The notes below the pieces were generated by a model. That model did not search any database and was not told the DNA's origin. It was given only the letters and a program-made list of their open reading frames with translations. This document shows, piece by piece, positions 1 through 64,000 of a stretch of 64,000 bases of DNA. Position numbers and translations under genes: made by a program. The DNA comes from Pseudomonadota bacterium (GTDB taxonomy: Archaea > Thermoplasmatota > SW-10-69-26 > JACQPN01 > JAJPHT01). The DNA lies in assembly GCA_021325135.1 (NCBI GenBank), contig JAJPHT010000046.1, positions 163,885-227,884 on the forward strand, in the 5' to 3' direction. Each line of letters opens with the position of its first letter. Within the stretch, counting starts at the first letter, position 1.

Positions 1-1
1 G

Positions 2-799
2 CGCGGCGTCACCGTCGCCGAGGTGACCTACTCCAACAGCATCAGCGTCGCCGAGCACGTCGTCATGATGATCCTCGGCCTCGTGCGCAACTACATCCCC
101 TCCCACCAGGTGGTCGTCGAGGGCGGCTGGAACATCGCGGACTGCGCGTCGCGCTCCTACGACCTGGAAGGCATGCAGGTGGGCTCCGTGGGCGCGGGGC
201 GCATCGGCTCCGCGGTGCTGCGGAGGCTGAAGCCCTTCGACGTGGGCCTGCACTACACCGAGCGCCACCGCCTCCCCGCGCAGGTGGAGAAGGAGCTGGG
301 CCTCACGTACCACGCCTCGGTCGCGGAGATGGTCGCCGCGTGCGACGTCGTCACCATCAACACGCCCCTCTACCCCGAGACGGAGAACCTCTTCGACGCC
401 GCGATGATCTCCAGGATGCGGCGTGGCGCCTACCTCATCAACACCGCGCGGGGCAAGATCTGCAACCGCGACGCGGTGGCCAAGGCGCTGGAGTCGGGCC
501 ACCTCGCGGGCTACGCGGGCGACGTGTGGTTCCCGCAGCCCGCGCCGCAGGACCACCCGTGGAGGACGATGCCCCACCACGGCATGACGCCCCACGTCTC
601 GGGGACGAGCCTCTCGGCGCAGGCGCGCTACGCGGCCGGCACGCGGGAGATCCTGGAATGCTGGCTGGAGAAGCGGCCCATCCGCGAGGAGTACCTCATC
701 GTGGCGGGCGGCAGGCTCGCCGGGACCGGCGCCGTCTCCTACGGCGCGGGCAACGCGACGCGCGGCTCCGAGGAGGCCGCCCGCTTCAAGAAGGCGTGA
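2..799 (+). CDS. fdh: NAD(P)-dependent formate dehydrogenase (D-2-hydroxyacid dehydrogenase family), 5'-truncated by window edge
   Basis: EVTYSNSISVAEH, GAGRIG Rossmann motif, NTARG, GDVWFPQP and TPHVSG match Pseudomonas-type FDH; frame is open from position 2. Confidence 0.92.
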   Translation, partial: RGVTVAEVTYSNSISVAEHVVMMILGLVRNYIPSHQVVVEGGWNIADCASRSYDLEGMQVGSVGAGRIGSAVLRRLKPFDVGLHYTERHRLPAQVEKELGLTYHASVAEMVAACDVVTINTPLYPETENLFDAAMISRMRRGAYLINTARGKICNRDAVAKALESGHLAGYAGDVWFPQPAPQDHPWRTMPHHGMTPHVSGTSLSAQARYAAGTREILECWLEKRPIREEYLIVAGGRLAGTGAVSYGAGNATRGSEEAARFKKA

Positions 800-841
800 T
801 CGCCGGTCCACGTGCGTTTCTCGCTGCGGGGGCGGGACGGC

Positions 842-2149
<1,308 letters not shown>

Positions 2150-2439
2150 GATGGCTTGTCTCGTGGGCGGGACGTCCTCAGCGCGAAGCGCGCAGGGGTT
2201 CCGTATCGCCTGCAACCGCGACGACCCTTCGCGCCGCAGCGCGTGGGGGCCTCGCGGACGGGGGCAGACCGACCTTGAAAAGGGGCGATCGCGGGCTGCC
2301 TTGCCGGAATGTACCGATTCCAGGCCTACCGAGACGGGCATCCCATATGAACCCTCGTCTTTCCGGCCGGTGGGTTCCGGGCCGGCCTCCCTTCTCAGGG
2401 CCCCGGCGGAAGTTAGGATTTCCACCCCGGTTTCCGCGG

Positions 2440-2447
2440 TTTTATAT
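2440..2447 (+). promoter_or_regulatory. TATA-like box for the 2477 gene (likely leaderless transcript)
   Basis: TTTATATC about 30 nt upstream of ATG 2477 in a GC-rich background. Confidence 0.55.
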
Positions 2448-2476
2448 CGCGGCCGACCCCCTCGCCGGGGCTGGCG

Positions 2477-5400
2477 ATGCCTTCCGCCGAGCCTTCCCGG
2501 GTCAAGGGCCTCCTCGACCGCTACGCGCGCCAGCAGCCGCGCCGCGCGCAAGGGGGCCTCGCCAACCTCGCGGGCCTCGACTTCCAGCTTCGCTGCTATC
2601 TCGCCGCGTTCGTGGAGGAGATGGCCTCCTCGTCGGCCGTGGCGCCCGCGGGTGCGCGCTTCCTGGAGGCGCTCTCGGACCTCAGCCTCGTCTCGGACGA
2701 CGCCGTCGCGTGCGTGCAGGTGAAGCGCACCCTCACCCGCGCGAGCCTGGCCAAGGCCGCGGAGGAGGCGGTGGCGCTCGACGAGTTCCTGGAGCGCGAG
2801 GCGCCCGACCTCCACGCCGCGTTCCGCTTCGAGGTCGTGGGGCTCCTGGGCCGCGCCGACGGCTTCGCGCCGGGCTGGGAGGGCGTGCAGCTTCCCCACG
2901 ACGCCGAGGGGCGGGAGGCAAGGCAGGCCCGCTTCGAGCGCATGCTCGCGCAGGGGAAGCTCGCGCCCCCGCGCCTGGAGCCCGACCCGTGGTGGCGCGT
3001 CATCGCCGCCGCATGGCCCGTGCTGGACGAGCCGTTCGCCTTCGCCCGCGAGGCGCTGGACATCTGCCTGCGCCGCGGCCTCGACCCCTCGGGCGCGGAG
3101 CGCACGCGCGACGAGGTCGCCGAGGCGTTCGCGCGGCGCCGCCGGGACGCGGGGCTCATGGGCATGTGCCTGAGGCCCGAGGACGTGGCGGCGGACGCCC
3201 ACCAGTCGCGCGAGACCGTGCTGGGGCAGCGGCCCACCCTGGCTCACCTGCGCGACGGACGCTTCATGGAGCGTCCCGAGCGCGTGGACGCCGCGCTGGC
3301 GGAGTTGGACAGGCACGTGGCGGAGCGCGACCTGCGCCAGGAGCCCTACATCCACGCCCTCTGGATCGAAGGCCGCTCGGGCAACGGGAAGAGCGTGCTC
3401 CTCCTGAAAGCCATGCGCCGCCTCGTCGAGGAGCGCGCGGCGCCCGTGATCTGGCTCGACGACGCCAGCGAGCAGCTTCTGCCCCTCCTCCAGACGTGGG
3501 CCCGCCTGCCGGAGGGCTCCATGGGGCTCTGCTACGTCTTCGTCGACGACTTCTACTCGCCCAACAAGCGCGCCGACATCGGCTTGCCCGAGATCGCGCG
3601 CCTGCTGCGGCGCAAGGACCGCTCCGACTGGCCGGTGCTGGTCACGTGCGGGCCCCCCGAGCAGCGCCTGGAGTGGGCCGCCAGCGGGCAGGACGAGGTC
3701 TTCCGCGTCGCCCACTGGCTCCTGCCCCCCGCCGAGGCCGACGAGCGCGAGGGGCTGCGCGGCTGGTTCCGCGAGCGCACGGGCGTCGAGAGGCGCGCGG
3801 GCGCCGCCTTCGGGGAGAACGACGGCCTCATGATCTCCATGATGTTCGAGATGCGCGAAGGGGACATGGTGGAGTTCGGCCGCCGCTTCCACCAGCGCCT
3901 CAGCGACCTCAACCTCGTGGACTCCATCATCCAGCCCCTGGCCCTCAACCGCCTCTACATCTGGGCGCCGGGCCGCTGGCTGGACGAGTCGCAGAGCGAC
4001 GCGCTGCGCCGCCTCAACCAGGACCGCGACTTCTCCTTCCTCTCCTTCCGCGGCCGCCCCGACACCTACATCCGCATCACGCACCCGCACCTGAGCGACG
4101 GCATCTACAACGCGGTGCGGAGCCGCGCGGACGGCATCGTGCGGGCGCGCGACCTGCACCGCGCCTTCGAGCGCAGCCTGGACACGGACCCCACCGTCGC
4201 GCACCTCGTCCTCGAACGGGTCGCGCGGCAGCACGAGCGCCTCGCCTCGCTGGACGAGGGCGAATTGGCGCGCGGCATGGCCGCCGCGTGGCGCGCGTGG
4301 CTGGCCCGCGGCGGCGCCGCCGGCTTCCACGCCGCGCCCATGTGGACGAACTGGGCCGTCTGGAGCGCGCGCCAGCCCGAGGTCGCCGCCCTCCTGGGCG
4401 AGGCCCCCTCCGAGCATGCGGCGCGGGCGCTCCACGAGGGGCACCCCTACTGGTCCACCCTTTGGGAGCGGCTCGCGACGCTGCCCCCGGAGGCGATGGG
4501 CCCCGCGACGCGCGCCCGCCTCCTGGAGCGGGGCCACCGTTGGCTGCGCGGCAACGAGGCGCGCCCGGAATGGACGTTCGTGTGGCGCCTCCTGGTGGAC
4601 TCGCCCCCGGAGAGCCTCCCTGCGGGCATCGGACGAAGCGACCTCCTGCTCCAGGGGCTCGGCTGGCTCGCGGGGCGCGAGGACCGCCCCGAGTTCCCCT
4701 ACGTCTGGCGCCGGCTCGTGGAGTTGCGCGACGCGCTGCCGGACGCGGCCGCCCTCGACGGCGTCCTGCGCCGGGGAGAAGGATGGCTCGCGGGCCACGA
4801 GGATCGGTTCGCCTGGTCGCGCATCTGGGAGGCGCTGCTGGACCTGCGCGCCCAGGCCGCGCCCGAGCGCGCCCGCCTGCTGCGGCAAGGACGGGAATGG
4901 CTTGCCGGCCGCGAGGAGCGCCCCGAGTGGAATTTCGTCTGGAAGCGCCTCCTGGACCTGCGCGCCGAGCTTCCTCCCGGCGAGGGGGACGATCTGGCCC
5001 GCGAAGGGCGTCTCTGGCTGGTGGGGCGCGAAGAGAGCGCCCAGTGGCCCCACGTCTGGCAGAAGCTCCTGGAGACGGACCTCCCCGCGGACGTGCCGCG
5101 GAGGGACCTGCTCCTGCTGGGCCTGGGGTGGCTGCAGGGGCGCGCCGACCGCCCCGAGTGGAGCTTCGTGTGGCGCCGGCTGGTGGAAGCGCGCCGGGAG
5201 CTCTCCGGTGGGGACGCGCTGTTGATCGAGGGGCAGGCCTGGCTCTCGGGCCGCGAGGGGAACCCCGCGTGGAGCTTCGTGTGGCAAGCCCTCGCGCAGG
5301 AGCGCCAAGGGCTCCCCGCGACGGGCTCCACGGCGCTCCTGGAGGAGGGGTTCCGCTGGCTCCAGGGGCGCGAGGAGCGCCCCGAGTGGGCGTACGTGTT

Positions 5401-6811
5401 GCAAGCCCTCGTGGACCTCGGGCCCGACCTGCCCCCCGGCATCCCTCTCTCGCATCTCGTCGAGGCGGCTCTGGGGTGGGCGGCGAAGCGGCGCGCCAGG
5501 CCCGACTGGTGGCCGCTCTGGCGGAAGGTCGCCGACGGCTGCGCCCTGCTCCCGCCGGGGCCCCTGCGGGACGCGGTCCTCGCCGAAGGGAGCCAGTGGC
5601 TCGCGGAGCACCAGGATCGCCCGGAGTGGTGCTTCGTCTGGCAACGGCTCGTGGACCTCCAGGCGAAGATCGCGCCGGAGGCCGACCTCGGCCCGATCCT
5701 GCGCCAGGGGCTCGCGCGGCTCCGGGGCGGCGAGGACCGCCCCGAATGGACGCACGTGTGGAGGACGCTCGTGGACCTGCGCGCGCACATGCCGGACCAG
5801 GCGCAGGTCGCGCCGCTCCTGGAGTCCGGCCACCGCTGGCTCGCAGGCCGCGAGGAGCGCCCTGGGTGGGGCTTCGTGTGGCAGCGGCTGGTCTGGCTGC
5901 GCGACGAGCTTCCCCCTTCGATCCCCTTGGATGACCTGCTCCTGAAGGGCCGCGAGTGGCTTTCGGGCCGCGAGGGGGACCGGTCGTGGTCGTACGTGTG
6001 GGAGAGCCTGGCGGACGTCGGGAGGGAGCGCCACGGCGAGGCGGAGTTCAGCCGTCTGCTGGTCTTGGGGCATGGATGGCTCCCGGGGAACGAGGACCGC
6101 CCGGATTGGAGCTACATCTGGCGCAAGCTGCGCCGGGGGAGCGCGGACCTTCCGGGCACCCTCGACCACGACGCGCTGCTCGCCACCGGGCGCCGTTGGC
6201 TCTGCGACGGGCCGCCCCGCGGGGAGTGGCCCCTCGTCTGGCTTTCCCACCACAAGGACAAGGCGACAGGCCCCGAGGACCGGGCCTTCCTGGGCGACCT
6301 GGCGTGGGCCTGGCTCCAGCGGCCGGAGAGCCGCGCGCGCCCCGAGTGGACCCAGGTGTGGAGGACCTGCTGCAGGGCGGGCCGCCGGGACCCGGCGTTC
6401 ATGGAGGCGGGCTGGGCGCGCCTCCTCGCGCATCCTGACGCCGTGGAGGCCCCGATGCTTGCGGGCGAGCTCGTGTCGGCCTCCAGGAAACCGGGCGCCT
6501 GGGCTCCGCCCGCGGACCTCAGGGCGTGGACGCACGCGTGGCTCCGGGCGAACCCCGACAACCCCAGCTGGGCGCCCCTCTGGCGCGCCCTTTGGGGCGC
6601 GGAGAGGTCCGAGGCGAGCGCGCGGCTCGCCCTCGAATGGCTCGCCGGAGGCGCCGCCCCGGGGCGGACGGGCTCCGTCGTGAAGCGTCTCTGCCGCGAG
6701 CCGCCGCCCGACGTGCGCGCCATGCTGGAGGCGTGGCTTGCGCTCCACCCCGAGTCCCCCTTCGCCGCGCCCCTGCGCGAGGCGCTGGAGCAGCCGGCCC
6801 CGCAGGCGTGA
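2477..6811 (+). CDS. Putative STAND-like P-loop NTPase with N-terminal Cap4/DUF4297-like PD-(D/E)xK nuclease domain and C-terminal Trp-rich ~40-aa repeats
   Basis: GGLANLAGLDFQ...EALSD...VQVK at N-terminus; Walker A GRSGNGKS (3371-3394); Walker B YVFVDD; RITHPHL; repeated WLxGREERPEWxFVWxRLVDL. Confidence 0.75.
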   Translation: MPSAEPSRVKGLLDRYARQQPRRAQGGLANLAGLDFQLRCYLAAFVEEMASSSAVAPAGARFLEALSDLSLVSDDAVACVQVKRTLTRASLAKAAEEAVALDEFLEREAPDLHAAFRFEVVGLLGRADGFAPGWEGVQLPHDAEGREARQARFERMLAQGKLAPPRLEPDPWWRVIAAAWPVLDEPFAFAREALDICLRRGLDPSGAERTRDEVAEAFARRRRDAGLMGMCLRPEDVAADAHQSRETVLGQRPTLAHLRDGRFMERPERVDAALAELDRHVAERDLRQEPYIHALWIEGRSGNGKSVLLLKAMRRLVEERAAPVIWLDDASEQLLPLLQTWARLPEGSMGLCYVFVDDFYSPNKRADIGLPEIARLLRRKDRSDWPVLVTCGPPEQRLEWAASGQDEVFRVAHWLLPPAEADEREGLRGWFRERTGVERRAGAAFGENDGLMISMMFEMREGDMVEFGRRFHQRLSDLNLVDSIIQPLALNRLYIWAPGRWLDESQSDALRRLNQDRDFSFLSFRGRPDTYIRITHPHLSDGIYNAVRSRADGIVRARDLHRAFERSLDTDPTVAHLVLERVARQHERLASLDEGELARGMAAAWRAWLARGGAAGFHAAPMWTNWAVWSARQPEVAALLGEAPSEHAARALHEGHPYWSTLWERLATLPPEAMGPATRARLLERGHRWLRGNEARPEWTFVWRLLVDSPPESLPAGIGRSDLLLQGLGWLAGREDRPEFPYVWRRLVELRDALPDAAALDGVLRRGEGWLAGHEDRFAWSRIWEALLDLRAQAAPERARLLRQGREWLAGREERPEWNFVWKRLLDLRAELPPGEGDDLAREGRLWLVGREESAQWPHVWQKLLETDLPADVPRRDLLLLGLGWLQGRADRPEWSFVWRRLVEARRELSGGDALLIEGQAWLSGREGNPAWSFVWQALAQERQGLPATGSTALLEEGFRWLQGREERPEWAYVLQALVDLGPDLPPGIPLSHLVEAALGWAAKRRARPDWWPLWRKVADGCALLPPGPLRDAVLAEGSQWLAEHQDRPEWCFVWQRLVDLQAKIAPEADLGPILRQGLARLRGGEDRPEWTHVWRTLVDLRAHMPDQAQVAPLLESGHRWLAGREERPGWGFVWQRLVWLRDELPPSIPLDDLLLKGREWLSGREGDRSWSYVWESLADVGRERHGEAEFSRLLVLGHGWLPGNEDRPDWSYIWRKLRRGSADLPGTLDHDALLATGRRWLCDGPPRGEWPLVWLSHHKDKATGPEDRAFLGDLAWAWLQRPESRARPEWTQVWRTCCRAGRRDPAFMEAGWARLLAHPDAVEAPMLAGELVSASRKPGAWAPPADLRAWTHAWLRANPDNPSWAPLWRALWGAERSEASARLALEWLAGGAAPGRTGSVVKRLCREPPPDVRAMLEAWLALHPESPFAAPLREALEQPAPQA
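4430..6600 (+). repeat. Intragenic tandem repeat, ~120-nt (~40-aa) period, about 17-18 degenerate copies
   Basis: Recurrent tggct..cgggccgcgagga.cgccc.gagtgg encoding W-L-x-G-R-E-[ED]-R-P-E-W-x-[FY]-V-W. Confidence 0.9.
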
Positions 6812-6814
6812 TCG

Positions 6815-8653
6815 TCAGCTTTCCTCGGCGCTCTCGACGCGCTTGTGCCCCTGCTGCTTGAACATGGAGATGATCTCGTCCAGCGTGGTCGCCTCCTCGG
6901 GCTTCTTGTCGTCGCGCACCTTCCCGGTGAAGCGCGGGAAGCGCACGGAGAGCCCGGCCTCCTCCTTGAGGACGCCCCAGCCGGCGGTGTGCAGGGGCGA
7001 GAGCGTCAGCTCGGCGCCCACGACCTCCAGCACCTTCACGGGGGCGAACCACGCGTCGGCGGCGATCCTCGCGCGCACGCGGGGGTGGGGCCCCCCCTCG
7101 TGCTGATAGCTTTTCAGCTCCTCGGTCATGGCCTGGAGCGTGGCGTCGTCGAAGCCGGTGCCCAGCTTGCAGATGGTCTCGAAGACGTCCTCCTCGGGGT
7201 TGTACGAGGCCATGATGAGGGCGCCGTACCAGCCCGCGCGCCGGCCGCGCCCCGCGATGGCGCCCACCACCACGAGGTCCAGCGAGTCCTGGAGCTCGCT
7301 GCTGTACTCGCGCTTGTACTTGATCCATTGATAGCCCCGCGAGCCGGCCTTGTAGAAGCTGTCAGGGCCGACGCTCTTGACCATGATGCCCTCGGCGCCT
7401 TCGGCGACGCTCTGCTCGAAGAAGGCGACGACCTCCTCGGGGGTCGTGACGCGCTTCGCGCGGGAAAGCTGGATGCGCTCGAGCCCCTCCTCGTCGGCGC
7501 CGCGCGCGAGGTCGAAGCTGCGCGTCAGCGCCTCGCGGCGCTCGGGGAGCGGCTTCTCCGTGAGGTCCTCGCCGTCCAGGAGGAGGCAGTCGAAGAGGAA
7601 GAGCGTCACGGGCACCTCCGCGATGACCTCCTCCACGTTCTTCCTGCCGCGGCGCTTCGCCACCTCCTGGAAGGGCTTCATGTCGCCCGTCTGCGGGTCC
7701 ACCGCGACGACCTCGCCCTCCACGATGGCCTCGCGGCCGCGGAACGACTCGCGCAGATAGCCCGCGACGTCGGGGAACTGCCGCGTGAGGTCCTCCAGCC
7801 GCCGGCTGTAGAAATGGATGGCGCCCTGCGCCGGGATGTGCGCCTGGAGGCGCAGCCCGTCGTACTTCAGCTCGCAGAGCCCCTCGCCGCCCATCTTGGC
7901 GAGGATCTCCTCGGGCGTGGGCAGGCGCTCCGCGAGCATGGCGCGCATGGGCACGCCCACCTGCGCGCGCATCTCCTCCACCGCCGCGAGGCCGCCCTTG
8001 AGCAGCGTCTCGCCCACGAGGCCCAGGTCGCTGCACACGTTGTACGCGCGCTCCAGGTCGGGGCGGTACTCCTTGGTGGCGAAGGCCGCCGCCATGGCGT
8101 CGAGGATCGTCATGTCCGCGATTCCCAGGCGCAGCTTCCCCGTGACGGTGCGCACGAGGTAGCGCGCCTCGCGGGGGCTCGCGCGGGCGAGGAGCTTCTG
8201 GAGGAGCGAGAGCTTGCCCGACTGCGAGCCGGCGCCCGCGGAGCGCGCGATCTCGTGGAAGCGCTCGAACACCTCGGTGACGGGCATGGAGGCCTGCGGC
8301 TGGTTCTCCTCGGCGAAGAGGCTCGCCTGGCGCCGGCGCGCCTTGCGCTGCGAGAGCACCTCGAAGGCCGCGTCGCCCAGGTCGCCCGCCTTGTGGTACG
8401 CCTTGGTGAGGTCCTCCTCGGAGACGCCGGTGGACTCGTGGAGCGCGCGCATGACGAGCTTCTCCGCGACGCCAAGCTCGATGCCCTCGAAGTCGGCCGC
8501 CAGCTGCCCGCGGGTGAGGTACACGACCGCGCGCAGGTCGCCGTCCGCCTCGCGCAGCAGCTCCACGAGGATGTCCGTCATCTCCAGGCGCTTGGTCGTC
8601 TCCTCCAGCCGCTCGTAGAACTGGCAGAGGCGCTCGTAGTCCACGCTGGGCAC
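6815..8653 (-). CDS. lig: ATP-dependent DNA ligase (archaeal type)
   Basis: KYDGLR motif I, VEGEVV, LFDCL, EGIMVK, WIKYK, LDLVVVG, RFPRF; GTG start at 8653 preceded by GGAGG. Confidence 0.96.
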   Translation of the reverse strand: MPSVDYERLCQFYERLEETTKRLEMTDILVELLREADGDLRAVVYLTRGQLAADFEGIELGVAEKLVMRALHESTGVSEEDLTKAYHKAGDLGDAAFEVLSQRKARRRQASLFAEENQPQASMPVTEVFERFHEIARSAGAGSQSGKLSLLQKLLARASPREARYLVRTVTGKLRLGIADMTILDAMAAAFATKEYRPDLERAYNVCSDLGLVGETLLKGGLAAVEEMRAQVGVPMRAMLAERLPTPEEILAKMGGEGLCELKYDGLRLQAHIPAQGAIHFYSRRLEDLTRQFPDVAGYLRESFRGREAIVEGEVVAVDPQTGDMKPFQEVAKRRGRKNVEEVIAEVPVTLFLFDCLLLDGEDLTEKPLPERREALTRSFDLARGADEEGLERIQLSRAKRVTTPEEVVAFFEQSVAEGAEGIMVKSVGPDSFYKAGSRGYQWIKYKREYSSELQDSLDLVVVGAIAGRGRRAGWYGALIMASYNPEEDVFETICKLGTGFDDATLQAMTEELKSYQHEGGPHPRVRARIAADAWFAPVKVLEVVGAELTLSPLHTAGWGVLKEEAGLSVRFPRFTGKVRDDKKPEEATTLDEIISMFKQQGHKRVESAEES

Positions 8654-8694
8654 TTGGCCTCCGCCCGGATATGCCCTTGCCCGGGCGCGGGTCC

Positions 8695-8928
8695 CTACTC
8701 GTGGGAGCGCAGCGCGCGGTGGTGCAGCTCCACGACGCGCTCGAAGCCCCACGCGACGATGACGAGGCCCACCAGCGCGACCGCGCGCCCCGCCACGTCC
8801 AGCGCGGGCGTCGCGTAGCGGAGCCCCACGTTCACGAGCGCGGCCAGCTGGGAGAGGCCCATGAGCGTCCAGCCGAGCAGGCGCAGGCGCACGAGGCGGT
8901 GCTCCGCCCGGATCACGCTGGCCGCCAT
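8695..8928 (-). CDS. Small two-helix membrane protein
   Basis: Two hydrophobic stretches; ATG 8928 with GGGGGAG upstream. Confidence 0.55.
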   Translation of the reverse strand: MAASVIRAEHRLVRLRLLGWTLMGLSQLAALVNVGLRYATPALDVAGRAVALVGLVIVAWGFERVVELHHRALRSHE

Positions 8929-9016
8929 CGCTCCCCCTGGGCCGCGGGGGGCGTTTCTTCTCTGCGGCCGAAGCATGGGCGAGAAAGGCCAAGGGCGCGG
9001 CGCGCGAGGTCCCCGC

Positions 9017-9340
9017 ATGGACGACAAGGCGTCGACGCGCCCCCGGGGCCGCGCGCGGCCGGACCCCGGGAGGCCCGATCACCAGCCCGGCCTCGATGAC
9101 GCGCCCGGCGCGCCCGCGGCGAGCCCGCTGGGCCGCGGCGCGAACCCGGGCACGGTCCCCGACACGTACCCCCTCGCCGATCCGCGCGGCAGCATCGCGG
9201 GCCTGCGCGGCATGGACGTGCCTGGCGCGCGGGGCGGGCCCTCGGGCTTCGAGGACCGCGAGAACGAGGACGTGACGCCCCGCGCGCGGCGAGGCGCGAC
9301 CGAGGGCATCCAGTCCGAGGACAACGAGGCGGAGCGCTGA
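9017..9340 (+). CDS. Small low-complexity (disordered) hypothetical protein
   Basis: MDDKAS... fills the gap between genes; Pro/Gly/Asp-rich. Confidence 0.45.
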   Translation: MDDKASTRPRGRARPDPGRPDHQPGLDDAPGAPAASPLGRGANPGTVPDTYPLADPRGSIAGLRGMDVPGARGGPSGFEDRENEDVTPRARRGATEGIQSEDNEAER

Positions 9341-10090
<750 letters not shown>

Positions 10091-10128
10091 GCAGCGCGCA
10101 GCCGTGCGGCCTCGGATGAGGGTTTGCG

Positions 10129-10158
10129 GAAAAAAGGGGCGGTCCCGAGCGGGACCCG
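10129..10158 (-). terminator. Hairpin plus U-tract terminator
   Basis: Minus strand reads GGTCCCG-CT-CGGGACC followed by GCCCCTTTTTT directly after stop at 10161. Confidence 0.55.
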
Positions 10159-10160
10159 GG

Positions 10161-10229
10161 CTACTTCTTGGCGTTGGCCTTGGTCATGTGAAGGATGAGC
10201 ATGGCCTCGCCACTCGTATCATCAATCAC
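10161..10229 (-). CDS. Candidate ~22-aa micropeptide (MIDDTSGEAMLILHMTKANAKK)
   Basis: GTG at 10229 with AT-richer box CTCAATAC about 22 nt upstream and a terminator right after the stop. Confidence 0.3.
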   Translation of the reverse strand: MIDDTSGEAMLILHMTKANAKK

Positions 10230-10324
10230 GCCCGGAACGTCGTCCGCGCAGGTATTGAGAGTTGCGGTTCGACCCCCGACGCGACCCGTCACTTTGACGG
10301 CGGCTGGCGGCCTGTGCGCTCCCG

Positions 10325-10699
10325 CTAACGCTGGATGAGCAGGAACTCGTTGCCGTCCGGATCGGCGATGGTCGCGTAGGTGGGGCCCCAGGGCGCCTTC
10401 CAGGCCTCGTCCACGATGTGGCCGCCGCGCTTGCGGATCTCCTCCGCGCTGGCCTTGGCGTCGCGGGCGGTGAACATGACGCCCGTGATGGTGCCCGGCG
10501 GCCTGCCCGGCTCGTTGGGGCGCATGACGTGGGCGACGAGGGTCGCGCCGCCGGGGATCTGCCAGACGCCGCGCCCGTCGCCCTCCTCCCAGGAGAGCTC
10601 CTTGAGCCCCAGCACGCGGGAGTAGAACTCGCGGGCCTTGCCCTTGTTCGGCTCGGTGAGGTGGACCGTGATCGCGTCGAGCCCCTGGATGACGTCCAT
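10325..10699 (-). CDS. VOC/glyoxalase family protein
   Basis: AREFYSRVLGL, PWG, DPDGNEF motifs. Confidence 0.9.
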   Translation of the reverse strand: MDVIQGLDAITVHLTEPNKGKAREFYSRVLGLKELSWEEGDGRGVWQIPGGATLVAHVMRPNEPGRPPGTITGVMFTARDAKASAEEIRKRGGHIVDEAWKAPWGPTYATIADPDGNEFLLIQR

Positions 10700-10727
10700 G
10701 CGTCCCCGGCACGCGCGGGGGACCGCT

Positions 10728-11582
10728 TCAAGGCCACCGGTAGAAGCCCTGCCCCGACTTCTGGCCCAGCCTCCCCTCGGCCACCATGCGGCGCAGCAGC
10801 GCGGGCGGCTCGAAGCGCCGGCCCAGCGTCTTCGAGAGGCCCTCGGCGATGTGCAGGCGCACGTCGAGGCCCACCAGGTCCGTGAGCCGCAGCGGCCCCA
10901 TGGGGTGGTTGTAGCCCAGCGTCATCGCCTTGTCGATGTCCTCGGGGCTCGCCACGTCCTCCTCCACCATGCGGATGGCCTCCAGGCCCAGCGTGACGCC
11001 CAGGCGCGAGGTGGCGAAGCCGGGCGAGTCGCGCACGACGATGGGCTCCTTGCCCATGCGGCGCGCGAGGTCCACCACGGCGGCGGCCGCGGCGTCCGAC
11101 GTCGCGGGCGCGCGCACGACCTCGACCAGCTTCATCACGGGGACCGGGTTGAAGAAGTGCATGCCCACGACGCGGCCGCGCTCCGCCTCGGGCAGGCCCG
11201 CCGCGATCTCCGCGATGGGCAGGCTCGACGTGTTGCTGGCCAGCACCGCGTGGCGCGGCGCGAGGCGCAGCGCGTCGGCGAGCACGCCGCGCTTGAGGTC
11301 CATCCGCTCGGGCACGGCCTCCACCACGAGGTCCGCCTGCTGGAGCGCGGCGGGGAGGTCCGTGGTGGGCCGCACGCGGGCGAGCGCGGCGTCGGCCTCC
11401 TCGCGCGTGGCCTTCCCCTTCTCCACGGCCTTCTCCAGGCTCTTCCGGATGCCCGCGAGGCCCTTCTCCACGGCGGCGTCGTTCACGTCGCGCAGCGCCA
11501 CCTCCGCGCCCGCGAGCGCGGCGACCTGCGCGATGCCGTGGCCCATGGTGCCCGCGCCCAGGACGGTGACGTGGCGGATCAT
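10728..11582 (-). CDS. 3-hydroxyacyl-CoA dehydrogenase
   Basis: GAGTMGHGIAQ, EAVPE...K, ASNTSS, GMHFFNP, HPMGPL. Confidence 0.95.
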   Translation of the reverse strand: MIRHVTVLGAGTMGHGIAQVAALAGAEVALRDVNDAAVEKGLAGIRKSLEKAVEKGKATREEADAALARVRPTTDLPAALQQADLVVEAVPERMDLKRGVLADALRLAPRHAVLASNTSSLPIAEIAAGLPEAERGRVVGMHFFNPVPVMKLVEVVRAPATSDAAAAAVVDLARRMGKEPIVVRDSPGFATSRLGVTLGLEAIRMVEEDVASPEDIDKAMTLGYNHPMGPLRLTDLVGLDVRLHIAEGLSKTLGRRFEPPALLRRMVAEGRLGQKSGQGFYRWP

Positions 11583-11716
11583 CGGCCGGCGCACGCGGAA
11601 GCGCGCGAAAAGGCTTTCGCGGGGCGAAAGGCCAACCCCCTTGCGCCGCCCGCGACAACTCTCCTCCACAATCCCCTTCCCCTGGTCGCGGCATGGCGGG
11701 GCGGAGACCTGAGACC

Positions 11717-12064
11717 GTGCGGCTCGAGCCCTTCGTCCTGGCCGGCGTCGCCCTCGTGGCGCTGGCGCCCTTTGCTTCTGCGATCCCCCTCGGTCCCGTC
11801 CCGCCGCCTCCCGTCTGCGTGGCGGGCGTCTGCGTGACCCTGCCTCCGGTGGACCTGCCAGGGCCCGTCTGCGTCACCCTCCCTGCCCAGAGCCTCCAGG
11901 TCCCCGGCCTCCTGCTGTGGGTCCCCGCCACCAGCCTTCCCATCACGCTCAACGGACAGGAGATCGCGCGGGTCGATCTCCCGGGCGCCTCCGTGGCCGT
12001 CGATCCGTGGGGCGCGAGCGTGGGCGGCTCCGTCGTCTGCGTGGGCCTTCCGCCGACGGGCTAG
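11717..12064 (+). CDS. Small secreted Pro/Val/Cys-rich protein
   Basis: Signal peptide ending ASA; internal VCVTLP duplication; 4 Cys. Confidence 0.6.
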   Translation: MRLEPFVLAGVALVALAPFASAIPLGPVPPPPVCVAGVCVTLPPVDLPGPVCVTLPAQSLQVPGLLLWVPATSLPITLNGQEIARVDLPGASVAVDPWGASVGGSVVCVGLPPTG

Positions 12065-12837
12065 CGCCCCTCGTAGCGCGCCGCGCGCTTCTCCTTGAGC
12101 GCGTCGACGCCCTCGCCGTGGTCGCGCGTGGCGTAGGCAAGCCCTTGGAGCGCGGCCTCGCGGGCGAGCGCGCCTTCGAGGTTGTCCGCCGTCCCCAGGA
12201 CGATGGCCTTCTTCGCGAGCCCCAGGGCGACGGTGGGCCCCTCCGCCCAGCGCCTCGCGACCTCCTGCGCCTTCGCGCCCGCGTCCTCGGCGACGAGGTT
12301 CACGAGGCCAAGCTGCTCCGCGCGCTTCGCGTCCATCGCGTCGGGCAGGAGCGCCAGCTCGCGGGCGGCGCGCAGGCCCAGCGTCTTGGGCAGGAGCCAC
12401 GAGCCCGCGGTGTCGGGGACGAGGCCGATGCGCGTGAACGACGCGGCGAACCTGGCCGCGGGCGCCGCGACGGCGTAGTCGCACGCCAGCGCCAGCATGA
12501 GGCCCGCGCCGTGCGCGTCGCCGTTGACGTGCGCCACCACAGGCTTCTCCAGGACGAGGATGTCCTTCGCCAGCGCGCCGAAGAGCGTCTCCTGCGCGTG
12601 CTGCGCGGCGAAGGCGTTGCCTCGGCGCGAGACCATGGCGTCCAGGTCGCCGCCCGCGCAGAAGGCCGGCCCCGCGCCGGTGAGGAGAAGCGCGCGCACG
12701 CCGGGGTCCTTCGCGGCGTCCGCCACCGCGGCGCGCAGGGCGAGGAGAAGCTCGGGGTTGAGGGCGTTGCGCTTCTCGGGGCGGTTCAGCGTGAGGCGCA
12801 GGACGCCGCCGTCGCGCTCCTGGAGGAGGACGCTCAT
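12061..12837 (-). CDS. Enoyl-CoA hydratase/isomerase family (PaaG-like)
   Basis: LNRPEKRNAL, FCAGGDL, LALACD, F..IGLVPD (Asp-type active site). Confidence 0.92.
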   Translation of the reverse strand: MSVLLQERDGGVLRLTLNRPEKRNALNPELLLALRAAVADAAKDPGVRALLLTGAGPAFCAGGDLDAMVSRRGNAFAAQHAQETLFGALAKDILVLEKPVVAHVNGDAHGAGLMLALACDYAVAAPAARFAASFTRIGLVPDTAGSWLLPKTLGLRAARELALLPDAMDAKRAEQLGLVNLVAEDAGAKAQEVARRWAEGPTVALGLAKKAIVLGTADNLEGALAREAALQGLAYATRDHGEGVDALKEKRAARYEGR

Positions 12838-12860
12838 GCGTCGCGCATCCGCGCCTCGCG

Positions 12861-13391
12861 CTAAAGCCTCTCGCCGGCCTCGACCTTCATCGGCAGCCGG
12901 TTCTCCGGCGGCGGCAGCGTGCAGCTCCACGCGTCGTCGTGCGCGCAGTACGGGTGGTACGCGCGGTTGAAGTCCAGCACGTAGCGGTCCCCCGCGTGCG
13001 GCTCCAGGTCCAGGTAGCGCCCCGCGCCGTAGGTCTCCTTGCCGGAGGTCGCGTCGCGGAATGGGACGAGGAGGTACGCCTCGTCGGCCTCGCCCGGCGC
13101 GGGCTCGAAGGCCAGGAGCTGGACGCGCTGCCCCAGGAGGTCGAGCTCGAAGGCGCCCACCTCCAGCATGGCGATGGCGTCGTCGCCCGTGGACGCGAGG
13201 CGACCGGGCCTGGGCGCGGCGTGGCGCCGCAGCGTCGCCTCCACGCGATAGCGCGCGTCCAGGGGCCACCAGCGCAGCCCGCGGAACGCCTTGCGGCTCT
13301 CCGGCGAGAGCGGCGTGTCGGGGCCCTTGTAGTGCGCGTCGCGGGCCTCGCGCTCGGACTCCACGTCAGCGCGCCACTCCGCCTCGTCCAC
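12861..13391 (-). CDS. DUF1684 domain protein
   Basis: PFRDATSGKETYGAGRYLD...LDFNRAYHPYCA...CTLPPPENRL...AGE signature. Confidence 0.9.
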   Translation of the reverse strand: MDEAEWRADVESEREARDAHYKGPDTPLSPESRKAFRGLRWWPLDARYRVEATLRRHAAPRPGRLASTGDDAIAMLEVGAFELDLLGQRVQLLAFEPAPGEADEAYLLVPFRDATSGKETYGAGRYLDLEPHAGDRYVLDFNRAYHPYCAHDDAWSCTLPPPENRLPMKVEAGERL

Positions 13392-13485
13392 GAGGCTTCC
13401 AACCGGGCCCGCGGATTCAACCTTGCGGGGCCGCGAAGCCCGACGACCCGGAAGCCTCATCTTGGGGGCCCCGGCTCGTCCCGCG

Positions 13486-15492
13486 ATGACGGACGCGGGC
13501 GCCCGCCTCGACGCGATCCTCGCTCGCCACAAGCTCCCGCTGCGCGACGCCGCCGCGCAGGACGCGCTCTGGCGCGAGCTTGCGGAGGGCCCCTTTGCGG
13601 AGCCCGGCGCGGTGCCCTTCGAGCGGCAGTGGGACGCGTGGCGGCGCGTCTTCGCGGAGCGCCCCGCGCACGCGCCGCCGCCCCCCGCGTACCAGCCTGA
13701 CGCGGCGCGCGTAGAACGGGCGAACGTGACCGCCCTCGCGCGCGAGGTGGGCGTCGCCAGCTACGCGGACCTTCAGCGCTGGAGCGCGGCGGACCGCGAC
13801 GGCTTCTGGGCGCGCGCGATCCAGGCCCTGGACGTGCCGTTCCGCGACCCGCCCCGCGCCATCCGCGAAGGCGGCGCCGAGGACCCCGCGTGGCTCCCCG
13901 GCGCGACGCTCAACGCGGTGGACCTCTGCTTCCGGGCTCCACCCGAGCGCGTCGCCATCGTGCTGGGCCGCGAGGGCGAGGAGCGCCTCCGCCACGTCAC
14001 CTACGGCGAGTTGGAGCGCATGACGAACCGCGTCGCGCACGGCTTCCGCGCGCTGGGCCTCGCGGCAGGCGACGCGGTCGCGCTCTACCTGCCCATGACC
14101 GTGGAGTGCGTCGCGGCGTACCTGGGCGTCATCCGCGCGGGCGGCGTCGTGGTGAGCATCGCGGACAGCTTCGCGCCTCCCGAGGTCGCGACGCGCCTGC
14201 GGCTGGCCGACGCCAAGGCGATCCTCACCACCGCCGCGTTCTCGCGGGGCGGGAAGACCTTCGACCTCTACGCCAAGGCGCGGGAGGCCGCCGCGCCGCG
14301 CGCCATCGTCGTGGGCGGCAAGCCCGAGCGCGAGGGCGACCTCGCGTGGGAGACGTTCCTGGGGCCCGCGCAGCCCTTCGAGAGCCTCGCCCTGGAGCCC
14401 ACGGCGCCGACCAACGTCCTCTTCAGCAGCGGCACGACGGGCGACCCCAAGGCGATCCCGTGGACGCACCTGACGCCGCTGAAGGCCGCCATGGACGCGC
14501 GATATCACCAGGACGTCCACGAGGATGATATCATCGCCTGGCCCACCAGCATCGGCTGGATGATGGGCCCGTGGCTCGTGTACGCCTCGCTGGCCAACCG
14601 CGCGACCATGGCCCTCTTCGAGGGCGCGCCGCAGTCGCCCGAGTTCCCGCGCTTCGTGGAGCGCGCGGGCGTCACCGTGCTGGGCGTCGTGCCGGCCCTC
14701 GTGCGCGCGTGGCGCGCCTCCGGCGCGGTGCAGCGCGAGCTCGCGAAGATCCGCGTCTTCAGCAGCACGGGCGAGGCCTCCAACGTCGAGGACTACCTCT
14801 GGCTCTCCAGCGCGGCGGGCCACCGCGCGCCCATCGTGGAGTACTGCGGCGGCACGGAGATCGGCGGCGGCCACCTCACGGGCACCGTCGTCCAGCCGCA
14901 GAGCCCCGCCACCTTCAGCACGCCCGCGCTGGGGCTCGACTTCGTCGTCCTCGACCACGAGGGCAAGCGCGAGGTCGCCGAGAACGAGATGGGCGAGATC
15001 TGGCTCATCCCCCCCAGCATCGGCCTCTCGCAGCGCCTCCTCCACCGCGACCACCACAAGGAATACTACGCGGACGCGCCGCGCGGCCCCCGGGGCGAGC
15101 TCCTGCGCCGGCACGGCGACGAGGTGGAGCGCCTCCCCGGCGGCCACTGGCGCGCCCACGGCCGCGCGGACGACACCATGAACCTGGGCGGCATCAAGGT
15201 GAGCAGCCTGGAGCTGGAGCGCGTCGTGGACCGCCACCCCCAGGTCTACCAGAGCGCGGCCGTCGCGGTGATCCCGCCCGAAGGGGGCGCGGACCAGCTG
15301 GTGGTCTTCGTCGTGCCCCGCGAAGGCGCGCGCCCCGAGCCCAAGGCGCTCCAGAACGAGCTTCAGGACTTGGTGAAGAGGGACCTCAACCCACTCTACC
15401 GCATCCACGACGTGGTGCTGGTGGACGCGCTGCCGCGCACGGCGAGCAACAAGATCGTGCGGCGGGAGCTGAGGAAGCGTTACCGGAAGTAG
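13486..15492 (+). CDS. AMP-forming acyl-CoA synthetase (acetyl/acetoacetyl-CoA synthetase-like)
   Basis: FSSGTTGDPK, STGE, YCGGTEIGG, GRADD, LPRTASNK. Confidence 0.92.
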   Translation: MTDAGARLDAILARHKLPLRDAAAQDALWRELAEGPFAEPGAVPFERQWDAWRRVFAERPAHAPPPPAYQPDAARVERANVTALAREVGVASYADLQRWSAADRDGFWARAIQALDVPFRDPPRAIREGGAEDPAWLPGATLNAVDLCFRAPPERVAIVLGREGEERLRHVTYGELERMTNRVAHGFRALGLAAGDAVALYLPMTVECVAAYLGVIRAGGVVVSIADSFAPPEVATRLRLADAKAILTTAAFSRGGKTFDLYAKAREAAAPRAIVVGGKPEREGDLAWETFLGPAQPFESLALEPTAPTNVLFSSGTTGDPKAIPWTHLTPLKAAMDARYHQDVHEDDIIAWPTSIGWMMGPWLVYASLANRATMALFEGAPQSPEFPRFVERAGVTVLGVVPALVRAWRASGAVQRELAKIRVFSSTGEASNVEDYLWLSSAAGHRAPIVEYCGGTEIGGGHLTGTVVQPQSPATFSTPALGLDFVVLDHEGKREVAENEMGEIWLIPPSIGLSQRLLHRDHHKEYYADAPRGPRGELLRRHGDEVERLPGGHWRAHGRADDTMNLGGIKVSSLELERVVDRHPQVYQSAAVAVIPPEGGADQLVVFVVPREGARPEPKALQNELQDLVKRDLNPLYRIHDVVLVDALPRTASNKIVRRELRKRYRK

Positions 15493-15638
15493 ACCCGCCA
15501 CCCTCCGAACCCGGGCCATGGCCGTTACATTCTTGCATGGGGAGCGCATCCGTCGGCATCTTGGCCAAGCGGGGAGGGTTAGTCGTGCCGCCGGTCACGT
15601 TCGGATCGTAGGATGCCTTCTCTGCCTGGGGAGCCCGC

Positions 15639-17591
15639 ATGCCCAACCGCCAGGCCACGCACGATCCCGAGATCGCCCTTCGATGGCTTCTGGCCATCCA
15701 GCGTGCTCCCGGTTTGACCTTCAGCGCGCTGCATCGCAAGGTCGGAGGAAAGGCGCTCCTGGCCCGGGAGCTTCTCGACGACCTGGAAGCCCGTCAGCTT
15801 GTCCGCACCGGTGAAGAGGAGAAGGATCGCCCCGGGCCCAGCGCCGACGGCCACTGGCTCACGTCGGATGGAGCGGTCTTCCTGGAAGACCTGCAGCGCA
15901 TCCTGCAGGAGTTCCCCAACCTCATGTTCGCGCACCGGCTCCTCCGGATCATCGGGGAGCAGCCGGACATCGCGTGGGCGCAGCTGCGCGACGAGGCGAG
16001 CACGAACAGCCAGAGCATGGCCGTCCACCGGGACCACCTGATCCACGAGGGATACGTGGAGCTTTTCGAGCGGGACCGGAAAGGGCACCGCCACCGCCGG
16101 ACCGCGAAAGGGGACGAGACCTTCAGGCGCATTGAGCAGGCCATGGGCAAGCTGGTGAAGCTCGACCAGCCCGAGGTGGGAGCCAAGCCTCCGGTGCGCG
16201 CCCCTCTCCCCCGGGCGATGGAGTCGTGGAGCAAGCTCACCTCGGTGCTCAAGCCCGCGCTCCGGATGGGGAAGGACGGCGTCACGGTCCACGACCCGGA
16301 GGCCCTCCGGGGAGAGCCCATCGACGCTCTCGCCCAGACGGCGGTCTTCGCCGTGGGGCCTACGCGCGACAGGGCGCGGGAGATCGTCCGGGCCCTGGCG
16401 CATCAGCAAGGCCTCGTTCCGGCAAGCCTCCAGCGGTTCTATCTGGCCCGCGCGCGAGGGCACATCGGGTCCTCCTTCACGGTCCCGGCATTCAACATCC
16501 GCGGCGCCACCTACGAGGTCGCGCGGGCCGCGTTCCGCGCCGCCAAGCGCCGCCACGTGGGCGCCATGATCTTCGAGATCGCCCGCAGCGAGACCGGCTA
16601 CACCGAGCAACGCCCCGCGGAATACGCCGTGGCGATCCTGGCTGCGGGCGTCAAGGAGGGGTTTCGCGGGCCCCTCTTCCTCCAGGGGGACCACTACCAG
16701 TTCACCCGACCCATCGAGTCCGCGCACCTCCAGGCGACTCAGTTCCAGCTGGAGAACCTCGTCCTGGAGAGCCTCGATGCCGGCTTCCGCCAGATCGACG
16801 TCGACGCCTCGCCCCTTGTCAACCCCGCCCTTCCGACCATCCCGGACCAGCAGGCCCTCAACGCGGTCCGCTCCGCCCGCCTGACGTCCTTCGTCCGCGA
16901 CCAGGAGGACGTTGGCCCTGGCGTCTGCGTCGGGGCCGAGGTGTCCGAGATCGGGGGGCCTCCGACAAGCCTGGCGGACGTCCACGCCTTCATGGATCGC
17001 TACACCCACGAGCTGCGCCGCCTGGGCCAGGGTCCGGGGCCGGCCAAGCTCAGCGTCAACACGCTCACGGGGACCGGAGGCTCCGGAGGCGCCCAGGTTT
17101 CCTTTGATCTTCTCTCTTCCATCTCGGAGGTCTGCCGCGAGACCTACGGCATGGCAGGAGTCGCGCAGCACGGGACGGCGGAGCTTCCCGACGCCGAGCT
17201 TCATCGCTTCGTGAAGGCGGGCGCTTGCGAGCTCCACGTGGCGACGGGGCTGCAGAACGCGCTCCTCGACCACCCCGAGTTCCCCCACGCGCTGCGCGCG
17301 AGGATGGACGCGTGGGTCAAGGCTCAGCAGGTGGCGAGCCCGGGGCAGACGCTCCAGAAGCTCCGGAAGCGAGCGTTCGGCCCTTTCAAGCGCGACCTGT
17401 GGGCCATCGAGCCGCACGTCATGGAGGCCATCGGGAAGGACCTGGAGGCCAAGTTCGACGTGATGTTCCAGGAGCTCGGGGTCGTGGACACCATGCCGCT
17501 CGTCGATCGCCTTGCGCGGAAGGATCCGCCCGGGTGGGGCGCAGGGACTTCCGGGTCACGGACGGCGCGTTCGACGACGCCGAGTTCCTGA
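15639..17591 (+). CDS. Tandem winged-HTH domains fused to a class II aldolase-like TIM barrel
   Basis: Two N-terminal wHTH-like units (ending WLTSDG and RTAKG); then VPAFNIRG, FEIARSE, QGDHYQ, IDVDAS, AQHG, ELHVAT of a class II fructose-bisphosphate aldolase-like family. Confidence 0.75.
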   Translation: MPNRQATHDPEIALRWLLAIQRAPGLTFSALHRKVGGKALLARELLDDLEARQLVRTGEEEKDRPGPSADGHWLTSDGAVFLEDLQRILQEFPNLMFAHRLLRIIGEQPDIAWAQLRDEASTNSQSMAVHRDHLIHEGYVELFERDRKGHRHRRTAKGDETFRRIEQAMGKLVKLDQPEVGAKPPVRAPLPRAMESWSKLTSVLKPALRMGKDGVTVHDPEALRGEPIDALAQTAVFAVGPTRDRAREIVRALAHQQGLVPASLQRFYLARARGHIGSSFTVPAFNIRGATYEVARAAFRAAKRRHVGAMIFEIARSETGYTEQRPAEYAVAILAAGVKEGFRGPLFLQGDHYQFTRPIESAHLQATQFQLENLVLESLDAGFRQIDVDASPLVNPALPTIPDQQALNAVRSARLTSFVRDQEDVGPGVCVGAEVSEIGGPPTSLADVHAFMDRYTHELRRLGQGPGPAKLSVNTLTGTGGSGGAQVSFDLLSSISEVCRETYGMAGVAQHGTAELPDAELHRFVKAGACELHVATGLQNALLDHPEFPHALRARMDAWVKAQQVASPGQTLQKLRKRAFGPFKRDLWAIEPHVMEAIGKDLEAKFDVMFQELGVVDTMPLVDRLARKDPPGWGAGTSGSRTARSTTPSS

Positions 17592-17724
17592 CCGTTCCTC
17601 CAGGGACGGCGGCTCCGCAGCACCGCACGAGACGCGAGGAACCCGCGGCATCTGAAGGATTAACTTGTCCAACGGAACTGCGCGCGCGGCGTCGCCTGGG
17701 AGGCGTCGCCTTGGAGGACCCGTC

Positions 17725-19242
17725 TTGACCACTGCCCCCGCCAGCCCCACCACGCCCCGCCTCGACGAGCTCACGTCGAACCCGCGCCGCCTCGACGCGC
17801 AGCGGGTCGACAAGCTCCGCCGCCTCGACGCGATGGGCTACGCGCCGCCCTACCGCTTCGTCCCGACCCACGACATCGCCCAGTTCCACGCGACGTTCGG
17901 ACGCCTCGGCGTGGGCGAGGAGGCCCCCGACGAGGTCGCCGTGCACGGCCGCGTCGACGCGATCCGCCGGATGGCGAAGGCCATCTTCGTCGACCTGCGC
18001 GACCCCGAGGGCGCGCGGCTCCAGATGTGCGTCCAGCGCCCCGCCGCAGGCCCCCTCTTCGACGGAGCGGCGCTCCTCGACACCGGGGACCGGATCGCCG
18101 TCCACGGTCGCCCCCTGCGCACCCAGAAGGGCGAGCTCTCGGTCCGCGCCGAGAAGCTCGTGCTGCTCTCGAAGTGCCTCCAGGCCGCGCCCAACGCCGG
18201 CCTCGACGCGGAGAACCGCCTGCGCGAGCCGTGGCTGGACCGCCTCTTCGATGACGCCGCCCGCCAGCGCCTCCTCGCGCGCGCCCGCGTCAAGCGCGCG
18301 CTCCACGACGTCATGGCCGTGGAGGGCTACGTCGAGATCGACCCGCCGCTCCTGAGCCGCAGCTACGGCGGCGCGGCCGCGCGCCCCTTCGTGACCGAGA
18401 GCAACGGCCTGGGGGGCGAGCAGCTCTTCCTCCAGATCTCCCCCGAGATCGCGCTCAAGAAGTGCGTCGTCGGGGGCCTCGACGCGGTGTACGCCGTCAC
18501 GCGAAACTTCCGCAACGAGGGCATCGATCCCAGCCACACGCCCGAGTTCGACGCCTTCGAGTGCTACCGCGTGGGCGCCGACTACGTCGACATGATGGAC
18601 CTGACGGAGCGCATCTTCCGCGCGTGCGCGCAGGCGGCCAACGGCACGACGCGCGTGACCTGCCGCGGCGCTGAGATCGACTTCGCGGCGCCCTGGCGCC
18701 GCGTCCGCATGCGCGACGCGGTCTGCGAGGCGCTCAAGCTGGGCGATCCGGACCTCGACGCGCTGCGCGACGCGCTTCAGGAGCACTCGCTCGACGCGAG
18801 CCGCGCGTCGAGCGAGGCCATGGCGATCAACCTCCTCTTCGAAGCGCGCGTGCAGGAGACGCTCGTCCAGCCGACCATCGTCCTCGACTACCCCGAGGAG
18901 ATCTCGCCCCTCACGCGCGCCCACCGCGCGGCGCCGGGGCTCGTCGAGCGCTTCGAGGCGTTCATCGGCGGGACCGAGTTCGCCAACGCCTACACCGAGC
19001 TCAACGACCCCTTCGAGCAGGAGCGCCGCCTGCGGCTCCAGGAGGAGGAGCGCCGCCGCGGCAACGACGAGGCCCACCCCCTGGATTGGAGCTTCGTGGA
19101 CGCGATGCGGTGCGGCTTCCCGCCCACGGGCGGCCTCGGGATCGGGCTCGACCGCATGGTCATGCTCCTGACGAGCTCGCCCACCATCCGCGCCATCCAG
19201 ACCGAGCCGCTGGTCCGCTCCCTGCCCGAGGAGGCCGGGTGA
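17725..19242 (+). CDS. lysS: Class II lysyl-tRNA synthetase, divergent
   Basis: OB-fold anticodon domain, YGGAAARPF, ISPE, motif 2 FRNEGID.SH.PEF, EFANAYTELNDP, motif 3 GGLGIGLDR; TTG start after GGAGG. Confidence 0.85.
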   Translation: MTTAPASPTTPRLDELTSNPRRLDAQRVDKLRRLDAMGYAPPYRFVPTHDIAQFHATFGRLGVGEEAPDEVAVHGRVDAIRRMAKAIFVDLRDPEGARLQMCVQRPAAGPLFDGAALLDTGDRIAVHGRPLRTQKGELSVRAEKLVLLSKCLQAAPNAGLDAENRLREPWLDRLFDDAARQRLLARARVKRALHDVMAVEGYVEIDPPLLSRSYGGAAARPFVTESNGLGGEQLFLQISPEIALKKCVVGGLDAVYAVTRNFRNEGIDPSHTPEFDAFECYRVGADYVDMMDLTERIFRACAQAANGTTRVTCRGAEIDFAAPWRRVRMRDAVCEALKLGDPDLDALRDALQEHSLDASRASSEAMAINLLFEARVQETLVQPTIVLDYPEEISPLTRAHRAAPGLVERFEAFIGGTEFANAYTELNDPFEQERRLRLQEEERRRGNDEAHPLDWSFVDAMRCGFPPTGGLGIGLDRMVMLLTSSPTIRAIQTEPLVRSLPEEAG

Positions 19243-19931
19243 TCCCGATGCTTGGCTCGCCCCGCCGCGAGGTCGACAAACGCGCGTTCGACGCGGTCCG
19301 CCGCGAGCTGGGGTTCTCCCTCGTGCGCTGCGCGGGCCACTCGCCGGAGGGCTGGGAGATCGAGTACCAGTCGCCCGAGGGCACGCTCAAGATGGCCACG
19401 CTCGCCGGCCGCATCGAGCTGCGCCAGGGCGCGCTCATCGCCGCCCTCACCCGCCTGGACAACGACGCCCTGGGGCGCGTGCAGGAGCGGTGGGAAGTCC
19501 GCGCCGGCGAGGTCGTGGAGGCCACGGAAGAGCCCGCCACCGACCTTCACCTCCTCAAGGCCGTCGTCCGGACGCACCCGCACGTGCGCCAGCTGCTGGC
19601 CACGGGCTTCTGTGGACGCCCGGGCTATCCCGAGGAGCCCCAGGATCTCGTGGGCGCGCACTTCGCGATCCTGGCCAACGCGCGCCCCAAGGCCTTCCCC
19701 TCTGTCGGCATCCAGAGCGAAGGCATGTTCCTGGGCTGCGAGAGCGACGACCACGTCGGGCTGCTGCGCTTCCGGCTTCCGCCGGCCGTGCGCCATCTGG
19801 AGCGCAACCTCGTGGACTGGCGGCTCTCGACCGACGGGCGCATCGCCGTTCCGGGCTGCTGGTTCGTTCGGAGGTTCTTCCCCGCCGAGCTCGCCTTCGG
19901 CGATTTCCCCACGGGATGGCCGGTCCAGTAG
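19239..19931 (+). CDS. Protein with divergent Trbp111/CsaA/EMAP-II-like tRNA-binding OB domain
   Basis: VRAGEVVEA...RQLLATG...Y..PQDLVG....LANARPK....GIQSEGMFLG; GTGA overlap with lysS stop. Confidence 0.65.
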   Translation: MIPMLGSPRREVDKRAFDAVRRELGFSLVRCAGHSPEGWEIEYQSPEGTLKMATLAGRIELRQGALIAALTRLDNDALGRVQERWEVRAGEVVEATEEPATDLHLLKAVVRTHPHVRQLLATGFCGRPGYPEEPQDLVGAHFAILANARPKAFPSVGIQSEGMFLGCESDDHVGLLRFRLPPAVRHLERNLVDWRLSTDGRIAVPGCWFVRRFFPAELAFGDFPTGWPVQ

Positions 19932-19997
19932 CCACACGCCCATGCGACGCCAGGAAGCGTGGTCGGGCCAACCGCAGATGCAGGTGCGGCGAGGCGC

Positions 19998-20270
19998 TCA
20001 CTCCGTCGGCGGCAGCGTGCAGTCGAAGACCTCGCGGCCCAGGACGAAGTAGCCGCACTCCTGGTGGCCGGCCGCGCTGCCCTGGTGGGCGTAGACGACC
20101 GTCTGGCCGTCCTCGACGCAGGTGAGGCGGTACGAGTCGCCCACGTCGTACTGGCTGGTCCACAGGTCGCAGGGGCCGACGCGGTGGTCGCCGAAGGGGT
20201 TGGGGACGGGAGTGGCCAGCGCGAGGGGCGTGGCGGCGAGCAGGATCGTAAGAAGCAGAAGAGTGCGCAT
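19998..20270 (-). CDS. Secreted 4-Cys microprotein, array member 5
   Basis: Signal peptide, VGPC motif, 4 Cys; GGAGGCAC RBS. Confidence 0.8.
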   Translation of the reverse strand: MRTLLLLTILLAATPLALATPVPNPFGDHRVGPCDLWTSQYDVGDSYRLTCVEDGQTVVYAHQGSAAGHQECGYFVLGREVFDCTLPPTE

Positions 20271-20321
20271 GGTGGTGCCTCCACAGGCGCACCACCAGGC
20301 GGGAAGATGACGTTTGCGGGC

Positions 20322-20615
20322 TCAGTTCACGAGGGGGCCGCAGCTGTAGAGGTCGTGGCCGTCGACCCAGTAGCCGCACTCCCACACGAGGCCGGCCTGG
20401 CCCTGGTGGAAGTAGATGCTGTGGCCCTCGACGTCGCACGTCAGGCGCGACGAGTCGCCCACGTCGAACTGGTTCGTCCAGTAGTCGCAGGGGCCGACGT
20501 AGTGGTCGCCGTAGGGGCTGGGGTGCGGGATCGCGATGGGGCCGGGGAGCGGGCCTGCAAGCGCGAGGGGGGTCGCCAGGAGCGCGAGCGCAGCAAGGAC
20601 AAGGGGGGTTCGCAT
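20322..20615 (-). CDS. Secreted 4-Cys microprotein, array member 4
   Basis: Signal peptide; GDHYVGPCDYWTNQFDVGDS closely matches member 5; GGAGGCAC RBS. Confidence 0.8.
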   Translation of the reverse strand: MRTPLVLAALALLATPLALAGPLPGPIAIPHPSPYGDHYVGPCDYWTNQFDVGDSSRLTCDVEGHSIYFHQGQAGLVWECGYWVDGHDLYSCGPLVN

Positions 20616-20681
20616 GGGTGTGCCTCCGCCGCGTGACGGTGGCGGGGAGGCATCACCCTTGCGGCGGAGCAGCGTCGCGGG

Positions 20682-20954
20682 TCAAGCCGGCACGCCGCAG
20701 GGGACGAAGACCGTGGCGCCGTCCACGTTGGCGTACGCGTAGTCGCCCAGCGCGCACGTGCCGTAGCTGGCGCGGGCGGACTGGCCGGCTGCGGCGCAGC
20801 CGACGCCCAGCGCCTCGCCGGGCCAGAGGAGCGACCACGAGACGACGCAGGGGCCCACCGTGACGGGGGGCTGCGGGAGCGAGGGGCGCGCGGCGGCGAG
20901 GGGCGCCAGCAAGGCGAGCGCCACGAGAAGAAGGGCGACACGCACGGCGCTCAC
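20682..20954 (-). CDS. Secreted 4-Cys microprotein, array member 3 (most divergent)
   Basis: C-terminal part of track ORF 20682..22919; signal peptide, VGPC, 4 Cys; GTGA overlap with upstream stop. Confidence 0.7.
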   Translation of the reverse strand: MSAVRVALLLVALALLAPLAAARPSLPQPPVTVGPCVVSWSLLWPGEALGVGCAAAGQSARASYGTCALGDYAYANVDGATVFVPCGVPA

Positions 20955-21232
20955 TCCGTCCCGGGGGAGCACTGCTCCAGGGTCTGGCCGAGGACGCGCA
21001 GGTGGCACGAGTGGCCCAGGAGCGTCATGCTGTCGGCGTAGTCGAAGACCTCGATGCCTTCGGCGGAGCACCCGGCGGCGCGCGACTCGGCGTCCACATT
21101 GAAGCCCCACGACGCGTGGCACGGGCCCACGACGTAGCTGCCGTGGTCGAGGGGGGGCAGGGGCGAGGCCTGCGCGAGGGGCGCCAGCGCAAGGAGGGCC
21201 AGGAGGCCGGCCAGGACGGGGGCGCGCATCAT
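20951..21232 (-). CDS. Secreted 4-Cys microprotein, array member 2
   Basis: MMRAPVLAGLL signal, VGPCH, GHSCHLRVLGQTLEQC; ATGA overlap with upstream stop. Confidence 0.8.
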   Translation of the reverse strand: MMRAPVLAGLLALLALAPLAQASPLPPLDHGSYVVGPCHASWGFNVDAESRAAGCSAEGIEVFDYADSMTLLGHSCHLRVLGQTLEQCSPGTE

Positions 21233-21513
21233 TCCCCCTCCGGGGGCGGGCACTGCTCGAGGGTCTGGCCCGCGACGCGCAGGCCGCAGGAGTGGCCCCC
21301 GATGGTGGTGCCGTCCCAGTACGAGAGGACCTCCTGGCCCGCGACCCCGCACGAGACGGAGGTGACGCTGCCTTCGAACCACGTGACCTTCTCCACGTGG
21401 CAGGGGCCGACGGTCTCGTCGACGTTGCCGTTGGGCAGCGGGGGCGCGGCGGACGCGGCCGGGAGCAGGAGAAGCAGGATGAGCAGCGCGGGGAGCGCAA
21501 GCAGGGTTCGCAT
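21229..21513 (-). CDS. Secreted 4-Cys microprotein, array member 1
   Basis: MRTLLALPALL signal, VGPCH, GHSCGLRVAGQTLEQC; GGAGGCAC upstream. Confidence 0.8.
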   Translation of the reverse strand: MRTLLALPALLILLLLLPAASAAPPLPNGNVDETVGPCHVEKVTWFEGSVTSVSCGVAGQEVLSYWDGTTIGGHSCGLRVAGQTLEQCPPPEGE

Positions 21514-21577
21514 GGGGGTTTGTGCCTCCGGAAGCGGAGAGCGCCGCTGCACGTTTGGGGATTGCGGGCCCGCAGAC

Positions 21578-21585
21578 CCTTAAAT
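21578..21585 (+). promoter_or_regulatory. TATA-like box between divergent asnS and microprotein array
   Basis: CTTAAAT about 25 nt upstream of the asnS GTG. Confidence 0.5.
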
Positions 21586-21608
21586 GCCAGGCGTTCCCTG
21601 CGGAGGCC

Positions 21609-22970
21609 GTGAGCCCGCCCCTCGTCTCCATCCGCAGCGTCCTCTCGGGCCAGCACACCGGCCAGAAGGTCCACCTGCGCGGCTGGATCCACCGCTACCG
21701 CACCAGCGGCAAGATCGTCTTCGCCACGCTGCGCGACGCGACGGGCACCCTCCAGACGACGACGAAGAAGGGCGTCGCCGACGACGCGTCGTTCGAGGAG
21801 GCCCTCAAGGGGAGCATCGAGGCCTCGGTGGAGCTGACCGGCACGGTCAAGGCGGACGAGCGCGCGCCGGGCGGCTTCGAGGTGGGCGTCGAGCAGTTCC
21901 ACCTCGTGGGAAGCTCCCACGACTTCCCCATCTACGAGAGCACCGTGGACGCCGACGCGCAGGAGACGCTCCTGGACAAGCGCCACCTCTTCCTGCGCAG
22001 CCGCCACCTGGCCAACGCCATGATCCTGCGCGCGAAGACGCTCAAGGCCTTCCGCGAGTGGTTCGACGAGCACGGCTTCTTCGAGACGACGCCCAGCGTC
22101 ATCACCACCAACAACTGCGAAGGCGGCAGCGAGGTCTTCGAGTTCGACTACTTCGGCCAGAAGGCCTTCCTCAGCCAGAGCAGCCAGCTCTACCTCGAAG
22201 CGCTGGTGTTCGGCCTGGAGCGCGTCTACTGCCTGCTGCCCAGCTTCCGCGCCGAGAAGAGCCGCACCCGCAAGCACCTCACCGAGTTCCAGCACCTGGA
22301 GGCCGAGGAGGCCTGGGTGGACAACAAGGGCAACATGGAGATCCAGGAGCAGCTCGTCTCCTACGTCGCGCGTCGCGTCGCCGACACCGCAGAGGAGCAG
22401 CTCGTCGCCCTGGGCCGCGAGCCGGCGGACCTGCGCAAGGTCACGACGCCGTTCAAGCGCCACACCTACGACGAGGCCATCTCGCTGCTGCGCAAGAAGG
22501 ACTACGACCGCGGCCGCGACGCCAAGGGGCGCAGGCGCGGCGCCATCGAGTGGGGCGAGGACCTGGGCGCGCCCGACGAGGCCGCGCTGGTGGAGGGCGA
22601 GGAGAAGCCCGTCTTCGTCATGAACTGGCCCGCCGACATGAAGGCCTTCTACATGCACAGCAACGGCGACGGCACCGTGGCCAACGCCGACATGATCGCG
22701 CCCTTCGGCTTCGGCGAGATCATCGGCGGCAGCCAGCGCAGCACCGACGTCGAGTGGATGAAGGGGCGCCTCGTGGAGCAGGCCAAGCGCGACGGCACCG
22801 CGCTGGACCTCAACGCCTACGAGTGGTACTTCGACCTGCGCCGCTACGGCAGCGTGCCCCACGCCGGCTTCGGCCTGGGCACCGAGCGCGTCGTCCGGTG
22901 GCTGGGCAACCTGGACCACATCCGCGACGCGACCCCCTTCCCCCGGACGCCGAGCCGCGCGTACCCGTAG
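21609..22970 (+). CDS. asnS: Asparaginyl-tRNA synthetase
   Basis: CEGGS..F, LSQSSQLYLE, FRAEKSRT.KHL.EF, GEIIGGSQR, WY.DLRRYGSVPHAGFGLG.ER, FPR. Confidence 0.93.
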   Translation: MSPPLVSIRSVLSGQHTGQKVHLRGWIHRYRTSGKIVFATLRDATGTLQTTTKKGVADDASFEEALKGSIEASVELTGTVKADERAPGGFEVGVEQFHLVGSSHDFPIYESTVDADAQETLLDKRHLFLRSRHLANAMILRAKTLKAFREWFDEHGFFETTPSVITTNNCEGGSEVFEFDYFGQKAFLSQSSQLYLEALVFGLERVYCLLPSFRAEKSRTRKHLTEFQHLEAEEAWVDNKGNMEIQEQLVSYVARRVADTAEEQLVALGREPADLRKVTTPFKRHTYDEAISLLRKKDYDRGRDAKGRRRGAIEWGEDLGAPDEAALVEGEEKPVFVMNWPADMKAFYMHSNGDGTVANADMIAPFGFGEIIGGSQRSTDVEWMKGRLVEQAKRDGTALDLNAYEWYFDLRRYGSVPHAGFGLGTERVVRWLGNLDHIRDATPFPRTPSRAYP

Positions 22971-22996
22971 GCGAGGACGCCGACGGACGTGGCAGG

Positions 22997-23051
22997 GTCA
23001 CGTGACCGGTCACGTGACGCGGTCGGCTGCATCACGTGACCGGTCACGTGA
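22997..23051. repeat. Two direct copies of the perfect 20-bp palindrome TCACGTGACCGGTCACGTGA
   Basis: Copies at 22998-23017 and 23032-23051 (34-bp period), between convergent genes. Confidence 0.9.
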
Positions 23052-23136
23052 ACCACGGACCCCCCTTTGGCGCCCGTGGCGCGTCGGCGTTTGCCGCAGG
23101 GCCGCGAAGCGCGGGACCGCCCAACCCAGCCCCCGC

Positions 23137-23805
23137 TCAGCACGCCACGTTGTAGGCGAGCCCGTCGGAGCCCACGACGCCCCCGATGGAGCCCGCGGGG
23201 TCGGCGACGATGTCGTTCCATGTGGTGGGGTCGGAGTCCGAGGGGAGGGGCACGCCGCCCACGCTGCGGACGTTGGTGACCTGCGCGAGGCCGATGGTGG
23301 CGACGACGGTCTTCGCGCTGGGGCACTGGAAGACCTCGCCGAAGATCTTGACCTCCGCGTTGGTGCTGAAGAAGCCGCTGCTGGCGGACGCGCTGCCGTC
23401 GTAGGCGAACCAGTACGCCTGCGCGCGGTTCGCCAGCGTGCGCGTGCCCTGCGCCGGCGAGCCGGAGAGCGAGATGCCCTGCGCGGTGGCGGAGTCGCGG
23501 ATGCGCTGCGAGAGGTCCTTCCGCACGGTGTCCTCGTTGGGCCGCAGCAGCTCGCGCAGCGTCCGCACGGCGAGCTGCCCCTGATAGCCCGACCCCGAGC
23601 CTGCGGGGTGGTCGTACACGAGGACCTGGCTCTTGGAGAACGCGCTCCCCGAGGGCGCCCCCTGGGAGGCGGTGGCGTTCTTCTGCCAGCCGTTCCCGCC
23701 TGCGCCCTCCAGCAGGCGGTCGGGCACGCGCGCGGGCCGCAGGTCGAGGCAGCCCGGGAGCGCCAGGGCCGCGGCCAGGAGGAGGGCGAGGAGCCGGAGG
23801 CGCAC
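23137..23805 (-). CDS. Lipoprotein-like hypothetical protein
   Basis: VRLRLLALLLAAALALPGC lipobox-like N-terminus; normal globular composition. Confidence 0.75.
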   Translation of the reverse strand: MRLRLLALLLAAALALPGCLDLRPARVPDRLLEGAGGNGWQKNATASQGAPSGSAFSKSQVLVYDHPAGSGSGYQGQLAVRTLRELLRPNEDTVRKDLSQRIRDSATAQGISLSGSPAQGTRTLANRAQAYWFAYDGSASASSGFFSTNAEVKIFGEVFQCPSAKTVVATIGLAQVTNVRSVGGVPLPSDSDPTTWNDIVADPAGSIGGVVGSDGLAYNVAC

Positions 23806-23862
23806 GCGTCGCCACCGCAGGGCCGGGAAAAGAACCTTTTCGGAGGCCGCCCGTGCCGCCGC

Positions 23863-24387
23863 GTGATCGAGTTCGAGGTGAAGGCCCCCGTCCCCCCGGA
23901 GCGGGTCGACGCCCTGCGCGCCATGCTCGGACCCCCGCGGAGGGTCGAGGAGCACGAGGACGCGTACTACGCGCACCCGTGCCGCGACTTCGCCGCCACC
24001 GACGAGGCGCTGCGCCTCTCGCGCCGCGGCGGGCGCGCCGACCTCACCTACAAGGGGCCCCGGCTCGACGCCCGCACCAAGGCGCGCCGCGAGATCGTGC
24101 TGCCCGTGGCGGACGAGCGCGCCGCGCAGGCCCTCGTCGAGGCGCTGGGGTTCCGCCCCTCCCTCGTCGTGCGCAAGCGCCGCTCCCTCCACGAGGCGCA
24201 AGGCTTCGAGGTCGCGCTGGACGAGGTCCCGCCCCTGGGGCACTTCGTCGAGGTCGAGCGCCAGCTCCCGGAGGGCTCGGACCGCGCGGCCGCCGAGCGC
24301 GAGGCAATGGCGCTCCTCGCGTCGTGGGGCCTTGTCCACACCGAGCGGCGCAGCTACCTGGAGATGCTCCTGGAGGCGCGCCAGTGA
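23863..24387 (+). CDS. cyaB: CYTH-domain protein (class IV adenylate cyclase/triphosphatase-like)
   Basis: EFEVK (ExExK), D.YY.HP.RDF..TDEALR, LTYKGP, K.R.E, LG.FVEVE, RRSYLE. Confidence 0.9.
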   Translation: MIEFEVKAPVPPERVDALRAMLGPPRRVEEHEDAYYAHPCRDFAATDEALRLSRRGGRADLTYKGPRLDARTKARREIVLPVADERAAQALVEALGFRPSLVVRKRRSLHEAQGFEVALDEVPPLGHFVEVERQLPEGSDRAAAEREAMALLASWGLVHTERRSYLEMLLEARQ

Positions 24388-24809
24388 AGGCCCTCCTCGT
24401 CGCGGCCGCGCTCCTCCTGGCCGGCTGCGCCGCCCCGCCGCGCGACCCCTACGCGGGCCGCGCGCCTGCCGGCACGCAGACGCAGACGCTGGTGGTGCCG
24501 CGCCAGCAGTTCGCGCACCCCACCTTCGGCGCGCCCTCGCCGGTCCACGCGCGCGTGACGTGGAACTCCTCGCAGCGCATCGACGCGTGGATCACGGGCG
24601 ACTTCGAGCACGACTGCGCGGGGTACGGCCTGCGCACGTTCCACCCCGCCGCGGCGATGCTCAACTCCACTGGCGGCGTCCTGGAGGCCGACCTCCCGGC
24701 GGGGACCGACTGCCTGATCCTCGACAACGCGGACTTCGCCGGGGGCCAGGCGCCCGCGGGGCCCGATGCCACCGTGAGCTTCACCATCGACGTGTGGGTC
24801 CGGGGATAG
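24384..24809 (+). CDS. Small lipoprotein
   Basis: LLAGC lipobox; GTGA overlap with the CYTH gene. Confidence 0.75.
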   Translation: MKALLVAAALLLAGCAAPPRDPYAGRAPAGTQTQTLVVPRQQFAHPTFGAPSPVHARVTWNSSQRIDAWITGDFEHDCAGYGLRTFHPAAAMLNSTGGVLEADLPAGTDCLILDNADFAGGQAPAGPDATVSFTIDVWVRG

Positions 24810-25072
24810 CCCGCCGGCTTGCAAGGGGTCGCTTGCGGCGCCAAGACGCCCGGAAAACCGGAGGTTGGATCAACGCGCGCGACCATGAGGGCCCCATGGC
24901 ACTCTCCGCCCCCAGGTTCTCCGACAACCCCCAGCACCCCAGCCTCCGCGAGGCGCGCATCGAGAGCGACCGCCCCCAGCGCGACCCCGGCATGGCCGCC
25001 TCCCCGCGCCCGCGCGCCTCGGAGACGGGGCCGCCCCTCGCGCCCTCCGCTGGCGGGCCCGCGGAGCCCACC

Positions 25073-25543
25073 ATGCGGACCATGACGCGGGCCGAGATCG
25101 ATCAGTTCGTCGACCAGGGCAGCTTCGCGATCCTCTCGCTGGCGGGAGGAGACGCCGCCTACGGCGTGCCGCTGTTCTACGGCACGGACGGATACGCCAT
25201 CTACTTCCAGACGCGCGCGGGCCTCAAGACGCCCTACCTGCGCGCGACGCGCGAGGCGTGCCTCACCATCTCGCGCATCCGCAGCCACGAGGAATGGGCG
25301 AGCGTCCAGCTCCTGGGCTCCATCGAGGTCGTGGACGCGGCGGCGCGCGGCTCGCAGTCGCGCAACGCCCTCGTGGGCATCCCGCCTCCGCTGGACTGGT
25401 GGGAGAGCGACGAGCGCGCCGGAAGCGCAGAGCCCCCCGGGCTCACCACCTACCGCCTCGTCCCCCGCAAGCTCATCGGGCGCTACAGCATGCCCGCCGA
25501 GGGGACCGCGACCGAGCGCAACGCCGGCTTCGAGGGGATGTGA
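25073..25543 (+). CDS. Pyridoxamine 5'-phosphate oxidase-like FMN-binding split-barrel protein (NimA-like); start uncertain
   Basis: MT.AEI..F, LSLA...AYGVPLFY, G.K, WASV..LG pattern. Confidence 0.75.
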   Translation: MRTMTRAEIDQFVDQGSFAILSLAGGDAAYGVPLFYGTDGYAIYFQTRAGLKTPYLRATREACLTISRIRSHEEWASVQLLGSIEVVDAAARGSQSRNALVGIPPPLDWWESDERAGSAEPPGLTTYRLVPRKLIGRYSMPAEGTATERNAGFEGM

Positions 25544-25544
25544 C

Positions 25545-25910
25545 GTGCGCGTCCGCGACCTCATGACCACGCCCGCGTTCTGCCTCCACCCGGCCGACAC
25601 GTTCGCGCACGCCCGCGCGGAGGCCCTCGGACGCCACGTCCATCAGCTTCCGGTCGTGGACGGCGAGGGCCGCCTCGTGGGCATGCTGGCGCCTTCCGAG
25701 GTGCCGGCGCCGCGCGAGCGAAGCCAGTCTCCCGTCTCGCGCCTGATGGAGACGGGACGGCTCGCGCTGCGCCCCGAGATGACCGCCTCCGAGGGGCGCA
25801 GCCTCCTGGAAGCGGCCCACGTCCAGTCGGCGCCCGTCCTCTCCCGCAGGCGCGTCGTGGGCATGATCACGCTGCGCGACCTTGCGCGCGCGGAGGCGAG
25901 CGCCCCGTGA
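25545..25910 (+). CDS. CBS domain pair protein
   Basis: VRDLMT, LPVVD.EGRLVGML, VVGMITLRDL. Confidence 0.88.
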   Translation: MRVRDLMTTPAFCLHPADTFAHARAEALGRHVHQLPVVDGEGRLVGMLAPSEVPAPRERSQSPVSRLMETGRLALRPEMTASEGRSLLEAAHVQSAPVLSRRRVVGMITLRDLARAEASAP

Positions 25911-26005
25911 GCCCCGCGGCGCTGTGGCTGGCCTTCCGCGCGTCGTGACGCGACAAGCCCCGCCACGTGCGAATCTTCAAGCGGCCGACGCCACGTGGCC
26001 GTCGT

Positions 26006-26494
26006 ATGCCCCATCTGCCCGCCACGCGCGCCATGGGCGAGAGCCGCGCGAGCATGGTCCGCCTCATGATGCCCTCGGACGCGAACCCGCACGGCAACGT
26101 GCACGGCGGCGTCATCATGAAGTTCGTGGACGAGGTGGCGGGCATCGTCGCGCACCGGCACGCGCGGCGCAACGTCGTCACGGCGCGCCTCGACCGCATG
26201 GACTTCCTGGAGCCCGTCTTCGTGGGCAACGCGCTGACGCTGGACGCGCGCCTCGCCTACACGGGCCGCACCAGCATGGAGGTCATGGTGGACATCCGTG
26301 CCGAGAACCTGGACACGGGCGAGGTCGTGCACACCGGCACCGCGTGGCTCACCATGATCGCCCTCAACGAGCGCGGCCGCCCCGTGCCCGTCCCTCCCGT
26401 GGTCGCGGAGACCGAGGACGAGAAGGCGCTCCACGAACTGGCGCGGCTCCGCTACGAGGCGAGGCGCGCGGAGAGGAAGGGCGCGAAGCAGTGA
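26006..26494 (+). CDS. Acyl-CoA thioesterase (hotdog fold, YciA-like)
   Basis: PSDANPHGNVHGG...DE, TGRTSMEV. Confidence 0.92.
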   Translation: MPHLPATRAMGESRASMVRLMMPSDANPHGNVHGGVIMKFVDEVAGIVAHRHARRNVVTARLDRMDFLEPVFVGNALTLDARLAYTGRTSMEVMVDIRAENLDTGEVVHTGTAWLTMIALNERGRPVPVPPVVAETEDEKALHELARLRYEARRAERKGAKQ

Positions 26495-26545
26495 CGCGCC
26501 TGGCCTGTTAGGAAGGGTTATCTCCTTCCCCGGGAACGGCCTCGC

Positions 26546-27226
26546 GTGCTCGAGGAGGCTTTGGGGCCGGAGGCTGGCGACGAGGAGGAGCGGGGGTCCC
26601 GCGTGGGAGGGCCCGAGCGCGTCCGCGTCCTCATGGAGCAGTACGACATCCTCAGCGCCGAGCTCCGGGTCCTGCGCGCCTCCTACGACCGCGTCCTGGG
26701 GCTGGGCATGGTGGCCCTGGCGGCCCTCTACGTCTACGGCGTGAAGGAGAACCTCTCCCCCATCGTCGTGGGCCACCCCGTGCTGCTCTTCGCCCTGCTC
26801 CTGTTCATGATGGACATGATGAACCTCACCATGGCGCTGGGCGCGCACAAGCAGGCGCTGGAGCACCTCGTCAACGCGGAGCTTGGGGGGAACCTCGTGG
26901 CCTGGGAGAAGATCGCGCACACGCACGTCCATCGCGGCCCCTACGCCATGCTGGGCGTCATGGTGGTCTACGTCAGCTTCATCGCGTTCTCCGTCTACAC
27001 GTCCCTCACCACGGCCTACGCCACCGCCCCCGCCCCCCTCTTCTGGGGCTTCGCCGCGTTCCTCGGCGTGCTCGCGGTGTGGACCGTCGTGAGCTGGATG
27101 ATCTCCTGGGACCGGTACGACAAGGTGCTCCAGGAGTCCCTCCGGCACGCCAGCGGGCCGCTTGCGCCCTGGCCCGAGGGGACGGCTCCCCGCGAGGTCC
27201 CCGTGAAGACGCCGCCAACGCGCTAG
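26546..27226 (+). CDS. Hypothetical 4-TM membrane protein
   Basis: Four hydrophobic segments; TATA-like GTTATC about 25 nt upstream. Confidence 0.7.
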   Translation: MLEEALGPEAGDEEERGSRVGGPERVRVLMEQYDILSAELRVLRASYDRVLGLGMVALAALYVYGVKENLSPIVVGHPVLLFALLLFMMDMMNLTMALGAHKQALEHLVNAELGGNLVAWEKIAHTHVHRGPYAMLGVMVVYVSFIAFSVYTSLTTAYATAPAPLFWGFAAFLGVLAVWTVVSWMISWDRYDKVLQESLRHASGPLAPWPEGTAPREVPVKTPPTR

Positions 27227-27996
27227 ATCAGCTCGCGCACCCGCGCGTCCAGCGCGGTGCGGCGGGCGCGCTCGTGGTGGTCGGGCTCTCCGCGCGCGGG
27301 GCGCGTGGCGGCGAAGATGCCTGCCGCCGCGACGAGTCCGAGGAAGTGCTCCACGAGGCGCCACGTGGGCGTGGGGCCGTTGAGCACGACGAGGATCTCC
27401 GGGACGAAGAAGAGGACGAGGCTCCCCGAGGTGAGGAGCACGCGGCGGCGCGCGTCGCGGTCGCGGGCGAGGCGCAGCAGGCTCGCGTACCCCAGGGCGG
27501 CCAGGAGGGGCGGGCCCAGGAGGAGGACCACCAGCGCGGCCCAGACGGGGGCGACCTGCGGGCGGGCGAAGTCGAGGACGAGGCTCCACTCGTTCTCGTG
27601 GTGGCCGATGGGCCCGCGCCAGCCCAGGTAGGTGGCCCAGGCGCCGACGAGGCCGACGTAGCCCGCGCCCACGAGCCAGCGCGCGCCGGGGCGGCCGGTG
27701 AAGATGACGAGGAGATAGCAGACGAGGCCCGCGAAGCTGCCGCAGAGGGAGAGGAGCTTGGCCTGCTGGATGGCGAGGTCGATGGGGAGCGTGCGCAGGC
27801 CCGCGAGGTGGAGGAGCGTCCACGTCGCGTCCGCGGCGGCATAGGCCGCGGCGCCCAGCCAGAAGGCGGCGAAGGCGCGCAGCGCGCTGGCCTCGGGCGT
27901 CGTGGCGCGACGGGCGGTGCGCCACCCGGCGAGGGCGAGGAGCACGGCCCCGGCCAGGCCCAGGCTGGCCCCGCCCAGGAGCGTCGCGTCGCTCAT
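27223..27996 (-). CDS. Hypothetical ~7-TM membrane protein
   Basis: About seven hydrophobic helices; TTCAAATA box about 25 nt upstream. Confidence 0.75.
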   Translation of the reverse strand: MSDATLLGGASLGLAGAVLLALAGWRTARRATTPEASALRAFAAFWLGAAAYAAADATWTLLHLAGLRTLPIDLAIQQAKLLSLCGSFAGLVCYLLVIFTGRPGARWLVGAGYVGLVGAWATYLGWRGPIGHHENEWSLVLDFARPQVAPVWAALVVLLLGPPLLAALGYASLLRLARDRDARRRVLLTSGSLVLFFVPEILVVLNGPTPTWRLVEHFLGLVAAAGIFAATRPARGEPDHHERARRTALDARVRELI

Positions 27997-28060
27997 CGGG
28001 GGCGCCTCCGCGACACGCCTATTTGAACGTCGCTGCGCGGGGGCCTCGCCTGGGCGCCCC

Positions 28061-28741
28061 TCAGGCGGCGGGCGCGCCGCCGACGTAGCACGACTGGTGG
28101 GCGTAGGGCACCTTGTCGCTGGGCTGCGCGACCACCTTGTCGTCGGCCTTGCCGCACACGGCGCAGTCGCGCACCATGATGGCGCTGATGGCGCCGAAGG
28201 CGTCGACGACCTGCTTGGGCACGGGGTAGCGGCGCACGTTGAAGGAGCGCGTCTGCGCGTCGAAGGCGAGGCCCAGGCTGCGGTCGTAGAAGTGCGGGCC
28301 CACGCGCCAGACGAACTCGGGGACCTCCTGCGAGAGGCGGCGCACGTAGGCCTCGACGAAGGGGGAGAGGTCGAAGTTGGCGACGGCCTCGCGGAAGTCG
28401 GTGGCCGCGTAGAACACGACGCCCGGGTCGCGCTTGCGCAGGTGCAGCGGGTCGGGGTTGAACAGGTCCTCGTGGCGCGCGACGTCCAATTGCAGGCGGT
28501 CCTGCGGGAGGAAGCCGCCGCGCTGCGGGCCTGCGAGGGCCACGGCCTCCATGCTGTGGTAGAGCTTGCCCTCGCCCTTGCGGTTGACCTCGCCCACCCA
28601 GCGCTTCAGGCGGTCCCACGAGTCCTTCGCCTGCGCGAGGATGCGCGACTCCTGCCGCTGGTCGATGGCGAGGCCGCGGGCCTTGGCGCGGGCGTCCTCG
28701 TCTGCGCTCAGGGCGAGGGGGCTGAACGCGCCGTAGGCCAT
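28061..28741 (-). CDS. Hypothetical protein with C-terminal CxxC...HxxC zinc-finger-like motif
   Basis: ATG 28741; CAVC...AHQSC at the C-terminus. Confidence 0.7.
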   Translation of the reverse strand: MAYGAFSPLALSADEDARAKARGLAIDQRQESRILAQAKDSWDRLKRWVGEVNRKGEGKLYHSMEAVALAGPQRGGFLPQDRLQLDVARHEDLFNPDPLHLRKRDPGVVFYAATDFREAVANFDLSPFVEAYVRRLSQEVPEFVWRVGPHFYDRSLGLAFDAQTRSFNVRRYPVPKQVVDAFGAISAIMVRDCAVCGKADDKVVAQPSDKVPYAHQSCYVGGAPAA

Positions 28742-28803
28742 CGTCGGGGACAGGGGCACGAGGCCGGGGAGCCGTCGCCTTCCCCTTGGGGTTTGTGGTT
28801 CCC

Positions 28804-29688
28804 TTACCCGATGCCGAGGCCCGCCACGACGATCCGCTGCTCGTCGCTCCAGAAGGTCGCCTGCGAGGTCGACGCGTCGCCGAACGTCGCGAAGCCGCGC
28901 AGGTAGTACGTGCCCTGCTGGGAGATGGTGCAGGTGATGGTGTAGTTGCCCGGCGCGCTGCCCGAGGTGGGCTGGCACGTCGAGGGGTACGCCGCGGCGG
29001 AGGGCGTGGCGCTCTGGTTGCCGCCGTAGCGCGCGTTGATCACCGAGGCCGTGCCCGAGTCGCCCGAGATGGCGAGCTTGAACGAGAAGGGCGTGCCCGC
29101 GATGAACGTGGGCGGGAAGCCCGAGAGGGAGACCGTCGCGTTCACGACCTGCACCGTGGCCTCGGGGCCCCAGTACTCGTGCGTGACGTTGTTCTCGGTC
29201 ACGCGCGCGTGCCCGCGCAGGTAGTAGGTCCCGGCGGAGGTGACGTTGCACGAGACGACGAAGTCGCCCGGCAGGCTGCCGCTCTGGTGCGCGCACGCCT
29301 GCATCTTGGACGCGTCGGGCGCAGGCTGGGGCGTGGCCGCGAAGTGCGCGCCGATGTGGTCGCTGCTGAACTGGAGCGAGCCCGCGACGTGGAGCGTGAC
29401 GTTGAACGCGTGCCCCATGGCCGCCATCGTGGGGACGACGGTGGTGAGCGTGTACGAGTCGGGCCCGAGGCCGCCCGGCGTCGTGGGCGTCGTCGCGGGC
29501 GTGCTCGTGGCCGGCGTGCTGGAGACGGGCGTGCTCGTCGCGGGCGTCGACGTGGCGGGCGTGCTGCTGGCCGGCGTCGAGGAGGCGGGCGTCGAGGACG
29601 AGGGCGTCGTGGAGGGCGTGCTGTTGCTCCCCGAGCAGCCGGCGAGGGCCACCGCGAGGGCGAGGAGCGCGAGAAGGATCGGGCGCAT
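28804..29688 (-). CDS. Surface lipoprotein with Ser/Thr/Pro linker and two duplicated Ig-like domains
   Basis: LAGC lipobox, (STPAS/T)n linker, twice C...SGS.PG.....C.....GTYYLRG. Confidence 0.85.
   Translation of the reverse strand: MRPILLALLALAVALAGCSGSNSTPSTTPSSSTPASSTPASSTPATSTPATSTPVSSTPATSTPATTPTTPGGLGPDSYTLTTVVPTMAAMGHAFNVTLHVAGSLQFSSDHIGAHFAATPQPAPDASKMQACAHQSGSLPGDFVVSCNVTSAGTYYLRGHARVTENNVTHEYWGPEATVQVVNATVSLSGFPPTFIAGTPFSFKLAISGDSGTASVINARYGGNQSATPSAAAYPSTCQPTSGSAPGNYTITCTISQQGTYYLRGFATFGDASTSQATFWSDEQRIVVAGLGIG
29478..29620 (-). repeat. 15-nt degenerate tandem repeat encoding S/T-S-T-P-A pentapeptides
   Basis: Recurring cgggcgt(g/c) units on the + strand, about 9 copies. Confidence 0.8.
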
Positions 29689-29850
29689 CGGCGTCAGGGC
29701 GCGACGACGCGGGGCGCGCCTTAACCTCTTCGAATTCTCCTCCCTGCGCCAGGGTCACGTCCGAGGCCCATTGGGGTGGGTCCTTCCGTCACCCCTCAAC
29801 GCGACGACGCGACGAGGAGACTGATCCCCGCGAGGCGCTCCCCGGCAGGC

Positions 29851-30699
29851 TCACTGCCGCCCGACGACCATGATCACGCGCCCGCCCTTGAAGACGCGGA
29901 TGGTGCCGCTGGAGGAGACGACGATGGCGAGCGCCTTGCTCTGGCGCGTGATGCTGGCGGCCGCGATGTGGCGCCCGCCGAGGCCGGGCTGCACCTCGAC
30001 CGCGCCTTCGGTGTCCACGTAGCGCCCCGCGGCCACGACGCAGCCGTCGCCGCGCACGACGAAGGCGCCGTCGATCTGCGCGAACTCCTTCGCCGTCTCC
30101 CAGAGCGACTCGTCGAGGATGTTGCGGTCCTTCTCGGGGTGCCCTTCGAAGGGGTTGAGCACGGCGGGGCGCGAGTGGCGCATGACGGTGTCCGTGTCGC
30201 CCACGACGAAGAGGGTGCCCACGGGGTGGCCTTCGCGCCCTTCGCGCGCCAGCTCCACCGCGAGCTTCAGGAGGCGCTCCACGACGCGCAGGTCGAGGCC
30301 GTCCTCCATCTCCTCCTGCAGATGCACGATCTCGACGTCGCGCGGCACGTCGTAGTGCATGACCATGTCGACCGCGTCGCCCGCGGCCACGACGACGATG
30401 ACGGAGTCCTGGGAGGTCAGCTCGCCGGCGAAGAACGAGCCCAGGAGGACCTCCTTCACCTGGGGGAGCACGTTGACGCTGCCCGAGATGGGCTGCATGA
30501 GGCGCACGACGTGGCGCATGCGGGCCTCGTAGGTCTCCAGCAGCTCGTCGTTGCCTGAGGCGAGGATGACGGGGAGCTTCACCGCGTCCAGGGTGGAGCG
30601 CACGACGTCCGCACGGTCGGTGACGAGGACGAGGAGCGTCGCCTCGAACCGCTCGCTCAGGCGCTTCGCCGTCTCCAGGAGCGTCCTCGCCTTGTCCAT
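29851..30699 (-). CDS. dacZ: Diadenylate cyclase, archaeal DacZ-type (c-di-AMP synthesis)
   Basis: LAREGREG.PVG.LF, NPF.G, KEFAQIDGAF, GLGGRHIAAA (DGA and RH motifs) with N-terminal regulatory domain. Confidence 0.88.
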   Translation of the reverse strand: MDKARTLLETAKRLSERFEATLLVLVTDRADVVRSTLDAVKLPVILASGNDELLETYEARMRHVVRLMQPISGSVNVLPQVKEVLLGSFFAGELTSQDSVIVVVAAGDAVDMVMHYDVPRDVEIVHLQEEMEDGLDLRVVERLLKLAVELAREGREGHPVGTLFVVGDTDTVMRHSRPAVLNPFEGHPEKDRNILDESLWETAKEFAQIDGAFVVRGDGCVVAAGRYVDTEGAVEVQPGLGGRHIAAASITRQSKALAIVVSSSGTIRVFKGGRVIMVVGRQ

Positions 30700-30766
30700 G
30701 CGCTGCGGGACCGAAGGCGCGGGTCTCCCTTAACGTTGGCGCAACCGGGGGGTGGGGACCGGGGCC

Positions 30767-30958
30767 TCAGCAGAAGAGGCCGAGCTCCACGCACGTGGCG
30801 TCGAAGACGATGCTGCCCACCCCGTGGAGGAGGCCGGTGCAGGTGTCGCCGACGTCGCCGCCGATGGGGCACGTGAGAGGGGGCTCGGCCGCGGCGAGGG
30901 GGGTGAGGATGACGGAGCCCAGCGTGAGCGCGAGGACCAGGACGAGCGATGCCTTCAT
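30767..30958 (-). CDS. Small secreted 4-Cys peptide
   Basis: MKASLVLVLAL signal ending AAA; ~40-aa mature part with 4 Cys. Confidence 0.6.
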   Translation of the reverse strand: MKASLVLVLALTLGSVILTPLAAAEPPLTCPIGGDVGDTCTGLLHGVGSIVFDATCVELGLFC

Positions 30959-31030
30959 GCGAAGGCCCCAGCGCATTCTCCATGCATAACAGGCGCCGGA
31001 TGATGGGTGTCCTTTGTTATCGGGGCCCCT

Positions 31031-32293
31031 TCAGACGTACTTGCGCGGGTCCGCGATGACGCCCTCGATGGCGGAGGCCGCGACGGTGGCGGGGCTCCCC
31101 AGGTAGACCTCCGCCTGGGAGGAGCCCATGCGGCCCTTGAAGTTCCGGTTGGAGGAGGAGATGCAGCGCTCGCCGGGGGCCAGGATGCCGCCCGCGGCGC
31201 CCATGCAGGGGCCGCAGCCGGGCGTGCCCACGACGGCGCCGGCCTCCATGAGGGCCTGCATCGTGCCGTCGTTCATGGCCTCGATCATCTGCGTCTTGCT
31301 GGCGGGCGTGACGATGAGGCGCACGTCGGGGTGGACCTTGCGCCCCCGGAGGATTCGCGCGGCCTCGCGGAGGTCCTCGACGCGGCCGTTGGTGCACGAG
31401 CCCAGGAAGGCCTGGTCCACGGTCTTGCCCACGACGCTGGTCACGGGATGCACGTTGTCCACGGCGTGGGGGCACGCGACGCGCGGCTCCAGCCGCGAGA
31501 CGTCGAAGCGGCGCTCGTCCCGGTAGCGCGCGCCCGGGTCCGCCGTCGCGAGGAAGGGGAGATCGGCCTTGCCGCGCGCCGCCAGGTAGTCTCGGGTGGT
31601 GGCGTCGGGGGGCACCATGGCGGCCTGGGCGCCCATCTCGATGCCCATGTTGCAGAGCGTCTGCCGCTCGGGGACGGAGAACCCCTCGATGGTGGAGCCG
31701 TAATATTCCACCGCGCCGTAGTCCGCGCCGTCGGCGCCCACGTCGCGGATGACCTCCAGGGTGACGTCCTTGGCGTAGACGCCCCGGGGGAGCGTGCCCT
31801 CGACCGCGATGCGCATGGTCTCGGGGACGCGCAGCCACAGCTCGCCCGAGGCCCACACGGCGGCCATCTCGGTCGCGCCCACGCCGTAGGAGTACGCGCC
31901 CAGCGCGCCGTAGGTGCAGGTGTGGGAGTCCGTGCCCACGATGTGCATCCCCGGGAGGACGTGCCCCTTCTCGGGGAGCACCTGGTGGCAGATGCCCTCC
32001 TTCATGTCGTAGAAGTCGCGGATGCCCTGCTCCTTCACGAACTCGCGCACCAGCTTCGCCTTGGTGGCCGTCTCGATGTCCGGGGCCGGGCTGCGGTGGT
32101 CCAGCGTCACGACCATGCGGCCGCTGTCGAAGACGCCGCGCACCGGGATGCCGCGGAAGAGGGTCCCGATGAGCGCCGCGTTGTCGTGGCTCATGACGAG
32201 GTCGACCTTCGCGGTCACGACCTCCCCGGCCTGCGCACGCTCCCGCCCCGCCGCCCGGGCGAGGATCTTCTCGGACATCGTGCGAGGCTCCAT
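31031..32293 (-). CDS. 3-isopropylmalate dehydratase/homoaconitase family large subunit
   Basis: TMSEKIL, LDH, GICHQ, GTDSHT, GSCTNGR, PGCGPCMG, SNRNF.GRMG. Confidence 0.93.
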   Translation of the reverse strand: MEPRTMSEKILARAAGRERAQAGEVVTAKVDLVMSHDNAALIGTLFRGIPVRGVFDSGRMVVTLDHRSPAPDIETATKAKLVREFVKEQGIRDFYDMKEGICHQVLPEKGHVLPGMHIVGTDSHTCTYGALGAYSYGVGATEMAAVWASGELWLRVPETMRIAVEGTLPRGVYAKDVTLEVIRDVGADGADYGAVEYYGSTIEGFSVPERQTLCNMGIEMGAQAAMVPPDATTRDYLAARGKADLPFLATADPGARYRDERRFDVSRLEPRVACPHAVDNVHPVTSVVGKTVDQAFLGSCTNGRVEDLREAARILRGRKVHPDVRLIVTPASKTQMIEAMNDGTMQALMEAGAVVGTPGCGPCMGAAGGILAPGERCISSSNRNFKGRMGSSQAEVYLGSPATVAASAIEGVIADPRKYV

Positions 32294-32446
32294 GAAAACC
32301 ATCAACCGGACTACGAAAGACGCAGAAAGCTTCCCTCTCTTGAATCTATCGCGCAGTCTTTGGCCTGCTTCGAGCAGCCGAAGGCCCCAGGTCCACGGTG
32401 CAGCCTGCACCTTGCCCGCGACAACCCACCCGGGTAGGGCAGTTTC

Positions 32447-32457
32447 CCTTAAAGGGC
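32447..32457 (+). promoter_or_regulatory. TATA-like box embedded in the palindrome CCCTT-A-AAGGG
   Basis: In the divergent intergenic region, about 100 nt upstream of the 32552 HTH gene. Confidence 0.45.
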
Positions 32458-32551
32458 AATCCCCACGTCGTTGCCCCAGAGGCCGCCTGACCGGGCGGCT
32501 TGGATGGGAAGCGGCGCCCACGGGCGCCCCTCCGCTTGGAGGAATGCACGT

Positions 32552-33067
32552 ATGAGCGATCTCCTTAGCCTGGCGTCTCGAAAACGGATCTACGACCACG
32601 TGGAGCAGCACTCCGGCAGCCACCTGCGGGAGATCGGGCGCCGCTGTGGCCTCCCCCTGGGCACGGCGCTCTATCACCTGGACCGGCTGGAGGCGGAGGG
32701 CCTCCTCTCGGTGCGCCGCGACGGGCGCTACAAGCGCTACTTCCCCTCGCAGGGCCTGGGCCGCAAGGAGAAGGACCTCCTCTCGGCCTACCGCCACGAC
32801 GTGCCGCGCCGCATCGCGCACGCGCTCCTGGGCTCCCCCGCCATGACGCAGCGCGAGCTGTGCGCCGCGCTCTCCGTGTCCCGCAGCACGCTCTCCTTCC
32901 ACGTCAACGACCTCATCCGCCGCGGCGTCCTGCGCCGCGAGCTGGGGCACCGCGAGAACCGCTACGCGCTGGAGGACCCCACCCTCACGCAGCAGATCCT
33001 CGACCGGTTCGGCGCCTCGCTGGCCGGCCCCGTCCCCGCCGCCACGCCCATCCCCGTGGAGGCCTGA
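32552..33067 (+). CDS. Tandem winged-HTH transcriptional regulator (archaeal ArsR-like)
   Basis: R.RIY..V...G.HLREI.R...GT..YHL..LE, then MTQREL...SRSTLSFH; GGAGG RBS. Confidence 0.88.
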   Translation: MSDLLSLASRKRIYDHVEQHSGSHLREIGRRCGLPLGTALYHLDRLEAEGLLSVRRDGRYKRYFPSQGLGRKEKDLLSAYRHDVPRRIAHALLGSPAMTQRELCAALSVSRSTLSFHVNDLIRRGVLRRELGHRENRYALEDPTLTQQILDRFGASLAGPVPAATPIPVEA

Positions 33068-33071
33068 ACGC

Positions 33072-33353
33072 ATGGCGATGTCCGCCTCCGAGCCCGTGAC
33101 CTTCACCATGAGCCCCGTGCGCTTCAACGGGCTCAAGGCCGCCGAGAACGTGGTCTTCTTCGGCAACAACCTGGGCGTCGAATGCCAGCGTTGCGGCGCC
33201 TACAACCAGACCAGCATGGGCCACAAGTTCTGCGCGCACGTGAGCTGCCCCATCGCGCTGCGCGAGTTCAAGCGCCGCAAGAGGAAGAGGACCAGCAGCC
33301 TGGAGAAGGTCATCGTGCCCCAGAAGCTCGCCCGCCGCCTGGGCGAAGCCTGA
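33072..33353 (+). CDS. Small basic zinc-binding protein
   Basis: CQRC...C(x4)C plus KRRKRKR; 4 nt downstream of the HTH gene. Confidence 0.65.
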   Translation: MAMSASEPVTFTMSPVRFNGLKAAENVVFFGNNLGVECQRCGAYNQTSMGHKFCAHVSCPIALREFKRRKRKRTSSLEKVIVPQKLARRLGEA

Positions 33354-33477
33354 CTCTGAACGCATCCATCCCCGAACCCGCACCCGCGATCCCCTCCGCA
33401 CGGCCGCATCCCTCCGCGCGGCGAGGATCGCAGGAGCGGGGCGCCAGCCTCATGCCGGGACGCGCGGTTGCGCCCCC

Positions 33478-33960
33478 GTGCGCGCGCTCCTCGTCGCCCT
33501 GATCGTCCTTCTCTCCCCTGCGATCTCCGGCTGCCTCGACCGCGGCGCGCCCCCTGACTCTGCGCCCGCGAACGCGACCAACTCCACCGCCAACGCCACG
33601 GCGCCCATGGCCAAGATCCTCCTCAACCAGTCGCACTCCTTCACCACCGGCGCCGCGGCCGACACGCCCGCCGGGGGCAACACCACCTCGCCCGTGACGA
33701 TCCCGCCGGGCTACTCCAAGCTCAACCTCACCGTGCGCTTCTCCCCCAGCAGCGGCGCGCCCGTCCCGGCCCCCGCCCCCGTGGGCGCCGCCAGCGGCGT
33801 CAGCGTCAAGCTGGGCAACCTCACCTGCGACGTCCCCGACGGCCCCTTCACCACGGCCTTCACCTGCACCAAGGAGGGCCCCGCCACGGCGGGCGACGCG
33901 AAGGTGGAGTACCTGGGCGAGGGCAGCGTGCGCGCCCGCGTCACCGTCACGGCGACGTGA
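33478..33960 (+). CDS. Lipoprotein, beta-rich
   Basis: ISGC lipobox; several N-x-T/S sequons. Confidence 0.75.
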   Translation: MRALLVALIVLLSPAISGCLDRGAPPDSAPANATNSTANATAPMAKILLNQSHSFTTGAAADTPAGGNTTSPVTIPPGYSKLNLTVRFSPSSGAPVPAPAPVGAASGVSVKLGNLTCDVPDGPFTTAFTCTKEGPATAGDAKVEYLGEGSVRARVTVTAT

Positions 33961-34003
33961 GGGCTCCGAAAGCTCCTAAGCGGGGCCCCGCCCTGCGCGC
34001 GCG

Positions 34004-35248
34004 TTGCTCGCGGGGCTCGCCCTCTTCGTCCTCGTCTACGCGCTCCTCGCGGTGCCTGGCCTGGCGCCGCGGGCCGAGCGCGCCCTGGGCGGCGGCCGCG
34101 CGGTGCGCCTCGTCTTCAGCCGCCCCGGCATCGCGATCCTGGGCGCGCTCCTCATCCTCCTCGTGGGCGCCGTCTCGCCCCGCGCCGCGTGGGCCGCCCT
34201 CGACTGGCCCACCCTCGCGCTGCTGCTGGGCATGATGCTCCTCGTCGCGGCGCTGGACGCGGCCAACGTCTTCGAGGTGCTGGCCAGCCGCCTCGCCCGC
34301 GCCCTCCCCACGCCCGCGCGCCTCCTGGCGGGGAGCATGCTCGTCGTCGCGGTCCTCAGCGCGCTGGTCCTCAACGACGCGGTGGTGCTCCTCTTCACGC
34401 CCGTCCTCGTGCGCGCCGCCCGCGGCATGGGCACGAACCCCTTCCCATTCCTCGCGGCGGAGGCGTTCGCGGCGAACCTCGGCAGCAGCGCGACGCCCGT
34501 GGGCAACCCGCAGAACGCGTACATCGCCAGCGCGCGCCACCTCTCCTTCGGCGCCTTCGCGCTGCCCCTTGCGCCCGTGGCGCTCCTCTGCCTCGCCATG
34601 GGCGTCGGGCTCTGCCTCCTGGCGTTCCGCAAGGAGCTTCGCGCGCACGAGGGCCGCGCGCCGCCGCCCCTCGCGCAGGTGAGCAACCGCGGCATGTTCG
34701 CCCTCGCCGTGGGCGCCGTCGCCCTGGCCCTCGCGGCGTTCCTCGTGGGCCCCGCCTACGGCGTCGAATTGTGGATGGGCGCCCTGGGCGCGGGCCTCCT
34801 CGCCGCGCTCCTTGCCCCCGCGGCGCGCGTCTCGCCGCTGCGCGTCGCGCGGGGCGTCGACTACGGCATCCTCGTCTTCTTCGTGGGCCTCTTCGTGCTC
34901 CTCCAGGTGGTGAAGGACGCGGGCGCCCTGGACCTGCTGGGCGGATTGCTATCACGCTCCGGCAGCGCGGGCTTCGTCGTCGCGACGGCGCTCCTCTCCA
35001 ACGTCGTCTCCAACGTCCCCGCGGTGCTCCTGCTGCTCCCCCTCGCGACGACGCAGGCGCAGGCGCTCCTCCTCGCCATGGCCAGCACGCTGGCGGGGAA
35101 CCTCACCTTCCTGGGCAGCGCGGCCACGGTCATCGTGGCCGAGACGGCGCGCAGCCGCGACGCCGAGTTCGACGTGGGCCGCTTCACCCTCCTGGGCCTG
35201 GGCATCGGGACCCTCACCCTCTTCGTGGCGTGGCTCCTCCTCGGGTGA
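34004..35248 (+). CDS. ArsB/NhaD/CitMHS-family anion transporter (YbiR-like)
   Basis: DWPTLALLLGMM, LNDAV, ANLGS.ATPVGNPQN, SNVPAV, STLAGN. Confidence 0.88.
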   Translation: MLAGLALFVLVYALLAVPGLAPRAERALGGGRAVRLVFSRPGIAILGALLILLVGAVSPRAAWAALDWPTLALLLGMMLLVAALDAANVFEVLASRLARALPTPARLLAGSMLVVAVLSALVLNDAVVLLFTPVLVRAARGMGTNPFPFLAAEAFAANLGSSATPVGNPQNAYIASARHLSFGAFALPLAPVALLCLAMGVGLCLLAFRKELRAHEGRAPPPLAQVSNRGMFALAVGAVALALAAFLVGPAYGVELWMGALGAGLLAALLAPAARVSPLRVARGVDYGILVFFVGLFVLLQVVKDAGALDLLGGLLSRSGSAGFVVATALLSNVVSNVPAVLLLLPLATTQAQALLLAMASTLAGNLTFLGSAATVIVAETARSRDAEFDVGRFTLLGLGIGTLTLFVAWLLLG

Positions 35249-35302
35249 GCCCCTAGCGACGTCACGAGAAACGGCAAGCCCCCTCGGGCCCGTCGCGCGC
35301 CC

Positions 35303-36541
35303 ATGCGACCGGTCCTCCTCGCCGCCCTCCTCGCGCTCTCGCTCCTGCCCGCCCCGGCCCACGCCGTGGGGCCCGCCTGGGCGGACGACGACGGCTCCGG
35401 CCGCGACGCGGGCCCGGCTCCCGCCCTCGCGCTCCCCGCGGCCCCGGGCCACCACGAGGGCACGGTCGCGGGGACGCTGGACGCGGAGGACGAATACGCG
35501 CTGGACGCGCCGCCCGGCGTCGTCATCCGCGTGACCCTGGAGGGGGACCTCTTCCTCTCCGCGTCGCTGGTGGACCCCGCGGGCGACGTGCGCGCCTCGG
35601 GCTCGCTCACGCGCGGCCCCGTGGACCTCAGCGCGGCCGCGCCCGGGGGCGGCGCGTGGACGCTGCGCGTGCAGTCGGCCGCGCAGGGCGTCTCGCCCCA
35701 GCCCTACGCCTTCGACGTCGCGTTCGAGCCGCACGCGCACTTCGCCCCGTGGAGCGCGCCGCCTGGCCGCGCGGCAGCGGTGAGCGTCGGCTTCCCCGCC
35801 TCGGGGTACGCGCGCCTGGAGGCGAGCCTCGCCGTGGCCGCTCCCGGCTCGGGCGCGGGCTCCCTCGTCACGGACGACGTGATCGGCGCGGCGACCTCGG
35901 GCTTCAGCGTGAGCGTGGAGCAGGTGCTCCTGGCGACCTCCCCGGCAGAGGGCGCGCCGAGCGTCGCGGTCCACCGCGAGGGGCCCACGGACCTGGACGT
36001 GCCCACGCCGGGCCTGGTGAGCCTGGGCGGCGGGCTCGCGGGCACGGTGGCGCTGGAGAGCGGGCGCGGCCCGTTCACGGGGCCCGACGCCCTCCAGCGG
36101 GCGTGGATCGGCCTCGCCTCCAACGGCAACGTCTCCCTGTCGGGCTGGCTCGCGTGGGACGACGAGGCGCCCGGCCTCGTCCTCGTCCCCGCCACGAGCT
36201 TCTCGCTGCGCGCGTCCGACCTCGCGGGCTCCTACGTGGAGGCGGGCGGCCTCGCGACGGGGGACGACCTCCACGGCTCGTGGACCGCGCCCGCCGGCAC
36301 GCTCACCGTCGTCGAGAACGGCATCACGCCCCTCCTGGCGCAGGCCCCCACGCGGCTCGTCGTGACGGACCCCTCGGGGCGCGTGGACGCGCTCACGGGG
36401 CAGTACGCCATCCGCTGGCCCTACCAGGCGCCGCCTGCGGGGGCGTGGAGCGTCGACCTGCGGCACACCGACGGCGTGGAGGGGGACCAGCCGCGCTTCT
36501 TCGCGGCGGCCTACGCCTTCCCGGCCACGGCCAGCGCGTAG
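35303..36541 (+). CDS. Secreted protein with PPC-like beta domains
   Basis: Signal peptide (AHA), [11 protein letters not shown]...D.Y, G.W..RV motifs. Confidence 0.7.
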
Positions 36542-37815
36542 AGAAGCCCCGCCGCGGCGCCCGCGAGGACCACGGGGATCACGTCGAGGTCGAAGGCCAG
36601 CATGGCGACGAACGCGGCGAGGGCCAGCGCGGCGGGGAACCACGCGACGGCCCCTCCGGAGACGACGACGTGCTGCCCGAAGAAGAGGGCCAGCTGGAGG
36701 ACGACGCCCACGACGGCGGCCGTGATGGCGGAGAGCGCGGCGTCCAGCGACGCGCGCCCGCGCAGCGCCTCGATGTAGGGCGCGCCCAGGAATACGAAGA
36801 GGAACGAGGGCAGGAACGTGAAGTAGACCGCGGCGAGGAGGCCCAGCGTCCCCGCAAGCGCGGGCGGCAGCGGGCCGTGGAGGTTCCACCCCGCGAGGAA
36901 GCCCACGAAGGCGACCACCATGATGAGGGGCCCAGGCGTCGTCTCGGCGAGGCCCAGCCCGTCGATCATCTGCCCCGCGGAAAGCCAGCCGTACTGGTGG
37001 ACCGCGGCCTGCGCCAGGTAGGAGAGCACCGCGTAGGCGCCGCCGAAGGTGACCAGCGCGGCGGCGCTGAAGAACGCGCCCTCGCGCAGGAAGACGCCCG
37101 AGGGGCCGGGGAGCGCGAGAAGGAGCGCGAGGGGCGCCAGCCACAGCGCGGCGCCGACACCCAGGACGACCGCGGCGCGGCGCGCGCTGGGGCGCGCGTG
37201 GGCGGGGGGCGCGTCGGCGTCGGAGAGCACCGAGTCGCGCGCGGCGCCCGGGGCGGCGGAGGGGAGCGGCGGGAACGCGCGGGGCGCCACGCGCCAGCCG
37301 GCGAGGCCCACGAGCCCCGCGCCCAGGACGACCGCCGGGAAGGGCGCGCCCAGGAGGAGCGCCACGAACGCGGCCGCGGCCAGCGCCGCCATGGCCCACG
37401 AGCGCAGCGCGCGCTTCCCGATGCGCAGCACCGCGTGCGCGACGATGGCCAGCACGACCGCCTTGAGCCCCACGAACACGCCCGCCACCAGCGGCACGGA
37501 GCCGAACGCGGCATAGGCCCACGAGAGCGCGAGCAGCGCGAAGACGGAGGGCAGGATGAAGAGCACGCCCGCGACGAGGCCGCCCGCCGTCTGGTGGAGC
37601 AGCCACCCGACGTAGATGGCCAATTGCGTCGCCTCGGGGCCGGGCAGCAACATGCAGTAGTTGAGCGCGTGGAGGAAGCGCGCCTCGCTGATCCAGCGGC
37701 GCCGCTCCACCAGCTCGCGGTGCATGATGGCGATCTGCCCCGTGGGCCCGCCGAAGTTGATGAACCCCAGCTTCAGCCAGAAGCGGAACGCCTCGCCGAA
37801 CGAGGGCGCCTCCAC
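36511..37815 (-). CDS. chrA: Chromate ion transporter (CHR family); alternative start 37845
   Basis: [38 protein letters not shown]. Confidence 0.93.
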
Positions 37816-37828
37816 GCCTGGCGGCCCC

Positions 37829-38047
37829 TCAGCGGCAGCGCACATAGGGGAGCCAGCACTCGCCGAAGAGGACGTAAAGGAGGTAGAGCGCGCCCGAGAC
37901 GAGGGCCGTGGCGGCGAGCGCCCAGCCTGCCGGGCGCAGGTCGGGGCGTTGGCCCAGGGGCGCCTTCGCGAGGGCACGCAGCGTGAGGGCCTGCGTCGCC
38001 ACGATGCCCACCATGAGCGCGAAGCCCCACGGCAGCCAGTCCGTCAC
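37829..38047 (-). CDS. Small two-helix membrane protein
   Basis: Two hydrophobic helices; co-oriented between mcm and chrA. Confidence 0.55.
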
Positions 38048-38092
38048 GGGGTGGGGAAGCCGGGCGCGTGGCTTGCGCCTTTCGATGGGCTC

Positions 38093-40255
38093 CTACCGCC
38101 CGGTGAGCTTGACGAAGTTCTCGCGGGGGGAGTAGGCCTCGCCCTGCTGCTTGAGGCGCTCGACGATGGCCTGCACCTTGTCGGGGGCGACGCCCTTGCG
38201 CTCGCACTCGGCCACGATCTCCGAGTACTCGGCGCCGTGGTCGGTCCCCGCCTCCAGGGAGCGGATGACGGTCTTCACGATGCCCACGTTGTTGCGCTGC
38301 GAGGAGGAGACGCCGCTGGCCACCATGTCGATGTCCATGATGCCGCCCTCGCCGCCGCCGATCTTGCGCATGTAGTACTCGAAGATCTGCACGGCGCGGT
38401 CGGTGTCCTCGCCGGTGACCTCGGGCGAGAGGCGCACGCGCGCGCTGGCCTCGCTCAGGCGCACCAGCGCCTCCAGCTGACGCGCGGTGAGAGGGATGGC
38501 CTTGCTGTCCTCGCCGCTGCCCTGGCGGCGCAGGTCCACGTAGTACGCGGCGAGGCGGTCGCGGGCCTCCTCGCTGAGCACCGGGTGGCAGGTGCGCTTG
38601 GCGTAGGCGACGAACTTGCGCAGGAAGTCCTTGGGGACCGGGGGCGCCGTGCGCGCGAGGAGGCCGTGCACCTCCTCCTCGGTGTAGGTGGTGTCCTCGT
38701 GGCGGATCTGCTCCAGCATCGCGCCGCCGCGGTGGACGTTGAGGATGAACTTCGCCAGGAGCGCGTCGCGGCCCGCGTCGGGCTGGTCGCGCAGGATGAA
38801 GATGACGTCGAAGCGCGAGAGGAGCGCGGGCGGGAAGTTGATCTGCTCCGCGATGCTGGCGAACTCGTCGAAGCGCCCCATCTTGGGGTTCGCGGCGCCC
38901 AGCACCGAGCAGCGGGACTGCAGCGTGGCGGTGATGCCGGCCTTGGCCACGCTGATGCTCTGCTGCTCCATGCCTTCGTGCATGCTGCTCTGGTCGTTCT
39001 TGTCCATCTTGTCGATCTCGTCCACGCAGAGGAGGCCGCGGTCGGCGAGGACCATGGCGCCGGCCTCCAGCGTCCAGCGCCCGTCGCCGAAGTCGTCCTT
39101 CACCGCGGCCGCGGTGAGGCCGGCGCCGCTGCTGGACTTGCCCGACGTGTAGATGCCGCGGGGCGCCAGGCCGCTCATGTAGCGGATGAGCTGCGACTTG
39201 GCGACGCCGGGGTCCCCCACCAGCAGGACGTGGATGTCGCCCCTCAGGCGCGTCTTGTCGGGGAGCTTCTTCTCTACCCCGCCGAAGAGCTGCAGCAGCA
39301 GCGTGAGCTTCTCCATCTCCAGGCCGTACAGCGTGGGCGCGATGCTGTTGCGCAGCTGCACGTAGACCTCGGGCTCCTTGGCGAAGCGGCGGATGGCCTC
39401 CTCCTCTTCCTCGGTCGTCTCGATCTCCTCGAACTCCTGCTCGTGCTTCTCGACGCTGTTGGCGTCCACGAAGATCTCGAAGAGCGTGCTCTTCACGCCG
39501 TGGTCCTTCTTGACGTTGCAGCGGAGCACGCCGTTGATGGTCACGCGCTCGCCGGGGCGGAGCATGCCGCACAGGTCGTCCTCGCAGAAGAGGTTCAACC
39601 GCTGGGGCTGCTCGCCGCCGCGCATGTTCTCGGGCGCCTCCTGCACCTCGATCTTCTGCGTGTCCACGAACTTGGACGCCTGCCCGCGGGTCTCGGTGAC
39701 GATGAGCTTGAACGTCGAATCCCTTCCGCAGCCGCCCTGGTCCTCGTAGCACTCCAGGGGCTCCTTCAGCACCAGGTGCTCCTCCTGGGGCTCCTTGATG
39801 AACGCGCCGCAGCGCCCGCACTGGAAGACCGCGTCCTGGAGCTTGGGGCGGACCTCCGTCGTCTTCTTCACGAGGCCCTTGACGGCCACGAGCTTGCCCA
39901 GGTGCTCGGCGCGCAGGTCCCTCACGTCGATGGTGCTGGTGGCGGGGAGGTGCTCGACGCGGACGTGGAGCTTGGGGCGCGGCTCCGCGGGGACGTCCAC
40001 GGACTTCAGCGCCTCCTCCGCCTGCGCCAACGCCTGGAGCGGGTGCGCGAGGAGCGCCTCGGCGAGGTTGCGGTCGTGCTTGTCGAGATCGTACCAGTCG
40101 ATGACGAGGCTCCTCTTCTGGGGCCACCCGAGGACCGCCTCGTTGATCTGCGCGCGGTAGAACTTCTTGAGGAAACGCTCCCACGAGCGGACCTGGGGCT
40201 CATCCCCCAAGTGGGCCGAGGAGGCGGCTTCCACTTCGGGGGGAGGGGGAGTCAT
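38093..40255 (-). CDS. mcm: Replicative DNA helicase MCM (no intein)
   Basis: Zn finger CGRC...C..C, Walker A GDPGVAKS, Walker B DEIDKM, Arg finger SRFD, TARQLE, C-terminal wHTH. Confidence 0.97.
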   Translation of the reverse strand: MTPPPPEVEAASSAHLGDEPQVRSWERFLKKFYRAQINEAVLGWPQKRSLVIDWYDLDKHDRNLAEALLAHPLQALAQAEEALKSVDVPAEPRPKLHVRVEHLPATSTIDVRDLRAEHLGKLVAVKGLVKKTTEVRPKLQDAVFQCGRCGAFIKEPQEEHLVLKEPLECYEDQGGCGRDSTFKLIVTETRGQASKFVDTQKIEVQEAPENMRGGEQPQRLNLFCEDDLCGMLRPGERVTINGVLRCNVKKDHGVKSTLFEIFVDANSVEKHEQEFEEIETTEEEEEAIRRFAKEPEVYVQLRNSIAPTLYGLEMEKLTLLLQLFGGVEKKLPDKTRLRGDIHVLLVGDPGVAKSQLIRYMSGLAPRGIYTSGKSSSGAGLTAAAVKDDFGDGRWTLEAGAMVLADRGLLCVDEIDKMDKNDQSSMHEGMEQQSISVAKAGITATLQSRCSVLGAANPKMGRFDEFASIAEQINFPPALLSRFDVIFILRDQPDAGRDALLAKFILNVHRGGAMLEQIRHEDTTYTEEEVHGLLARTAPPVPKDFLRKFVAYAKRTCHPVLSEEARDRLAAYYVDLRRQGSGEDSKAIPLTARQLEALVRLSEASARVRLSPEVTGEDTDRAVQIFEYYMRKIGGGEGGIMDIDMVASGVSSSQRNNVGIVKTVIRSLEAGTDHGAEYSEIVAECERKGVAPDKVQAIVERLKQQGEAYSPRENFVKLTGR

Positions 40256-40335
40256 CTGGGACCTCGCGGGCGGCCCGCCGTCCAACGGCGCCGCAGGCTT
40301 CACGGTTCGCTTCCGCCCTTCGTCTGGTTAGGAAG

Positions 40336-40623
40336 TCCAGAGGAAGGCCGATGGATCGGGGGAACCCCAAGACTCTTCGGCCCCCATCTCAGGCTACGTG
40401 CAGGTCCTCCGAAAGCACGACGCGCCCCTCGTTGCCCCCCGACCCGATTTCCAGTTGAATCCAGGGGGAGGGGGTTCGCCGCCTCGCGGTCCGCTTCCCC
40501 TGGAGGGGCGTCGACCTCCGCTGCCCGTCCAAGCGGCCTGCCTCTTCCCGGGCGCCGCCCCCACGAAGCCCGGAAGGATCGTCGGCCAGCGAGGGGGCAA
40601 GGGCCCGCTCCAGTGGAAGCGGA
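40336..40623. promoter_or_regulatory. Cluster of ORB-like (origin recognition box) repeats; candidate replication origin
   Basis: TCCAGAGGAA (40336,+), TTCCAGTTGAAT plus G-string (40449,+), CTCCAGGGGAAGCGGA (40490-40505,-), CTCCAGTGGAAGCGGA (40608-40623,+). Confidence 0.55.
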
Positions 40624-40625
40624 GG

Positions 40626-41603
40626 ATGAAGGGCTTGGGATGCGGGTGCCTCGGCGGAGGCCGCACCCTTATCCCCCCTTCCCACGTTCGAGCGCCCGGT
40701 GTCGCGCTGATCCGCGTGGGCCTGTCCGGCTGGTCCTACCCCGAATGGGTGGGCCCCTTCTACCCGGTCCAGCTGCGCAGCGACCCCTCGGCGTGGCTCG
40801 CCTACTACGCCACGCGCTTCCGCGCGGTGGAGATCAACAGCACCTTCTATGCGCTCCCCGGCGAGGAGCTTGTCGCCTCGTGGGCGCGCCAGGGCGTCTC
40901 CTTCCTGGAGCGGGGGCCCTTCGAGTTCAGCCTCAAGCTCCCCCGCGAGGTCACGCATCAGGCGCTCCCGGCGGGCGACCGCGACGCCGCACGCGAGGTC
41001 ACGGGTCGTTTCGACCGCGAGGTGCTGGACCCCCTGGCGGGCGAAGGGCTCCTGGGCGCGGTCCTTGTGCAGCTTCCCCCGCGCCTGCCCCCCACGCCGG
41101 AGGCCGTGCGCACGCTGGCCGCCGTCATCCAGGCCCTGGAGGAGCGCCGCGTCGCGCTGGAACTTCGCGACCCGCGCTGGCTCCGCCACGGCGTCCCCGT
41201 CCCCGAGGCGGAGCCCCTCTTCGCCACGCCCGACGTCGCCCTCGTCGAGTGGGCGGGCCACGCCCAGGCCGAGCCCGTCCTCCCCCCCGTGGGCGCGAGC
41301 CACGCCTACCTGCGCCTCCACGGCCGCAAGTTCGACCCCGAGGAGACCCTCGTGGACGAGGCCGGCCACCCCCTGGAAGAGGGCGCGCGCTACGACTACC
41401 TCTACGCCCCCGACGAGCTTCGCCCCTGGGCCGAGCACGCGCTGGACCTGGAGTCGCGCGGCAAGGAGGTGCGCGTGTTCTTCAACAACACCACCAAGGC
41501 CAAGGGCACCCTCAACGCGCTGGAATTCCTGGAGATGATCGGCCAGGCCCCCGCAGGCGTCCCCAAGCCGCGGCTCACGGAGCAGACGCGGCTTGAGGTG
41601 TGA
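40626..41603 (+). CDS. DUF72 domain protein; start uncertain (conserved part begins ~40707)
   Basis: IRVG.SGWSY..W.G.FYP, VEINSTFY, F.LK.P...TH, LVQ.PP, YLRLHGR, RYDYLY, FFNN. Confidence 0.88.
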   Translation: MKGLGCGCLGGGRTLIPPSHVRAPGVALIRVGLSGWSYPEWVGPFYPVQLRSDPSAWLAYYATRFRAVEINSTFYALPGEELVASWARQGVSFLERGPFEFSLKLPREVTHQALPAGDRDAAREVTGRFDREVLDPLAGEGLLGAVLVQLPPRLPPTPEAVRTLAAVIQALEERRVALELRDPRWLRHGVPVPEAEPLFATPDVALVEWAGHAQAEPVLPPVGASHAYLRLHGRKFDPEETLVDEAGHPLEEGARYDYLYAPDELRPWAEHALDLESRGKEVRVFFNNTTKAKGTLNALEFLEMIGQAPAGVPKPRLTEQTRLEV

Positions 41604-41615
41604 GGCGGGGCTCGA

Positions 41616-42227
41616 CTACTCGGGGTCGGGGCGAAGACGGAAGAGCCTCCTCCAATCGGGCTCCATCAGGAGCAGCATCGCGGTCAGCGGAACCACGTAG
41701 AGGCTAGCGAAGGCCAGTTGCGTCTCGTTGGGCGCGATGCGCGGCAGGACGGCCACGAGCAGGACAGCGTGGATCGCCAGCCCCGCCGCGAGCCACGCGA
41801 GCCGCGAGGATCGGGCCGAGGTTGGTCGCGGAGTCACAAAGGCGCCCCACGCGGCCATCGCTCCGTAGATGACGCCGACGACAAGCCACCCGGTGGGGTC
41901 GTTGGTCTCCCAATCGCTGAACATGTGGTTGCGATGCCCGAGAGCCTCGGCCAGGGCCGGGGCCCACGTCAGGGTCGCGCTCCAAGCCGTTCCCGCGACC
42001 AACGCCAGGAGCAGGACCGAGCGGATGCCTTCCGTCGGGCTTCCCCAGGGGGATTTCCGCCGGGCGCGCCACGCCGCGAGGGCCGTGCCAAGGGCGATGG
42101 CGGGGCTCGCGAAGAGGAGCCACCACCCGGCGTCGGTCCAGGGAAGCTCCATCACGACGGCGGGAGAGCCGACGAACAGGAGCGCGGCGCCCGCGGCTGC
42201 GATCCACCACCAGGTCCGGTCGGTCAT
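41616..42227 (-). CDS. Hypothetical ~6-TM membrane protein
   Basis: Trp-rich hydrophobic helices; ATGA overlap with stop of the 1792-aa gene. Confidence 0.7.
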   Translation of the reverse strand: MTDRTWWWIAAAGAALLFVGSPAVVMELPWTDAGWWLLFASPAIALGTALAAWRARRKSPWGSPTEGIRSVLLLALVAGTAWSATLTWAPALAEALGHRNHMFSDWETNDPTGWLVVGVIYGAMAAWGAFVTPRPTSARSSRLAWLAAGLAIHAVLLVAVLPRIAPNETQLAFASLYVVPLTAMLLLMEPDWRRLFRLRPDPE

Positions 42228-45200
42228 GGCTGGGCCCCTTTCGCGTGCGCCAGGCCGCGGAGGAAAAAGAACCCATCGAACGGAGATTTCGGCTTGGCGA
42301 CGAGGGCGGCGTCCTTGGGGTCCGAGAGGCTGTACCAATGGCCCTGCCCGCTCGTTCCGTGCGTCTCAATGGTGAGGTCGAGGAGCCGGACGAGCGGAAT
42401 CTGGAGCTTGCCGACGTAGGACGACTCGCCGGAGAGCGCGATCACGTCGTTCTGGATCACGTCGCGGTCGATGGCGTCGATGGTCACGATCGCATTCTCC
42501 GGGTCCCCCGCCGCCGCGTACAGATCCGCCCCCTGCGGCAGCCTCACCCGCAGCGCGCTCCTGGTCGCGTCCCACAGCACGCCCCCGGTGGAGGGCGTCG
42601 TGGACTTGTCCAGCAGGGAGAGCGGGTTGACGGGCGTCTTGGCGTGGAGGTTGTCCAGGAGGCGGAGGTCCAGGGGGACGGTGGAGGAGGCGACCTGCAC
42701 GCTGAGGTGGAGGTCGAGGTCGGGCGCCCACGGGTCCATGGCGTCGTCGCGGCCCGTGGAGGAGAGGCCGTCGGCGGGCTCCAGCTGCTGGTAGGTCAGC
42801 GGGATCTCCAGGACGCTGGTGGCGCTGCGGGGGTCGACGTCCAGCGCGTCGAGGGCGCCGTCCGCGTCGGTGTCCGCGACGTGGGGGTTCACGGCGTGGC
42901 GGTCCCAGGCGGGGAAGCCCACGCGGTCGGCGACGGCGCTCCACGAGCCGCCCAGCCTGAGGAACTGGGCGCAGAACCAGTCGCGGGCGGCGAGCCCGAC
43001 CTCCTCGCCGTCGAGCAGGCCGTCGGCGTCGCTGTCGGAGACGCCGGGGTTCAGCTCGGGCCAGCCGCTGGGCAGGCGCTCGCGCGCGTCGCCGCCTCCC
43101 GTGGCGGTGATGCCGTAGAGGCCGTTGGCGTTGAGGTCCTCGAAGCCGTCGATCACGCCGTCGCCGTCCGCGTCGGGGTTGTCCGGCGGCGTGCTGGCGC
43201 CGCCGCCCAGGAAGGGGAGCCACGCGGGGCCCACGGCGACGCCGCCGCACTCGCGCTGCGCCAGGGGGTCCGTCCCGTAGGCGGCCGGCAGGCTGGACTG
43301 CGGCGCGGGGAGGCCGCTCTCCAGCCCGTCGGGCAGGCCGTCGTGGTCCGAGTCGGGGTCCAGCGCCCTGGTGACGGAGGCCGCGGCGCTCTCGGTGGCG
43401 TCGGTCAAGCCGTCGTCGTCCGTGTCCTGGTCGAGGACGCCCGTCTCGTCGGGGCCCCTCCTCCCGTCGTGGTCCGCGTCCTCGGCGCCGTCGGCGAGCC
43501 CGTCGCCGTCGCTGTCCGCGTCGAGGGCTGGCAGCAGGCCGTCGCCGTCGGGGTCGGTCTGCGCGACGCGGCGCTCTTCCACGGCGTCGGGCACCTGGTC
43601 GCCGTCGCCGTCCGGGCTGCACGGGTCGCCGCGGGGCGTCGCGCCCCAGGGCGCCTCGTCCCCGTCGCGCAGGCCGTCTCCGTCGCTGTCCAGCGCGTCG
43701 GGGGCGGAGGCGCCTGCGCCGCGGCACGCCGCCGAGGGCGAGCGCGCGGCGGGCGCGCCCAGGGAGAGCGGCAGGAGGATGATATCATAGGCGCCGCGGA
43801 CCGCGCCCGGGGGCAGCGCGGGAGGCGCGCCGAAGCCCGCGAAGGGGCTGCGCCCCGCGGCCTGCTCCAGGCTGGCGAGGCTCTGCGCGACCACCGGGTT
43901 TCTCGCTTCCTGGCCGTCCGTGAGCCCGTCCCCGTCGCTGTCCGCGCTGGCGGGGTCGGTGGGCGCGTAGGCGCCGCGCGGCAGCGTGGCCGTGGCGAAC
44001 TCCTCGCCGTCGGAGAGTCCGTCGCCGTCCACGTCGGGATCGCGCAGGTAGCCGTAGATCGCGGCGGCGGGCAGGTGGAGGCGCGTCGTCCACGCGACGA
44101 TCTCGTGTCCGTCGTCCACGCCGTCGCCATCGGTGTCGGGATTGCCCGGGTCGGTCATGCTGACGCCGGCCTCGAACCAGTCCGCGAGGCCATCCCCGTC
44201 GGAGTCCTGCGCCGGATTGATGACATTCCCGCCGGTGGGCACGCTGTGCGCGTCGCGCGGGTCGGAGCCCCGCTGCGCCTCGTCGAAGTCGCTGAAGCCG
44301 TCGCCATCCGTGTCGGGCCTGCTTGGATCGGTCCCCAGCACGAGGAACTCTTGCCCATCGTCGAGGCCGTCGCCGTCCGCGTCCGCCTCGCGCAGGTTGG
44401 AGACGAAGCCCGGCGTCGCGCCGCGGTAGTCCGTGCGCACCGCGTCGGGGCCGCGCTGCGCCCAGAGCGCGCGCTCGCGGCCGTCGTCGATCCCGTCCCC
44501 GTCGGTGTCCGCCTTGGCGGGGTCCGAGAGGAGCGTGGGCGCCTCGGGGTCCAGCGCCACGAGGCGCGGCGCGGGGGCGGGCCACGCAGGCGGCGCCACG
44601 GGAAGGCTCGCGCGCTCGTAGGCCTCCTTGCCGTCGGGCACGCCGTCGCCGTCCGTGTCCGGCGCCAGGGGGTCGGTGCCCAGCGCGTACTCCTGCGCGC
44701 CCAGGAGGCCGTCCCCGTCCTGGTCCGTGGGCATGAGAAGATCGTTGGCGGCGGGGTCGAGGCCCGCGCGGACCTCGGCGCCGTCCGGGATGAGGTCCCC
44801 GTCGGTGTCCGTCGCGTTGGGCCAGGCGTGGTGGGCGTACTCTGCGGAATTTGATAGCCCGTCGCCGTCCGTGTCCGCGGCCGCGTCGGCGGCGACGCGC
44901 GGGTCGAGCCCGAAGCGGACCTCCCAGCCGTCGGGCAGGCCGTCGCCGTCCGTGTCGGGGCTCCACGGGTCCGCGCCGCGCGTCGCCTCGTCCGCGTCGG
45001 AGAGGCCGTCGCGGTCCGTGTCCGCCTCTCGCGGGTCCGTGCCCGTCGCGACCTCGGCCCCGTCCGCGAGCCCGTCGCCGTCGGTGTCGGCGCGCGTGGG
45101 GTCGGTGCCCATCTCCGCCTCGCGCCCGTCGGAGAGCCCGTCCGCGTCGGTGTCGTTCGCCTCGGGGTCCGACCCCAGCGCGACCTCCGCGCCGTCGGGC

Positions 45201-47602
45201 AGGCCGTCCCCGTCGCTGTCCGCGTCGAGGATGCCCGTAAGCCCGTCGTGGTCCACGTCCGCGCTGGCCGCCGCGCGCGCCGCTTCCGCGAAGTCCGACA
45301 GGCCGTCGCCGTCGGTGTCGACGTTGGGCGCGTAGGGGTTGGAGCCGTAGTCCAGCGCCTCGCCTCGCGCCCCGCTGCCGGCCTCCGGCCCGCGGCACGC
45401 CAGCCCCTCGCCCCCGTCGCAGAGGCCATCGCCGTCGGTGTCGGCATCCAGCGGGTCGAGCCCGCGCGCGACCTCCTCCGCGTTGGGGAGCCCGTCCTGG
45501 TCCGCGTCCGCGGGGTCGACGTCCGAGCCCGGCCCCGAGGCCGGCGTGCCGTCGACGACCTCCTGGCCGTCGGCGACGCCGTCGTGGTCGGTGTCGGGGT
45601 CGTGCGGGTCGGTGCCGTCCTCGTACTCGTGGAGGTTGTCGTGGACGTAGCGCGCGCCCGCGGCCGTCGCGCCCACGTCGCCGTCCGGGTCCTGCGTCGC
45701 GTCCTCGGGGTCCCGCGCGTCGAGCCCGTGCTGCAGCTCCCAGCCGTCCGGCATGCCGTCGGCGTCCGTGTCCCAGAGATCGGCGCGCAGGCCCAGGGCG
45801 ACCTCCGCGTCGTCGCGCACGCCGTCGCGGTCGGTGTCCGCCGCGTGGGGATCGGCGCGGGCCGCGAGCTCGGCGAGGTTCGCCAGCGAGTCGCCGTCGG
45901 GGTCCAGCCCCGCGTCGGACGGGTCCGAAGGTGATAGCAGGTGGCCGGCCTCCCAGCCGTCGGGCATGCCGTCGCCGTCGGTGTCGGGGAGCGTCATGTT
46001 GGCGCCGTGCGCGGCCTCCTCCCCGTCGGGGAGCCCGTCGCCGTCGGCGTCCGCGTCGAGGAGCGCCGGCAGGCCGTCCCCGTCCAGGTCCTCGCGCGGG
46101 TCGCGGCCCAGGGCGATCCACTGCTGCGCCTCCTGCGCGTCGGGCAGGCCGTCGCCGTCCGAGTCCGCCGAGCGCGGGTCGGAACGATAGCCCGCGGGCC
46201 CGCTCTCCTGCGCGTCGGAGAGGCCGTCCCCGTCGGTGTCCGCAAGAGCAGGGTCGCTGGTGAAGCGCTGCGGGAGCCACGGCGAGCCGTGCACCTCATC
46301 GCCGTCCAGGAGCGTGTCGTTGTCGCTGTCGGGGTCGTGGGCGTTGGTGAGCCCGTCGCCGTCGGTGTCCAGCAGCGCGTCCGGGTCCAGGGGCGCGACG
46401 CCCGTGGGGCCGACCGGCGCCGCGGCGTTGGGCGGGAACGCGGAGCACGCGGGCGTGGCCGCGAAGTAGGAGGCCGCGTCGTCGCCGGGCCGGTTCCAGA
46501 GGGCCACCTCCTCGGCGTCGGAGAGGTTGTCGCCGTCGAAGTCGCGCGCGTTGGGGAAGAGCCCCTCCAGCGGGCCCACGGGGATCGTCTGCCAGGCGAA
46601 CTCGCCCGCGCTGGTGAGGCAGTCGCCATCCGGGTCGGAGAGCGCGTCCAGCGCGCCGGCCGCCGCGCGGTAGGGCGCCTCCCACGAGTCGCCCAGGCCG
46701 TCGTGGTCGCGGTCGGGCTGCGCGGCGCCCAGGCCGGGGCTCACGATATCAAAATCGCGCTGCCGCGCGAAGGCGCCCACCTTCACGGGGCCCGGCCACT
46801 CCGCGGGATCGCACGCCCAGCCGTTCTCGGGGGGCGCCGCGCGGCCGATGCCCGAGGAGCAGGCCGCCGCGCCGTAGAGGGCGTCGTCCTCCGCGGCGAT
46901 GCGCGACGTGGAGGAGGCGTAGGCCACCATGCGCAGCCCCAGGAGGATCGCAGGGTCCTGGGGGAGGAGCACGACCTCGTCGCTCCACCAGCCGGCGCAC
47001 GACTCGGGGGAGCAGCCCGCGAACTGCGGCGCGTCAGGCATGGGCTGGAGCGCCGAGGAGCCGGCGTGGTACGTGAAGCGCAGGTCGGGCGCGCTCTTGG
47101 GCTCCTCCGAGGCGGGGGCCAGCGTGGGCGCGACGGCGTCCCCGCCTCCGGAGCGGAGGCGCAGCACGGGCGCGGAGGGCTCGTCGGGCCAGCCGAAGTC
47201 CGCCCACACCGCGGCCGCGGGGTCCACCAGCGTCTCGGGGCCCCCCGCGCGGTCGGCCACGGTGAGCAGCTCCACCTCGCCGGGCGGGCAGCGGAGCGCG
47301 AGGCCGGGCGGATCGTTGAGGAAGCCCGTCGCGCGGTCGCCCACGTGGCCGTCGCCGTCGCAGTCGGACCAGAGGCCGAAGTACGCGTAGCCGCGGTACG
47401 CGGCGAGGCCCGCCGCGGCGTCGCCCCCCGCACGCACGAGCACGACGTCGAAGACGCCGCGGGTCCAGCCCGAAGGGGGAGGGCCCGCCGGCATCGCGTC
47501 GCGGGAGGTGTTGGGCTCGTCGCTCCCCCAGAGGGCGGAGGGGGCGGCGAGGGTCGCGGGGGCGAGCATCACGAGCGTGGCGGCGAGGGCGAACGCGCGC
47601 AT
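42224..47602 (-). CDS. Giant secreted Ca2+-binding repeat protein (thrombospondin type-3-like DxDxDG repeats)
   Basis: Signal peptide; about 45 D-x-D-x-D-G-L-x-D-x-x-E type motifs; non-repetitive N- and C-terminal domains. Confidence 0.88.
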   Translation of the reverse strand: MRAFALAATLVMLAPATLAAPSALWGSDEPNTSRDAMPAGPPPSGWTRGVFDVVLVRAGGDAAAGLAAYRGYAYFGLWSDCDGDGHVGDRATGFLNDPPGLALRCPPGEVELLTVADRAGGPETLVDPAAAVWADFGWPDEPSAPVLRLRSGGGDAVAPTLAPASEEPKSAPDLRFTYHAGSSALQPMPDAPQFAGCSPESCAGWWSDEVVLLPQDPAILLGLRMVAYASSTSRIAAEDDALYGAAACSSGIGRAAPPENGWACDPAEWPGPVKVGAFARQRDFDIVSPGLGAAQPDRDHDGLGDSWEAPYRAAAGALDALSDPDGDCLTSAGEFAWQTIPVGPLEGLFPNARDFDGDNLSDAEEVALWNRPGDDAASYFAATPACSAFPPNAAAPVGPTGVAPLDPDALLDTDGDGLTNAHDPDSDNDTLLDGDEVHGSPWLPQRFTSDPALADTDGDGLSDAQESGPAGYRSDPRSADSDGDGLPDAQEAQQWIALGRDPREDLDGDGLPALLDADADGDGLPDGEEAAHGANMTLPDTDGDGMPDGWEAGHLLSPSDPSDAGLDPDGDSLANLAELAARADPHAADTDRDGVRDDAEVALGLRADLWDTDADGMPDGWELQHGLDARDPEDATQDPDGDVGATAAGARYVHDNLHEYEDGTDPHDPDTDHDGVADGQEVVDGTPASGPGSDVDPADADQDGLPNAEEVARGLDPLDADTDGDGLCDGGEGLACRGPEAGSGARGEALDYGSNPYAPNVDTDGDGLSDFAEAARAAASADVDHDGLTGILDADSDGDGLPDGAEVALGSDPEANDTDADGLSDGREAEMGTDPTRADTDGDGLADGAEVATGTDPREADTDRDGLSDADEATRGADPWSPDTDGDGLPDGWEVRFGLDPRVAADAAADTDGDGLSNSAEYAHHAWPNATDTDGDLIPDGAEVRAGLDPAANDLLMPTDQDGDGLLGAQEYALGTDPLAPDTDGDGVPDGKEAYERASLPVAPPAWPAPAPRLVALDPEAPTLLSDPAKADTDGDGIDDGRERALWAQRGPDAVRTDYRGATPGFVSNLREADADGDGLDDGQEFLVLGTDPSRPDTDGDGFSDFDEAQRGSDPRDAHSVPTGGNVINPAQDSDGDGLADWFEAGVSMTDPGNPDTDGDGVDDGHEIVAWTTRLHLPAAAIYGYLRDPDVDGDGLSDGEEFATATLPRGAYAPTDPASADSDGDGLTDGQEARNPVVAQSLASLEQAAGRSPFAGFGAPPALPPGAVRGAYDIILLPLSLGAPAARSPSAACRGAGASAPDALDSDGDGLRDGDEAPWGATPRGDPCSPDGDGDQVPDAVEERRVAQTDPDGDGLLPALDADSDGDGLADGAEDADHDGRRGPDETGVLDQDTDDDGLTDATESAAASVTRALDPDSDHDGLPDGLESGLPAPQSSLPAAYGTDPLAQRECGGVAVGPAWLPFLGGGASTPPDNPDADGDGVIDGFEDLNANGLYGITATGGGDARERLPSGWPELNPGVSDSDADGLLDGEEVGLAARDWFCAQFLRLGGSWSAVADRVGFPAWDRHAVNPHVADTDADGALDALDVDPRSATSVLEIPLTYQQLEPADGLSSTGRDDAMDPWAPDLDLHLSVQVASSTVPLDLRLLDNLHAKTPVNPLSLLDKSTTPSTGGVLWDATRSALRVRLPQGADLYAAAGDPENAIVTIDAIDRDVIQNDVIALSGESSYVGKLQIPLVRLLDLTIETHGTSGQGHWYSLSDPKDAALVAKPKSPFDGFFFLRGLAHAKGAQP

Positions 47603-47750
47603 GCCCCCCGCGAGGGCGTGGGATGGCTTGAGGGGAATCCGGGGATCGCAGCACGGCGCGTCCGAAGGAGCGGGCCAGACGGGTCAGGATGCAGGCGCCC
47701 GGCTGTCTGCGCGCAACGCCCATCCGGCGCCGCGGGGCTCCCGCCCGCGC

Positions 47751-48140
47751 ATGTCGATCCCCCGCGTGCTCCTCGGCCTCGCCATCCTCGCCGCCCTCGC
47801 CCCTGCCGCCAGCGCCGCCACGGCCTTCGCCGGCGCCGTCTCCCAGGGCCAGACGCAGACCTTCACCTACAGCAGCGAGCCCCCCAAGGGCGCGCAGTGC
47901 ATCGAGTTGGCCACGACCTACACCGTGACCCTCAGCTACGCGCCCGCCAGCGACGTGCTGACGCTCGCCATCCCCGGCCACGGCTCCGTGAGCGGCAACG
48001 GCGCGACCCTCAGCTTCCAGGCTGGCGTCTGCACGCAGTTCAGCGTCTCCGTGACGGGCACCTCCGTCGCCAACGAGGCCGCCTTCGCGGTGACGGTCGT
48101 GTCGGGCGCTGCGGTCGGGCCCATCTCGTCCACGGCCTGA
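47751..48140 (+). CDS. Small secreted beta-rich protein (one Cys pair)
   Basis: MSIPRVLLGL...ASA signal peptide; Ser/Thr/Val-rich mature part. Confidence 0.75.
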   Translation: MSIPRVLLGLAILAALAPAASAATAFAGAVSQGQTQTFTYSSEPPKGAQCIELATTYTVTLSYAPASDVLTLAIPGHGSVSGNGATLSFQAGVCTQFSVSVTGTSVANEAAFAVTVVSGAAVGPISSTA

Positions 48141-48250
48141 GCGGACGATCGCAATTCCCGCTGGGGGCTCCGCCCCCTCTCCCCCCGAGAAAACGCGAAT
48201 CTCCGAATCTCAGGATCTCCGAGCGGGGGGGCGGGCCTGCGGGTCCCCGC

Positions 48251-50026
48251 TCACATCGCCCAGAACCGCGTTTCCTTCTGCTTGATCTTCTGGACTTCGC
48301 GGAGCACGTCGACCTCGTCCTGGTTGAGCATGCCCGGCGTGCGGAAGAACTTCCGCGCCTCGCCTTCGGGCACGTCCACGTAGACGATGTCGCCCTGGTC
48401 GAGTTGGCGCCCGATGGTCACCTCGTCGATGGCCACCGCGACCTCCTCGCCTGGCAAGGCCTCGCGGACGGACTCCTCGCCGCGGCGGATGCTCTTGACC
48501 TGCCCCACGACGCGGCCGTCGGAGAGGAGGAACTTCTGGTCCACGCGCAGGCGGCCCGCCAGGATGCGCATGCCCACGATGGCGGGCTTGTGCGTGCGGA
48601 AGACGTGGTCGGGCATGAGGAGCACCTTGCCCGGGAACGTCATCTGCTCGCGAAGCTGCTTCTCCACGTCCTGGCTCTTCGCCTTCACCCACTGCTCGTA
48701 CTCGTCCAGCAGGCTGTAGATGATGTCGCTGGTGAGGACCTTGATGTCCTCGAAGTCCTTGGTGGCCAGCGCCTCCTGCGCGTCGGGGAGGACCTTGACG
48801 TTGAAGGAGAGGATCGCCTTGTGCGTCGGCTTCTTGATGGTGGTCGCGTCGATGAGGTCGCGCTTGCTGATGTTGCCGACCTCCGCGCGCTTGATGGGGA
48901 TCTTGCGGTCCTTCAATTCCGAGGCGAGGGCCTCGAGGCTGCCCAGCGTGTCGGCCTTGACGAACACGCCCTCGTCCTCCAGCGCGATGCTGACGCGCGC
49001 CTGCTCGGCCACCTCGTCGGTGACCGCCTTGAGCTGCTCCCCGTCGCGCACGACGACGAGGGGCGAGCCCGCGAGCACGCCCTCCAGGTCCTGCGCGACG
49101 ATCTTGACGCCCGCCGCCGCGGTGATCTCCTTGCTGGCGCTGAAGGGCTCGCGGTGGTCGCGCATCTCGTCCTTGGGCTTCGGGCGCAGCAGGCCCTTGA
49201 CCTTGGTGACCTTGGGCTGGCCCGTCGTGCCCAGCACGATGGTGTCGCCCGCGCGGATGTTGCCATCGTAGATGATGGCGTTGAGCGTGAGGCCCAGGCC
49301 CGTCTCCTGCTTGACCTCCAGCACCGTGCCGCGCCCCGTGACGCCGGTGTCGGTCTCCAGCTTCTTCTCCAGGAAGCGCTGCGCGAGGCCCACGAGCGTC
49401 ATGAGGAGGTCGGGGATGCCCTCGCCGGTCTTGGCGGAGAGGGGCACGACGGCGACGCTCTTGGTGAAGTCCGAGATGCGGTCGATGCGGTCCGCGCTGG
49501 GCACGCCGTTCTCCGTCAGCGAGCCGATGACCTCGTAGGTCTTCGTGTCCAGCTTCTCCAGCACGCCCTCGCTCTGCTGCTTGACGCCCAGCATGAAGGG
49601 GCGCATGGGCTCGCTCTCCCAGCCGTGGATGAGGTCCACCTTGTTGGCGGCCACGACGAAGGGCGTGCGGTTCTTGCGCAGGATGGAGAGCGCCTCCTTC
49701 GTCTGGGGCTTGAACCCCTCGTTGATGTCGACCACAAGGACCGCGATGTCGGCCAGCGCGCCGCCGCGGGCCCTCAGGCTGCTGAACGCGTGGTGCCCCG
49801 GCGTGTCGATGAACAGGAGGCCAGGCACCTTGAACTCGCGCCCCTTCATGAGGGGCCCGCACACCTCGCGGATGCTATCAAGGGGCATCTCGGAGGCGCC
49901 GATGTGCTGCGTGATGGCGCCCGCCTCGCGCGACGCGACGGTGGAGCCGCGGATCTTGTCCAGGAGGCTCGTCTTCCCGTGGTCCACGTGGCCGAGGACG
50001 CTGACGATGGGCTGGCGCGTGGACAT
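48251..50026 (-). CDS. infB: Translation initiation factor aIF5B (IF-2)
   Basis: RQPIV..LGHVDHGKT, GAITQHIGA, DTPGH, NKVD, KADTLGSLEAL; archaeal length, FWAM C-terminus. Confidence 0.97.
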   Translation of the reverse strand: MSTRQPIVSVLGHVDHGKTSLLDKIRGSTVASREAGAITQHIGASEMPLDSIREVCGPLMKGREFKVPGLLFIDTPGHHAFSSLRARGGALADIAVLVVDINEGFKPQTKEALSILRKNRTPFVVAANKVDLIHGWESEPMRPFMLGVKQQSEGVLEKLDTKTYEVIGSLTENGVPSADRIDRISDFTKSVAVVPLSAKTGEGIPDLLMTLVGLAQRFLEKKLETDTGVTGRGTVLEVKQETGLGLTLNAIIYDGNIRAGDTIVLGTTGQPKVTKVKGLLRPKPKDEMRDHREPFSASKEITAAAGVKIVAQDLEGVLAGSPLVVVRDGEQLKAVTDEVAEQARVSIALEDEGVFVKADTLGSLEALASELKDRKIPIKRAEVGNISKRDLIDATTIKKPTHKAILSFNVKVLPDAQEALATKDFEDIKVLTSDIIYSLLDEYEQWVKAKSQDVEKQLREQMTFPGKVLLMPDHVFRTHKPAIVGMRILAGRLRVDQKFLLSDGRVVGQVKSIRRGEESVREALPGEEVAVAIDEVTIGRQLDQGDIVYVDVPEGEARKFFRTPGMLNQDEVDVLREVQKIKQKETRFWAM

Positions 50027-50056
50027 GCTCTCGGGCGCGCTGAGGCTCGGCCTGGC

Positions 50057-50884
50057 CTAAACCTTTCCGCCCGGCCTGAGCTTGCGGGCCAGGTCGGCAA
50101 GCGCCTCGCCGGCCGCGCCCTCTCCGGCGCCGGGCTCCACGAGCACGGCGAGGAGCGCGCGCCCCGCGACGGTGGTGGCGGCGAGGAGCCCCCGCTCGTG
50201 CTCCAGGACGAAGGTGTACGCGCGGGGCGTGACACCCGCGAGGCGGCCCACGACGCCCACCTCCGCGTGGAGGGTGAACACGGCGGCGCCCAGGCGGCCG
50301 GCGTCGGCGTCCTCGGGGAGGAGCGCGGCCAGGGGCTTGCCGGCGCCGTCGAAGACGGCCGCGCCGGTGACGTTCCCGCCCACGGCGTCGGAGACGAGCC
50401 TCGCCAGCGCGTCCTCGTCGGGAAGCGCGGGCTCCGACGGCGCGTGGCGGCGGACGGGGATCTCCTGCACGGGGACGACGCGGGCCGCGGTGGCGACGTC
50501 GGGCGCGCGGGCCAGGAGCGCGTCCAGGCGGCGGGGGAGGTCCTCCAGCAGGTGGCCGTCCTTCTGCATGTACTCGGTGGCGCCAAGGCCCAGCGCCTGC
50601 AGCGCGATGTCCTCGGAGCCGTGGCCTGTGAGGAAGAGGATGGGCGTCTCGGGCGCGCTGCTGCGAAGCACGGGAAGGAGGTCCAGCCCGGTGCCGTCGG
50701 GGAGCATGTAGTCGATGACGGCCACGTCGAAGCGGTCGCCGCGGAGGCGGCGCTGCGCCTCGTCGAGGCTCCCGGCGCGGACCACGTGCCAGCCCGCCTT
50801 GCCCACGAGCCTGCGCTCCACCAGCGCGGCCAGGTCCTCCGAGTCCTCCGCGACGAAGACGCGGACCGTCTTGGCGGCCTCCAT
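50057..50884 (-). CDS. Response-regulator receiver fused to Roadblock/LC7 (MglB-like) domain
   Basis: VAEDS, VIDYMLPDGTG, LTG, Y..K; C-terminal GAAVFDGAG..LA...RLGAA...EHERG..LAVL pattern. Confidence 0.78.
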   Translation of the reverse strand: MEAAKTVRVFVAEDSEDLAALVERRLVGKAGWHVVRAGSLDEAQRRLRGDRFDVAVIDYMLPDGTGLDLLPVLRSSAPETPILFLTGHGSEDIALQALGLGATEYMQKDGHLLEDLPRRLDALLARAPDVATAARVVPVQEIPVRRHAPSEPALPDEDALARLVSDAVGGNVTGAAVFDGAGKPLAALLPEDADAGRLGAAVFTLHAEVGVVGRLAGVTPRAYTFVLEHERGLLAATTVAGRALLAVLVEPGAGEGAAGEALADLARKLRPGGKV

Positions 50885-50980
50885 GCCGCGACCCAGGGCG
50901 TGCGGAGCCTTTGAGCCTATCCTCTGCCGCGGCCGGGTGACAGCGCCCTTTCGCGTCCAGCCTTCGATGCCAGGCGCGGG

Positions 50981-51865
50981 TCACTCGTCGCCCAGGGCCG
51001 CGCTCACGGCGCGGGCGAAGGCGGTGAGGCGCTCCAGCGCCTTGGTGGCCCCCGTCTCCTCGGGCATCAGCAGCGCCACGAGCACCTGGCCCGGGACCGC
51101 GGTGACGCCCAGGAGGCCCCCCTCGATGCGCACGAGGGCCGCGTAGGAGATGGGCTTCACGCCGCTGGTGGCCCACAGGCTCGCCACCTGGTTGTGGATG
51201 CTGGCGAGGCCGAAGCCCAGGTTGTGGGCATCGAGGGGCGGCACGAGGCGGTCGGCCAGGACGCGGCCGCGGCTGTCGTACACGGCGGCGGCGAACGCGC
51301 TCTTGCCCACGGCCTCGTCCAGCGCAGGGTCAAGCTCGGTGCGGCGGGGCGCGTGGCGGCGCGGCGGCGCGGCGGGCTCGTCGTCCTCGGGCGCCGGGTC
51401 GTCGTGGACGACCACCGTCGCGGCCTCGCTGGGAAGGAGCGTCTCCACCAATGCGCCCGCGGCGTCGGAGGCCTCCAGGAGCGCATCGATGCGGCGGGGA
51501 AGCTCCTCCGCCAGGTGGCGGTTCTTGACGAGGAAGTCCCCCGCCCCCGTGGAGAGGGCGCGGAACGCCAGGTCCTCGCTCCCTTCGGAGCTGAGGACCA
51601 TGATGCGGATGGAGGGGCTGGTGATGCGCAGGAAGTTCAGCAGGTCGACGCCGCTCCCGTCAGGGAGATCGGCCTCCAGCACGGCGGCGTCGAAGGGCGT
51701 CTCGCCCGCGGCGCGGATGGCCTCCAGCACGGTGCTGGCGCGCGTCACGGTCCAGCCGGGGTGGACCAAGGCCTCGCGCAGGTGGGCGGCCTCGGTGTCG
51801 TCCCCCTCCACCAGGAGAATGTTGGTGGCGGGGGTCTTGCGGTCCAGAGGGGCCACTCCCGGCAT
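50981..51865 (-). CDS. Pseudo-receiver (phospho-Asp replaced by Glu) fused to Roadblock/LC7-like domain
   Basis: LVEGD, VLEADLPDGSG, DFLVK; C-terminal AAAVYDSRG..LA pattern; clear paralog of 50057..50884. Confidence 0.75.
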   Translation of the reverse strand: MPGVAPLDRKTPATNILLVEGDDTEAAHLREALVHPGWTVTRASTVLEAIRAAGETPFDAAVLEADLPDGSGVDLLNFLRITSPSIRIMVLSSEGSEDLAFRALSTGAGDFLVKNRHLAEELPRRIDALLEASDAAGALVETLLPSEAATVVVHDDPAPEDDEPAAPPRRHAPRRTELDPALDEAVGKSAFAAAVYDSRGRVLADRLVPPLDAHNLGFGLASIHNQVASLWATSGVKPISYAALVRIEGGLLGVTAVPGQVLVALLMPEETGATKALERLTAFARAVSAALGDE

Positions 51866-51978
51866 CTACGCCCTGTTCGGGCGCCGGCCCTTCAAGTACC
51901 TGCGGAAAGTCCCGGCCTGGCGGTCGCGCGAGGCGTCTGCGCGAACGCTTATCTGTGGACCTTTGGCCTTTGGGCCCC

Positions 51979-53298
51979 ATGCGCCTGCCCCTCGCCCTTG
52001 CGACCGTCGCCCTCCTCCTCGCCGCGGGGTGCCTCGGCGCCCAGGTCCAGCCGGCGGCCGTGGGCCCCGCGCCCCTCCCGGTCCCGGCCCCGTCCACCAT
52101 GACGTCGGTCATCGACCCCTCGGGCGGCGAAGGCGAGCCCTCCCTGGGCGTCATGCCCGACGGGACCCTCTTCACCAACGGCGCGGGAAGCTCGGGCGGC
52201 CTCTACGTCTCCAAGGACAACGGCACCACCTGGCAGAAGCTGGACAGCCCCACCGCGCCGTGGCCCAACGAGGACCCCGACCTCGCGGTCTCCGGCGACG
52301 GCGTCCTCTGGTACGACAACCTATGGATCGGCTGCACCACCGTCGCCTCCAGCAAGGACATGGGCAAGACGTGGACCTCCTCCCCCGCGGGCTGCGTGCC
52401 CCCGGCGGGCGACCGGCAGTACGTCATCCCCGTGAAGGGCGGCGAGGCTTACGTCTACAGCCACCAGCTCCCCACGTTCTACCAGATGGTCGCCCACACG
52501 ACCGACTACGGCCAGACGTGGACCCCCGTGGGCCCCGCCGAGGGCATCATGCCCCCCGTGGTCACCGGCATCTCCGGCTGGGGCGGCGGCGGCTTCTACA
52601 ACGCCGTCAAGGGGAGCGTCTGGACCACCTTCACCTTCAGCGATGGCCCCGCGGGCTCGGGCTCCACGTGGTCCCCCTCCGCGGGCGTGCTCGCCAAGGG
52701 CGGCAGCACGTTCAGCATGATCCGCCTGCCCAACGCGGGCGGCCAGAGCGTGGGCCTCTCCCTGGTGGTGGGCGCCGCGGACTCCGCGGGCAACGTCTAC
52801 CTCGCGTGGGCCGAGGCCGCCGGCAGCGACCCCAAGACGCAGGTCATGGGCATCTACATGGCCGCCTCCAAGGACGACGGCAAGACGTGGAGCAAGCCCG
52901 TGAAGGTCAACGAGCCCGACAACATGAGCGTCGTCTTCCCCGCCATCACCGCGGGCCCCGCCGGCGAGGTCGCCGTCGCCTACTACGAGGCCAGCAAGCA
53001 GGGCTACCCCGCGCAGATGGACAAGGACACCGCGTGGAACGTCACCCTCGCGTACACCCACGACGCCCTCGACGACGCGCCCACCTTCCAGCACGTGAAC
53101 CTCACCACCGCCAGCGTGCGCCACGGCGCCATCTGCCCCGACGGGAGCAGCTGCACCGCGAACCGCCAGTTCCTGGACTACTTCGCGCTGAAGCGGCTGC
53201 CCGACGGGCGCGTGGGGAGCGTGTTCACCAGCACGGACGCGGTGCAGGGCAAGACCGTGAACGGCTTCGCGGCGACGCTGGAGCCCGTGCTGAAGTGA
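51979..53298 (+). CDS. Lipoprotein with BNR/Asp-box repeats (sialidase-like beta-propeller)
   Basis: AAGC lipobox; SKDNGTTW, SKDMGKTW, TTDYGQTW, SKDDGKTW. Confidence 0.85.
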   Translation: MRLPLALATVALLLAAGCLGAQVQPAAVGPAPLPVPAPSTMTSVIDPSGGEGEPSLGVMPDGTLFTNGAGSSGGLYVSKDNGTTWQKLDSPTAPWPNEDPDLAVSGDGVLWYDNLWIGCTTVASSKDMGKTWTSSPAGCVPPAGDRQYVIPVKGGEAYVYSHQLPTFYQMVAHTTDYGQTWTPVGPAEGIMPPVVTGISGWGGGGFYNAVKGSVWTTFTFSDGPAGSGSTWSPSAGVLAKGGSTFSMIRLPNAGGQSVGLSLVVGAADSAGNVYLAWAEAAGSDPKTQVMGIYMAASKDDGKTWSKPVKVNEPDNMSVVFPAITAGPAGEVAVAYYEASKQGYPAQMDKDTAWNVTLAYTHDALDDAPTFQHVNLTTASVRHGAICPDGSSCTANRQFLDYFALKRLPDGRVGSVFTSTDAVQGKTVNGFAATLEPVLK

Positions 53299-53335
53299 CG
53301 AAACCCCTTTCCAGCCCCGCCAGCATCGCGCCCCC

Positions 53336-54352
53336 GTGCGCCCCGTCGCCCTGCTGGTCCTCCTCGCGCTGATCCTGCCCGGCTGCGCCACGAGCCCGGG
53401 GCAGTCCGCGGCGCCCGTCACCTTCCAGGCCATCCGCTTCGAGGTGCAGGTGGACGCCACGCGCCTGGGGACGTTCACGGCGATCCTCTTCCCCAACGAG
53501 ACGCCCGCCACCTACGCGTTCATGCGCAACCTCACCACGCAGGGCTACTATGATGGACGCGAGTTCACGCGGATCATCCCCGGCTTCGTCGTCCAGCAGG
53601 TGGACCGCACGGGGGGCACGACCGACACCAAGGAGACGATCCCCCTGGAGGCGGGGCGCAACGTCACGTTCAGCGCGGGGGCGTTCGGCATCGCGCGGGG
53701 CGACCTGCCCGACAGCGGGGGCCCCGAGTTCTTCATCATGGACTTCGCCAACACGTCGGCCGCGCTCTACGGCAACTACACCGCGTGGGGGCAGGTGGTG
53801 GACGGCATGGACGTCGTGCACGCCATCGCGCGCGTGCCCAGCGTGCGCAACCCCGCGTGCGGGAACGCCGCCACCGCGGGCGTCGCGTGCTTCCTGGGCG
53901 CGCCCGTGAACGGGACGCCCTCCACCTTCGACGAGGAGGCGGTGGTGCCGCCCAAGATCACCACCGCGCGCATGACCACCGTCTCGCTGCCCGCCTCCGT
54001 CGCGGCGCGCTACCCGCTCCAGGCCGGCCCGCCGCAGGTGCGCGACAACCTCCGCATGACGCTGGAGTGGCCCCACGACCTGCGCGCGGGCGCCGCGTCG
54101 CCCATCACCTGGTACGTGTGGAACCGGCCCGGCACGGGCGCCAACGACCCGCCCGCGCCCGACCTCTCCAAGGCCTACGCCTTGGCGCAGGGCCCGGCGT
54201 CGAACCAGACGCTCCAGCCCAAGCCCGACGCCGCCGACGGCCGCATCCTGCACTTCACCTGGACGCCGCCCGCGCCGGGAAGCTATCACGTCAGCCTGCG
54301 CAACGAGAGCGCGGAGATGGCGGCCGTGGACGTCGTGGTTCCCATGGGCTGA
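53336..54352 (+). CDS. Lipoprotein cyclophilin-type peptidyl-prolyl isomerase with C-terminal Ig-like domain
   Basis: LPGC lipobox; TP.T...NL...GYYDG..F.RIIPGFVVQ, SGG.EFFI, YT.WGQVVDGMDVV. Confidence 0.85.
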   Translation: MRPVALLVLLALILPGCATSPGQSAAPVTFQAIRFEVQVDATRLGTFTAILFPNETPATYAFMRNLTTQGYYDGREFTRIIPGFVVQQVDRTGGTTDTKETIPLEAGRNVTFSAGAFGIARGDLPDSGGPEFFIMDFANTSAALYGNYTAWGQVVDGMDVVHAIARVPSVRNPACGNAATAGVACFLGAPVNGTPSTFDEEAVVPPKITTARMTTVSLPASVAARYPLQAGPPQVRDNLRMTLEWPHDLRAGAASPITWYVWNRPGTGANDPPAPDLSKAYALAQGPASNQTLQPKPDAADGRILHFTWTPPAPGSYHVSLRNESAEMAAVDVVVPMG

Positions 54353-54507
54353 GCGCGTGCGCGCCGCCATGGGCCCCGCGCATGAGCAAGACCCTGGCTC
54401 TCCTTCTCGTCGCGGCCTCGTGGGCGGCGCCCTCTGCGGCGCCATCGCGCTCGACTGCGGCGTGACCCACATGCCCTGCTTCGGGTGAGGCGCGCTGGGC
54501 CTGGCCA

Positions 54508-54849
54508 TCAGGACGGTTCGGCGTGCGTCTCGCCCGCGATGCCCCGCGGGGCGGAGGGCACGGGGTCCACGTCCTCCACTTGGAGCCGGACGGCCACGTC
54601 CGGGGCTTCGGGGGTCTCGACCACGACGCGCTCTTCGCGCGGCTGGACGCGGCGGAGGGCCCGGCGCGGGGCGTTGGCCATGAAGTAGATGGCGGCCAGG
54701 GCGCAGACGCCGAAGACGACGAGGGTGAACACCAGCAGCCCGTTGGGGAGCGCGCCAGTGCCCAGGAAGACGGCGGTGGTGACGAGCGCGTGGACGCTCA
54801 CGAGGCCCACGAGGAGCCAGAGGGTGCGGTTGCGGTTGGTGGGGTTCAT
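54508..54849 (-). CDS. Small two-TM membrane protein
   Basis: ATGA overlap with upstream gene; two hydrophobic helices. Confidence 0.7.
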   Translation of the reverse strand: MNPTNRNRTLWLLVGLVSVHALVTTAVFLGTGALPNGLLVFTLVVFGVCALAAIYFMANAPRRALRRVQPREERVVVETPEAPDVAVRLQVEDVDPVPSAPRGIAGETHAEPS

Positions 54850-55451
54850 GGTCCGCCTCCGAAGCGGTTGGCGAGGAAGAGGAGAACGAGGCTGCCGGCG
54901 CTGCCGGTCGTCGCCATGACGTACTTCGCGATGCTGGCGGGCTCGGCCGCGCCGTTGGTCGCGAAGGGGGAGTAGATGATCTGCGCGAGCGACTCTCCGG
55001 GAGGCGCCGTCGCGTTGGTGGAGCCCTTGGTGAGCCCCGCGTCGGGGGCGCCGGTGGAGGTGACCTCGAAGTGGGCCTGCGCGGCGGGGGCGCCGCCCGG
55101 GAGCGCGAGGAGGTCCGTCTCCTGGAAGCTCACGGTGTAGTTGCCCAGCCCGGCCGGCGCCGGGACGTCCCAGCTGTACGTCGTGCTGCCGGGCGAGACG
55201 CGGACGACGACGAGGCTCGTGTCGGCCTCGCAGGGCGTGGAGCCACCCCCGGGCGCCGTGATGGCGCACGTCGCGCTGCGCTGGAGGGCGACGTCCGCAA
55301 GCCCGGGCGAGGGGACGGTATAGAGAAGGTGGAGCGTCTGGCCGGGGGCCGCCACGGAGGGCTCGACGCGCCCGGCCTCCTGGGCCTGCGCCGAAGGGGC
55401 GAGGAGGAGCGCCATTGCGACCAGGAAGAAGGCGCAGATCGCTCCTCGCAT
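54846..55451 (-). CDS. Secreted Ig-like protein with C-terminal hydrophobic anchor
   Basis: Signal peptide ending AQA, Cys pair, G.YTV motif, C-terminal hydrophobic segment. Confidence 0.7.
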   Translation of the reverse strand: MRGAICAFFLVAMALLLAPSAQAQEAGRVEPSVAAPGQTLHLLYTVPSPGLADVALQRSATCAITAPGGGSTPCEADTSLVVVRVSPGSTTYSWDVPAPAGLGNYTVSFQETDLLALPGGAPAAQAHFEVTSTGAPDAGLTKGSTNATAPPGESLAQIIYSPFATNGAAEPASIAKYVMATTGSAGSLVLLFLANRFGGGP

Positions 55452-55503
55452 ATGTTCGAACGATTCCGCAACGTCCTGATAAAACTTCAGGCGCGCCTGG
55501 CGC

Positions 55504-56793
55504 TCAGGGCTCCTCCGAAGGTTGGCCGGCGGGAGCCGCGTGCCGGCGGCACTCCTCCCAGATGGCCCGGGCCCGCGCCGGCACCGTGCGCTTGGCAAGG
55601 CGGTACCCTTCGGCGTCCATGCTCCCGCGGCTGTGCTCCAGGAGGATACCCTCGACCCGCTCGGCGCCGACCCGCGCGACGTCGTCGATGCCCCGGAGGC
55701 CCGCGCGGTGGAGCGCGTCGGCCCACCCGGGCCCGATGCCGCGGACGCTCATCAGCTCCGCCAGGCTGCGCAGCTTCGCGAGGCGCGGCGCGCCGATGCC
55801 GGTCGCGTCGCTCAGCGCGCCCAGGTCGGCATAGAGCAGCGCGTCGGCCAGGTTGAGGCCCACGAGCCGGAGCGCGCGGACCTCCTCCTCGCGGACGCCG
55901 TGGATCTCGCCGACGCGGTTCGTGTCGACGGGATAGAGCCGCGCCGCGCGGGGCATGCCAGGCATGCGGGCCGGGGGCTCCGCGCGCTCGTGGAGGGCCT
56001 GCGCCCGCGCCTCCATCGCGGCGAGCTTCTCGGCGAAGTCCTCCGCGCGCGCCTCGGCGGTCTGGCAGAGGCCCGCGAGGGCCTCGCGCTCCCAGGCCGC
56101 GCGGACGTCCTTCTCCTCGCGCTCCTGGAGCGCGAGCGCAGCCTCCGCGTGGGCGGCCAAGAGGTCGCGCAGCTCGCGGAGCAGCGCGTCGTTCCGCTCC
56201 TGGACAAGCGCGGCGTGCCGGCGCGTCTCGTCAAGCTCCCTCGTGCGGAACGCCAGCTTCTCCTCCAGGCCTTCGCGCGCTGTGCGCTCCTGGGACGCGC
56301 GGTCCTCGACCTGCTCCAGTTGCCGCGCCGTCGTGAGGGCCTGCGTCTGGAGCCGGTCCCGCTCGGCGTGCAGCGCGCGGAGGGAGGCCTCCAGCGCTTC
56401 CCCCTTCTCCCGGATCGCCTCGAGGTCGCGCTGGGCGTCCAGGAGGAGCGCCGCGTCGCGCCGGCGCCCTTCGCGGGCGAGGTCGTGGAGCTGGAGAGCG
56501 CGCTGCGCGCGCAGGCGGTCCTGCTCGCGCAGCCGCTGGGCCTCCAGCAGGCGCGACTCCAGCTCCTCGATCCTCCCGCTCAGATGGGCCCGCTCCTGCC
56601 GGGCCTCGTGGAGCTCGCGCTCGTGCGCCGCGCCTGGCGCGAAGGCGGGCCGGGGCGCGTCGAGGCGCCGCCGGTCGAGCTCGGACTCAAGCTCCGCGAT
56701 GCGGAGCTCGGCCTCCTCGAAGGCCTTCCAGAGGAGGGCGAGGCGGTCGCGGTCGTTCGTCTCGTCGTGCTTCACGGTCGGTTGGGTCTTCAT
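55504..56793 (-). CDS. Long coiled-coil protein with C-terminal helix-hairpin-helix (DUF4332-like) domain
   Basis: About 290 aa of E/R/L/A heptads, then ELMSVRGIGPGWADALHRAG. Confidence 0.75.
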   Translation of the reverse strand: MKTQPTVKHDETNDRDRLALLWKAFEEAELRIAELESELDRRRLDAPRPAFAPGAAHERELHEARQERAHLSGRIEELESRLLEAQRLREQDRLRAQRALQLHDLAREGRRRDAALLLDAQRDLEAIREKGEALEASLRALHAERDRLQTQALTTARQLEQVEDRASQERTAREGLEEKLAFRTRELDETRRHAALVQERNDALLRELRDLLAAHAEAALALQEREEKDVRAAWEREALAGLCQTAEARAEDFAEKLAAMEARAQALHERAEPPARMPGMPRAARLYPVDTNRVGEIHGVREEEVRALRLVGLNLADALLYADLGALSDATGIGAPRLAKLRSLAELMSVRGIGPGWADALHRAGLRGIDDVARVGAERVEGILLEHSRGSMDAEGYRLAKRTVPARARAIWEECRRHAAPAGQPSEEP

Positions 56794-57452
56794 TCGTCAG
56801 TCCCCCTCAGGATGCCCCATCGCTGGAGCGCGGAGTGGAGGTCGGCCTGCGCGGGCGTCTCGCCCTCCTGCCAGCCGCGCTCGTCGATGGCGCGCTCGAC
56901 GTCGTCGACGTCGCGGCGGCCGGAGCGGCCGGTGAGGACGATCTCGCGCTGTCCGTGGCGCTCCTCGACGAGGACCGCGCCGGTGCGCGTCTCGTACACC
57001 TTGCGCGCGGAGGCCTCGCCCGGCGTCTGGGCCCGGCCCGCGCGCTCGACGCGCACGAAGCGCTCGAATTCCAGGAGCGCGCCCAGGACGCAGAGGAGCG
57101 CGGCCGCGCCGGGCGCCAGGAGCGCCACTTGCAGCCACGGGTTGCCGGGCGCCACGCCCAGGAACGTCGCGACCAGGAGAGCCACAAGGAACCCAAAGAG
57201 GAGAAGCGCGACGAGGGAGCGGAGCCCGTCGAGCGCGGCCCAGCGCCCGCGCGTGTGGGCCGCAGGCCGCCCGACGCGCGCCGCGAAGGCGAGGAACCCG
57301 GCGACGCCGAGGCAGGCCTCGGCGAGGAGGGTGGCCACGAGGGCGGGAACGGGGTCGCTGGAGCGGCCGGCTTCGCGCAGCCCCACGGCGATGGCGGCGC
57401 TCGCGGCGGCGGCCAGGGCCCAGAGCAGGCTGCGAACGTGGTTGGGCTTCAC
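56790..57452 (-). CDS. Four-TM membrane protein with soluble C-terminal domain
   Basis: Hydrophobic helices; abuts upstream stop and overlaps downstream start (ATGA). Confidence 0.7.
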   Translation of the reverse strand: MKPNHVRSLLWALAAAASAAIAVGLREAGRSSDPVPALVATLLAEACLGVAGFLAFAARVGRPAAHTRGRWAALDGLRSLVALLLFGFLVALLVATFLGVAPGNPWLQVALLAPGAAALLCVLGALLEFERFVRVERAGRAQTPGEASARKVYETRTGAVLVEERHGQREIVLTGRSGRRDVDDVERAIDERGWQEGETPAQADLHSALQRWGILRGTDE

Positions 57453-57453
57453 G

Positions 57454-58152
57454 TCAGATCCTCCCAAGACGGACGATGGACCAGCCGCCCAGCGCCGTGG
57501 CGGCGACGAGGAGCAGCATGAGCCCGCCCGACGCGCTCTCCCAGGGCATCGGGACCTCCGGGAGCGCGTCGCTGCGGGGCGCCGTCGCGGCGCCACCGGC
57601 GGCGGGCGCCGAGGCGGGGGTGGGGGCCGGGGGCGGCAAGGGGAGGACGGGCGGCGTCGGGCTGCCGGCGGGCGGGGTCGCGGGCGTGGGGCTCGGGGGC
57701 GGCGCGGGAGCGGCGCCGCGGGCGAGGAGGAGGCTCACGGGAACGGCGCTGCCCAGGAGACCTCCGCCGGTCTCGACGCCGACGCTGAGGACGTCGCCCT
57801 TCGACACGGCGGTCTCGGGGTTGTCGAGGCGCAGCGTCGCCTCCCCTGGAAGCGCGCCGCCGGGAAGGCTCCCTGTCCCCAGGGGCTCGCCGTTGCGGAG
57901 GAGCGTCGCGCGGAGCGGCCCTTCGAGGACCCCGCTTCCGCGGACCTGGATCGCGGCCCCGGCGCGAAGGACGAAGGCCTCGCCGGCGGGGGCGGCGCGG
58001 TAGAGCCCGCTGGCGGAGGAGCCCGCTCCGGGCGTCTCGTCGAGGCGTCCGTCGGGGTGGAAGTAGAGGGTCTGGGGCGTCTCCGACGCCAGCGCGGCCG
58101 GAAGGAGGGCGAGGGCCGCAGCAAGTCCGCCCAGGAGAGGAGCACGGCGCAT
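57454..58152 (-). CDS. Secreted protein with Pro-rich stalk and C-terminal TM anchor
   Basis: Signal peptide, TLYFH beta domain, Pro/Ala linker, TM helix; CTTAAG box about 27 nt upstream. Confidence 0.75.
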   Translation of the reverse strand: MRRAPLLGGLAAALALLPAALASETPQTLYFHPDGRLDETPGAGSSASGLYRAAPAGEAFVLRAGAAIQVRGSGVLEGPLRATLLRNGEPLGTGSLPGGALPGEATLRLDNPETAVSKGDVLSVGVETGGGLLGSAVPVSLLLARGAAPAPPPSPTPATPPAGSPTPPVLPLPPPAPTPASAPAAGGAATAPRSDALPEVPMPWESASGGLMLLLVAATALGGWSIVRLGRI

Positions 58153-58211
58153 CTCGGCTGCTCGCCCGCTGGGAGGGCTTAAGGGTTCAGCCAGGGCCGT
58201 TTGAGACGCGC

Positions 58212-58577
58212 CTATCGCCCGAGGCTCTCCCTCAGCTCATCCAGGAGCGCGAGGTCGCGCACCAGTGCCCCGCGCGCGTCGGCCTCGATCCTGCCCAGCA
58301 CGTCCTTGGCCTCGCCCGCCAGATGATATCGCAGGGGCGGGCGCCCCGGCCCCGCCTTGGCGACGGGCTCCTTGCGTAGCGCGCCGCGCGTCTCCAGCAG
58401 GCGCACGCCCTCGCTGACCTCCTGGGGCGTGAGCGAGGCGGCCTCGGCGAGGTCGGCGGCGAGCCACCAGCCGCCCCGGGCGAGGAGGACGAGGCAGCGC
58501 GCGGGGGGGCGCGGCAGGCCCGCGGCGTCCAGGAGCTCCGAGGCGCGGCGCTCGTCGGGCGTGAGCGGCTTGGCCAC
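58212..58577 (-). CDS. Winged-HTH transcriptional regulator (TrmB-like)
   Basis: GLPRPPAR.L..L, DLAEA..L...EVS....L, GRP...Y.L. Confidence 0.8.
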   Translation of the reverse strand: MAKPLTPDERRASELLDAAGLPRPPARCLVLLARGGWWLAADLAEAASLTPQEVSEGVRLLETRGALRKEPVAKAGPGRPPLRYHLAGEAKDVLGRIEADARGALVRDLALLDELRESLGR

Positions 58578-58666
58578 GCCCCCGCACGGGCGTGCCGGAC
58601 GCTTGGGCCTTCCGCATTGCGGCGTTGGCGCACGTTCATCCGGCCGCGGGCGGTCCCGGGGGCAAG

Positions 58667-60412
58667 ATGCTGCTCACGGTCCTCTACTTCGGCCTCCTGG
58701 GCGTCGTGGCGTTCGGCCTGCGCGCGCCCTTCTCCGCCGCGCGCGTCGCGCGGGCCGCGGCCGGGGGCGTCGTCGTGGGCGCGATCCTCGCGTACTTCAA
58801 CGCGTACCCGGGGAGCCTCCGCGGCGCGCTGGGCCTCCTCGCCGCCGCGCTGATCCTCTCGGGGCTGCGCAACCTGGGCGCCATCCGGCGCGGCGCCCCC
58901 TTCTCGCGCCCGCTCGTGCCGCGCCTGCCCCTCGCGGGCGCCGCGCTGGTGGTCCTCCTGGTGGGCGCGGCGCTCTTCCCGTACACGTCGTGGGGCGCCT
59001 CCAGCGTGAGCGAGCGGGTCTACGACGACCTCAACGCCAACCAGACCAAGGCCGCCGCGCCCGCGCTCCCCGCCTCGGCGTTCGCGGACGTGCGCGTCGT
59101 GCCCTGGGACCTGGCCAGCCAACTGCTCCAGCGCGGCTACGGCGCGGACGCCAGCTTCCTGGACACGAACCCGGACACGCTCCAGCGCAACACGTTCCCC
59201 GACTCCGTGAACGGCGAGTTCCTCTGGGTCCATGCCCCCGCCCCCGAGACGGCGAAGTGGCTCTTCGGCGGCCGGCTCGCGGACAAGGTGCTCTACGTGC
59301 GCAACGACGCCAACGACCTCTCCACCCACGAGATCAACGGCACCCTCAACGCGCACATCGACGGCATCTGGTGGCAGCACCGCATCGCGCGCTACGCCGA
59401 GGACGCGGGCGAGTTCCGCTACGCGCTCCAGGACGTCACGCTCCAGCTTGACGACGGCTATCATCCGTACTGGATCGGCTACCTCGTGACCATCGACCTG
59501 CGCGACCAGGTCCACCTGGCGAAGCTCCTGGTGGTGGACGCCAACACGGGCGCCGAGACGGACTACGCGCCCGACGCCGCGCCCGCGTGGATCGAGCAGG
59601 TCTACCCCGAGAGCTACGTCTTCGGCTGGGCGCAGTACTGGGGCCTCCACCGCGAGGGGCTCCTCTACCGCTGGTTCAACGCCAACCGCCTGGTGGAGCC
59701 CGACGACGTGACGGTGCGCTACATCCGCCTGGAGAACCAGACGTACTGGCTTCTCCCCATGCGCCAACTGGGCAGCAGCCAGCTTGGCGGCTACGTCCTG
59801 GTCAACACGCGCACGGGGCACGCGACGTTCTACGACCGCTTCGACGCGACGCTCATCGACTACGACACCGCGCTCGCGCAATTGGAAGCCATCATGGCCT
59901 CGGGCGCGGCGACGCAGGGCGCGGGCGCCATCCAGCTGGTCATCAGCGAGGGCTACCTCTACCCCGTCCAGATGGCGGACGGCCGGGTGCGGGACGCCTA
60001 CGTCTTCCCGCTCCTGGAAGGGCTCAAGGTGAGCCGCTTCGCCGTCATCGACGCGCACGACTACACGACGAAGCGCGTCTTCGGCACCAGCATGGAGGAC
60101 GCGCTGCGCGCCTTCGCCCAGGAGACGGAAGCGGCCACCGGAAACGCCACGCAGGCCGAAGCGCAGGCGGTCCGCCTCGTGGACGGCACGGTGGAGAGCG
60201 GCAAGGCCGTCGTGGACTTCAACGGGACGTACTACTCCGTGACGTCGCAGGAACTCGCGGGCGGCGCGCGCCACGAGCCCGAGCGCGAGATGGACGAGCT
60301 GACCCTCGCCATCAGCCGCGCCAACCGCGGCCAGGACGTGACGCTGGACGTGCTCGTGGAGGGGGGCCGCGTCGTGGACGTGACGTACCCCGACGTGCAT
60401 TGGGGCGGGTAG
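58667..60412 (+). CDS. Membrane-anchored hypothetical protein with large extracytoplasmic domain
   Basis: Four N-terminal TM helices, then ~450-aa aromatic-rich beta region (LDDGYHPYW, PAWIEQVYPE). Confidence 0.8.
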   Translation: MLLTVLYFGLLGVVAFGLRAPFSAARVARAAAGGVVVGAILAYFNAYPGSLRGALGLLAAALILSGLRNLGAIRRGAPFSRPLVPRLPLAGAALVVLLVGAALFPYTSWGASSVSERVYDDLNANQTKAAAPALPASAFADVRVVPWDLASQLLQRGYGADASFLDTNPDTLQRNTFPDSVNGEFLWVHAPAPETAKWLFGGRLADKVLYVRNDANDLSTHEINGTLNAHIDGIWWQHRIARYAEDAGEFRYALQDVTLQLDDGYHPYWIGYLVTIDLRDQVHLAKLLVVDANTGAETDYAPDAAPAWIEQVYPESYVFGWAQYWGLHREGLLYRWFNANRLVEPDDVTVRYIRLENQTYWLLPMRQLGSSQLGGYVLVNTRTGHATFYDRFDATLIDYDTALAQLEAIMASGAATQGAGAIQLVISEGYLYPVQMADGRVRDAYVFPLLEGLKVSRFAVIDAHDYTTKRVFGTSMEDALRAFAQETEAATGNATQAEAQAVRLVDGTVESGKAVVDFNGTYYSVTSQELAGGARHEPEREMDELTLAISRANRGQDVTLDVLVEGGRVVDVTYPDVHWGG

Positions 60413-60416
60413 GCGT

Positions 60417-60569
60417 TCGTTGACGCCGCGCCGCAGCGCGGCGAAATGGGGGGTTTCAGGGGGGCTCGCCCCCCTGACGTTTCGTTTCTCTGATCCGACG
60501 ACTTCACGTCAGGGGGCTTCGCCCCTTGAAACCCCCTTGGGTCGCCGCGCTGCGGCGCGGCGTAGACGA
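60417..60569. repeat. ~150-bp nested inverted-repeat element (REP/MITE-like)
   Basis: 22-bp perfect terminal arms (60423-60444 / 60542-60563) enclosing two inverted GGGGGC-n-GCCCC hairpins. Confidence 0.85.
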
Positions 60570-60661
60570 CGAGCACACCGAGCTAGAAAAAAGCCCGCGA
60601 GAAAGGACATCTCCCCTCCGCGCGTGGCGACGTCCGGGGCCAGGAGGCCCAGGATATCACC

Positions 60662-60982
60662 ATGCGCACCACCACGATTCTCGTCACGCTGAGCCTGTTC
60701 TCGCTGCTCGTCCCCGTCGCGGCCGCCGCGCCCGACCCCACCGCCGGCTGCCCCGCGGGCGTCGTCCCCCTCGCGCAGTGCGTCGTCAACGAGGCCTCCG
60801 GAGAGGCCGGCCGCGACGTCGGCGTCGTCGTCGGCCTCGCGGGCGGCATCGTCGGCAGCATCGTGACCCCCGCCCACGACGCGGTCTGCACGATCCTCTA
60901 CGGCTCGCCCCACACCTGCCCCATCTGGGACACGGTCGTCCGCTTCATCCAGCAGAGCACCGGCGGCATCACCTTCGGCTAA
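60662..60982 (+). CDS. Small secreted 4-Cys protein
   Basis: Signal peptide ending AAA; 4 Cys; AGGAGG upstream. Confidence 0.75.
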   Translation: MRTTTILVTLSLFSLLVPVAAAAPDPTAGCPAGVVPLAQCVVNEASGEAGRDVGVVVGLAGGIVGSIVTPAHDAVCTILYGSPHTCPIWDTVVRFIQQSTGGITFG

Positions 60983-60990
60983 GCCGCTCC

Positions 60991-61025
60991 GGGGCGGCCC
61001 CGCGCCGCCCCCCTTCTTCTTTTTC
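60991..61025 (+). terminator. Hairpin plus T-tract terminator
   Basis: GGGGCGGC-cccgc-GCCGCCCC followed by pyrimidine/T run. Confidence 0.65.
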
Positions 61026-61280
61026 TCAAGGCAGCGGCACGATGATGCCGCAGTTGTGGCTGGGGTCGAAACCCACGCCGTTGCTGTCCACCCACACGCA
61101 GGCGCCGCCCACCACGGGGACGTCGCTTCCGAAGCTCACGTCGGTGACGCACCCGTTGCCGCCCAGGTTCACGAACCCGAGGTTCGGGCAGACCACGTGC
61201 GGCCGGGGGATGTAGCCCAGCGCCGCGGGCGTCGCCAGGACGAGGAAGGTCGCCAGGACAAGGACGGAGATTCCGCGCAT
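61026..61280 (-). CDS. Small secreted 4-Cys peptide
   Basis: MRGISVLVLATFLVLATPAALG signal; ~62-aa mature part with 4 Cys; tail end of the shadow ORF 61026..63977. Confidence 0.7.
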   Translation of the reverse strand: MRGISVLVLATFLVLATPAALGYIPRPHVVCPNLGFVNLGGNGCVTDVSFGSDVPVVGGACVWVDSNGVGFDPSHNCGIIVPLP

Positions 61281-61397
61281 CCGCCAGCCCACTGAGGGGC
61301 CGGCGATAAGGATTCTTGCGCAATTCTTTCTAGAGATGCGCTTGCTTCCTCTGGGGGGTGCGGTTGCTTTTTCTTGGGCTTCTGCCTTGAGGGCCGC

Positions 61398-62912
61398 GTG
61401 CGCGGCGCGCTCCTGGCGGCTCTCCTGCTCCTGGCGCCCCTGGCGCTGGCGGCCCAGCCCGCGCGCGTCGACGTCTCCTCCGCCGACCCCCCGGTCCTTG
61501 CGGGCGCGCTCTCGCTCCAGATGGCCCAGGGCTTCCTGGACCCCGTGCCGGGGCTCGCGGGCGGCGGGGCGCTGCGCGCGTCGTGGAGCGCCGCCCACGG
61601 CTACCTCCTCACCAAGAGCGCCGAGCGCTACACGCCGCTGCGCGTCCACCTGGGCACCACCACGCCCCGCAACGACACCGTCGACCTCGCGGCGGGGAAC
61701 CTCACCGGCCTCGCCTGCGCGGAGCACTGCGTCGTCGCCCTCTTCTGGAGCGGAGGCGACGCTCTGCTCAACTCCTCGTGGGACTCCCAGGGCGCGCCCA
61801 TCGCGCGGCTGGGCGCCACGCGCGTGGTCGCGGCCGGCAACCCCGAAGGCGCCATCGTGGGCGCCGCGCCGGAGGGCTTCCGCCAGGAGATCCCCGCCTC
61901 GTGGGTGGGCGCCTCCATGGCGGCGCGCGTCGAGGGCCGCGCGACGCTCCTCGTCTACAACGCCACCGCGCGCGTGGCGACCTCCCAGGGGGAGCAGACG
62001 TTCGCCACCGGCGAGGCCGACGAGCCCGACTCCGCCGTGGGCACGCGCCACGAGGACCGCATCCTCGTCCTGGACCTGGAGGGCGCGCGCGTCGACGCGC
62101 CCCCGGGCTCCCTGGCCTACGCGCCCTCCGCGGGCTTCTCCCTGGTGGGCTCCCTCCACGTGGAGCGCGCGGAGGGCCGCGCGGAGGAGGGGGGCTTCTC
62201 GCGCCCCGTCCACGACGCCGCGCTTGACGCCACGGGCCGCTTCCAGGGCACCCTCTCCGGCGCGCCCGACGCGGGGCTGGGCCTCGCGCCGCGCCCCGGC
62301 GGCATCCGCCTCTCCTTCTCGGGCGACGCCGACTCCCTCGCCATCGCGGGCTCGCAGGTGGCCCCCTCCCGCGCGCCCACCACCCGGGAGACCGTGGGCG
62401 GGATCGCGGCGGTGGGCATCCTCGTCGCGCTGGCGGCGCTCTACTCCCGCATCAGCGACGCCGCGGTGCTCCACAACGCGAACCGGCGGCGCCTCCTCGC
62501 CGCGCTCCAGGCCGAGCCCGGCGCCAGCGTGGGCGACCTCAGCCGCAAGGCGGGGCTCTCCGAGGGCGTCGCGCGATATCATCTCCGCATCCTCGCCACG
62601 CGCGGCCTCGCCAGGCTGGAGCGCGCGGGGCGCCTCACGCTCGTCTACCCGGGCCGGCCCGACGGCGCGCGCACCGCGACGGACCGCACGCTGCGCGGCG
62701 CGCGCCGCCTGGACGTCGCGCAGCGCCTCGTGGAGGCGCCCCAAGGGCTCACGCAGCAGGACCTCGCGGCCCTGACGGGCCTCTCGCAGCGCCTCGTGTC
62801 GTACCACCTGGGCGCGCTGCGCGACGCGGGGCTCGTGGAGGCCAGCGGCCACCCGCTGCGTTACGCCCCCACGCCGGAGCTTCTGGACAACGCGGGTCGC
62901 AGAACGCTTTAG
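61398..62912 (+). CDS. Membrane-tethered transcription regulator: extracellular beta domain, one TM helix, cytoplasmic tandem wHTH
   Basis: Signal peptide, TM VGGIAAVGILVALAAL, then L.N.NRRRL....EPG...RYHL..L and GLTQQDLA..TGLSQRLVSYHL. Confidence 0.82.
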   Translation: MRGALLAALLLLAPLALAAQPARVDVSSADPPVLAGALSLQMAQGFLDPVPGLAGGGALRASWSAAHGYLLTKSAERYTPLRVHLGTTTPRNDTVDLAAGNLTGLACAEHCVVALFWSGGDALLNSSWDSQGAPIARLGATRVVAAGNPEGAIVGAAPEGFRQEIPASWVGASMAARVEGRATLLVYNATARVATSQGEQTFATGEADEPDSAVGTRHEDRILVLDLEGARVDAPPGSLAYAPSAGFSLVGSLHVERAEGRAEEGGFSRPVHDAALDATGRFQGTLSGAPDAGLGLAPRPGGIRLSFSGDADSLAIAGSQVAPSRAPTTRETVGGIAAVGILVALAALYSRISDAAVLHNANRRRLLAALQAEPGASVGDLSRKAGLSEGVARYHLRILATRGLARLERAGRLTLVYPGRPDGARTATDRTLRGARRLDVAQRLVEAPQGLTQQDLAALTGLSQRLVSYHLGALRDAGLVEASGHPLRYAPTPELLDNAGRRTL

Positions 62913-62936
62913 GACCCCCGCGGGCCTGGGCCCCCG

Positions 62937-64000
62937 ATGCTGCGCCCCTTCGCCCTGGCCCTCGTGATGCTGGGCTCCGTCGCCGCGGGCTGCCTCGCGC
63001 CCTCCGACCTCGACGCCGCCCGCCACCAGGGCGCGGCCTCCACGGCGCTCTTCGACCTCAACCTCACCAAGGCCGAGCGCCTCCCCTTCGCCGCCAAGGA
63101 CGGCACGAAGCTGGACGTCGCCGCGTGGAGGCCCGTCGCCAACGGCAGCGCGGACGCGAAGTTCCCCGTCCTCGTGGACATCGGCCCGTACTACGGCAAC
63201 GCGGGCGGCGACATGATGACGCTCTCCGGCTTCGACCAGCGCACGGTGCAATACTTCGTCCCCCGCGGCTACGCCTTCGCCCGCGTCTCCGTGCGCGGCA
63301 CCGGCCTCTCCGAAGGGTGCTTCGACCTGGGCGGCGCCACCGAGCAGCAGGACATCCACGACGTGGTGGAGTTCCTCGCCAAGGAGCCGTGGAGCACGGG
63401 CTCCGTCGCCGTCATCGGCAAGTCCTACGACGGCACCACACCCTGGCAGGCCGCCATCACGCAGCCCAAGGGGCTCAAGACCATCGTGCCCATCAGCGGC
63501 ATCACCGACATGTACCGCTACACGTTCCACGACGGCACCACGTACCCCGAGAACCTGGGCTTCGAGACGTACTACAACCTCCTCGTGGACGAGGACGTCG
63601 ACCCCTTCACGCCCACCGTGTACGCGGGCCCGCAGGACGCGCAGCAGAACGCCGCGCGCACCTGCTGGCAGGACAACGCCGACCAGAGCGCGCAGGGCGC
63701 CATCACCATCGGGAACGGCGACCACGGCACCGCCTTCTGGAAGGAGCGCGACTACGAGCTCTCCTGGAGCAAGGTCCAGGTCCCCGTCTTCATGGTCCAC
63801 GGCCTCCACGACTGGAACGTCAAGCCCGACAACGCCGTCCCCCTCTACAACAACCTCACCGTCCCCAAGATGGCCTGGCTGGGCCAGTGGGAGCACAACT
63901 ACCCCGACGTGAACACCTACAAGCCCGAGTGGAGCCGCCACGACTGGAACGAGACGCTGCTCACCTGGTTCGACCACTGGCTCAAGGGCGTCGACAACAA
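62937..64000 (+). CDS. CocE/NonD family hydrolase (peptidase S15/Xaa-Pro dipeptidyl-peptidase-like) lipoprotein, 3'-truncated
   Basis: Not in ORF track (no stop in window); AAGC lipobox, RGTG.SEGC, nucleophile GKSYDG, HGLHDWNVKP, GQWEH. Confidence 0.88.
   Translation, partial: MLRPFALALVMLGSVAAGCLAPSDLDAARHQGAASTALFDLNLTKAERLPFAAKDGTKLDVAAWRPVANGSADAKFPVLVDIGPYYGNAGGDMMTLSGFDQRTVQYFVPRGYAFARVSVRGTGLSEGCFDLGGATEQQDIHDVVEFLAKEPWSTGSVAVIGKSYDGTTPWQAAITQPKGLKTIVPISGITDMYRYTFHDGTTYPENLGFETYYNLLVDEDVDPFTPTVYAGPQDAQQNAARTCWQDNADQSAQGAITIGNGDHGTAFWKERDYELSWSKVQVPVFMVHGLHDWNVKPDNAVPLYNNLTVPKMAWLGQWEHNYPDVNTYKPEWSRHDWNETLLTWFDHWLKGVDN

Follow-up and report, generated by a model that had tools for sequence, protein, structure and literature searches.

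The closest described systems are Avs proteins, whose solved members sense through C-terminal helical repeats, as set out in the portions of 10.64898/2026.01.04.697583 drawn on here. In Avs3 and Avs7 (PDB 8dgc; SeAvs7, same portions of the same source), a Cap4-type nuclease is followed by a STAND NTPase and a long helical-repeat C terminus; the supplement of that source names a Se2Avs7 Q79A-K81A mutant, which we infer to be its nuclease-dead control. Cap4 is a homologue of the HerA-associated DUF4297, according to the abstract of 10.1101/2024.10.24.620088. A further comparison is offered by fungal NLRs with WD40, ANK or TPR repeats; in the sections of Dyrka et al. 2014 (PMC4986451) used here, these are STAND proteins with swapped effectors, and their recognition repeats show fast turnover of copy number and near-identical amplified units.

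We analyzed a 64,000-nucleotide stretch of DNA (herein the window) in which a preliminary description had singled out a Trp-rich repeat as a putative sensor domain. The repeats belong to a complete open reading frame whose product (P0001) has the same domain order as Avs3 and Avs7. In keeping with the proposed role, the array follows a Cap4-like nuclease and then an nSTAND5 NTPase, the usual place of a STAND or NLR sensor, and we consider it probable (roughly 0.65) that it serves as the sensing arm of an Avs-like (antiviral STAND, or NLR-like) immune receptor encoded by a single gene. The features of the gene are, in window positions:

2477..6811, + strand: complete open reading frame, 1444 aa; stop codon TGA at 6809-6811
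2477..3196, + strand: effector domain, putative Cap4/DUF4297-type PD-(D/E)xK nuclease fold (aa 1-240)
2717-2725, + strand: Q81-x-K83 motif, from the family alignment
3209..4384, + strand: STAND NTPase module with nucleotide-binding, helical and winged-helix domains (aa 245-636)
3371-3394, + strand: Walker A, G-R-S-G-N-G-K-S (aa 299-306)
3533-3550, + strand: Walker B, ending D357-D358
4385..6646, + strand: Trp-rich helical-hairpin repeat array, 18 units anchored on E-W-x-x-V-W (aa 637-1390)
4505-6280, + strand: the 15 best repeat units (aa 677-1268)
6647..6808, + strand: C-terminal helical tail, with helices in the model (aa 1391-1444)

The putative nuclease call rests on the modeled fold, the motif residues and two profile matches. 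The model has an alpha-beta-beta-beta-alpha-beta core (aa 31-124, pLDDT 91), and residues 29 through 222 align by VIA with the HerA-DUF chain 9c1m_G (Z 13.4, rmsd 3.2, 172 residues aligned). Across 59 relatives, D68 (nt 2678-2680) and K83 never vary and Q81 hardly does; the fold and the D...Q-x-K motif are common to P0001 and Cap4/DUF4297 nucleases (CBASS Cap4; HerA-DUF4297, PDB 9c1m), and the Q79-x-K81 of Avs7, as given in the supplement cited above, is a Q-x-K at almost the same position. Unlike Cap4, P0001 has no match to the Pfam Cap4_nuclease model, nor do the closest members (0 of 12); the profile matches are a weak one to this model in a relative, P0024 (21.4 bits; cut-off 26.2), and one to LmuA at E 0.77. 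The nuclease of P0001 is fused to a STAND NTPase, whereas Cap4/DUF4297 nucleases are instead found with a SAVED domain or HerA.

The NTPase module matches Pfam PF25199 (nSTAND_NTPase5) with E 1.6e-8 and 34.9 bits, barely over the cut-off of 34. VIA aligns it with the STAND domain of SAMD9 (Z 17.0), NLRC4 (12.0), AVAST5 (11.9) and Apaf-1 (10.8), and G302, G304, K305, S306 and D357 likewise show no variation among 59 relatives. A Foldseek search with residues 1 through 640 returned Avs3 with phage terminase as the best solved match (8dgc_A, E 1.2e-7), followed by SAMD9, Avs4, CED-4, Apaf-1 and Avs5. Unlike this structural likeness, sequence similarity to Avs3 and Avs7 is undetectable (PDB search of P0001, 0 matches at E<=1), and the NTPase of P0001 falls in a different clade (Pfam nSTAND5). 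Sensors differ as well: P0001 has a regular array of one strongly conserved Trp-rich unit, Avs3 and Avs7 irregular TPR-like helices.

With the E-W-x-x-V-W motif as anchor, the array divides into 18 units of 37 to 41 residues, in line with the 17-18 copies counted previously, and the span then assigned (4430-6600) falls within the mapped array. Sixteen units follow the canonical pattern, and degenerate ones stand at the start (the first unit) and at the end (the last two). The alignment consensus, xxxxxLLxxGxxWLxGRExRPEWxxVWxxLxxxxxxLPxx (in short form LLxxGxxWLxGREDRPEWxxVWxxL), agrees with the motif first described, with W23 and W27 conserved at >=90% and W13 retained by 16 of 18 units; the earlier list of residues that follow the second Trp (T, P, S, N, A, W, C, G) was likewise correct. 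Secondary structure, assigned from an AlphaFold2 model, divides the unit into helix A (positions 1 through 15), a G-R-E-D-R-P-E loop (16 through 22), helix B (23 through 36) and an L-P-x-x linker (37 through 40), and the conserved positions are G10, W13, L14, G16-P21, W23, V26, W27 and L30.

The periodicity is stronger than chance would give: at lag 40 the protein has a self-identity of 0.221, and none of 200 shuffles went above 0.138. Of the near-exact 120-nt period described earlier, the length stands and the exactness only in part; self-identity of the DNA has maxima at lags of 120, 240 and 360 and 9 of 16 inter-unit spacings are exactly 40 residues, but the others range from 37 to 41 and Tandem Repeats Finder reports no DNA tandem repeat in the array. 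That program is silent because the units share only ~50% identity at the DNA level (maximum 60%; ~31% at the protein level). With a mean internal identity of 0.35, the P0001 array consists of old, diverged copies, unlike the highly internally conserved arrays of fungal NLRs.

As the preliminary description had supposed, the repeat region forms an alpha-solenoid in the AlphaFold2 model, all-helical and built of hairpins (mean pLDDT 86.8). Searches of the repeat against Pfam, NCBIfam, PADLOC and the PDB sequences found no match; residues 620 through 1444 searched alone against Pfam gave 0 families at E<=10, TPR, HAT and Sel1 included, and the best match of a repeat profile to PDB sequences was a chance one to a kinase (E=0.24). 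The earlier statement that the unit matches neither TPR, ankyrin, Sel1 nor WD40 is thus true for sequence, and the recommended profile search found no strong match to a described family. A reading of the repeat as a new architecture was rejected, since by fold it is a TPR/HAT/HEAT-like hairpin solenoid and a TPR-length period of 34 residues occurs in 25 relatives. The repeat type is new, with no catalogued family by sequence, and its fold is known.

In the models, the likeness to HAT/TPR, HEAT and PUF solenoids appears only generic. Stacked two-helix hairpins are shared with TPR/HAT (half-a-TPR) repeats, and the best Foldseek matches to the repeat model are the HAT/TPR proteins 8ro2_I (a spliceosome chain), Ctr9, SKI3 and PRPF6 (E ~1e-6), at TM-scores of only 0.14-0.38. 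The period of the window protein is 40 residues, not the 34 of TPR, and the TPR signature differs from the conserved positions of the Trp repeat.

The repeat is rare, being present in only 218 of 1,835,955,588 representative proteins, and it lies nearly always behind one STAND NTPase clade (nSTAND_NTPase5). PF25199 was found in 25 of 32 word-indexed matches, at E<=0.01 in 27 of 28 scanned repeat-bearing members and in all 12 close relatives; its model spans only ~100 NTPase residues, and the repeat and the N-terminal domain of the subgroup are without a Pfam model. The N terminus is of nuclease type in 68 other fetched proteins and is swapped for TIR_2 in P0034, CHAT in P0125 and Trypsin_2 in P0144; such effector swapping is typical of conflict systems. 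Copy number, which the preliminary description had suggested comparing, ranges from 3 to 25 in 89 long members, and mean internal identity is >=0.6 in 31 of 91 arrays. In many lineages of this family the arrays grow, shrink and diversify at a fast pace. Fungal NLRs, in the sections of PMC4986451 used here, likewise have swapped effectors and arrays that vary in number, are often near-identical within one protein and concentrate their variability on a few positions of a predicted binding face; the present family differs in its prokaryotic hosts and repeat type, and positive selection is not demonstrated for it.

A variable surface on a fixed scaffold had also been proposed, and this describes the relatives better than P0001. 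In relatives whose repeats were amplified recently, within-protein repeat pairs (n = 597, 70-99% identity) differ at position 24 in 58% of cases, at 28 in 56% and at 25 in 45%, compared with 0-1% at the three Trp, and 24 and 28 each rank in the top three for variability in 12 of the 24 proteins whose arrays are internally conserved. By helical-wheel geometry, which sets the variable positions opposite the W23/V26/W27/L30 core stripe, 24, 25 and 28 would lie on the exposed face of helix B, next to the invariant Trp residues, in partial support of the proposal. In P0001's own units, variation is spread across all exposed positions. The pN/pS ratio is raised at the variable positions (0.71 vs. 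0.39 elsewhere, for a site set chosen from overlapping protein data) but stays below 1, exceeding it in only 3 of 9 loci; positive selection at these positions is thus not demonstrated.

The residue classes at the variable positions are restricted: S/A/T/N at 24, Y/F/H (84%) at 25 and Q/R/E (81%) at 28. PUF repeats recognize bases through positions 12, 13 and 16 with a code that resembles these classes, and each unit here would present the same i, i+1, i+4 arrangement of a small or polar, an aromatic or His and a Q/R/E residue at its three most variable positions. A solenoid that reads RNA or single-stranded DNA in this manner, in a receptor that fires on a viral transcript or single-stranded DNA, is nevertheless unlikely in our estimate. 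Unit lengths are comparable (36 vs. 34-40 residues), both solenoids are crescents, and the Pumilio homology domain 3q0q_A ranks 4 of 48,161 representative chains (Z 13.4, rmsd 6.8, 324/343 residues, nearly the whole PUM domain), with Pumilio1 at Z 13.5; yet Z ~13 is within the common-arrangement range for helical repeats, and the units have two helices where those of PUF have three. The triplet N-Y-Q is found 3.6x as often as expected (54 units, from 37 proteins), but 253 distinct triplets among 810 units, the top ten making up only 31%, are much more diverse than those of PUF and far less discrete than a base code, and positions 24, 25 and 28 are absent from the highest mutual-information pairs. 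The surface is acidic, with a mean net charge of -2.5 per unit, a nearly neutral exposed helix-B face (+0.09) and a pI of 5.8 for the P0001 repeat domain. The sole PUF signal in Pfam is a match of 18.8 bits in P0058, which is below threshold. In many relatives such reading would be helped by S1 or R3H domains at the C terminus: of 89 long members, 29 have S1-type tails (with as many as five S1 domains), and one relative with an S1 tail also has R3H; the tail of P0001 has neither, and in this it differs from roughly one third of long relatives.

Similarly improbable, in our view, is that the repeats are a structural or regulatory scaffold for autoinhibition or oligomerization, with some other element, such as the S1 tails or a partner protein, sensing the trigger, and with variable positions that are simply unconstrained surface. 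A pN/pS below 1 would fit such a role, as would the G-R-E-D-R-P loop, whose strong conservation across the family suggests a common intramolecular or self-contact surface, and the finding that repeats are not conserved one to one by position between relatives. Unconstrained surface is harder to reconcile with variability that is non-uniform and falls on three neighboring helix-B positions with restricted residue classes; moreover, copies turn over fast, as in the recognition repeats of fungal NLRs (PMC4986451, sections as above), and C-terminal helical repeats are the sensor in solved Avs proteins (10.64898/2026.01.04.697583, portions as above).

If the repeats are the sensor arm of an Avs-like receptor, a mechanism can be proposed by analogy with Avs3, Avs4 and Avs7. 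The N-terminal Cap4/DUF4297-type PD-(D/E)xK nuclease would be the effector, the nSTAND5-clade NTPase a nucleotide-driven switch and oligomerization module, and the C-terminal alpha-solenoid of 18 family-specific ~40-residue repeats the sensor. Within each repeat, the three Trp with L6, G10, L14, V26 and L30 would form a fixed core and the G-R-E-D-R-P loop a conserved ridge; specificity would lie in residues 24, 25 and 28 of the exposed helix B and less so in 29 and 32. The solenoid would keep the protein autoinhibited until it binds a conserved molecule of the invading virus, most likely a protein, although a protein ligand fits less obviously given the S1/R3H nucleic-acid-binding tails of about a third of long relatives. 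NTP-dependent oligomerization would then bring the nuclease domains together, which would degrade DNA and abort the infection.

The host genome is probably archaeal, and the gene was inserted in it alone, between two housekeeping genes:

2390..6811, no strand: single-gene insertion of ~4.4 kb between DEAD-box helicase and ATP-dependent DNA ligase genes (left boundary approximate)
2440..2447, + strand: TTTTATAT, archaeal TATA-box-like octamer read in the sequence, ~30 nt upstream of the ATG

Helicase and ligase genes are ~150-190 bp apart in the same-genus genome G002, whose ligase is 85% identical to that of the window, vs. ~4.57 kb in the window (tblastx, boundary alignment), and the stop of P0001 lies 3 nt from that of the convergent ligase gene. 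The assignment of the host to archaea is drawn from its RNase P, with a sub-threshold archaeal and no bacterial match, and from its Dnl1-type ligase. The gene was found in 0 of 40 relatives and, among 400 other genomes from the phylum, in 1; related loci in reference genomes are all bacterial (23/23; closest 61% identical), and we infer that it was most likely acquired from a bacterium.

In the window the gene lies outside any defence island. Among the bacterial loci, SIR2, HerA and PDC-S31 lie directly upstream in L013, AbiLi and AbiLii are neighbors in L015, and type IV restriction-like, Vsr and BovA pieces are present in L029; PADLOC neighbors are absent in 5 of 14 loci and only weak in several others, a count made without a background control. 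A non-immune MalT/AfsR-type STAND signal regulator, its helical repeat binding a cellular metabolite or partner, would suit the housekeeping surroundings, the lack of any PADLOC model matching P0001 and the alignment of the NTPase module with MalT (8bob_C, Z 11.7, VIA), but is very improbable, as a DNA-binding output domain is absent, the N terminus is a nuclease fold replaced in relatives by TIR, CHAT or trypsin (death or defence effectors), and the gene is sporadic and inserted alone. The TATA-like octamer upstream of the gene is conspicuous against DNA of ~74% G+C and may act as the promoter for the inserted gene.

P0001, the window protein, is encoded by an open reading frame (ORF) at 2477-6811 on the + strand (1444 aa) in DNA of ~74% G+C. 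Cutting its C-terminal part by anchoring on E-W-x-x-V-W gives 18 units of 37 through 41 aa at residues 637-1390 (nt 4385-6646); their aligned consensus, xxxxxLLxxGxxWLxGRExRPEWxxVWxxLxxxxxxLPxx, is the same as the triple-Trp motif given in a preliminary description of this DNA. The periodicity exceeds chance: protein self-identity at a lag of 40 is 0.221, a level that 200 shuffles never approach (maximum 0.138), and DNA self-identity has maxima at lags of 120, 240, and 360. Spacing is exactly 40 aa in 9 of 16 cases. The units are old copies, with identities of ~50% for DNA (maximum 60%) and ~31% for protein among seven units of exactly 40 aa, and a mean internal identity of 0.35 for the array. 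Tandem Repeats Finder reports 0 arrays over 3000-9000, the divergence among copies being too great for a tool that works on DNA. Comparison with the arrays of four relatives (P0016, P0023, P0005, and P0036) showed no unit-by-unit correspondence. All 18 matches of the repeat profile in its own genome lie inside ORF 2477-6811, and no paralog was therefore found. One probable source sequencing run contains a 7627-nt contig that spans 2080-7500 without any difference, and a second study adds, from three low-depth runs, short pieces with 0 or 1 differences. Candidate repeat "joints" in the reads were taken as noise, as they have 21 to 38 matching letters on one side and 88% likeness.

An AlphaFold2 model of residues 620-1444 (pLDDT 86.8, pTM 0.52) consists of helical hairpins throughout. 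Projected on the 40-column unit alignment, whose numbering we use for unit positions, the model gives the following elements:

Unit positions 1-15: helix A
Unit positions 16-22: conserved loop G-R-E-D-R-P-E
Unit positions 23-36: helix B
Unit positions 37-40: linker L-P-x-x

This predicted hairpin solenoid agrees with the alpha-solenoid that had been proposed for the repeat, and Pfam, which returns 0 families at E ≤ 10 for residues 620-1444 (no TPR, HAT, or Sel1 model matching), bears out the earlier remark that the sequence departs from TPR, ankyrin, Sel1, and WD40. The top solved Foldseek matches are HAT/TPR solenoids (spliceosome chain 8ro2_I, Ctr9, SKI3, PRPF6, and IFT-A) at E ~1e-6, with TM-scores of 0.14-0.38 and identities of 9 to 14%. 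Structural superposition with VIA-align (VIA), run on Foldseek's list plus 48,161 representative chains, returns the HEAT/ARM solenoids of AP-adaptor, mTOR, CAND1, and karyopherin together with a Pumilio domain at Z 12-15.6, a range that by the program's own caution is common among helical repeats, and no row stands clear of the others. As only generic solenoid matches were obtained, the predicted fold class is an ordinary alpha-alpha solenoid; the fold searches single out no specific known repeat family, neither Foldseek nor VIA placing any one ahead of the rest.

By the sequence searches made, the unit belongs to no catalogued repeat family. Against PDB sequences the repeat profile has a best E of 0.24 (a kinase) and the whole of P0001 has 0 matches at E ≤ 1; the ESM Atlas gives no usable match for the repeat. 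NCBIfam on P0001 yields a chance Hda match only (E 0.042), PADLOC gives 0 families at E ≤ 1 (2023 library, which may not cover the nSTAND5 clade), and Rfam has 0 matches over the window. For a TPR or HAT solenoid, in which units of ~34 aa with two antiparallel helices stack into a superhelix, the modeled hairpins and the lead of HAT/TPR proteins in Foldseek speak in favor, but the TM-scores above and the equal VIA ranking of HEAT/ARM/PUF solenoids do not; the period is 40 aa here, and the distribution of modal periods across the family is bimodal (40 aa in 38 proteins, 34 aa in 25). A separate observation comes from locus L043 in another genome of the phylum (G312:C34), where a 761-aa ORF at 1066-3351 is built of a cousin repeat of ~38 aa, A-S-x-x-W-L-x-A-N-x-x-R-P-E-A-x-F-V-L-x-x-L-L-x-R-x-D-L, in which the first Trp alone is kept; this ORF lacks an NTPase and is matched by nothing in Pfam. 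Given this cousin, the Trp repeat may be part of a wider uncatalogued repeat superfamily.

The sole Pfam match in P0001 is nSTAND_NTPase5 (PF25199, the nSTAND5 clade) at residues 250-359, barely above threshold (E 1.6e-8; 34.9 bits, the cut-off being 34); the same model is matched by each of 12 close relatives, with a best E of 7.9e-11. For an AlphaFold2 model of residues 1-640, built on 59 relatives (pLDDT 91.0), the best Foldseek match is the antiviral STAND (Avs) protein Avs3 with phage terminase (8dgc_A, E 1.2e-7), followed by SAMD9, Avs4, CED-4, Apaf-1, and Avs5. Residues 222-638 superpose on the STAND module of SAMD9 with Z 17.0 (rmsd 5.3, 344 aligned), and on NLRC4, AVAST5, MalT, and Apaf-1 with Z 12.0, 11.9, 11.7, and 10.8, respectively (VIA). 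Walker A residues G302, G304, K305, and S306 and residue D357 are invariant in the 59 relatives. The region is thus modeled as a STAND module: a P-loop NTPase with Walker A and B motifs, then helical and winged-helix domains.

Upstream of it, residues 29-222 superpose on the DUF4297 chain of the HerA-DUF defense complex (9c1m_G; VIA Z 13.4, rmsd 3.2, 172 aligned); the accessible part of the report on that system names Cap4 as a homolog of its DUF (10.1101/2024.10.24.620088). The model has the alpha-beta-beta-beta-alpha-beta core of PD-(D/E)xK nucleases at residues 31-124, with D68 just before strand 2 and Q81-x-K83 inside strand 3. Of these putative nuclease residues, D68 and K83 are invariant in the 59 relatives and Q81 is at least 90% conserved, so that the model carries a predicted nuclease fold of the Cap4/DUF4297 type with a conserved acidic residue and (E/Q)-x-K. 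By sequence the Cap4 assignment is weak: the Pfam model Cap4_nuclease (PF14130) has no match at E ≤ 1 in P0001 and matches 0 of 12 close relatives, and the only match, in relative P0024, scores 21.4 bits, under the cut-off of 26.2. In the PDB, a profile of the 59-member family picks up S1 domains, which trace to the tails of the relatives, along with P-loops and LmuA (E 0.77), and nothing else. As modeled, P0001 has the tripartite Avs layout: nuclease fold (residues 29-222), NTPase (residues 245-636), and repeat solenoid (residues 637-1390).

Receptors of the Avs/NLR type make up a major branch of prokaryotic immunity that is still mostly uncharted, and their sensors set what is recognized. 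We read P0001, with a probability of roughly 0.65, as an Avs-like single-gene receptor that combines a Cap4-type nuclease effector, an nSTAND5 switch, and a Trp-repeat sensor, with an activation logic as in SeAvs3 and SeAvs7. In those Cap4-STAND-TPR proteins, according to the accessible part of the report, ligand on the helical sensor relieves autoinhibition and drives tetramerization of the nuclease (10.64898/2026.01.04.697583). By analogy, the Trp-repeat sensor would bind a ligand, autoinhibition would be relieved, and the nuclease would tetramerize. A putative antiviral role with a viral trigger has its only support, and that indirect, in effector swapping, in defense neighbors at some of 14 bacterial loci, and in a sporadic distribution.

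A 40-position profile of the 18 units, searched over 1,835,955,588 representative proteins, finds the repeat in 218 proteins at E ≤ 1e-3, a number that falls to 158 at E ≤ 1e-10 and to 73 at E ≤ 1e-30; each protein has 2 through 28 matched units. PF25199 is present in 25 of 32 proteins from a word-indexed search and, at E ≤ 0.01, in 27 of 28 repeat-bearing proteins scanned with Pfam, the exception being N-terminally truncated. The nuclease-type N terminus of P0001 recurs in 68 other fetched proteins; TIR_2 (P0034), CHAT (P0125), or Trypsin_2 (P0144; weak in P0049) stands in its place elsewhere, and judged from these domain matches the N terminus is modular. Among the 89 members of at least 900 aa, copy number ranges from 3 to 25 (median 8) and 29 have a C terminus homologous to S1-bearing tails, which hold up to five S1 domains each and in one instance also R3H; P0001 has no S1-type tail. 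Among the relatives P0114, P0051, and P0058, some tails consist of four or five S1 domains, which fit the RRP5-type S1 model as well, and one tail ends in R3H. The combination of HAT-like helical repeats and multiple S1 domains is reminiscent of the eukaryotic rRNA-processing factor Rrp5.

Positions L6, G10, W13, L14, G16-P21, W23, V26, W27, L30, L37, and P38 are fixed family-wide. Of the 91 arrays that hold four or more full units, 31 have a mean internal identity of at least 0.6 and 38 contain a pair at 0.8 or above; these highly self-similar arrays have been amplified recently. Differences were counted over 597 within-protein unit pairs at 70 to 99% identity: position 24 differs in 58% of pairs, 28 in 56%, 25 in 45%, 29 in 29%, and 32 and 12 in 27% each, against 0 to 1% at W13, W23, L37, and P38. 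Because unit pairs are non-independent, a count per protein was used to reduce that effect; positions 24 and 28 each rank in the top three for variability in 12 of 24 proteins, and position 25 does so in 5 of 24. By helical-wheel geometry, rather than model coordinates, positions 24, 25, 28, and 32 point away from the W23/V26/W27/L30 stripe and would be on the solvent side of helix B. A crude codon count over nine bacterial loci gives a pN/pS of 0.71 at positions 24, 25, 28, 29, and 32, a site set picked from overlapping data, vs. 0.39 elsewhere, with pN exceeding pS at those five positions in 3 of 9 loci; constraint at the variable sites is therefore relaxed or diversifying, which falls short of demonstrating positive selection. 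The variable surface on a fixed scaffold anticipated in the preliminary description is upheld in part: differences do focus on positions 24, 28, and 25 while the Trp residues stay fixed, but pN/pS remains below 1.

The putative sensor is unusually regular, with a fixed Trp-based scaffold and three adjacent variable positions per unit. Arrays in relatives appear repeatedly amplified and re-diversified, a pattern that mirrors the internally conserved, hypervariable repeats of fungal NLRs as described in the accessible part of that report (PMC4986451). This pattern opens the predicted specificity to experiment through unit swaps and changes at positions 24, 25, and 28.

The main alternative, which we consider unlikely, makes the solenoid a programmable module of prokaryotes that, in the manner of PUF, reads nucleic acid (viral RNA or ssDNA). 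Each unit would present a triad at positions 24, 25, and 28 (small or polar; aromatic or His; Q, R, or E) beside the invariant Trp pair, fast unit amplification would rebuild arrays and re-aim the STAND immune switch at viral RNA or ssDNA, and the S1/R3H tails present in one-third of the members would serve as accessory clamps on the nucleic acid. The residue classes at the three positions and the tails themselves fit such a reader. The N-Y-Q triplet occurs in 54 units of 37 proteins, 3.6 times the expectation, yet 253 distinct triplets are found among 810 units, and mutual information among positions 24, 25, and 28 is not in the top pairs. The units are also acidic, with a mean net charge of -2.5 per unit and a pI of 5.8 for the repeat domain of the window protein. 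The structural match to Pumilio is in favor, but its Z of 13.4-13.5 falls in the range common for helical repeats; the PUF unit (~36 aa) has three helices where the Trp-repeat unit has two, and no PUF model matched in the Pfam scan of P0001. If a nucleic-acid code were true, this would be an innate immune receptor with its specificity written in a repeat code, and the repeat a possible designable binding module.

For the Avs-like receptor, genomic context was surveyed by running PADLOC on the 14 bacterial loci with their flanks, which gives raw, background-uncorrected counts. In a Spartobacteria MAG (L013, 2824-6927), a complete SIR2-HerA pair (320 and 597 bits) and PDC-S31 lie directly upstream of the family member, forming a small defense island. 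AbiLi and AbiLii are found at L015, and type IV restriction-like, Vsr, and BovA pieces at L029; matches are single or weaker at L023, L028, L020, L024, L011, and L022, and PADLOC gives no neighbors at L012, L019, L030, L009, and L021.

The kind of system is already known, as a STAND receptor with a helical-repeat sensor, and the NTPase clade is already in Pfam. The literature searched holds no description of the repeat, its hypervariable triad, or its amplification dynamics: full-text searches on nSTAND5 return unrelated plant work only, those on tryptophan-rich or Trp-rich repeats return IRFs and malaria antigens and none on STAND proteins, and those linking STAND, S1, TIR, antiphage, and RNA sensing return nothing relevant. 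A 2026 survey covers 589 STAND clades, among which the nSTAND5 clade or sensor cluster may figure; seven of its supplementary files contain 0 occurrences of nSTAND5, nSTAND, PF25199, or "S1 RNA" (PMC13581612). Since Pfam, NCBIfam, and PADLOC all lack a model for the repeat, proteins that carry it are currently labeled as hypothetical or named after their S1 tail alone.

The receptor gene is flanked in the window by two genes:

Ends at 842, - strand: DEAD-box RNA helicase
Stop codon at 6815-6817, - strand: Dnl1-type ATP-dependent DNA ligase (TIGR00574, 484 bits), convergent with the receptor gene

Only 3 nt separate the receptor stop (TGA, 6809-6811) from the ligase stop, and there is therefore no space for a terminator between the two genes. 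The distance between ligase and helicase is ~150-190 bp in a genome of the same genus (G002; ligase 85% identical) vs. ~4.57 kb in the window, and boundary alignment against G002 places the extra DNA at roughly 2390-6811. The receptor protein was not found in 40 relatives of the host, among them 4 congeners and 4 members of its family, and of 400 other genomes in the phylum one has a repeat region, in the form of the distant one-Trp cousin without NTPase. The host is probably an archaeon: the model for archaeal-type RNase P RNA gives 68.5 bits, a score under its cut-off, and also responds in bacterial control genomes; bacterial-type RNase P has no match in the host genome; and the ligase is of the Dnl1 type. 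The element TTTTATAT at 2440-2447, ~30 nt upstream of the receptor ATG in ~74% G+C DNA, looks like a putative archaeal TATA box serving a leaderless or short-leader mRNA; if it is one, a host-style promoter drives an inserted bacterial-type gene. In the window copy, a probable archaeon would have acquired a bacterial-type STAND receptor cleanly, as a single gene, which may have a promoter of archaeal style.

All 23 related loci from reference genomes carry bacterial titles; they range over Acidobacteria (closest, 61% identical), Anaerolineae, Planctomycetota, Verrucomicrobia-like bacteria, Myxococcales, and many Betaproteobacteria. In the Acidobacteria MAG at 61% identity (L010, 2488-5665) the gene is split into ORFs 2488-3999 and 4001-5665 in different frames, which may reflect a frameshift, a pseudogene, or an assembly error. 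A like split is seen at L021 (7728-9548 and 9545-10915).

Follow-up and report, generated by a model that had tools for sequence, protein, structure and literature searches.

The window, i.e., the whole 64,000-nucleotide stretch of DNA analysed here, belongs to a MAG (G000) of the archaeal phylum Thermoplasmatota. Between an acs-like gene and asnS it contains a variable segment that encodes a divergent class II lysyl-tRNA synthetase (LysRS), a tRNA-binding partner protein, an upstream protein with winged-helix and aldolase-like parts, and a group of small secreted proteins (Table 1). In the same-genus genome G001, synteny and ORFs place a gap of ~880 bp at the corresponding position, which holds one lipoprotein-like gene. 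The small secreted Cys protein genes form paralogous repeats (D1–D3), and are not counted in the aminoacylation module discussed below. Neither att-like flanking repeats nor an integrase or a tRNA target was found at the insertion, which leaves a mobile-element reading unsupported, and a defence-system reading was rejected since PADLOC returned no match.

Table 1. Features of the insertion and its genes, in window coordinates
Feature	Position	Strand	Basis
Variable DNA of ~6.1 kb between acs-like gene and asnS	15493..21600		tblastx/blastn synteny
650-aa protein: two weak MarR-like winged-helix units (residues ~14–64 and ~99–141) and class II aldolase-like domain	15639..17591	+	Pfam
Shine-Dalgarno-like GGAGGA, 6 nt 5' of LysRS TTG start	17713..17718	+	direct reading
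Divergent class II LysRS, 505 aa: N-terminal anticodon-binding OB fold and class II catalytic core	17725..19242	+	
GTGA overlap of partner GTG start and LysRS TGA stop (19240–19242)	19239..19242	+	direct reading
Trbp111/MetRS-C-like tRNA-binding protein (partner), 230 aa: N-terminal domain (residues 1–82) and OB fold (residues 83–230) with ~40-aa insertion	19239..19931	+	
Five genes for small secreted proteins with Cys (VGPC motif), same insertion, convergent on partner gene	19998..21552	-	ORF list, GC3 phase

In translation, the LysRS gene is spanned by a stop-free ORF on the plus strand (17665–19242), and as read from the sequence, the start is probably the TTG codon at 17725; in the alignment, the homologue P0007 begins at the corresponding column. 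Pfam places the tRNA_anti-codon OB domain (PF01336, 41.6 bits) at residues 71–148 and the tRNA-synt_2 domain (PF00152, 233 bits) at residues 162–492, the same two-domain architecture as in bacterial-type LysS/LysU (TIGR00499; PDB codes 1e1o, 3a74, and 9jkl). These three bacterial LysRS2 structures are the best PDB matches (E-values of ~1e-97 to 1e-95, nearly full length), and the protein narrowly passes the NCBIfam models TIGR00499 (lysS_bact; 429.2 bits, cut-off 427.6) and NF001756 (475.2 bits, cut-off 468). As for LysS/LysU, motifs 2 and 3 are kept in an alignment with 117 ordinary LysRS2 and 9jkl, as are the residues that we take, on the basis of LysU structures, to bind lysine (Gly in GGAAARPF, Glu of ISPE, Glu and Tyr of FECY, and Asn and Glu of ANAYTE) and ATP (Arg and Glu of FRNE, His, Phe, Glu, Glu, and Arg of LDR). 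The sole change among these elements is the replacement of Asn by Thr or Ser beside the motif-2 His. In the OB fold, Arg81, Phe88, and Gln100 are invariant, and align with the U35-recognition positions of class IIb enzymes, which is a further likeness to LysS/LysU. The motifs quoted for this protein in the first-pass annotation (RLREPWLDRL, LQISPEIALKK, FRNEG, FECY, EFANAYTE, GIGLDR, and IRAIQTEP) are all present in the translation and alignment. Judged by its sequence, the gene is confirmed to encode a class II LysRS that retains the residues for lysine, ATP, and anticodon U35, and we predict that it charges tRNALys with lysine.

Despite these likenesses, the enzyme is only 40–45% identical to any ordinary LysRS2, and differs from LysS/LysU at 21 near-invariant positions, some of them in the hinge, others in the motif-1 region or the C-terminal VIxFP element. 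This count refers to 134 columns that are at least 90% conserved in the 117 ordinary LysRS2, 91 of which are retained in all three members of the clade to which the enzyme belongs, while 21 are altered in all three. The clade-wide changes fall in the hinge (158–173), the motif-1 region (206–211), and at positions 226, 237–247, 276, 284, and 492–494. The near-invariant hinge motif RYRQRYLDL is replaced by RLREPWLDRL, and the C-terminal (I/V)RDVIxFP by IRAIQTEP, with the Tyr, Gln, Arg, Tyr, Leu, and Phe positions of these motifs altered in each of the three members. The departure from near-invariant LysRS2 motifs, pointed out earlier for this single protein, is borne out by the column count, and is a property of the whole clade. 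In the LysRS2 tree, the clade has three members on a long stem, and stands apart from the remaining LysRS2, among them those found elsewhere in Thermoplasmatota. Neither the ordinary LysRS2 of the latter nor the divergent LysRS2 of genomes G097 and G161 are related to the clade, and both were rejected as kin. Neither contig searches nor the tree, in which the clade has no firm position among LysRS2, identified a donor lineage; the sequence composition of the insertion carries no sign of recent transfer.

The partner gene may alternatively start at ATG 19248, and both starts appear in public gene calls (230 and 227 aa). The stop/start overlap with the LysRS gene and the SEGM motif of an OB fold, both noted in the first-pass annotation, are borne out by the sequence and by Pfam, where tRNA_bind (PF01588) matches residues 87–177 with 31.7 bits (cut-off 27); against the NCBIfam tRNA-binding-protein model NF007492, the score is 13.7 versus a cut-off of 150. 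A profile search of the PDB retrieved 1mkh (3.3e-8) and 1pyb (2.7e-6). In an AF2 model, pLDDT is mostly 79–92 over residues 91–190, 68–84 over residues 191–230, and 33–63 in the N-terminal domain. The top Foldseek matches of the model are 5h34, 2nzh, and 8vtz with TM scores of 0.71–0.73, and the range is 0.71–0.75 with 1gd7 included, a fold match that is partly circular since the MSA behind the model contained OB homologues. Pfam has no match in the N-terminal 84 residues, where consequently no GST-like docking domain was detected, nor in the ~40-residue insertion, and an ESM Atlas search returned no usable match. Of the extra N- and C-terminal domains that had been proposed, the former stands as a separate domain of ~82 residues, whereas for the latter 'insertion' is the better description, with ~40 residues (residues ~178–218) that alignment and model place before the last OB strand.

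The partner shares with Trbp111, CsaA, and the MetRS C-terminal domain (PF01588) the OB fold and a conserved loop, KP(R/K)...S.GM, which is responsible for clamping the tRNA 3'-CA. In Trbp111, C75 and A76 of the tRNA are bound by Lys73, Pro74, Arg75, Ile77/Phe78, Ser82, and Met85 (PMC11286949), which align with Arg149, Pro150, Lys151, Phe153/Pro154, Ser160, and Met163 of the partner; the alignment at Phe78 is ambiguous because of a two-residue insert. These residues are invariant in the three members of the partner family, except Arg149 and Pro154, which are Lys and Arg, respectively, in P0126. On this alignment, the residues for binding the tRNA 3'-CA are kept. Unlike Trbp111 and CsaA, which are stand-alone proteins of ~110 residues that homodimerize via their C-terminal strands, the partner is twice the size and has an N-terminal domain and an insertion, the latter located where dimer-interface strands would lie, and it carries additional inserts of four and two residues. 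Another difference is that each of its three known members is apparently paired with a LysRS2. The partner represents a previously undescribed branch of the Trbp111/EMAPII OB family, with three members only.

The protein encoded upstream matches the Pfam families F_bP_aldolase (32.2 bits) and GatZ_KbaZ-like (26.6 bits), and the MarR_2 and MarR matches in its winged-helix units are below cut-offs. In this protein (P0134) and its homologue P0135 (52% identity, 96% coverage), the aldolase TxHGG loop is replaced by NTLTGTGG with a deletion of eight to nine residues, whereas the loop is kept in 108 of 118 ordinary relatives. The GDH and QHG elements are retained, and with their His residues taken as metal ligands, the three-His metal site of PF01116 aldolases is incomplete. 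A ligand-sensing regulator of the module is the probable function of this wHTH-pseudoaldolase, as suggested by the sub-threshold MarR matches and the one lost motif.

Across billions of proteins, close relatives of the LysRS, the partner, and the wHTH-pseudoaldolase are all but absent. Among 1.84 billion representatives, only two full-length partner homologues were found; no close relatives were found in genome contigs with the LysRS as query, and none of the partner in metagenome or viral contigs (partner alignment) or in plasmids (tblastn). Both partner homologues match the two closest LysRS homologues in the number of contigs and in the size of the longest one: P0007, P0005, and P0135 are each on one contig of 7208 nt, and P0008 and P0126 are each on four contigs, the longest of 23,350 nt. 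The matching sizes for relatives of LysRS, partner, and regulator imply a conserved module of two to three genes; for the other two lineages, it is from these contig statistics only that the genes are taken to be adjacent. On this evidence, the partner is conserved with the LysRS. Across the three lineages, identities are 51–64% for LysRS and 30–60% for the partner, and the retention of catalytic and RNA-binding residues in spite of this divergence indicates purifying selection.

The search for another LysRS in the genome revealed an intact class I lysK on contig C6 (TIGR00467, 500.8 bits versus a cut-off of 147.6), and the class II enzyme is hence not the only LysRS present. Among 41 sampled genomes of the phylum, a class I LysRS scores over cut-off in 40, and a class II LysRS in G000 only. 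A full-length partner is likewise restricted to G000 among 401 Thermoplasmatota genomes, and four same-genus genomes have neither the class II LysRS gene nor the partner gene. The location in an insertion, the long-stem clade, and the prevalence of class I LysRS in the phylum all speak against a grouping with vertically inherited orthologues. Both tRNALys genes of the host (CUU and UUU) are ordinary and have G73. A 'tRNA-SeC' called by ARAGORN on contig C15 was rejected, having no support from Rfam or a re-run.

Taken together, we consider it reasonably likely that the locus is a horizontally acquired accessory operon for a probably regulated back-up LysRS with a dedicated 3'-end cofactor, and that the class I LysRS is the housekeeping enzyme. 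The presence of the class I LysRS, the location in a 6-kb insertion, and the association with an own helper and a probable regulator argue for an accessory rather than housekeeping role, in support of the two-gene accessory module proposed in the first-pass annotation; none of the findings on gene number, phylogeny, or partner conservation goes against that proposal. We envisage that the LysRS2 dimer would activate L-lysine and charge the ordinary tRNALys of the host. With its unique N-terminal domain or with the insertion, the helper would dock on the synthetase and capture the tRNA 3' end, which may increase tRNA affinity, or allow this end to be handed to or from an active site with remodelled hinge and acceptor-side surfaces. 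The upstream protein, with its tandem winged helices and an aldolase domain in which one metal ligand is missing, could serve as a small-molecule-sensing transcription factor that switches on the LysRS-partner pair under particular conditions. In physiological terms, the host would then have a LysRS of the opposite structural class for conditional use or as a back-up.

It is possible, if unlikely, that the pair does not supply Lys-tRNALys to the ribosome. Instead, a non-tRNA acceptor or special CCA-ended RNA might be lysylated, or a non-ribosomal transferase might be the recipient of Lys-tRNA. Alternatively, the partner might act in trans to deacylate or carry aminoacyl-tRNA, rather than as an affinity cofactor. 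Such a function would agree with the changes throughout the clade at the hinge and at other normally invariant LysRS2 positions; the 21 substitutions could go beyond adaptation to a helper protein and point to a different acceptor substrate. The module also includes an aldolase-like domain of sugar-phosphate type, and aaRS paralogues with non-translational roles exist. Two models for such paralogues match the LysRS in part, but with scores far under the cut-offs: 195.2 bits versus 286.9 for EpmA/PoxA (TIGR00462) and 387.9 versus 742 for LysX (NF002821). EpmA is a catalytic core without an anticodon-binding domain, whereas the OB domain is present here with its U35-aligned residues intact, which speaks against membership of the EpmA family. 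LysX is an MprF-LysRS fusion, and the match covers the LysRS part only (model positions 623–1099), leaving out the fused lysyl-phosphatidylglycerol synthase domain. As regards EpmA-like or Ap4A functions, both raised in the first-pass annotation, the findings are neutral. Furthermore, the insertion contains no MprF, Fem, or CDPS-like transferase gene and no Rfam family, no unusual tRNA is found near the operon, and there is no tRNA within the window. In favour of a deacylase, the Trbp/EMAPII-type OB fold of MCP1 and Arc1p deacylates aminoacyl-tRNA by means of the same 3'-end-binding residues (PMC12021450).

We hold it to be quite improbable that LysRS2 and OB partner constitute an obligate two-protein machine in which the partner holds or hydrolyses the aminoacylated 3' end (trans-editing or hand-off), or that the synthetase acts off the ribosome under a sugar-phosphate-sensing pseudo-aldolase regulator, lysylating other CCA-ended RNA or supplying Lys-tRNA to a non-ribosomal acceptor. 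If true, both readings would amount to an aaRS-cofactor system of a new type in prokaryotes.

An ongoing non-orthologous displacement, with the class II enzyme already established as the main LysRS or taking over that role while class I is being lost, seems very unlikely. Class switching has happened in the phylum, as is evident from the ordinary class II LysRS over cut-off in 27 of the 401 Thermoplasmatota genomes, in other families. The lysK of G000, however, is full-length, free of stops, and scores like those of its relatives; the class II gene is missing from all four same-genus genomes and not related to the LysRS2 found elsewhere in the phylum; and the putative regulator that accompanies it suggests conditional use. 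That assembly or binning produced the locus as an artefact, or that it is a functionless, decaying remnant of a transfer, is extremely improbable: the MAG has an estimated contamination of 5.6% and the LysRS/partner family is extremely rare, but both flanks are syntenic on the same contig with the same-genus genome and 70–90% identical at the protein level to same-genus genomes, which together with a GC3 of 0.93–0.97, equal to that of host genes, argues against contamination, near-identical copies of the insertion recur in independent assemblies from different public sources (contigs of 227,884, 306,863, and 351,346 nt), and all three ORFs are intact with catalytic and RNA-binding residues kept despite the divergence of the lineages.

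To our knowledge, no aminoacyl-tRNA synthetase other than LysRS occurs in two structural classes that are unrelated to each other, and genomes with both are rare. Dual-class genomes are informative on how one LysRS class displaces or supplements the other. Considered as an accessory operon, the locus differs from LysS/LysU in that the synthetase occurs alongside a class I LysRS and comes with a partner gene of its own. In Bacillus cereus, a housekeeping LysRS2 is accompanied by a horizontally acquired, T-box-regulated, stationary-phase, ancillary LysRS1 (PMC2916919). As in that organism, two LysRS of opposite class are found in one genome, and on this reading the extra one is an acquired, ancillary enzyme with a regulatory device of its own. 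The arrangement here is the mirror image: the host is an archaeon, its resident enzyme is of class I, and the acquired one is of class II. A protein, the wHTH-pseudoaldolase, takes the place of the riboswitch as putative regulator, and the module has a Trbp-like helper; tRNA and Rfam searches found no tRNAOther-like RNA as in the B. cereus system. An incoming LysRS with its own 3'-end-binding protein and putative regulator suggests that, to work on the tRNAs of a new host, a foreign synthetase may depend on a helper transferred along with it.

The partner would in that case be a prokaryotic, operon-encoded analogue of the eukaryotic aaRS cofactors Arc1p, AIMP1 (p43), and MCP1, in which a Trbp/EMAPII-type OB domain is tied to aaRS for tRNA handling, in trans for Arc1p and MCP1. 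Unlike these cofactors, it is encoded in a prokaryotic operon with a stop/start overlap, and its interaction with the synthetase is inferred only. In Entamoeba LysRS, the same kind of OB (EMAPII-like) domain is fused in cis (PDB code 4up7; PMC3226552), giving a LysRS2 and OB combination like the one described here, where the two are separate genes; 4up7 is among the PDB matches of both LysRS and partner. A LysRS2-like fragment (L015) in the same-family genome G006 was rejected as a relative of the clade; it belongs to an ordinary LysRS2 of bacterial type, lies on a contig of 1 kb with 64% GC, and is probably contamination.

The divergent class II LysRS of the window (LysRS2) is not the housekeeping enzyme of its host and has accessory status. 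The first-pass annotation had proposed an accessory aminoacylation module formed by LysRS2 and the following gene (the partner), and at the genomic level this proposal is supported by a second, resident LysRS gene, by an insertion, and by absence from same-genus genomes. An intact class I LysRS is encoded on contig C6 of the host genome G000 (TIGR00467, 500.8 bits, model positions 1-512 of 515, no stops); class I enzymes score above cut-off in 40 of 41 sampled phylum genomes, among which G000 alone has a class II LysRS above cut-off. In a wider sample, class II enzymes pass the cut-off in 27 of 401 phylum genomes, confined to a few other families (9/9 sampled genomes of one, 9/19 of another), and these are unrelated to LysRS2. 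Neither LysRS2 nor the partner is present in four same-genus genomes (86-99% complete). Below the cut-off, divergent LysRS2-like genes on very long branches are seen at G097:C5:28243-29652 (L067, 375.6 bits) and G161:C970:70-1458 (L068, 277.8 bits). A fragment in a same-family MAG (G006:C789:4-606, L015) was rejected as a relative, because it covers the N-terminal half of a LysRS2 of ordinary bacterial type, is 44-46% identical to enzymes from cyanobacteria and other bacteria, and has no significant match to P0006; it lies on a 1 kb contig of 64% GC and is probably bin contamination.

The host MAG (3.77 Mb, 72% GC; window at G000:C40:163885-227884) encodes TBP, a family that matches archaea alone among the control genomes. 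Some 880 bp separate the acs-like gene from asnS in the same-genus genome G001, where the slot holds a single lipoprotein-like gene (254 aa, L047:11102-11866), vs 6.1 kb in G000; the module sits as an insertion in a variable genomic slot. Searches at the insertion gave no att-like repeat, integrase, or tRNA target. Contamination is an unlikely origin, since the flanks are 70-90% identical to relatives at the protein level, GC3 of the inserted genes (0.88-0.97) is in line with host genes, and near-identical copies of the locus occur in different public sources on contigs of three different sizes. Either the transfer is old or the donor had a similar composition. The five paralogues of the insertion (about 90-107 aa, with signal peptide, VGPC motif, and 4 Cys) converge on the partner gene. 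asnS, 80-90% identical in same-genus relatives, is the vertical housekeeping AsnRS; its ORF runs at the 5' end into the divergent microprotein gene, so that translation probably begins near 21600. At 23003-23046, a palindromic element gives a spurious miRNA match on both strands.

Features of the LysRS2 locus and its flanks (window coordinates)
Feature	Position	Strand	Remarks
acs-like gene	13423-15492		Left flank of slot
wHTH-aldolase-like gene	15639-17591	+	650 aa; in 6.1-kb insertion with LysRS2 and partner
LysRS2 ORF	17665-19242	+	Likely start TTG 17725; 505 aa
Partner gene	Start GTG 19239 or ATG 19248	+	GTG within GTGA holding LysRS2 stop; 230 aa
Five paralogous small secreted Cys-containing protein genes	19998-21552	-	Rest of 6.1-kb insertion
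asnS (AsnRS) ORF	21522-22970	+	Right flank; NF003037 434 bits vs cut-off 414
461-aa protein	23002-24387	+	C-terminal CYTH/CyaB-like domain (TIGR00318, 123.6 bits); ~288-aa N-terminus without assignment

Translation of LysRS2 most plausibly starts at the TTG, 6 nt before which a GGAGGA ends, and the motifs quoted in the first-pass annotation are all present in the translated ORF. The protein joins an OB domain for anticodon binding to a catalytic core of the class II D/K/N type. It narrowly passes the curated LysRS models (429.2 vs 427.6; 475.2 vs 468) and fails those for EpmA, LysX, AspRS, and AsnRS. Among 5.8 billion database clusters, its only close relatives are P0007 (64%) and P0008 (51%); the remaining matches share 40-45% identity and are ordinary LysRS2. 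When 117 ordinary LysRS2 are aligned with this clade, conservation reaches 90% or more at 134 columns; all three clade members keep 91 of these, and 21 are changed in all three. The clade-wide changes affect the OB 'GK' motif, the hinge (residues 158-173, RYRQRYLDL to RLREPWLDRL), the motif-1 region (206-211), positions 226, 237-247, 257, 276, 284, and 456, and the C-terminal VIxFP (492-494). Kept are the lysine/ATP residues of motifs 2 and 3, ISPE, FECY, and ANAYTE, together with R81/F88/Q100 of the OB domain, with roles as in the LysU and class IIb structures. LysRS2 is intact and, judged by its residues, catalytically complete, with an anticodon-binding domain. The three proteins form a separate clade in maximum-likelihood trees (SH-aLRT 100%, long stem of 0.75-0.81), which is not sister to the LysRS2 of other Thermoplasmatota and takes no settled position among LysRS2.

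The overlap of the partner gene with the LysRS2 stop was read correctly at first pass. Of the extra domains then proposed to flank the OB fold, the N-terminal one stands (residues 1-82, a separate domain with no Pfam match); the supposed C-terminal one is an insertion of about 40 aa, since the last conserved OB strand (FG.FP.GWPV) forms the very C-terminus. Pfam tRNA_bind matches residues 87-177, and the family profile over residues 83-176 finds the MetRS C-terminal domain (1mkh, 3.3e-8) and Trbp111 (1pyb, 2.7e-6). An AF2 model from an 11-sequence alignment (pLDDT mostly 79-92 for residues 91-190, 68-84 for 191-230) retrieves MetRS-C, CsaA, and Trbp111 in Foldseek (TM 0.71-0.75). In a 2024 Trbp111-tRNA co-crystal, the fold clamps the 3'-terminal C75-A76 through K73, P74, R75, I77, F78, S82, and M85 (PMC11286949); the partner's counterparts are R149, P150, K151, F153/P154, S160, and M163, of which only R149 (K in P0126) and P154 (R in P0126) vary among the three members. 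In MCP1/Arc1p the same pocket hydrolyses Ala-tRNA, according to a 2025 study (PMC12021450). The partner is a predicted 3'-CA-binding OB protein. Searched exhaustively with HMMER, 1.84 billion representatives returned only P0005 (60%) and P0126 (30%, E = 5e-21) as full-length relatives; among the 401 phylum genomes the full-length protein occurs in G000 alone, other matches being confined to the OB core, either of MetRS or of Trbp-like proteins of about 115 aa. The three constitute a previously undescribed OB-protein family. P0004 (320 aa) and P0130 (307 aa) were discarded as fusion proteins: these public gene calls extend upstream in the frame of the partner through the LysRS 3' end, giving an Arg/Pro-rich N-terminus, and are gene-caller artefacts of a kind typical of high-GC DNA.

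The LysRS P0007 and the partner homologue P0005 each lie on 1 contig of 7208 nt, as does P0135, a homologue of the upstream wHTH-aldolase-like protein, and P0008 and P0126 each lie on 4 contigs, the longest of 23,350 nt. From these matching counts and sizes, the pair is probably conserved in 3/3 lineages, and the triple in at least two. The genome can be described as a dual-class LysRS genome with a putative trans tRNA-binding cofactor. In this arrangement, LysRS2 would charge the ordinary tRNALys of the host (CUU and UUU, discriminator G73), the partner would dock through its unique parts and handle the tRNA 3' end, and the wHTH-pseudoaldolase might regulate the operon on a small-molecule cue. 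A tRNA-SeC(TCA) called by ARAGORN at G000:C15:46271-46358 is probably a false positive, as Rfam finds no tRNA there and an ARAGORN re-run on the excised region in intron-search mode was empty. Three functional precedents come closest: in B. cereus, a stationary-phase LysRS of the opposite class that was acquired and is regulated separately (PMC2916919); in Entamoeba, a LysRS with an EMAPII-like domain fused in cis; and the trans cofactors Arc1p/AIMP1/MCP1.

A non-translational or editing role is unlikely. Displacement in progress, with class II enzyme replacing class I, is less probable still, and artefact or decay is highly improbable. PADLOC, plasmid, and viral searches gave no match favouring a defence or mobile-element reading. 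Given the rarity of the family, its general significance is uncertain.

The sole full-length homologue of the wHTH-aldolase-like protein is P0135 (52% identity, 96% coverage). The TxHGG loop, kept in 108 of 118 ordinary relatives of about 470 aa, is lost in both wHTH-bearing copies, and their N-termini give two MarR matches, both sub-threshold. In the metagenomic proteins P0213 and P0247 (about 890-900 aa), an aldolase-like domain with intact TxHGG is fused to ThiI (THUMP and ThiI domains), which is a second link of the aldolase family to a tRNA/thiamin enzyme.
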